Shown here: in pieces, positions 1 to 64,000 of the stretch
Layout of the letters: each line of letters opens with the position of its first letter
How positions within the stretch are numbered: the stretch's first letter is position 1
Notes under the pieces: model-generated
Database searches by the model: none
Seen by the model: only the letters and a program-made list of their open reading frames with translations
Told to the model about the DNA's origin: nothing
Origin: Giardia intestinalis
Lineage: Eukaryota
Length of the DNA stretch: 64,000 nucleotides
Strand: one strand, 5' to 3'
Assembly (NCBI GenBank): GCA_000002435.2
Contig: CM018792.1
Program-made: the position numbers and the translations under genes

Positions 1-1
1 G

Positions 2-169
2 CTCACAATGAATCAAGGGATGACTGCTTTGATTTTTGCTATTGAAAAGGGGAACGAAGAGGCTATTAAGAAGCTCATTCCATATGAGGGCAAGATTCTT
101 GTCGGAAATGGCCACAAGCCCTCTGAGTATGCTAAGACACTCCACATAAGGAATTTGCTACCTCTGTAG
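2..169 (+). CDS. C-terminal fragment of an ankyrin-repeat protein (5' part lies upstream of the window)
   Basis: Frame 2 is open from the window start to TAG at 167-169. Translation ...TALIFAIEKGNEEAIKKLIPYEGKILVGNGHKPSEYAKTLHIRNLLPL* contains the ANK consensus (TALxxAxxxGxxExxxxLxxxE). It is below the 60-aa threshold of the ORF track. Confidence 0.45.
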   Translation, partial: LTMNQGMTALIFAIEKGNEEAIKKLIPYEGKILVGNGHKPSEYAKTLHIRNLLPL

Positions 170-268
170 AGCGATAACATGGCGCTGCTTTCTTTTATCT
201 TCTACCGCCGTGTTCTATACTGATTTGGTAGGTAGTAAACATTAAAAAGGCATATTCTAGCTCTTGCA

Positions 269-1984
269 TCAGTTGTCAATACTCTTCCCCGTTATCATAA
301 ATCTGAGATACCTATAGGCAGACCTTTTCTCAGCTTTAGACTCAGCTATCTTTTGGTGGATTTCGGCCCAGTCGGTGGCAGACAAGGAACTGGAATTGGT
401 CTTGCTTGTCATTGCGTGAAACATTTCTAACCGTCCCAGAAAGGTGTGCTCATAAATCTGTTCTATTGAAAAGAACACGGTCCCAATGGCTGTGGGTATC
501 TCTGCAATCAGCAAGGCATTTTCAATACTTGAATTATCTTGGTTCATGAGCCCTATAATAAGCACAAAAGCTAACCCGAAGACTAGCCGGGTTAGACAAA
601 CAACTGTGTTCAATATATATGTCTCTCGAAGAGTCTGGACAACGAGGACCATGTCAAGGCCCACTAGTATCACTCCAGCAATCGCAGCCTTATGCACTGC
701 TGCATCACAATAATTAAGAAGCAATGCCTGTCTTGTCTCGGTTAAGGTTGCAAACGAATCGGCCACGTTAGCAGGAAGTAACAGTCGCATAAGAAATGGG
801 GACAAAGCAAGGAAAATAAATCCTAATAGAAGTCCAATAGAGTAGACGAGAATAGTCAATCTGACTAGAACTGTCCCTGCACACTGATAAAATCTATGAA
901 AGTAATAGGTCTGCATCGAAGTATAGTAAGAAGTAGCAAAGGACCTCGATGATATCATAAAGATGTGCCGAAAAAGATAGAATACAAGCAGAGAAATCCT
1001 TTTCGTGATCGATTCATCAGAGTTTGTGTAGTACTTTGCCACAAGAGTATTGGTCGCTAAAAGCATAAGTGGCTCATATAGCGTTTTAAGATAATGTGGA
1101 ATAGAACTTAACAAGATGTGCTTATAGACCTTCCACTGCCAAGGGTATCTGTTTTGCTTAAGAAGATTTAGAGAGGTTGCTAATGGATAGTTGTAAATTG
1201 TCTTCTGGCACGTTATAAGTAACATCCAAATACTTAAAGGTATAGACACTACAATATCAGTCACAGCCGGCGCAGTAGCAAGAGTTGACATCATGTTCCC
1301 ACCCCGCTCCCGTCCAATCTTACTGCAGATGGTATAAAAGAGAAGGAGAAAGATACCCTTAAGCAGGTACCTTGTTAATATGTGTGTGAAGATAAGCACG
1401 TGCCGTTGCTCAACAATGTGAATTGCCGTCATCCCTTCATCAAATATAATACTCAACCCTCCGAGCGTCGAACAGAGTACTAAGTATTTGGTAGCGTACG
1501 AGTCATCTGAGGTGCCTACTGCACTAACGATATAACGGGACGCGGGGGCAATGGTGAGAGAAACTAGGGTGCACCAGCACACAGAGAGAATAATATAGCC
1601 AAGGAGGTATGCATTAGCAAATATGGCGTGGCCCACTTCCAGCTCCTTGTGAACAAACGATGCTGCCGATAAAGAAAAGGATATGATTGGACCCCGAATG
1701 GCTATCTGATAAATCGGGTACACAGTGGCAAGAGCAAGGAAGCCATGGAGGCCAGTGAAATAAATCATTACTACACATTCCATTACCAAGTATCCTGCAT
1801 ACGCAACATCTAATAATAGGTTTATAAAGTATCCACGCCAAATCAATCGCATTAAAGAATAACGAGGAAAGGTGGGAATAAGTGATTGTTCTGCCCCCTG
1901 CGTGTATCCTTCCTGCTTCTTATATCTATTCTCCATGTATTTGTCTAGTAGTTGAATAATCGTCATACGCGGTTTCCGAGCCAT
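269..1984 (-). CDS. polytopic integral membrane protein, function unknown (about 10-12 hydrophobic segments; MOP/flippase-like is only a guess)
   Basis: 571-aa ORF with a true ATG at 1982-1984, preceded on its strand by the AT-rich ...ATAAAATTAAAGAATG. The length of the protein is dominated by long hydrophobic stretches. No diagnostic motif recognised. Confidence 0.6.
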   Translation of the reverse strand: MARKPRMTIIQLLDKYMENRYKKQEGYTQGAEQSLIPTFPRYSLMRLIWRGYFINLLLDVAYAGYLVMECVVMIYFTGLHGFLALATVYPIYQIAIRGPIISFSLSAASFVHKELEVGHAIFANAYLLGYIILSVCWCTLVSLTIAPASRYIVSAVGTSDDSYATKYLVLCSTLGGLSIIFDEGMTAIHIVEQRHVLIFTHILTRYLLKGIFLLLFYTICSKIGRERGGNMMSTLATAPAVTDIVVSIPLSIWMLLITCQKTIYNYPLATSLNLLKQNRYPWQWKVYKHILLSSIPHYLKTLYEPLMLLATNTLVAKYYTNSDESITKRISLLVFYLFRHIFMISSRSFATSYYTSMQTYYFHRFYQCAGTVLVRLTILVYSIGLLLGFIFLALSPFLMRLLLPANVADSFATLTETRQALLLNYCDAAVHKAAIAGVILVGLDMVLVVQTLRETYILNTVVCLTRLVFGLAFVLIIGLMNQDNSSIENALLIAEIPTAIGTVFFSIEQIYEHTFLGRLEMFHAMTSKTNSSSLSATDWAEIHQKIAESKAEKRSAYRYLRFMITGKSIDN

Positions 1985-2017
1985 TCTTTAATTTTATCTC
2001 AAGACTTCCTGCTTCCG

Positions 2018-4477
2018 ATGCCCATAGACGTATCGGATTCAGATGGTTTAGGAGAATTTCTTCAGATTGAGCAGATGGTGTCAGGGGAAGACCCCGATGT
2101 GCTTCGAAAGTTCGCTAGAGACTTTGCAAAAGAATCACCCCCTCCACACAAGCTGCGGCACGATCTCACAGGGAGCTGTATAGATATTTCAGACGATACT
2201 GACTTGGACGCAAATCCATATCCATTAGATGGACTGTATACCGCAGAAGGTGCCCCGCGACAACAGCGAATTCTCACAAGACATAACCTATTATCAGAGC
2301 GCCCACAGGTCGGCGAATCTCAAAGTTATGACTTCGAAAATGGGTATTCTCCTGGACCTGATTCCAGACTTGCCCATTCAGCTTTGGGAGCAACAGTGGA
2401 GCAAGATTTTCTGGCAGACCTTGACGTCGAGGACGATATTATATCTGTTGACCCGCATATTGAGAATGATACTGATGCCAAGGCACACATGGACAACGCC
2501 GCTAAGTTCTTATCCGATAGCCATTATCAAAGTGCTCCAGACTTTGGGGAAACATATACCCATAATCGAGAAGATTTACTTAGCAATTCCTACTTCCAGG
2601 CTGTAGAGAGACAATCGGATAATTATGCAGCAGTAAAGGACCCGCACTCAAGCCATGATAATTGTGAAGAAAGTGAGGATTTAGAGTCCAAGTTTCATGC
2701 ATCCATTAGGAAAAATAGCTTAGCGGGAATTGAAACAGACCTTGCCTCTGTTGATGAAGAAGGTGTCTCCACTGGAACGGTAGTTCACCTACCTAAATTT
2801 CTTACTCTAGAATCAGTGGAGAATAGCAACACAATAGTCCGCATGAAGTCAAACTCCACTGGGATTAGTCGTTTCTTAGAGGCTGATGATGTCAGAAAGC
2901 AGTCGGAGGTCCCTGACGGGCCTGCAGATTTTAATGCAGCTCGCGACCAGAGTGCACCTACGTCTGTCCAGAGTCAACAACGACAGCAACAAATTGCTCT
3001 TCCCCCAGCCAGTGCAGATGACCGCATTGACGAACAGCTTCGATTGATGGAGAGGGAAATCAACAAGTTAACAGATATGCAAAAGGAGGTCGACGAGTCC
3101 TTGAAAAAGAACGCCGCAGAGCATACTGAACGAATGCGTAAGCTAGAGGCAGACAAGGCGGAATTTGACAGAATCAGGAAGGAGGAATGGGCAAAGATAA
3201 AGAAGGAGAAACAACAACTAGACGACCGCCGAACGGCTTTTAAAGATAAAGATAGCAAATTGAAAGAGCTTACAGCAGAATTAGAGAAGCACAAGACCAG
3301 CAATCAGAAGTTAAGGGAGGATATGCGCCGCAAAGACAACAACTCGCGGCTAACTTCAGAACAATTGCGCTCAAAAATCGACACTCTTACAGAGGAAAAT
3401 AACAATTTAAAGAAGCGGTTGGAACTGAGTGATAAGGCAGCTATTGAAATGCGCCAGAAGATTCTTAACTTGGAAAAGCTGAATAAAATGCTTCAGATTC
3501 AAGCTCGTTCTGATACTTCTGATAGAGAACCGTCTTCTAGAGCTATGAATTCCCCACCAAGACGTCAAGGTCCAGCTGCAGCTCCGCTAAATGTCCATGT
3601 GAGTGACACGGAGCAAGAGAATGACTCCATGGTCACTGTCAATAAGCCACTGAGGGCAGACATACCTAATAAAACTCTCTCTAACATAACAAGTAGTCCT
3701 GGAAGAAACCTTAGCCAGACGCTGAACCACGATTGGCGGGGCCAAATTACAAAGGGTCGGCCAATCAGCGCTGATATAGATTCCATAAGTCCTAAAAGGA
3801 ACCCTGCACACCTTAGTGCAACGGCTCGCCCGGGATCCTCGCACGTATCATTTAAGGAACAGGTATCCTCATCAATTCAACAGCCCAGACAGCCTATCGC
3901 ACTACCGAAGGCAACCGTGGGGGCGCCTTCCAGACAATCGCTTTCTATGCACGCACCAGAGAACGATGAGGTTCTCAAATTACTGCCGTACAGCACCCCG
4001 GATTTGTTCTTCCGACAATTTAACGACAGTGTCCTGGCTTACGTGAAGGATGCTCAAATACTAGAGCAGCATACAAAGAATCAACGTGTGGATAAAGTGC
4101 TTTCCACTGGCGCTACGCTTACCGAATTTGATAATGGAACAATGAAGCTACAGATACCGCACAGAGGAGAGATAAACATCAAGTTTCAAAATAATGACCT
4201 GAAGCAGCTACACAGCGATGGCAAGATAGTCTATTTTTACCATGAAAAAGGTATTCTAATGACTACAATCCCAGTGGTTCTTATAAATCCATCTGCTGCA
4301 ATCAGCAAGGACGAACGCATCAGTGTGTATAGATTCAGCTCAGGGCAGATTGAGAAGCACTATGCTGACAATCGCAAGGAGGTTTACTACCCAGATGGGT
4401 CTAAGAAGTATGTCGCAGCTGATGGATCTGAGCATTCTATTCTAGCTGACGGCACTGAGAGTCACTACACTCCTTAG
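2018..4477 (+). CDS. CPAP/SAS-4 (CENPJ)-like centriole/basal-body protein with central coiled coil and C-terminal TCP10 G-box domain
   Basis: The ORF-track start at 1952 is TTG. The first in-frame ATG is at 2018 ([10 protein letters not shown]). The C-terminus carries G-box repeats: [10 protein letters not shown] ... [42 protein letters not shown]. This closely matches the human CPAP G-box ([23 protein letters not shown]...FPDGT...). Residues about 340-520 are a K/E/R/L-rich coiled coil. Confidence 0.8.
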   Translation: [819 protein letters not shown]

Positions 4478-4489
4478 AAGTCTATTGTG

Positions 4490-5284
4490 CTACTCTATGA
4501 CTGTGTTAACTCGCTGATGACAGCGATTGCGTACTTGTACCATTTGGCTAGGCGATCGTCTGATCACACGTTCCGAATCTAGTCCATACTCTTGCGCAAA
4601 GCTGTATAGAGAGCATTCCCCAGGGAGGATTGGAGGCTTGTAGTCTTTATCATCTGATGCGTGTGCAGGGACTGGTGGGCATAGCGTGATGGCGCCCATA
4701 AATGCGACGCGTTGGTGCACTACCGAAGGACTCTGCACAAACTGCGCGACTGTCTTGTAAATAGCTGAAAGGCTGGTTGAGGTGGCATCTCTGTCAAGTG
4801 CCTTCCCTCTGAGTACCCATAAGGATGTGGTGTAGGAGATAAAGCTGTCCAGCAGGTGGCCGATCACATGCTGAAGATCTGGAAACCTGAGCTTTAGCCG
4901 CTCTCCGATGACTAACAATGAAGCAACTTGCATGTCAAGTACTTCTATTTGCTTGCAAGTAACTATCGACGGATAGGTGTCTGCTGCAGCTTCTGTGACA
5001 TCCTCCATGATGCATCGGCTTTGAACAGCCTGAACCAAACTGCTCCAAAGTGGCGCATGCTTGATCTTGGAGATGTGTGGAGCACCCTTAAGCCGTGGTT
5101 CGGAGAGAGCTACATGCAAGGTACCCTTAGCTTGCTTTCCAGTAGGGAACCAATCTGGATCATTTCCCTCCTGACGATCTTCCTTCTCTCGCTTAGCTGC
5201 TTCATCTAGAGAGTAGGTTCCATAGTATCTAAAGATCAATCTGCCAAGGAAGCTAGAAGGATCCAACTCGAAAGAGCTATCCAT
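4490..5284 (-). CDS. hypothetical protein
   Basis: The ORF-track start at 5323 is TTG. The first ATG gives MDSSFELDPSSFLGRL... (264 aa). No recognised domain. The gene fills the gap between flanking genes exactly. Confidence 0.45.
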   Translation of the reverse strand: MDSSFELDPSSFLGRLIFRYYGTYSLDEAAKREKEDRQEGNDPDWFPTGKQAKGTLHVALSEPRLKGAPHISKIKHAPLWSSLVQAVQSRCIMEDVTEAAADTYPSIVTCKQIEVLDMQVASLLVIGERLKLRFPDLQHVIGHLLDSFISYTTSLWVLRGKALDRDATSTSLSAIYKTVAQFVQSPSVVHQRVAFMGAITLCPPVPAHASDDKDYKPPILPGECSLYSFAQEYGLDSERVIRRSPSQMVQVRNRCHQRVNTVIE

Positions 5285-5325
5285 CTGATTTCTTTGGCAA
5301 AAGCACAGGGCCGCGCCCAACAAAT

Positions 5326-6546
5326 TTACTGTGATTCTCCACCTTCCCCATCAGCTAGAGGAAGAGTGTCGTAGCAGGACTGGCGAATAATTCCAACAAC
5401 TTCGGGCACTGTTATCGGCCAGGGGTGCATCTTATTCTTTCCGCTTGCAAATAGAGAAATTGCATAGTCCATTACTTCTTCCTCGTCATAAAGAGTGCGG
5501 CGACCCTCCACATCTGCGCAAATGACCTGCTCAACCATATCTTTGAACTCCTCATAACTGTCCATTTGGAATGCAGAAAGAATCTTCTCTAGCGTCTTTT
5601 CGAAGCGCTGATCGTCATGTGTCTCCGAGTGCTGCTTACATATATTCAGATACGCTATCAAGAAGATGGCACAGGCCTTCCCGTGTGGAACACCCTTGAA
5701 ATAGGTTATCTTGTACGAAAGACCGTGTGCAATGGAGGTGCCTCCAATTGTAATGGCTATACCAGCGTAGCAAGAGGCAAGCGTCATCTCATCGCGAAAC
5801 TCTGTCATCTCCGGGTCTGTTAAGTCCGTAAATGTTGTCTTCATGATCGCCGGCTTCAAGTAGAAATGCCAGCAGATCTGAAGATGCTTAAGGCTCTCAA
5901 CAGATGCTTTAACAGAGAGCTCAGTTGTTTTAACCGTAAGCATAGATTCAACTGCATGACACAGGATGTCCAGGAACATGCTAAGCGTTTGAGATGTCGG
6001 CAGATACAGTTGATAGCAAGGGTCGACCAGCGAGATCTTCGGAAATACGAGGTTAGGAATGCTGATTTTAGTTTGCTTAATGTGGTCGGTCAAAATGGCA
6101 TAGGGCGTTACTTCAGAGGCTGTGCCTGCTGCCGTGCTAATGCATATCACATCCTTTGGTGACTCAGAGATTGCCACCTTGATGCCCTCCTTGTTGACTA
6201 GATATACAGCAATGGCTTTTGCCGCATCCATAGCGGAGCCCCCTCCCAGCCCAATGACAAAGTCCACCTGCTTACCAGACACCTGTCTGGCTGCCTTTGT
6301 GACGGTCACTGTACTAGGGTTCGGCTCAACCTCATTGAAAAGATAACTTTCGATCTCGTGGCTGGCTAATATGTCCTTTAGCTTGCTCAACGAGTGGTTT
6401 GCCTGGGATGAAGTACTTCCTGTGACCACAAGAGCCTTCTTGCCTGCATACGACGCAAAGATACTTGCATGTTTCTCAAGCACGTCGCGATCGATATAAA
6501 TTGGATGCCTGATCACATCGGCAAAGGCACTCAGGTCGAGGGGCAT
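5326..6546 (-). CDS. iron-containing (group III) alcohol dehydrogenase family protein
   Basis: GGGSxxDxAK motif (IGLGGGSAMDAAKAIAVY). Metal-binding His pattern IAHGLSYKITYFKGVPHGKACAIFL. The ORF-track start at 6657 is GTG. The ATG at 6544-6546 (MPLDLSAF...) sits directly after TTTTAAAAATG and leaves about 37 aa before ALVVTG, as in FucO-type enzymes. Alternative ATG at 6652-6654 overlaps the upstream stop by 1 nt. Confidence 0.75.
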   Translation of the reverse strand: MPLDLSAFADVIRHPIYIDRDVLEKHASIFASYAGKKALVVTGSTSSQANHSLSKLKDILASHEIESYLFNEVEPNPSTVTVTKAARQVSGKQVDFVIGLGGGSAMDAAKAIAVYLVNKEGIKVAISESPKDVICISTAAGTASEVTPYAILTDHIKQTKISIPNLVFPKISLVDPCYQLYLPTSQTLSMFLDILCHAVESMLTVKTTELSVKASVESLKHLQICWHFYLKPAIMKTTFTDLTDPEMTEFRDEMTLASCYAGIAITIGGTSIAHGLSYKITYFKGVPHGKACAIFLIAYLNICKQHSETHDDQRFEKTLEKILSAFQMDSYEEFKDMVEQVICADVEGRRTLYDEEEVMDYAISLFASGKNKMHPWPITVPEVVGIIRQSCYDTLPLADGEGGESQ

Positions 6547-6554
6547 TTTTAAAA
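6547..6554 (-). promoter_or_regulatory. AT-rich initiator TTTTAAAA directly abutting the ATG of the Fe-ADH gene
   Basis: Minus strand reads AATCTAATTTTAAAAATGCCC. Short AT-rich initiators immediately upstream of ATG are the known Giardia core promoter architecture. Confidence 0.5.
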
Positions 6555-6653
6555 TTAGATTTCTCAAGGACACCGAGTCGCTTTGTTGCGACCTCATATC
6601 TGAGAGTACGGACCAGGTCCATTTACTAGGGAGCTGGTAGCTATGAAAAAACA

Positions 6654-8822
6654 TCACATTAGTCCGATTCGTGAGCTCACTATTGAAGAATTGCTAGAGA
6701 GTTTTGGAGGCATGTTCACCTTATTAGTCTTTTTCTTACATACAAACCACCAGACAAGAAACCCTATTACGCCTGCTATTGCCAATATTGCGATAGTAAC
6801 CCCTACTGCGATACCTGTTGCATTAGATCGAGACCCTGTCTCATTCTGAGGTTGGGTGCTATACTCAAGGCAATGAACAGGGCCATGTCCAGTGGACGGA
6901 GCCTTGCACTTGGTGCAGTTGGGAACCCCCATAATGAGAGAGCCACTGTCCGTTGAATCGCACTTAAAGCAGTACCTATTGTTGACAATAGCATAGGTTG
7001 ATTGACAGCTGGTACAGTAAAGATCAGAATTACAGCTCATACACCCTTCGCCGCAATGAATGCATTTCCGGGTCTGTGTGTTTCCAATGTAAGGACCAAG
7101 AGTCGCGCAATCGGATACACAGGATCCGTCGGGTGCTAGAAAGAAGTTCTCCTGACAGCGATCACACGTTGACGGATCTGTCTGGCAAAGCTCGCAATTT
7201 TTCATTGAGCATGAAGTTGAAGAGATGCAGTGAACCTGATTAAAATTGGGAACCATTCCGGTAGTACAAGCACTACATTTTAACTCAGTCGTCGTGTAAC
7301 CGCCTTTGTAACAGCGAATGCAGTTTGGTATCCCTGTAAAGGTACTGCCAGACTGGGTAGATGAGCAAGCAATGCAGTTTCCCACTGATCCTGGAACATA
7401 CTGTTCCGGGACACAGTCTGTACACTGGTTTTCTCCAGGGCCTACACAAGCCCTACAGCTGGAATGGCACTTCTCGCAGGCACCAGTAGCACTGTCTCCA
7501 TAGTAGTGATTGTCATCACTGTTCTGAGTGCTGCAGTTACTCACACACGTTTTATTATCAAGAGCAAGATAGGTGCGCATGTGGCACACAGCACACCTTG
7601 TCGTATCCGTAGTGTTGCACGTTTTGCATGCAAGGATGCTACAGTCACCCTCGGGAGGTCCAGGCGGCGTAACAGCATTGCAGTGATTATTTTGAGGAAC
7701 CGATCCATCAGAGCATTTCGTACAAGTTAATGTGGATTGCGCATATGAACACTCCACACAGTTTGCAATACCCTGTCTAGCTGTATCGCTACATGAAACG
7801 CATGCTTGCATATCACTCGCAGTAGGATTGGTGAACAGACCAGATGCTGTGCTTGTGTTACACTGCAGGCATCTGCCACCGACATCCACATCTCCAGAGC
7901 AGATGGACCTAGCCAGAGTGGAGTACCTGTGATAGCAGCCTCCATAGTGGTAAACAAACTTCTTCTCAGCACACTGTGTACACCGTCCACCACTACATGT
8001 GCACATAAGGTTAAAGTCACTACAATCACCGTCTATAATCGCTAAACCGGTGTTCTTACATTGCTTGCAGCATATAGTATCAGCTACGTGAATCTGATTG
8101 GATACTTCACAGATTTTGGGGGCATAATTTCCGTTGGCCAAAAGACACGTGGATGCAAACTGCAGAAAGCCTGCTCCACAACGGTTACAATATGTAGATC
8201 CAGACGACGTAGAATGCACACACCCCGAAAGGGCATCCTCTACGCCTCCGATGGGAACACACTTGTTGTCTATGGCTACTTTGTCTCTGTCAGCGCAGCC
8301 ATGACAGATGACCACAAAACCGCCTGTGCTGCCATCGTCTGGAATTGCCGTGCACAGGTTGCACCCGGAAGTACCATCTGACTCAAAGCATGCAATGCAA
8401 GACTGAGTTGTGGAGGATTTCTTCGGATTATCAGTATATCCATCTTGGTTGCACTGAGTACAATAACCGTCAACCAGTTGCTCATTCTCATCATCAACAA
8501 AGTCACATACTAGACTTCCAGCGCTGTCCGTGCTGATGTTGAAGCAGCTACCGTAATGGAGAAAATAACCTTTAGTACATCTAGTGCATCCTGCTGCCGA
8601 ACAAACGTTTCCTTGTGCGTCATTTGCAGATACACATCTACCGTTTATAGGAACCTTCTCTGTTGCACATTTAGAACAGTATTTGAGATCATTTATAGAG
8701 ATTGTACAAGAGCCAGACACACCACCGCAGTCACTATCAGATGTGCATCCGGCAACAATAGAGGCCTTAATAATTACTGTAACTAGAATCATGGCTAGGG
8801 ATGTGTGCAAAGAAGTCATCAT
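6654..8822 (-). CDS. high-cysteine membrane protein (HCMP; VSP-like extracellular CXXC-rich domain, TM anchor, extended cytoplasmic tail)
   Basis: 722 aa with true ATG ATG at 8817-8822 after CAAAAATTTAAAGATTAA. N-terminal signal peptide MMTSLHTSLAMILVTVIIKASIVAG. Dozens of CxxC/CxC motifs and GGCY (HYGGCYHRY). C-terminal TM IAVGVTIAILAIAGVIGFLVWWFVCKKK followed by a roughly 40-aa tail rather than CRGKA. Confidence 0.8.
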   Translation of the reverse strand: MMTSLHTSLAMILVTVIIKASIVAGCTSDSDCGGVSGSCTISINDLKYCSKCATEKVPINGRCVSANDAQGNVCSAAGCTRCTKGYFLHYGSCFNISTDSAGSLVCDFVDDENEQLVDGYCTQCNQDGYTDNPKKSSTTQSCIACFESDGTSGCNLCTAIPDDGSTGGFVVICHGCADRDKVAIDNKCVPIGGVEDALSGCVHSTSSGSTYCNRCGAGFLQFASTCLLANGNYAPKICEVSNQIHVADTICCKQCKNTGLAIIDGDCSDFNLMCTCSGGRCTQCAEKKFVYHYGGCYHRYSTLARSICSGDVDVGGRCLQCNTSTASGLFTNPTASDMQACVSCSDTARQGIANCVECSYAQSTLTCTKCSDGSVPQNNHCNAVTPPGPPEGDCSILACKTCNTTDTTRCAVCHMRTYLALDNKTCVSNCSTQNSDDNHYYGDSATGACEKCHSSCRACVGPGENQCTDCVPEQYVPGSVGNCIACSSTQSGSTFTGIPNCIRCYKGGYTTTELKCSACTTGMVPNFNQVHCISSTSCSMKNCELCQTDPSTCDRCQENFFLAPDGSCVSDCATLGPYIGNTQTRKCIHCGEGCMSCNSDLYCTSCQSTYAIVNNRYCFKCDSTDSGSLIMGVPNCTKCKAPSTGHGPVHCLEYSTQPQNETGSRSNATGIAVGVTIAILAIAGVIGFLVWWFVCKKKTNKVNMPPKLSSNSSIVSSRIGLM

Positions 8823-8863
8823 TTAATCTTTAAATTTTTGTTCCGCATGTAGAGTAGAATAGG

Positions 8864-10045
8864 TTACAACGTTAACGTTTCTAACCGCTCTATGCTCGTG
8901 TGCATTGTTGGAGAAAGGGTATTGTCATATCCTGCCTCTAGAAGCAGCCTTATTTCGAGATCACTTAAGGGCGCATAGGGGAGAGTGGGAAGAACGTGAT
9001 CAATACATAGAGCAATGTCGTCTACGTTGTCGCTAGTTGAGCAAAGCAGGCCTTCTCCGTCTGCCTTGCAAATCTCCTTTATGACCTGTCCCAAACCGTC
9101 TACAGACTCAACCCCTATAGATTCATATAGTTGGCGAATTTCTTTGCCCAACGAATCTTCTCTTATCCGTAGAAGAGGCGCAAGGAACATAGCTGACGAT
9201 TTCCCAATATTGGACCCATGCCTATAGGAGACTGCTGATCCCAAGTATGTCAAAAACCCGATGCCTAGTTTGTTTTGTAGCAGGCCAATCTCCACTGCAC
9301 ACGCTGCAAGAGCATATATAAAGTCTCGCTTCTTTAAGTACTCAGTGTTGAATGATTTTAGGTAGGGTCTGATCCCCAGGAGCCAAGCATCGTATGTATG
9401 CACGAGGAGACGAAGATAGACCGGCTGACATTCAGGATAAAGGGAAACACCTCCTGCCAGTAGATACTCGGCTGCATTCACTATACCCATCAAGAATGCA
9501 GGGATGCTCATGGCCGGTGTCAGCGTCTCAAAGTACGTGGTGCTTAAAAGAACAGTTTCTGCTCTTAGGGTACAAATTATACTAATGCAATGCTTGCAGC
9601 GATGATCCATCAAGACTGTGAGCCGGGTGGACAGGGCTCCACAGCCAGGACCCGTGGGGATTAGTATGAGCGGTGTCCTGACGCTGCTAGTCTCGTGGTT
9701 TGATGCCACAAACTTTGCAACGCTCAGCACAGAACCCCCACCAATCGCAATTAAAAAGCTTGCGCCACTCTTCCGAAACGTCTTCGTAGCCAGGTGGGCT
9801 GACGTTACAGATGCGCCCGATTCTAGTATCTTATGGTGCTGGTATGCAATAGAGAGTTGCTCGAGGGCTCCTATGACATCTGCCATTGCCCCGGACTGAT
9901 GCCCGGATTGCATCCCAGTAATGAGCATGCAGCGCTCCTCTGCTAGCGGCATCAATATAGTTAGCAATCTAGGGAAGATGTTATCCGGCATTTCAACGTT
10001 AAGCCCGTTCAGTCGCGCTATGTCGTCCATCACTGCTTGGTTCAT
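8864..10045 (-). CDS. divergent iron-containing alcohol dehydrogenase-like protein (paralog of 5326..6546)
   Basis: True ATG at 10043-10045. Degenerate GGGS motif LIAIGGGSVLSVAKFV (Asp replaced by Ser). Overall Fe-ADH-like layout, with YRHGSNIGKSSAMFLAPLL in the position of the His-rich metal site. Confidence 0.55.
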   Translation of the reverse strand: MNQAVMDDIARLNGLNVEMPDNIFPRLLTILMPLAEERCMLITGMQSGHQSGAMADVIGALEQLSIAYQHHKILESGASVTSAHLATKTFRKSGASFLIAIGGGSVLSVAKFVASNHETSSVRTPLILIPTGPGCGALSTRLTVLMDHRCKHCISIICTLRAETVLLSTTYFETLTPAMSIPAFLMGIVNAAEYLLAGGVSLYPECQPVYLRLLVHTYDAWLLGIRPYLKSFNTEYLKKRDFIYALAACAVEIGLLQNKLGIGFLTYLGSAVSYRHGSNIGKSSAMFLAPLLRIREDSLGKEIRQLYESIGVESVDGLGQVIKEICKADGEGLLCSTSDNVDDIALCIDHVLPTLPYAPLSDLEIRLLLEAGYDNTLSPTMHTSIERLETLTL

Positions 10046-10514
10046 GATTTTTGGAATCCTTGCATTTCCTTAGGATGGCGCGTAGCTGTTCATATGTGAA
10101 TTTTTCACTGCCATCGGGCGCATGTTCGTTTTGAAAGTGGGCCCATCTCGTATCTGCTACACTGGCTCCGAACTTCTCGAGCAGACACCTCAGTTGGTTG
10201 ATGTGGATTGTTCCAGTAGACGCTGGATCAAGGGTTTCTACCAGCATCGTGAAGATCTCATCCTCCTGAGGTTTATTGGTCAAAAGAATAGCTGCTCTTT
10301 CAACATCATACACAGTGTACCTTCTCTCTGGATGTATTTGCAAAGCCGATAGTACCTCGTTTAGAGAGTCTCCACTTGTAGCAAACCCGGAGCTTAGCAG
10401 CACATTGCTAAGTTCGTCAAATGTGAGAAAGCATCCACCCGTTTGCAGGCATGACCCTAGCACTTCTTCACACCGGCTCCACTCTTCACCAAACTCACAC
10501 TTGTCCAGTTCCAT
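9999..10514 (-). CDS. EF-hand-like (calmodulin/centrin/myosin-light-chain-like) small protein with degenerate loops
   Basis: True ATG at 10512-10514. LDPASTGTIHINQLRCLLEKFG and HAPDGSEKFTYEQLRAILRK resemble EF-hand loop-helix units. The 3' 47 nt overlap the next ORF start. Confidence 0.4.
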   Translation of the reverse strand: MELDKCEFGEEWSRCEEVLGSCLQTGGCFLTFDELSNVLLSSGFATSGDSLNEVLSALQIHPERRYTVYDVERAAILLTNKPQEDEIFTMLVETLDPASTGTIHINQLRCLLEKFGASVADTRWAHFQNEHAPDGSEKFTYEQLRAILRKCKDSKNHEPSSDGRHSATERA

Positions 10515-10557
10515 TTATGGCTTACGTATTTATACGTTTACTGTTATCTGTAGCGCT

Positions 10558-13500
10558 TCAGGACAAGTACCTCTTTAATTGCGGACCTGTTGCATACGCG
10601 CTAACTGTTGTGCCATCAAGCTGGACCACATCCTTTTCGTATGGGTACAGGATTTCGTAGCAATCAAGATGATCGCCTTGTGCTGCAGCCATCAATGCGG
10701 TGAATCCTGCGCCGTTTGGATGGCTTGCGTTTGTTCTGAACCCAGACTCGCTGGTGACAAGCAACTTCACGATCTCTGTGCGGCCCAGAGTAGCTGCTTC
10801 CATAAGCGCTGTGACCCCTTGGTTGGTGGTCATGCCGGCCTCATATTCTATAAGTAATTCAACGATGTGGTCGTGTCCGTGACGAGCTGCCGACATAAGT
10901 GCGGTGAATCCTGTTTGTGTTTGAAGTCCTGCCTCGGCTGAGAGTAGCAGCTCGACTATATCCGTATGCCCCTTAAAAGCCGCTAGCATGAGGGCCGTGA
11001 CTCCGCTGACATCCGACATGCCTGCTTCATAACTAGATAAGATTCTAACACACTCTGTATGACCCTGAAACGCTGCGTGCATAGTAGCGGACCACGACTT
11101 GAGATCTTGACGCCCATGCTCGTACTCGGCAAGAAGGGCGACCATAGCATCGTGTCCGCTTGTTGCTGCAAGCATAAGGGCTGTATTCTTTTCTTGGTCC
11201 ACTAAACCCTGCTGAAGCCTCCGCAGACAGTAACATAGAGGCAAGTCGTTGCTGATGGCAGCTATCATCAGCTCTGTCTGCTGGTTGTTGGTACGCCGAT
11301 AGGAGGAAACGTCAGGAGCTTCTACCGGAGCAAGAACTTCGGCTACGTTTATATGGCGATGAAGAAGCGCTAGATGCATTGCTGTGACACCGTCAGTGTT
11401 CCGCTTCAGCCCAGCCTCCCTTGGAATGAGAATTTTAACACATTCCTCGTATCCATAGATAGCTGCAAGCATCAGTGCCGTATTTCCGTGGTTATCTGTG
11501 GCAGTTGCGTAGATGTCCTGTGTTTGCCACACGCCAATCAAATCATTGTTCATTACTGCTATGTGAAGAGGAGTATATCCATTGGCATCATATTTAACAT
11601 CGCGGTCCTCTACCTTGGTCTTTTCAAGCTTCTTTCGAAGAGACGCGTTTCGCATCAGTGTTTGTAGGTTTCGCTGCACAAATAGTTCAGCGCCCTTGAT
11701 GAGATTGTGCTGATCGATAAGACCTAGATGCAGCTCTGCATTGTACTTTTTTAAGGAGGCTTTCTCCCAGATAGAGTCAGATATGAGAGTTGCAATGCCC
11801 AGCCTATTTGCCTTTAAAGCATGCTCCAATAACTCATACCTTATATCAGTCCGGTCTGGATCAAGACGCCGCACAAACTCCCAAATGCTCACTATATCGT
11901 TGTCATCAATGGCTGCATGCCCGAAGCGAATCTGCTTGTCTATATCCCTTGGGTTATACTGTGCACGCACTGCAATTGCCTGTCCATCGGTTTGGGACAG
12001 CTCTGCCGCAACTTCGTAGTGTTGAGATAAGAGTGCAAGCACAAGAGCAGACTGTCCATGTATGTTGCATTGATCAATATTCTTGCTATGCCGAGTCAGT
12101 GATGGCAAACACTCAATCATCCCAGTTTCGGAAACTAACATCAACGGTGTTACATTATTGTGATCTGCTGCAGAGGCCTCGAAGTGGGATAGAGCATCTA
12201 TGACCTCACGATTCCCCCTATCTATGGCTAGCATCAATGCCGTTTTCCCAGCTCCATTTCGAATATGAGCCTCCTTCGGCGCCAGAATAGAAATGAGAGA
12301 CACATTATCCGATAAAACTGCCATGTGAAGACACGTGTTTCCGTGATCATCAACCTGCCCTGCCTCATACTGAACCAGAATCTGACTGGCCCGGAGTAAA
12401 GAGAGAGCGCACGCATTCATCAGCGCCGTCCTATTGTGCGAGTCACGAATACGTGCTTCAACAGCGGCCAAACATGGAATACATGCAAATGACTTAGATG
12501 CAACAGCGATATGAAGAGCTGTGTCTCCATAATTGTTGCGAATACACCCCTCGGTACGTACAAGTATGCTAGCTAGGTTCTCCTTATTGTCCTTCACAGC
12601 ATACATGAGAGCAGTACACCCATGAGAATCAACAAGGCCCGACTCAACAGCTGCAAGCATCTCCACCAGATCCAGTGACCCCAGTTGTACGGCATACATA
12701 AGAGCGGTTCGTCCATCCAGATCCTGAAATCCGGCCTCAATGATCACAAGCTCCTTTGCGGCCCTCAGTGACCCGCTCTGAATGGCAAGCATAAGACTCG
12801 TTTGATTATTGCTAGTAACAGTACGAGCATACTTCATGTTTATTTGGACCTGGTAGAGGTCATCCGAAACAGCGGCATGCATCAGCGGGGTAGCGTCGAA
12901 GTCAAGTTCCACTTGTTGACGTCGGGATAAAGCGTCCACTTCAGCCTTCGTTGCTGAAGATTGTAGAGAGTGTTGTAGCTGTTCCAACGCTTCGTGGGTC
13001 GTTGTAAAACCATTAACAGCATCAGAAATGTGTTTGGCAGTATCTAGGTCACTATGAGAGAGCTTTTCTTCAATGTGTGTAAGGCCAGCACCCGGCTTGT
13101 TGTTGGCGTGACAGGGAATGAAGTTGTCAAGCTTCTGCATTGTACTAATCGGAGACGCAGTCTGACTCGTTCGACTATTACTACCTAAACTGCTACCGGG
13201 GCTTTTCAAGGTTGGAGTGAGGCTGTGAAAGAGAACTTCGTTCTCCCCTTTGTCCTCCATAGCACTCTTGGTCAAGTTCTCATCTCGGCACGCACTGTAA
13301 TGCACAACATAATTTTTACGATTGCTGGGATCCTTTGCTGCATTCATTTTCGGGAATTCATGCCTGTTTTCATCATCTAACTGCTTACCTGGCCGTCCAT
13401 CTGGAGACACAAAGTTACCATCCAATGCCTGTCCATCACGTGTATTCCCTTGTTCTTCCTGTATCTGTAAGTCTGCCGGCTTAGTTAACTCTGTCTGATG

Positions 13501-14316
13501 GATTCCAGGATTTGGTTGCTCAGGTAAAGACAATATCTGCCTGAGAACACGTTGTGGAGACACACCCCTAAGCTGAGGAGAAGAGCATGATGTCCTGTAA
13601 TGACTTGTCACTAGAGTACTAGCGTTCTCTATCTGCTTGTTGGTAAGGAGCCAGTTATCCAACCAAGACGCTATCTGCCTGTAGCCTTCTCGTGCAGCTA
13701 ATCTGGCGCACTCAATAAGATCGCATTTTCCCAAGTTTCCATGCTTCACCAAGAGCTTCACAATCTCAAGGTAGTTCCCCATGATAGCGTATTCAAGGGC
13801 TCCCATGCCATTTGAGTCTCGCTCAGGGCCTAAGAACCCCAGTAGTTCCTTGCAACATTCATAGGAACCTGCTTCTGCAGCTATCATGAGAGCCGTCCTA
13901 CAGTCGGGGAGAATGACCAGTCGCTCCAGAGGGGCAAGAACTTTGCAGCATGCAGTGTTATTTGACTGACATGCATACATCAGAGCAGTGAAGCCTGTAC
14001 GTGTGGTAGCACAGGACTCAGAAATAGCGAGGATCTGGCACATTTCCGCGTCCCCAAGGATAGCTGCCCGCATTAGGCCTGTCATGCCGTCTTCGTCTCT
14101 CCTTCCCCCAAATATTGCTATGCTTGTCTTGACCTGAGCATACTTCCTGCTACAGATCCCGTTAAACCAGTCATGAACACTCGTGAGCATAAGACAAATT
14201 TTTGGGTGAGTGTAATACTCGCGTCTTAAGGATCGATAAACCACGTAGGCTTCTGCATGATGCTTGCTCTCTAAGGCCGACAGGCAATTGTTAATTTTGT
14301 AGAACTGAAGTGACAT
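10558..14316 (-). CDS. ankyrin-repeat protein (Giardia 21.1-type), 1252 aa
   Basis: True ATG at 14314-14316. More than 20 ANK repeats (GFTALMYACQSNN..., GNTALMLAAIYGYEECVKILI..., GVTALMLAAFKGHTDIVELLL..., among others). Confidence 0.85.
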   Translation of the reverse strand: MSLQFYKINNCLSALESKHHAEAYVVYRSLRREYYTHPKICLMLTSVHDWFNGICSRKYAQVKTSIAIFGGRRDEDGMTGLMRAAILGDAEMCQILAISESCATTRTGFTALMYACQSNNTACCKVLAPLERLVILPDCRTALMIAAEAGSYECCKELLGFLGPERDSNGMGALEYAIMGNYLEIVKLLVKHGNLGKCDLIECARLAAREGYRQIASWLDNWLLTNKQIENASTLVTSHYRTSCSSPQLRGVSPQRVLRQILSLPEQPNPGIHQTELTKPADLQIQEEQGNTRDGQALDGNFVSPDGRPGKQLDDENRHEFPKMNAAKDPSNRKNYVVHYSACRDENLTKSAMEDKGENEVLFHSLTPTLKSPGSSLGSNSRTSQTASPISTMQKLDNFIPCHANNKPGAGLTHIEEKLSHSDLDTAKHISDAVNGFTTTHEALEQLQHSLQSSATKAEVDALSRRQQVELDFDATPLMHAAVSDDLYQVQINMKYARTVTSNNQTSLMLAIQSGSLRAAKELVIIEAGFQDLDGRTALMYAVQLGSLDLVEMLAAVESGLVDSHGCTALMYAVKDNKENLASILVRTEGCIRNNYGDTALHIAVASKSFACIPCLAAVEARIRDSHNRTALMNACALSLLRASQILVQYEAGQVDDHGNTCLHMAVLSDNVSLISILAPKEAHIRNGAGKTALMLAIDRGNREVIDALSHFEASAADHNNVTPLMLVSETGMIECLPSLTRHSKNIDQCNIHGQSALVLALLSQHYEVAAELSQTDGQAIAVRAQYNPRDIDKQIRFGHAAIDDNDIVSIWEFVRRLDPDRTDIRYELLEHALKANRLGIATLISDSIWEKASLKKYNAELHLGLIDQHNLIKGAELFVQRNLQTLMRNASLRKKLEKTKVEDRDVKYDANGYTPLHIAVMNNDLIGVWQTQDIYATATDNHGNTALMLAAIYGYEECVKILIPREAGLKRNTDGVTAMHLALLHRHINVAEVLAPVEAPDVSSYRRTNNQQTELMIAAISNDLPLCYCLRRLQQGLVDQEKNTALMLAATSGHDAMVALLAEYEHGRQDLKSWSATMHAAFQGHTECVRILSSYEAGMSDVSGVTALMLAAFKGHTDIVELLLSAEAGLQTQTGFTALMSAARHGHDHIVELLIEYEAGMTTNQGVTALMEAATLGRTEIVKLLVTSESGFRTNASHPNGAGFTALMAAAQGDHLDCYEILYPYEKDVVQLDGTTVSAYATGPQLKRYLS

Positions 14317-14349
14317 TCCGCGGCCTTTGCGCGGAAGAAACTTTTAAAA
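14317..14349. promoter_or_regulatory. 33-bp bidirectional intergenic promoter region between the divergent ANK gene (-) and hypothetical gene (+)
   Basis: TCCGCGGCCTTTGCGCGGAAGAAACTTTTAAAA lies between ATG 14316(-) and ATG 14350(+). It ends in CTTTTAAAAATG and contains the CCGCGG...CGCGG near-palindrome. Confidence 0.45.
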
Positions 14350-15324
14350 ATGTCGACGTACACTTCCCTTAATGCGTCCTTCGGCAGCTCTGCGGGGACG
14401 AGGATGACTGCCTTTCCAAACTCAGCAGAGATGATTGAGACGGCGGTTCCCCATGCCACGCAGAGAAGGCTCTCGTCTGGTTCGGGCGCCCTCCACGACT
14501 TCCATGACAAGGTTTTCACGCAGAATATGACCTCTCCATCTAACCTCATAGGCTCTGGTCGCTTCGTTAACTCGAGGGTCGGCGATCCCGCGAGCTATGG
14601 GCTGGCACGCGACTTCTTTTCATTTGATAGCCACAGGCTTCCTGATGTCAAGGTATCTGGTGGTTCTCTCTCCTCGTCTCTTTCCTCCAGTCGAAACGTC
14701 AAGGAGCCGATGCCCCTCATGTCCCAGACGGCTGAAACCCTGGCCATGGTAGGGTCGTGCCATAGCAAACCTATCTACACTGTCTACGACAAGGGGACTT
14801 CGCGTGTCTTCGGTCCGGGCAACGAGACCATGTTTGCCAGAGATAAGATCTTTACAGGGGTGGTTTCATACCCCATGAGGCCGTCTCCGAAGTGGAGCTT
14901 CCGCTCGTCTGACTACCCCACCGATAACAAGGTTATCCCGCCGTTCATCGGCGATGCTGAGACGGGTCGGTACGCACATTCTGGGCGCCTTTCGTCCAGC
15001 GACATCATTAAGCCAAGCGCGTACAAAACTTACGGTACTTCGTCGGAGGCTGTCTATGTGCCCTCTGTTGCACGCTACAACTCGGTCCTCCCAGTTTCGG
15101 TGACCCGTACCACAAGCGCAGGCCTGAGGTCTTCTTCCTCATCCTTCTCAAGCCACGTCGCACCGGTCGCCGCAGCTCTCGATAACCTTGGCGCTAGCTT
15201 CAGCAAGATGGGCAGAGGAAGCTCCATGGGCAGCAGGAGCCTCTCCGTTAGTACTGCGCCGGGTACCATGCGCATCTCAAGGAATTACACGCTTGATTCG
15301 TTAGCAAACGTCTCTGTTTATTGA
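14350..15324 (+). CDS. hypothetical Ser-rich protein (paralog of 15417..16772)
   Basis: ATG at 14350 directly after CTTTTAAAA. It shares PASYGLARDFFSFDSHR and C-terminal SLSVSTAPGTMRISR with the next gene (PETYGLARDFFKRSMPR; SLSLGVSTAPGTRRFS). Confidence 0.5.
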   Translation: MSTYTSLNASFGSSAGTRMTAFPNSAEMIETAVPHATQRRLSSGSGALHDFHDKVFTQNMTSPSNLIGSGRFVNSRVGDPASYGLARDFFSFDSHRLPDVKVSGGSLSSSLSSSRNVKEPMPLMSQTAETLAMVGSCHSKPIYTVYDKGTSRVFGPGNETMFARDKIFTGVVSYPMRPSPKWSFRSSDYPTDNKVIPPFIGDAETGRYAHSGRLSSSDIIKPSAYKTYGTSSEAVYVPSVARYNSVLPVSVTRTTSAGLRSSSSSFSSHVAPVAAALDNLGASFSKMGRGSSMGSRSLSVSTAPGTMRISRNYTLDSLANVSVY

Positions 15325-15416
15325 TAGTCTTTGCTGAGTAAACAAGGTCTCCTTTGCGCTCGTCGGGGGACGGCTAAAAATTCTGTTCCGCGCACTTTTC
15401 TTAAAAAGAAAATAGG

Positions 15417-16772
15417 ATGGAGGACCTTCCCTTCTCTACGTCTCCTATCAACGCACGGCCAAAGTCTCTCCTCGAATCCGGTCTCGGTGACTCCCTTAGG
15501 GCCAGTGCTGCGGGGAATTCTTTTACGAAGATGGCTCCAGGATCAATGCAGACCTCCGGGATAAACGGTGTCACCTGCGGGAGCACGTTTGACTCAGATG
15601 CCTATGTAGCCAAGGTCAATCATATGAACTACTTACACGCAACAGCACCTTACTCACCACCAGTACGCACCACAGAAAGCAGGATAGGGCAGCCCGAAAC
15701 CTATGGGTTAGCACGTGATTTCTTTAAGCGCAGCATGCCTCGTTCTTATAGCGCCTCCGCAGGACATCTCTCTCGGAAGTATGCGGGGCTTGAACCGGGA
15801 TCTCTGACTGGGCGAGACTTTTTCATAACGAGCAAGGAAATGGCAGAGCAGAGCAAAAAGAGTGACCCGACCAAGTTGCCTGGCGGTGAAAATTTTAAGT
15901 ATGGGTGGAAAATCGGTAGTCCGGCAGGGTGCGGAAGGGGAATTGATATCAGCGCCTACATGACTTCTCCGTCGGCTCTCTTGCGTAGCGAGAGCTATTT
16001 CGATGCACACAGAAGGCTCTGCAGAGAGCCTGAACCAGAGACGTCTCGCCTTTGCAAGTGTGCCGACTGGGAACGCCCTGTGTGCAAAACCTGTGGAAAG
16101 GCCCATGCAAATGGCGCTGTTGGAGGCTGCGAATACGCAAAGGCAGTCTCGGACAGCTACCTAGCAAAGGAAAAGGACTCTGCATATGCGTTCACAGTTA
16201 ATAACGTCGCTGCCACGCAAGGTCACTTGCTTGCCGCCGGCGCACGCCTCCGCGGAGCACAGAATTGCAAGAACAACTGCCCTGTTTGCCGCATGGAGCA
16301 CTATCAGCCCTCGGAGCTCTGCAAGGAGCATATGGCTCACACGGCAGATAGAATCCGAGATTATGAAGTGCGCTCCCTTATGCGCAGCCAAGACTTGGGA
16401 TGCGGCCTCCACCCTGACCGGCTTCCTTGCAAGGTTTGCCATGCACATCATATTATGTTCACGCCACACGACAACCCTCGAAGCCACCAGTTGCCAGGCT
16501 CATGCAGGGTCTGCGGCTCATACCACAGTCCCGAATACATGCTAGACAGGGCCTGTCGCACAGCAGGAATGGATAGTGTTTCCAGGCTTCAGACCCTTGC
16601 TAGCTCCACCGGGGTGCCACGTATGGATGGGAGCACATACAGTATGCCTCATGGGCCCCTCTCTGGGTCGAGAGGCGGCATGATGAATAAGTCTGGTGCC
16701 TTTAATAGCAACATGAGTCTCAGCTTGGGCGTTAGCACAGCACCGGGGACTCGTCGTTTCTCGATAGTATAA
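15417..16772 (+). CDS. hypothetical protein, tandem paralog of 14350..15324 with an inserted Cys/His-rich (possible Zn-binding) region
   Basis: ATG at 15417 after CTTAAAAAGAAAATAGG. Shared motifs with the upstream gene. Residues about 200-380 carry CKCADWERPVCKTCGKAH...CPVCRMEHYQPSELCKEHMAH...CKVCHAHH...CRVCGSYH. Confidence 0.55.
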   Translation: MEDLPFSTSPINARPKSLLESGLGDSLRASAAGNSFTKMAPGSMQTSGINGVTCGSTFDSDAYVAKVNHMNYLHATAPYSPPVRTTESRIGQPETYGLARDFFKRSMPRSYSASAGHLSRKYAGLEPGSLTGRDFFITSKEMAEQSKKSDPTKLPGGENFKYGWKIGSPAGCGRGIDISAYMTSPSALLRSESYFDAHRRLCREPEPETSRLCKCADWERPVCKTCGKAHANGAVGGCEYAKAVSDSYLAKEKDSAYAFTVNNVAATQGHLLAAGARLRGAQNCKNNCPVCRMEHYQPSELCKEHMAHTADRIRDYEVRSLMRSQDLGCGLHPDRLPCKVCHAHHIMFTPHDNPRSHQLPGSCRVCGSYHSPEYMLDRACRTAGMDSVSRLQTLASSTGVPRMDGSTYSMPHGPLSGSRGGMMNKSGAFNSNMSLSLGVSTAPGTRRFSIV

Positions 16773-16796
16773 GTTACCAAAGTAAATGATATACTA

Positions 16797-17186
16797 TCAG
16801 TTTCTGATTGGATCGTCTGCGTCCTCCTCAGGGAGCCGCATGCGCGGTATGCCTTCAGTAATTGGAAAGACTAGTCCGCAGCTATTGCAAGTAATAGAAC
16901 CCTCAAGTATTATAAACCCGTAAAGCGTATATGCGAGGACAGTTAGAAATTCCTGGTTTGAGTCATAGTCGTCTGGTAAATCGGGAGGCAGACCTTCAAC
17001 TGCATGTCCAACCATGCCATAGAGCATAGGATAGTCCATTCTGCTGGCTAACTTGCGAACTATATCGATGTTATACTCCGGGGCGTCGTCTTCCGCCTGC
17101 TCAGTGACGTCGACAGTGAAGCCGGCGTTGGCAGTGCAGCACGATTTCCTGGGGCAGGTGAGCGTAGAAAGAAGGAAAAGATGCAT
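16797..17186 (-). CDS. TRM112: Trm112-like methyltransferase activator subunit
   Basis: True ATG at 17184-17186. MHLFLLSTLTCP... and C-terminal EFLTVLAYTLYGFIILEGSITCNSCGLVFPITEGIPRMRLPEED align with human TRMT112 MKLLTHNLLSSH...[44 protein letters not shown]. Confidence 0.8.
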   Translation of the reverse strand: MHLFLLSTLTCPRKSCCTANAGFTVDVTEQAEDDAPEYNIDIVRKLASRMDYPMLYGMVGHAVEGLPPDLPDDYDSNQEFLTVLAYTLYGFIILEGSITCNSCGLVFPITEGIPRMRLPEEDADDPIRN

Positions 17187-17238
17187 TTATACGATGCAGC
17201 GACAGAAATTAAATAATTGCTCAAGTTTTGAGCAAGAA

Positions 17239-19092
17239 ATGACGAGTCACCTAGGAGGTCAGAGTCCCCTTATTGACGCAGAAGTTCCCCTCCAACCCCT
17301 TCCAGAAGGACACAAGCTTAATAAGGAGCAATTCCAACTCGTAGATAACCTTCTGCTCAGCTATTTGAAAAATTGCAAGCTATATGTCTCCTCAGAGGAA
17401 ACACGGAAAAAAGAAGCCATTCTTAGGAACCTGGAGCTTATAATTTCAGACTGGGTGTATGAAACGTACAAAGACGCATTCTTGGCCAACATGCAATTCT
17501 ATCGAAAGCAACCTAACATGCCTCGCTCAGAGCGTCTGGTGAGGTTGTATCCCTTTGGGTCATACTATCTTGGCATTAATGAACCATCATCAGATGTGGA
17601 CACAGTCGTTATCTTTCCACAATATGTCCGAATAGCAGACTTCTTTGATAAGTTCCCGACCATCATAGGACAGATGCCACAGGTGTCCTACTTTGATTGC
17701 ATTCGAGACGCAAAGGTGCCGCTCATCACCTTAACGTATGACTCCGTTGATTTCGACCTGAGCGCGGCCGTCATGGCAGTCAACCGCGTGACCGATGCCA
17801 TACCCTTTCTTGATCCAGAATGCACGGCCAATATGCACGAAAAGTCCATTTTGTCGCTCAATGGGTATCGCACAAACATCCATGTGAAGTCTCAGTTCGC
17901 TGGGAACAATATATTCTATAGCACATTCCAAAATGCTGTACGTGCTCTTCGTCTCTGGTGCAAGCGGAAGAACATCTACAGTAATCGCTGTGGTTTTTTC
18001 GGCGGCATCAATTGCATAATATTAGTGGCAAACGTAATGTTGCGGAGCTCGTTTGAGCTTCTGCAATTGGATGTAGAACAACAAAACTTGGAATATCAAG
18101 CTTCTTTATCCACTGCACAAGGCGATCTCACCAGTCCCAGTGACCCGCAATCACCGTACATTCAATACAACAGTGACTCTATTCTGGAGTTACGAGAAGC
18201 TGTCCCTCTTACCTTGTGGCTGTACAATATATATTATTATTACTCTCGACTAGATTGGAGCACAAAGGCCATTCAGCTACCAAATCCTGTACAGGCATCA
18301 GCAGCTACCAGACTATCCATGACAGCTCAGAGCTGGGTGCGGCGAGACAAGGACAAGATGTGCCTTCTCACCGCAGTGGAACCATATTTTAATAGCACGG
18401 ACAAAATATTTGAAACAACTTTCGACACCATCCTGACAAACTTCCGGCAGGGGGTCAAAGCTATATTGGACATAGTTAGAGGAGTAGTGGCAGCATATTC
18501 ATTTGGACTTGAAATTGCACGGCCCCTTTTGCGGCCATCTCTTTGGGACACATTCTTCTATAACAGCTTTTTAGAGTTTTTCTCCAATCCGGGCTATAGA
18601 CCAAATATTATGTATCTGCTAATAACGCGGAATACGATGTCATCAAACAGCATGGTGGAATTAGACAAAGTGAAGAGCTTTCTAGAATCTCGGATAAATC
18701 GGATATGTCGTCGTCTTTTAACGAGCCTTCAGCCTGCAGTGGGAAATAATGCTAGGCTCATTCGCGTTCATCCTCTTCCGACGTGGTATGATAGCACAAG
18801 CCTTGGTGAGTTAGAGCATGGAAAGCACTACTTCTACATAGGAATGGAGACGTCTACCACTGGAGACCTTAGGGGTCTATCTGAGCGCCTCTCGCAGGAG
18901 GTAAGGGACTTTGCAAGAGAATGCAAGGGATATCTTTCTGAAAAGAGAATGCTACTGGGCATGGAATCGATTGATAAGATGCTCCAGATTAGAATCACAA
19001 CCTACAAAGACCTTCCAGAGGCACTCCGAGGCCTCTCGCCGCCAGAACAAGCCAAAACCTTGTATTGTACGAGCGGTCAGCAGATCGAGTGA
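17239..19092 (+). CDS. canonical poly(A) polymerase (nucleotidyltransferase catalytic and central domains)
   Basis: [25 protein letters not shown] matches the PAP signature [41 protein letters not shown] matches VPIIKLCFDGIEIDILFA. The ORF-track start at 17053 overlaps Trm112. The ATG at 17194 lies 7 nt from the divergent Trm112 ATG. The ATG at 17239 (MTSHLGG) follows the AT-rich AAATTAAATAATTGCTCAAGTTTTGAGCAAGAAATG and is preferred. Confidence 0.75.
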   Translation: [617 protein letters not shown]

Positions 19093-19217
19093 CACCGGCG
19101 GCGCGGCTGATGTGACGAATGTTATGATAAACGGTGAAGAATCTGCCAACTGAAGACTTGACACACGCCTCTTCATCCATTGGCTCTTTAAATATATTAC
19201 TGATATGCGATAAATAA

Positions 19218-19799
19218 ATGCGTATTGTACATTTTCTTGGTGTTCCCGGCGCAGGTAAATCTACCGTCATTGGCCGATTTTGTCAAGAGTACCCCCTGTG
19301 TGCGAGTCTTTACATTGGCCAAATCGTCCGCGAGGAGATCCAGCGACAGACCCCACTCGGGCAAGAAATGCAGCTAATGTTGGCCCAGGGAAATGTACTT
19401 TCAGGGGACGCAGTTATACCTATCCTCCAGCAGGAGATTGCACACCATGAAGCAACTGGAACAGCTGTTCTTTTTGTGGACGGCTTTCCTCGGTCTGATG
19501 ATCAAGCTCGTGCCTACTTACTGCACTTCGGTTCTCCTACTTTAACACTTTGTCTCTCCGCTTCGGATGAGGTAATTGCCGAAAGGCTGATGACAAGACA
19601 GCAGTCTACTACACTACGACTCGATGACACAAAGGACATAATACAGCGGCGCATTGAAAAGGCACGAGAACATGTACAGCCAGGGCTAGATGTTTACATA
19701 GAGCATAACTGCAAAGTAGAAATTATTGATAGTAGCGGGTATTTGGATGAAGTCTGTTCGTCTGTACTGAAAATGCTGCATAAGCATAAAGTATTATAG
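19218..19799 (+). CDS. adenylate kinase / nucleoside-monophosphate kinase family protein
   Basis: ATG at 19218 after TAAATAAATG. P-loop GVPGAGKST, GNVLSGDAVIPIL, and the NMP-kinase LID-anchor motif VDGFPRSDDQA. Confidence 0.65.
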   Translation: MRIVHFLGVPGAGKSTVIGRFCQEYPLCASLYIGQIVREEIQRQTPLGQEMQLMLAQGNVLSGDAVIPILQQEIAHHEATGTAVLFVDGFPRSDDQARAYLLHFGSPTLTLCLSASDEVIAERLMTRQQSTTLRLDDTKDIIQRRIEKAREHVQPGLDVYIEHNCKVEIIDSSGYLDEVCSSVLKMLHKHKVL

Positions 19800-19817
19800 C
19801 TGTTTAATTCGACTCAA

Positions 19818-21617
19818 CTATAGATTGGCGCCCTTACCACTCATATGTAAAAAGTGCTTCTCTTCGAATTCTTTAATTAGAGCAGATGGGCTATCGACTG
19901 CACCACTCCTCTTTTGGCTAGCTCCGCCGCTCTTGTGTATAAGGGAGATATTCACCGAAACGTCATCTAAGAGACCGCATTGTGAGCCAACTGTCTTGCA
20001 CGATGACGTTCCCGAAAAATCCATCTTGCTATCTAGCGATTCGTTCTCATTGTCGGTACTATTAATCAATCGATGCTGCAAGCTGCTCTTTTGCTTAGAA
20101 CACATAACGTAATCGTCAGAGTCAGAGTCATACGTTTCTGCTATGCGATCATCATTTGCCCCTACCTTAAAGAGTGTCTGTTCTGCAAACTGCACTCGCG
20201 CCCTGCGTGGCTTATCTCTTTTGGGATGCTTAAACGGGTACTGAAACTCCTCTGTCAAGACGTTAGTGGTATCAGATACAAAGGCTATCGGCTCTATTTT
20301 TGCTAGCCCGAGAGGCTCTACTTTTTGTGCCAGTCTATTACAGCGAAGTACTTGAGGAAGTGAGATGGTCGTTTCCAATTTTAGTTCTGGCAAATGCGAC
20401 TGTTCGGCAGCAGACGTTTTTAGATTAATGGATTCTGTAGTGACTAGTTGTGTAGGCTTAGATGCCACGTGACGCATAGAGAGAGCTTTTGACACAGGGG
20501 CACATGTCACCAAGTAGGGATTCTTATAGTATTCATGATTCTCATGAAAAGTAAATGTGGAAATAGTGGGAGCTGGCAAAGATAAAGATTGTGTATCGGC
20601 ACCAGCTGACTTCGGGTTCAACTCGCTTATAGTATCAGTATGAGTAATAGGACTTACAGATTCTAGATCTGAGTATGCGGTCAAGGGAGCCTTGGAGCTC
20701 GCGGAAAGAGAAGATGGCTGCACAAGTGGTAAAGAATCAAAGAAAGAAATGGGCATGGATCTAACGGGGCTGTCTGGAGAAATTGCACTACTAGATCTAT
20801 GAGAGATCCTAGTTTGCGTTCCAGTTAAGTTAAAAACGCCTCCCTCTAACGTTGATTTGAAAGGCAGGCTCTCTTCTAAGCGCCGCCCAGTCCCGTCTTG
20901 CTTTTCTGTTTCAAGGAGGCGGCGCATATCATCCGGATTAAAAAGCTGCATTGATAGTCCTGAAAGCATATCAATCTTAGAGTTATTATATTGAGACATA
21001 TTAATTAGTGGGTGATTTTCTTTGGCTTCTAATGGTTTATCTTTTGCTGAAATGAGAGTGGTAAATGCGGCCCTAGACTGAGATCTGAGAATGGGTCCAC
21101 TGACAGACCTTTCTTCAACGGGGAGTCCGTCAATGTTAAGCGTTGTGTGCCCTTTACCCGTTGTGGGTGGTTGGGACATAGAAAGACTGTGTCCTGTGGG
21201 GGCAAGTTTGTTCAATTCCCAGGAGGGAACGGGTTTGTGAGTGCACTCTCGTGCCTCGTCAAGCAGGCGAGAGCTTAGCTTACAGCTGCAGTGGCGCAGC
21301 TCCTGCACAGAACAATTCTTTCCGTGGTAGGCGTACTCTCCGTTCCGAAGGGAGCGCCGTACAATTGCGGGAAGCATGTGCTGTGATGTTGCTGCAGCAG
21401 TTGCTAGTTCTACCTGTTCAGCAGTATACATCTGACCTGCGCGACGCTGAAGCTCCAGCCTCTTCAAAATGCATTCCTTGTGTTTCATGCGCAGCTCGTG
21501 CCGCCGGATGTCCTGCTCATCCCATTTGCGCTCCTTTTCATTGAACTGTTCCCGAAGGAGATCCTCAAGCTTATCTACAATAGATGGCCCGTTGGCTCCT
21601 TTATGTAAATCATCCAT
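19818..21617 (-). CDS. hypothetical Ser-rich protein with short N-terminal coiled coil
   Basis: The ORF-track start at 21695 is TTG. The first ATG (MDDLHKGANG) is at 21615-21617 after ATTTTAGGC. No recognised domain. Confidence 0.5.
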   Translation of the reverse strand: MDDLHKGANGPSIVDKLEDLLREQFNEKERKWDEQDIRRHELRMKHKECILKRLELQRRAGQMYTAEQVELATAAATSQHMLPAIVRRSLRNGEYAYHGKNCSVQELRHCSCKLSSRLLDEARECTHKPVPSWELNKLAPTGHSLSMSQPPTTGKGHTTLNIDGLPVEERSVSGPILRSQSRAAFTTLISAKDKPLEAKENHPLINMSQYNNSKIDMLSGLSMQLFNPDDMRRLLETEKQDGTGRRLEESLPFKSTLEGGVFNLTGTQTRISHRSSSAISPDSPVRSMPISFFDSLPLVQPSSLSASSKAPLTAYSDLESVSPITHTDTISELNPKSAGADTQSLSLPAPTISTFTFHENHEYYKNPYLVTCAPVSKALSMRHVASKPTQLVTTESINLKTSAAEQSHLPELKLETTISLPQVLRCNRLAQKVEPLGLAKIEPIAFVSDTTNVLTEEFQYPFKHPKRDKPRRARVQFAEQTLFKVGANDDRIAETYDSDSDDYVMCSKQKSSLQHRLINSTDNENESLDSKMDFSGTSSCKTVGSQCGLLDDVSVNISLIHKSGGASQKRSGAVDSPSALIKEFEEKHFLHMSGKGANL

Positions 21618-22073
21618 GCCTAAAATCCGAGTGACTTTAGAATAAAAATCCCTTTCAGTTTTTACCGGCCCTCCATACTTCAATAGGACAGTCAATCTTG
21701 AAATGTAGAAAGAACTATGCTAGTTGCAAAGCGAGACATCTAATCACTAAGAGTCTGCATTGGAATTCAGCGCGTTCTTATAAGCTTATTGTCCATCCAC
21801 TTTACTTAGGGGAATACTGTCAAGACCTTTTTTACCACGGTAGAAAGCATGCTTGCGACATTACTGACTTCTACTTGCTTTACAATCACCCACATCCCCC
21901 AGTTATCAACAGCCTCCATCAATGTATACCATATACTCGTTTAGTCATGGATTTACATGAGCAATATTTAATGCGTATTGGTCTTCAGAAGCACTTTTAT
22001 AGGACGAGAATGGCGTCTACCTGTCTCCAGGTAGTTCTAGTGAAGATTTTATGCAATTAGAAACGACGCACTA

Positions 22074-24371
22074 CTACCGTTTACTTGAGTCACCCGCATC
22101 TATCTCGCTGTCTAACAAAGCAAGTATCTGTACCCTACTATTATGGTCGTCGTGATTGGGATATTTGGCATAGAATTCTACATAATTTCCGTCATCATCT
22201 GGTATGTACCTTTCTTTAGCCAGCACAAGCTTCAGACAGTCATGCTTGCCATAGTAGGCTGCAAGCATTAATGCAGTCATTCCATCCTTGTTTTTGAAGC
22301 CTATCTCGTACTTCGCGAGTTCTTCCACAATAGAATCAAACCCGCTTTTACAGGCATACATCAGTGCAGTGTTGCCTTCCCAATCTTGAGCCCCTGCTTC
22401 TGCTATCAAATAGGGTATTGCTCCGACGTTGTTGTTTATGGCAGCAAGCATCAGAGCTGTTACACCATTGGTGGCACACTTTCCTATTTGGCTTTTATAT
22501 GCGTCGAAGTTCTTTAGCACTGCTCTTGTTGTCGCAAAGAACATCAAACTTGTATATCCAGAGATCCCTATCTCACTAACCAGTAATTGGCAGGTGCTTC
22601 TATCCCCTGACTCCGATGCGATCATAAGGGCGCTATATCCATTATTATTAGTGGCTCCTGCTTCGTAGCTTGTTATGAGAGAAGCTATTTCTGTATGTCC
22701 ATTTCTGGCAGCGTGCATCAAGGCCGTGTTGCCGTACTGATCTCGAGCTTTGGCCTCCCACGTTACAAGCATCCTTGTACATGCAATTGACCCTGATTGC
22801 GCGGCAAGAATGAGAGCCGTTCTTCCTCGCTTATCCTGCATTCGTGCTTCATCCGTCAAAAACTCAAGCACTTTGTCTTGACCGGCGGCAGCAGCAAGCA
22901 TAAGCGCAGTTGTGCCATCCTTCATAGATCTTCCTTTCTCCATATTGAAAAGATGCTTGACTGCCTCTACGTGGCCGTGCTCTGAGGCGAACATTAGTGC
23001 GGTTTTCCCCGATGAATAGGGGCCAGAAAGCTCCATCCCGCCTTCACACTGACAAAGGAGCTGGACTACACTGCTGTGACCCCCTCCACTGGCAAACATA
23101 AGGGCCGTCTTACCATCGTTTGTTGAGATTCGAGCCTCGCTATTTGCAAGCAGTTCACAGACTTCTAGATGCCCTCGTTCTGCAGCATACATTAGGGCTG
23201 TTTTTCCTTCGTATGTTTGCGCTTTTAACGCTGCATACCATTTATCTGGTTTGCTACATATCATCCGGACCAGCCATATGTTCCCTGACGAAGCTGCAAT
23301 CATTAGTGGTGTTTCGCCTTTTTCATTTCTGAGATCGCCTTCCTCCTTTAGCAAGGCCTCTGTAACAAATTGGCAGCTGAGGTTTTTATCGTCGTCCCTT
23401 CTACTGTATTTCGCTAGCATGAGTAATGCAGTGTAATCATTGATCCAATCGTTTGTAGTCTGAAGCCTTATCTCTTCTGCGACAAGTAGAGATGCTATTT
23501 TGTAGCGCCGCAGCTTGACGGCAAGCATGAGGGCGCTCCAGCCTTTATCACACTTAAGTGAGATCTGTCTTCCTGCCAGATGAGTAAGCCTACAAGCCCT
23601 ATCATAGTCATCACACGCAACCGCATACATGAGCATCGTGAAGCCACCGAGATTGATCTCTCCATAAAGAAGTTGAACGCACTTCATGTGGCCTTCAGTT
23701 GCTGCAAGCATTAAGGCGCTCCATCCATCGTCACTGATCAATCCTGACTCAGGAACCAGTCTGGCGACAGCATCAGCATTGCCGCGGAATGCAGCAATCA
23801 TTAATGCTGAAGCCCCTGTTATGCTTATAGAATCTCCAGGAAACGTGATACTGTTCATCTCTATGGCTTTGGTATACTGCTGCATCATCAGGGCTGATGA
23901 AGAATTATCAACGTGGAAATTCTCATCTTCTTGTGCTAACTGCATAAGACTCGTCTGCTCAGTTGTACGGAGCCCTGTGCGCGGAGTCATACTAATCGAG
24001 ATTTCATTGATCCGTAAGGTTGTTATAATTGTAGCAATCTCCTGAGCATTTCCAAGACTAAGAGCCCGTATGTAAGCGTTCTGTAATAGAAGATAGCCAG
24101 ATTTTTGGGTTCTCAGAGAATTTCTCAAGGTACTTCGGCATTCACTGTGCATGGTTTTGCTCTTGGTTATCGGCTGCAAATTCCATTGTTCATGCTTTTT
24201 ACCCCTCGATATCTGTACTGGAACAGTCAAACTCATTGGTTGTGAAGAGGTACACTTCAAACGGTAGTCTCCACTTAATTCTCCCATGCGTTCATTCGAT
24301 AAAAGAAGCGGGGCATCTTCCAGGAGGCTAGTCATGCTAATTACCTTATTGCTTTCCTGGTCCATGTTCAT
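22074..24371 (-). CDS. ankyrin-repeat protein (21.1-type), 765 aa
   Basis: True ATG at 24369-24371. About 16 ANK repeats (ASALMIAAFRGNADAVARLV, GWSALMLAATEGHMKCVQLL, GKTALMYAAERGHLEVCELL, among others). Confidence 0.85.
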   Translation of the reverse strand: MNMDQESNKVISMTSLLEDAPLLLSNERMGELSGDYRLKCTSSQPMSLTVPVQISRGKKHEQWNLQPITKSKTMHSECRSTLRNSLRTQKSGYLLLQNAYIRALSLGNAQEIATIITTLRINEISISMTPRTGLRTTEQTSLMQLAQEDENFHVDNSSSALMMQQYTKAIEMNSITFPGDSISITGASALMIAAFRGNADAVARLVPESGLISDDGWSALMLAATEGHMKCVQLLYGEINLGGFTMLMYAVACDDYDRACRLTHLAGRQISLKCDKGWSALMLAVKLRRYKIASLLVAEEIRLQTTNDWINDYTALLMLAKYSRRDDDKNLSCQFVTEALLKEEGDLRNEKGETPLMIAASSGNIWLVRMICSKPDKWYAALKAQTYEGKTALMYAAERGHLEVCELLANSEARISTNDGKTALMFASGGGHSSVVQLLCQCEGGMELSGPYSSGKTALMFASEHGHVEAVKHLFNMEKGRSMKDGTTALMLAAAAGQDKVLEFLTDEARMQDKRGRTALILAAQSGSIACTRMLVTWEAKARDQYGNTALMHAARNGHTEIASLITSYEAGATNNNGYSALMIASESGDRSTCQLLVSEIGISGYTSLMFFATTRAVLKNFDAYKSQIGKCATNGVTALMLAAINNNVGAIPYLIAEAGAQDWEGNTALMYACKSGFDSIVEELAKYEIGFKNKDGMTALMLAAYYGKHDCLKLVLAKERYIPDDDGNYVEFYAKYPNHDDHNSRVQILALLDSEIDAGDSSKR

Positions 24372-24493
24372 ATTCAGTTAGCGCTACTAACTTTAGATAG
24401 AGTATTTCAAAATAGTTTGTACAACTGGAATCTGACCTAAAACTGGAATCCACACTGAAGTATACGAGGGAAGGTAAAAAGACAAATAGTCAT

Positions 24494-25090
24494 TTACTTC
24501 TGAATCGTAATAGGAATATCAACAGAAGGCTCAGGTGTGACTATGTTGCAAGGAATACGGATAACGACAATCTTGTTTGCATACGACGCAACGACCTTAT
24601 CAGCAGGATAATTTTCCTTCAGGGAGGCGCTAAGAAGCTTGATTCCATCTGCCTCTACAGTGATGGCGCCGGTATTGGAGATTGTTATGGACGGCTTTGT
24701 TTCTGATACAATATGAAACGTGACCACTCCACGTGCGACAATCGGCATGCTTCCGTGATGAACGGTGACAGGAAGCTCATTCATATCTTTGGATGACAGA
24801 AATGGGCAGGGTTTGGGACCGGTCCAGCGCTCTTCTTTTGAACAGTGGGGTCCATGATGTCCCCTGCCCTTAATAAAGTGGGAGAACGGGGGCCCGTGTT
24901 TCCAGAATTTGCGGCGCTCGCGGTCGCAGCAGTATGGGCCTGGGCCCTGTCTACAGCACTCCCTTTCATCATGGCCAGCTTCGCACTCACAGCTAGAGGA
25001 CGATGATGAGCTGGAGCTTTCATCCGGTGGACGCCTTCCATGATGCCTCCTTCCAAAGAACTCGCCGTTGGCGTGCCTTGGGTTGAACAT
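24494..25090 (-). CDS. small protein with His/Cys-rich N-terminus and HSP20/alpha-crystallin-like C-terminal domain
   Basis: True ATG at 25088-25090 after AAAGAAAAAAATG. The C-terminal VTFHIVSETKPSITISNTGAITVEADGIKL...LKENYPADKVVASYANKIVVIRIP resembles the ACD beta-sandwich ending (LPENVDxDKIKASxENGVLTVTVPK). The N-terminus carries HHGRR, S9, CECEAGHDERECC, CCDRERR and HHGPHC. Confidence 0.45.
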   Translation of the reverse strand: MFNPRHANGEFFGRRHHGRRPPDESSSSSSSSSCECEAGHDERECCRQGPGPYCCDRERRKFWKHGPPFSHFIKGRGHHGPHCSKEERWTGPKPCPFLSSKDMNELPVTVHHGSMPIVARGVVTFHIVSETKPSITISNTGAITVEADGIKLLSASLKENYPADKVVASYANKIVVIRIPCNIVTPEPSVDIPITIQK

Positions 25091-25218
25091 TTTTTTCTTT
25101 GAACTTAAACTTGAAATTGATTATTGATATATTGATTAAGTTCATTAGAGATCCACTAATTATCATCTAAGAATAGATTTCGAATGCGTAGCTGAGCTGA
25201 TAGTCGAGTCATTTGGTT

Positions 25219-25229
25219 CTCTTTTAAAA
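25219..25229 (+). promoter_or_regulatory. AT-rich initiator CTTTTAAAAA abutting ATG of the ANK-RING gene
   Basis: CTCTTTTAAAAATGTCAATTC. The same 14-mer CTTTTAAAAATGTC occurs at 14341-14354. Confidence 0.5.
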
Positions 25230-26915
25230 ATGTCAATTCTGGACAAGTTCACTTGGTTCAACGTTTGTCGGGCTGGACTCGTTAATCAGATAAAGGATAA
25301 CATTGCTAAGTTTAAGACTGTGCGGGACGAGGTCACCGGGGCTACAGCTCTCATGCATGCGTGTGTTGATAACAATCTTGAGGTTGTGCGAATTCTGCTA
25401 CCATATGAGGATGTTATCACTGATAATAGTGGGAAGACAGGTCTCATGATTGCTGCAGAGCACGGGTACCTGGATTTAGCCAGACTTTTAATGGTGACTC
25501 AGGTTGGAAAGCAGCGCGAGAATGGCCAAACTGCACTCATGCATGCGGCAGCCTATGACTTTGAAGAGGTCGTAGAGCTTCTTTTGCCGAGGGAGGGTAC
25601 AATGACAGACAACAATGGATGGACAGCGCTCATGTGTGCCGCCTGGCGAGGATCTAATAAGGCCGCGTTGGTTTTGGCTAAGGTGGAGGCAGGAATGGCT
25701 AGCAAGCAAGGAGAGACCGCCTTTCTTTGTGCGTGTGATGCTGGTAACTATGAGCTTGCCAGGCTTCTGTTGGAGAAAGAAGGTAGAAGCACGCTGCGGA
25801 CAGGAGAAACCGGTCTTCACCTGGCTGCACGGAGTGGGTGCAAGGCTATTGTAGAGCTTCTTCTGGAACCGCTTTGTCGGAAGCAAACAAAGGCAGGAAA
25901 GACAGCTTTGATGTATGCAGCATCTGCGGGCAATTTGGAGATAGTAATGCTTTTATTAGAAAAAGAAGTAGGATACCAAGATACAGACGGGCGCACAGCT
26001 ACCATGAATGCCATCCTGAATGGACATGAGGGTTGCATGACAGCTTTGTTGCCTCATGAGAAGGAGATTGTCGATAAAAAGGGGCAGACTGCTCTAATTG
26101 TTGCTCAGAGCACAACGCCCAGTGTAATGTCTTACCATGTAGCTGCTTTATTAGGTGGAATCATAGATCCAGAAACAGGGAGCACTACTCTGATACAGGC
26201 AGCACGACGTGGTTTGTCCGATATTGTTGGGATTCTTGTTCCTGCCCAAACAAACTTAACTGATGAAAGTGGAATGTGTGCAATTCACTATGCTGTTGCG
26301 AGTCACAATCTGGAGTGCATTAGGTTGTTGAAGCAATATGAAGGTAAGACACTCAATGCCAATGGGCATCATGCCCTGATAATGGCTGTGATAGAGGGAG
26401 ATGTCTCTGTCATACTAGAACTTATTGAACACTCTTGGATTCCAGATGCAGAAGGCAACTATCCAATTACATACTGTAAGGAAGATCCACTGAGCGATAT
26501 CTATCAGCTCCTCTTCTCCCACATGATGCGGACACACCCCAATTTTAAGGCTGTTACATCAGCGTTCTGCCTTGCTCTTCATACATGCTTCTCGTTGCTA
26601 CTTAATGACTACCCCGATAACGATGATTTTGAATTTCTCTCGGAGTTTCTGCTGCTCATATCTGATCTCTTCTTCAGTCCAGAAAGGATTACTGCTACAC
26701 AGATAACGGGAGAGATTACTACGCTCCTGGACAGCTTCACTGCGACGGTCCACGAGTTCCCCTGCTGCGTCTGCATAGACCGCCCGGCCTTCGTCATCAT
26801 CCGGCCCTGCATGCACATGTGCATATGCAGCCAGTGCGTCGCGTCTCTGCGTGGGCGGTGCCCGTACTGCCAGCGCGCCGTTACAGAGCACTTCGAGATT
26901 GCCCTCGAGAAGTGA
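25230..26915 (+). CDS. ankyrin-repeat protein with C-terminal C3HC4 RING finger (putative E3 ubiquitin ligase)
   Basis: About 9 ANK repeats (GATALMHACVDNNLEVVRILL, GQTALMHAAAYDFEEVVELLL, among others). C-terminal CCVCIDRPAFVIIRPCMHMCICSQCVASLRGRCPYCQRAV fits C-x2-C-x(11)-C-x-H-x2-C-x2-C-x(6)-C-x2-C. Confidence 0.8.
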   Translation: MSILDKFTWFNVCRAGLVNQIKDNIAKFKTVRDEVTGATALMHACVDNNLEVVRILLPYEDVITDNSGKTGLMIAAEHGYLDLARLLMVTQVGKQRENGQTALMHAAAYDFEEVVELLLPREGTMTDNNGWTALMCAAWRGSNKAALVLAKVEAGMASKQGETAFLCACDAGNYELARLLLEKEGRSTLRTGETGLHLAARSGCKAIVELLLEPLCRKQTKAGKTALMYAASAGNLEIVMLLLEKEVGYQDTDGRTATMNAILNGHEGCMTALLPHEKEIVDKKGQTALIVAQSTTPSVMSYHVAALLGGIIDPETGSTTLIQAARRGLSDIVGILVPAQTNLTDESGMCAIHYAVASHNLECIRLLKQYEGKTLNANGHHALIMAVIEGDVSVILELIEHSWIPDAEGNYPITYCKEDPLSDIYQLLFSHMMRTHPNFKAVTSAFCLALHTCFSLLLNDYPDNDDFEFLSEFLLLISDLFFSPERITATQITGEITTLLDSFTATVHEFPCCVCIDRPAFVIIRPCMHMCICSQCVASLRGRCPYCQRAVTEHFEIALEK

Positions 26916-26921
26916 ACAAAG

Positions 26922-26994
26922 CACACCCGACGGGACTTGAACCCGCAACCCCCAGATCCGAAGTCTGGTGCGCTATCCATTGCGCCACGGGTGC
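26922..26994 (-). tRNA. tRNA-Arg (anticodon UCG)
   Basis: The reverse complement folds as a cloverleaf. Acceptor GCACCCG/CGGGTGT (one G-U). D arm GCGC-AATGGATA-GCGC. Anticodon arm CCAGA-CUUCGGA-UCUGG with UCG at 34-36. T arm GCGGG-TTCAAGT-CCCGT (GTTCAAGTCC box). Discriminator G. No intron. Confidence 0.8.
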
Positions 26995-27064
26995 CTTGGC
27001 GCGCGCAAAACCACTACACGCACATAAGCGTTGTGACGAGTGTATGGATATAGGCTAAACAAAA

Positions 27065-64000: not shown

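Follow-up and report, generated by a model that had tools for sequence, protein, structure and literature searches.

Which protein is encoded by the 819-residue open reading frame (ORF) that lies close to the start of a 64,000-nucleotide stretch of Giardia intestinalis DNA (contig CM018792.1, assembly GCA_000002435.2; hereafter the window), and does it belong to the machinery that builds basal bodies? SAS-4/CPAP belongs to the core factors of centriole assembly, and in humans its gene is a microcephaly gene. A sequence-only reading of this DNA had proposed that the ORF encodes a CPAP/SAS-4 homologue possessing a C-terminal G-box and an upstream coiled coil, and sharing a short AT-rich promoter with a divergent neighbour. 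The analysis reported here indicates that the gene very probably encodes the single orthologue that G. intestinalis has of SAS-4/CPAP/CENPJ, a centriole protein. The features of the locus are collected in Table 1.

Table 1. Features of the SAS-4 locus, in nucleotide positions of the window
Feature	Position	Strand	Remarks
Divergent neighbour gene, 571-aa multi-pass membrane protein	269..1984	-	start at 1984; no Pfam family
Head-to-head intergenic spacer, 33 bp	1985..2017	.	separates the SAS-4 gene (+) from the 571-aa membrane-protein ORF (-)
CDS of Giardia SAS-4/CPAP ('T-complex protein-10')	2018..4477	+	819 aa + TAG stop
Acidic conserved N-terminal motif, aa 6-46	2033..2155	+	two short predicted helices
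Conserved patch, aa 251-290 (ending GISRFL)	2768..2887	+	in the acidic N-terminal half, which is disordered elsewhere
Central coiled-coil helix, aa 333-501	3014..3520	+	AlphaFold: one uninterrupted 169-residue helix, pLDDT 92-96
Disordered Ser/Pro-rich basic linker, aa 502-647	3521..3958	+	pLDDT <50
Helix before the G-box, aa 661-677	3998..4048	+	model residues 21-36, pLDDT 94-97
G-box / TCP10_C domain, aa 681-817	4058..4468	+	14 predicted antiparallel β-strands; Pfam, PDB match, model, Foldseek
G-box insertion, 13 residues, aa 752-764	4271..4309	+	gap versus zebrafish CPAP 4bxp (HMMER alignment)
Core motif quoted in the sequence-only reading, aa 773-814	4334..4459	+	contains F773, E779

The gene and its annotation

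The ORF is real, and both peptides originally quoted from it are found in its translation, at aa 773-814 and aa 375-401. It extends from the ATG at 2018 to the TAG at 4475-4477, and its product is exactly identical to XP_001704897.1 / A8BTK8, annotated as 'T-complex protein-10' in G. intestinalis WB. Other assemblages also have the start ATG, and in G. muris the protein starts at an equivalent position. At the other end of the gene, no canonical Giardia AGTRAAY polyadenylation signal follows the stop codon on the plus strand. From the proximal to the distal end, the protein is composed of a disordered acidic N-terminal third harbouring two small conserved motifs, a helix of ~170 residues, a Ser/Pro-rich linker and the G-box.

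The gene is already known: it is annotated, has been GFP-tagged and stands in the literature as Sas-4/CENPJ. Its identifier is most likely GL50803_13352, because the name and the Pfam domain match and the copy number is apparently single; an explicit cross-reference between XP_001704897.1/A8BTK8 and GL50803_13352 was not found in the literature searched. The added value of the present work is modest and lies in the domain-level comparison, the rest of the identity of the gene having been known before.

The G-box

A search with Pfam Tcp10_C (PF07202), the check suggested in the sequence-only reading, gave a significant match (E=4.8e-9), at 36.2 bits for a gathering cutoff of 36. Such a narrow margin of 0.2 bits, obtained with a model that is a short 35-residue repeat, might point to a match that arises by chance or from the composition of a repetitive β-rich C-terminus, in an ORF that is no relative of CPAP. 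Several pieces of evidence refute this explanation, to which we give practically no credence. A phmmer search of PDB sequences matched the zebrafish CPAP G-box (4bxp_A) at E=1e-16 over ~130 residues, and a profile of six Giardia sequences brought the match to 4bxp to E=8.5e-18. Drosophila Sas-4 was matched in the phmmer search of PDB sequences at E~1e-3. When aa 641-819 were compared by phmmer with 1.84 billion representative proteins, 199 matches reached E<=1e-10, the ones checked by name being CPAP/CENPJ proteins or members of the T-complex-10 family; at E<=1e-3 the same scan returned 869 homologues, named CPAP/CENPJ proteins among them. This exhaustive search supersedes a word-indexed one with the G-box alone, which had given just a fragment of the same protein. 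Alignment of 17 diverse sequences reveals 11 invariant columns, and the fold confirms the assignment, as described below.

The core motif had been likened to that of human CPAP. Judged on bat CPAP (P0052), which possesses the exact human PN2-3 peptide of PDB 5itz and was used to represent the human protein, this quotation is essentially right for mammals: 25 of the 42 residues of aa 773-814 are identical, including all of the first nine.

The AlphaFold model of aa 641-819 (pLDDT 94.5, pTM 0.87) exhibits 14 strands, and the C-terminus is thus predicted to fold as a single-layer β-meander G-box. In a Foldseek search of the PDB, the top 11 matches are all CPAP/Sas-4 TCP10 (G-box) domains, with TM values of 0.46-0.62; the zebrafish entries superimpose with an rmsd of 1.6-3.1 Å over 119-134 columns. 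The residues of zebrafish CPAP (DrCPAP) that contact STIL are F978, Y994, Y996, H1003, F1015 and E1021 (PMC3824074). Five of these six are identical in Giardia (F723, Y739, Y741, F773 and E779), and the sixth, H1003, is replaced by M748. To note, F773 and E779 are the equivalents of human F1229 and of E1235, the residue involved in microcephaly (MCPH). The 13-residue insertion at aa 752-764 also faces a gap in the 17-sequence alignment and forms a short helical turn in the model. Among the 17 aligned sequences, conservation of the helix that precedes the G-box is restricted to Giardia, Hexamita, Kipferlia and the relatives P0022 and P0026.

The coiled coil and the linker

The SAS-4-like coiled coil that had been read upstream of the G-box is borne out by the predicted single helix, which displays a hydrophobic heptad pattern, and by BLASTP alignment to the CPAP coiled coil. 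The segment aa 333-501 is collinear with residues 930-1067 of bat CPAP (E=8e-6) and with residues 733-877 of Pelomyxa CENPJ (E=3e-4). Besides the G-box, a whole-protein profile search of the PDB returned only insignificant coiled-coil noise. By its sequence and model, this helix is homologous to the coiled coil through which CPAP dimerises, the Giardia dimer itself being putative. The linker that follows is rich in Ser (16%) and Pro (11%), bears a net charge of +7 and shares 12% identity with that of G. muris.

The database name and a sole Pfam match called Tcp10_C would fit an orthologue of mammalian TCP10 rather than of CPAP, since mammalian TCP10/TCP10L carry the Pfam Tcp10_C repeat. This repeat is the origin of the name of the Giardia gene, so the name comes from the domain. 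Against such an orthology, for which there is no evidence, every named best match is CPAP/CENPJ/Sas-4, the homology reaches into the CPAP coiled coil, and the equation with Sas-4/CENPJ already stands in the literature. Furthermore, TCP10 is a paralogue of the C-terminal part of CPAP and is not known outside mammals. Orthology with TCP10 is hence scarcely tenable, and that with SAS-4/CPAP is retained.

The N-terminal half and the PN2-3 module

The two conserved elements of the N-terminal half emerge from comparison with G. muris. The first, aa 6-46, displays 59% identity versus 9-23% in the disordered flanks and is found also in Hexamita, P0022 and P0026; its predicted helices (residues 11-21 and 26-39) have low pLDDT. 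It weakly resembles a mid-protein motif of metazoan CPAPs, against which it scores 8.2 bits in an HMM (1 of 2000 shuffles scored higher), the training segments of this HMM having been chosen by a regular expression modelled on Giardia and other fornicates scoring 2-4 bits. Homology of the two motifs is a weak lead drawn from sequence. The second element, aa 251-290, displays 45% identity to G. muris, with G253-L262 and G282-L287 invariant.

PN2-3, the tubulin-binding module formed by the LID helix and the SAC motif FLKRGxGLxRF, is widespread, yet it is not family-defining in comparative studies. The motif was confirmed in the human CENPJ PDB chains and is carried by most non-fornicate homologues. 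In Giardia it was undetected: an HMM of 77 non-fornicate CPAP segments gave a negative score, below those of shuffled controls, and was negative on G. muris, Hexamita, P0022 and P0026 too. The segment aa 253-287 was considered as a split, degenerate SAC motif, and this candidate is unsupported by the same HMM. As no PN2-3 is detectable in Giardia SAS-4, its handling of tubulin may differ or be absent.

Localisation and proposed function

The localisation test proposed in the sequence-only reading is already published. GL50803_13352, whose link to the present sequence is inferred, was found at all basal bodies by proteomics, IFA and GFP, and was equated with Sas-4/CENPJ (PMC4931700, Table 1 therein for the localisation). 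Basal bodies are not its only site: the same study places it also at the median body, at cytoplasmic posteriolateral axonemes and at the ciliary pocket.

This distribution bears on another explanation, according to which a G-box protein has been repurposed as a general regulator, or a scaffold, of microtubule arrays other than centrioles, its presence at basal bodies reflecting docking or transit and not a structural part in duplication. The arrays meant are the median body, the cytoplasmic axonemes and the flagellar pockets. Beyond the published localisation, which spans such structures, this reading may draw on the caution of the localisation review that basal-body proteins may simply dock there, and on the shortened G-box and the lack of a detectable PN2-3 motif. 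Conversely, C-terminal GFP fusions, when over-expressed, often decorate extra microtubule structures. Giardia SAS-4 is moreover apparently single copy, SAS-4 is kept universally in ciliated species, and the STIL-binding face is conserved. Altogether we hold repurposing to be improbable, and a role of SAS-4 in basal-body assembly is preferred.

How the protein might act in this assembly can be sketched from structural and cell-biological work on CPAP/SAS-4, from which the following steps are inferred. By analogy, the aa 333-501 helix would form a parallel dimer that bridges, like a strut, the distance from the SAS-6 cartwheel to the microtubule wall in the nascent basal body. The G-box face composed of F723, Y739, Y741, F773 and E779 would bind a proline-rich motif in a putative partner resembling STIL/Ana2. 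Giardia SAS-4 would thereby be located at, and required for, the assembly of the eight basal bodies. No Giardia loss-of-function (knock-down) data for SAS-4 were found in the literature searched.

The intergenic spacer

The spacer had been described as a 33-bp AT-rich divergent promoter. Its length and its boundaries at 1985-2017 are exact, while its AT-richness proves only moderate: the GC content is 36%, that of the window being 50%, and among all 33-mers of the window 9.6% are equally or more AT-rich. The AT-rich core TCTTTAATTTTATCT (patch 1985-1999) abuts the ATG of the upstream gene, and the 18 nt ahead of the SAS-4 ATG are not AT-rich. Two other lineages of G. intestinalis have the conserved spacer, at 33-34 bp. 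Giardia possesses short AT-rich bidirectional promoters, and its intergenic spacers measure 30-177 bp (PMC1885649). Consistent with these promoters, the spacer is presumed to be a shared bidirectional core promoter, in which transcription would presumably start at the short AT-rich patch, as is usual in Giardia. Head-to-head spacers as short as 33 bp are typical of this organism.

The synteny of SAS-4 with the membrane-protein gene is kept in the G. intestinalis lineages and is absent at this place in G. muris, where the SAS-4 gene lies 1 nt after a kinase gene, head-to-tail, and not head-to-head with a membrane-protein gene.

Comparison with known systems

Vertebrate CPAP and Giardia SAS-4 share the C-terminal single-sheet G-box (30% identity to the zebrafish structures 4bxp, 4bxr and 4ld1), the F, Y, Y, F and E that contact STIL, the MCPH glutamate among them, and the same order of a long collinear coiled coil, a disordered linker and the G-box. 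Both are reported at centrioles or basal bodies. Vertebrate CPAP/CENPJ is ~1340 residues long, instead of 819 in Giardia. The Giardia G-box ends after 14 predicted strands instead of the 17 of zebrafish, without the last ~65 residues, and the 8-nm head-to-tail fibril ruler proposed for the G-box may not be applicable to it. It harbours the insert, the preceding helix and the Met in place of H1003, and the protein lacks a detectable PN2-3 motif. Finally, the candidate DEFLxxEQ motif of Giardia is located at the extreme N-terminus and not mid-protein, and no SFSSNSSF serine cluster follows it.

Drosophila Sas-4 (4mpz, 4by2) adopts the G-box fold too (Foldseek probability 1.00, TM 0.46-0.59) and has a coiled coil followed by the G-box, but the identity in the fold alignment is only 16-18%. 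It retains the PN2-3 motif (F112) (PMC4912634).

The fornicate proteins annotated 'T-complex protein-10' in Giardia muris, Hexamita inflata and Kipferlia bialata share the overall layout, the helix before the G-box, a short G-box with the same endpoint and the N-terminal DEFLxLEQ, and they are devoid of the FLKRG motif; their linkers, in contrast, are unalignable. The 13-residue insert is common to G. intestinalis, G. muris and P0022, longer in P0026 and missing in Hexamita and Kipferlia.

Implications for centriole assembly

A possible, still rather doubtful, interpretation is that the fornicate SAS-4 of Giardia, Hexamita and Kipferlia represents a naturally 'minimal' form of the protein. All that it would retain is the coiled coil for dimerisation and, under a lineage-specific helix cap, the half of the G-box that binds STIL; the tubulin-sequestering PN2-3 module and the last third of the G-box would be truly lost, and DEFLxLEQ would be an ancient CPAP motif moved to the N-terminus. 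If this were true, a nine-triplet basal body could be built without tubulin capping of the CPAP type and without the fibril ruler of 8 nm proposed for the G-box.

Giardia is a deeply divergent eukaryote and possesses eight basal bodies; that it encodes SAS-4 speaks for an ancestral module of centriole assembly, a conclusion already published (Carvalho-Santos 2010 and Hodges 2010, as these are cited in PMC10425847; McInally & Dawson 2016). The contrast between what Giardia SAS-4 keeps, its coiled coil and that half of the G-box which binds STIL, and what it lacks, a detectable PN2-3 motif and the distal strands, could guide tests of which CPAP activities are universal.

Homology to CPAP/SAS-4

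The 819-residue protein was proposed from sequence alone to be a CPAP/SAS-4 homologue, and this assignment is supported by its G-box, its fold and its coiled coil. The Pfam search suggested as a check of the proposal returns Tcp10_C (PF07202) at E=4.8e-9, with 36.2 bits barely exceeding the gathering cutoff of 36 bits. A phmmer search of all PDB sequences is more telling: the zebrafish CPAP G-box (4bxp/4bxr/4ld1) is matched by residues 687-815 at E=1e-16, and Drosophila Sas-4 is matched at about 1e-3. When residues 641-819 are used as phmmer query against 1.84 billion representative proteins, 869 match at E<=1e-3, of which 199 reach E<=1e-10. The matches looked up by name include "T-complex protein-10" of Hexamita and Kipferlia, bat "centrosomal P4.1-associated protein" and Pelomyxa "centromere protein J". 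The core motif is identical to bat CPAP at 25 of 42 positions; judged by the bat rather than the human protein, the human CPAP string given in the sequence-only reading is essentially right.

The AlphaFold2 model of residues 641-819, built from a 17-sequence alignment, displays one helix followed by 14 β-strands (mean pLDDT 94.5, pTM 0.87). Every one of the best 11 Foldseek matches among PDB entries is a CPAP or Sas-4 TCP10/G-box structure (TM 0.46-0.62), the zebrafish entries superimposing with an rmsd of 1.6-3.1 Å across 119-134 columns, after which the list drops to unrelated folds at TM ~0.2.

The full-length AlphaFold model rests on a 6-sequence alignment. It contains one long unbroken helix (pLDDT 92-96) flanked by low-confidence regions, 1-330 and 502-650, that are presumably disordered. 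This helix is collinear in BLASTP with the coiled coils preceding the G-box in bat CPAP (residues 930-1067, E=8e-6) and in Pelomyxa CENPJ (residues 733-877, E=3e-4). Given the predicted helix and disorder and this collinearity, the modelled protein begins with a disordered N-terminal region, continues with a long coiled coil and ends in a G-box, to which a flexible linker leads. Hatzopoulos et al. 2013 (PMC3824074) describe this same layout for CPAP. Conservation between Giardia lineages tracks the same domain map, with two conserved islands in the N-terminal half.

Features of the SAS-4 locus, in window coordinates and protein residues
Feature	Window (strand)	Residues	Remark
Membrane-protein gene	269-1984 (-)	571 aa	ATG 1982-1984
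Mechanical ORF start	1952 (+)		TTG
ESU36219.1 5' extension	1952-2017		
Head-to-head spacer	1985-2017		33 bp
AT-rich patch	1985-1999		
SAS-4 ORF	2018-4477 (+)	819 aa	ATG 2018, TAG 4475-4477
Conserved island		1-46	59% identity to G. muris
N-terminal motif	2033-2155	6-46	includes RKFARDFA
Conserved island		251-290	45% identity to G. muris
Coiled-coil helix		333-501	
Reported coiled-coil peptide		375-401	
Pre-G-box helix	3998-4048	661-677	
G-box		681-817	
G-box insertion		752-764	13 residues
Core motif		773-814	ends ADGTE
AGTAAAC	4382-4388 (-)		
Stop-to-stop junction	4475-4492		12 bp between stops
Convergent ORF	4490-5323 (-)		
Fe-dependent alcohol dehydrogenase	5326-6657 (-)		
VSP-family membrane protein	6654-8822 (-)	722 aa	cysteine-rich
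Tandem ORF array	35444-63548 (-)	~15 ORFs of 455-653 aa	reaches window end

Departures from animal CPAP

The metazoan G-box runs ~65 residues past the end of that of Giardia, and the zebrafish crystal structure has 17 strands compared with the 14 predicted here. Hexamita and Kipferlia share the Giardia end point, as do several further homologues in the alignment from outside the Metazoa. The insertion within the Giardia G-box is common to G. muris and the fornicate relative P0022; a second relative, P0026, carries a longer one at this site, and Hexamita and Kipferlia have none. The confidently predicted helix that directly precedes the sheet is kept, among the aligned sequences, only in fornicates (Giardia, Hexamita, Kipferlia, P0022 and P0026). 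Because the zebrafish G-box is described without a capping element, this helix may cover part of the sheet.

The tubulin-binding PN2-3 module, whose human motif was verified in PDB chains 5itz, 5eib and 7q1f, was not detected in Giardia, G. muris, Hexamita, P0022 or P0026. FL[KR][KR]G-type motifs are present in most non-fornicate homologues, and an HMM made from 77 of these segments scored all five negatively, under the best shuffled controls. An N-terminal motif is kept across fornicate SAS-4 proteins and resembles one found once, mid-protein, in metazoan CPAPs; similar motifs occur in the Pelomyxa and Mataza homologues. The likeness to the metazoan motif has weak and partly circular support: it scores 8.2 bits, a value that one shuffle in 2000 beat, and the training segments had been chosen by regex.

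A putative partner-binding face

In zebrafish CPAP, the proline-rich STIL peptide contacts F978, Y994, Y996, H1003, F1015 and E1021 across the N-terminal half of the sheet, E1021 being the microcephaly glutamate, E1235 in human (PMC3824074). HMMER and MAFFT alignments map these onto Giardia F723, Y739, Y741, M748, F773 and E779, respectively: five of six are identical, and only H1003 is not conserved. Y739, F773 and E779 are among the 11 columns invariant over all 17 aligned sequences. Such a conserved face would suit a Giardia partner of the STIL/Ana2 kind; these aromatic residues may instead be kept for sheet stability.

The gene and its neighbourhood

The translated ORF, in which both peptides of the sequence-only reading are found, is letter-for-letter identical to XP_001704897.1/KAE8304441.1/UniProt A8BTK8, "T-complex protein-10" of Giardia intestinalis strain WB C6. 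Orthologues share 90% identity in assemblage E (P15), ~80% in other assemblage-level lineages, and 32% (BLASTP, best local alignment) or 42% (MAFFT alignment) in G. muris. Called mechanically, the ORF reaches further 5'. The ATG is likely the true start since it is kept in two other G. intestinalis lineages and the G. muris protein starts at the aligned position; the same observations suggest that ESU36219.1 (843 aa), a database entry for this protein beginning 24 codons upstream, is an over-extended gene call. Its start would cross the spacer into the opposite-strand coding region of the upstream gene.

The two ATGs set the spacer exactly as first reported. Its description as AT-rich holds in part: it has 36% GC against 50% for the window, yet an AT content this high or higher is found in 9.6% of all its 33-mers, and the AT-rich patch adjoins the ATG of the upstream gene, 19-33 nt 5' of that of SAS-4. 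Teodorovic et al. 2007 (PMC1885649) show that the core promoter of a Giardia gene is short and AT-rich and is bidirectional by nature; a shared divergent promoter is therefore plausible here, and unremarkable for Giardia. The spacer is conserved, at 33-34 bp, in P15 and another lineage. In G. muris (CM016925.1, locus L001, 3990-4005), the SAS-4 ATG lies 1 nt past the TAA of a same-strand NEK/ankyrin kinase gene and the membrane-protein gene, whose product has no Pfam family, is absent upstream; from this gene order, the head-to-head arrangement thus does not date back to the ancestor of the genus.

The order kinase, membrane protein, SAS-4, 264-277-aa ORF, alcohol dehydrogenase and VSP-like gene is the same in assemblage E and another lineage, the last two being neighbours that fit Giardia. 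The stops of SAS-4 and the convergent ORF are so close that the 3' UTRs of both genes must overlap. No canonical AGTRAAY signal was found 3' of the SAS-4 stop on the plus strand; within the SAS-4 coding region, the minus strand carries an AGTAAAC. Further along, a head-to-tail array that repeats roughly every 1.8-1.95 kb, a polyadenylation-like AGTGAAT heptamer following most ORFs, looks like a large tandem set of VSP-family cysteine-rich surface-protein genes; both members sampled match Pfam VSP (PF03302).

Localisation and role

McInally and Dawson (2016, PMC4931700) list GL50803_13352 as Sas-4/CENPJ and report its location from proteomic, immunofluorescence and GFP evidence: all basal bodies carry it, and so do the median body, cytoplasmic posteriolateral axonemes and ciliary pocket. 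An explicit cross-reference to XP_001704897.1 was sought in the literature and none was found; we strongly infer that the two are the same gene because product name and Pfam domain agree and no SAS-4 paralogue surfaced in the homologue searches, including the 1.84-billion-protein scan. Through this link, the basal-body localisation put forward for checking is already published. With homology and localisation both in print and the gene annotated, its identity is already known.

Dobbelaere et al. 2023 (PMC10425847) find that no more than 15 genes are kept universally by ciliated species, CENPJ/SAS-4 being one of them. Directly supported here are the SAS-4 domain architecture and fold, the conserved G-box face and collinear CPAP homology. 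By analogy with CPAP/SAS-4 work, the helix would form a parallel dimer that links the microtubule wall to the SAS-6/Bld10 cartwheel, the G-box would bind a proline-rich partner, and the protein would be required for basal-body duplication.
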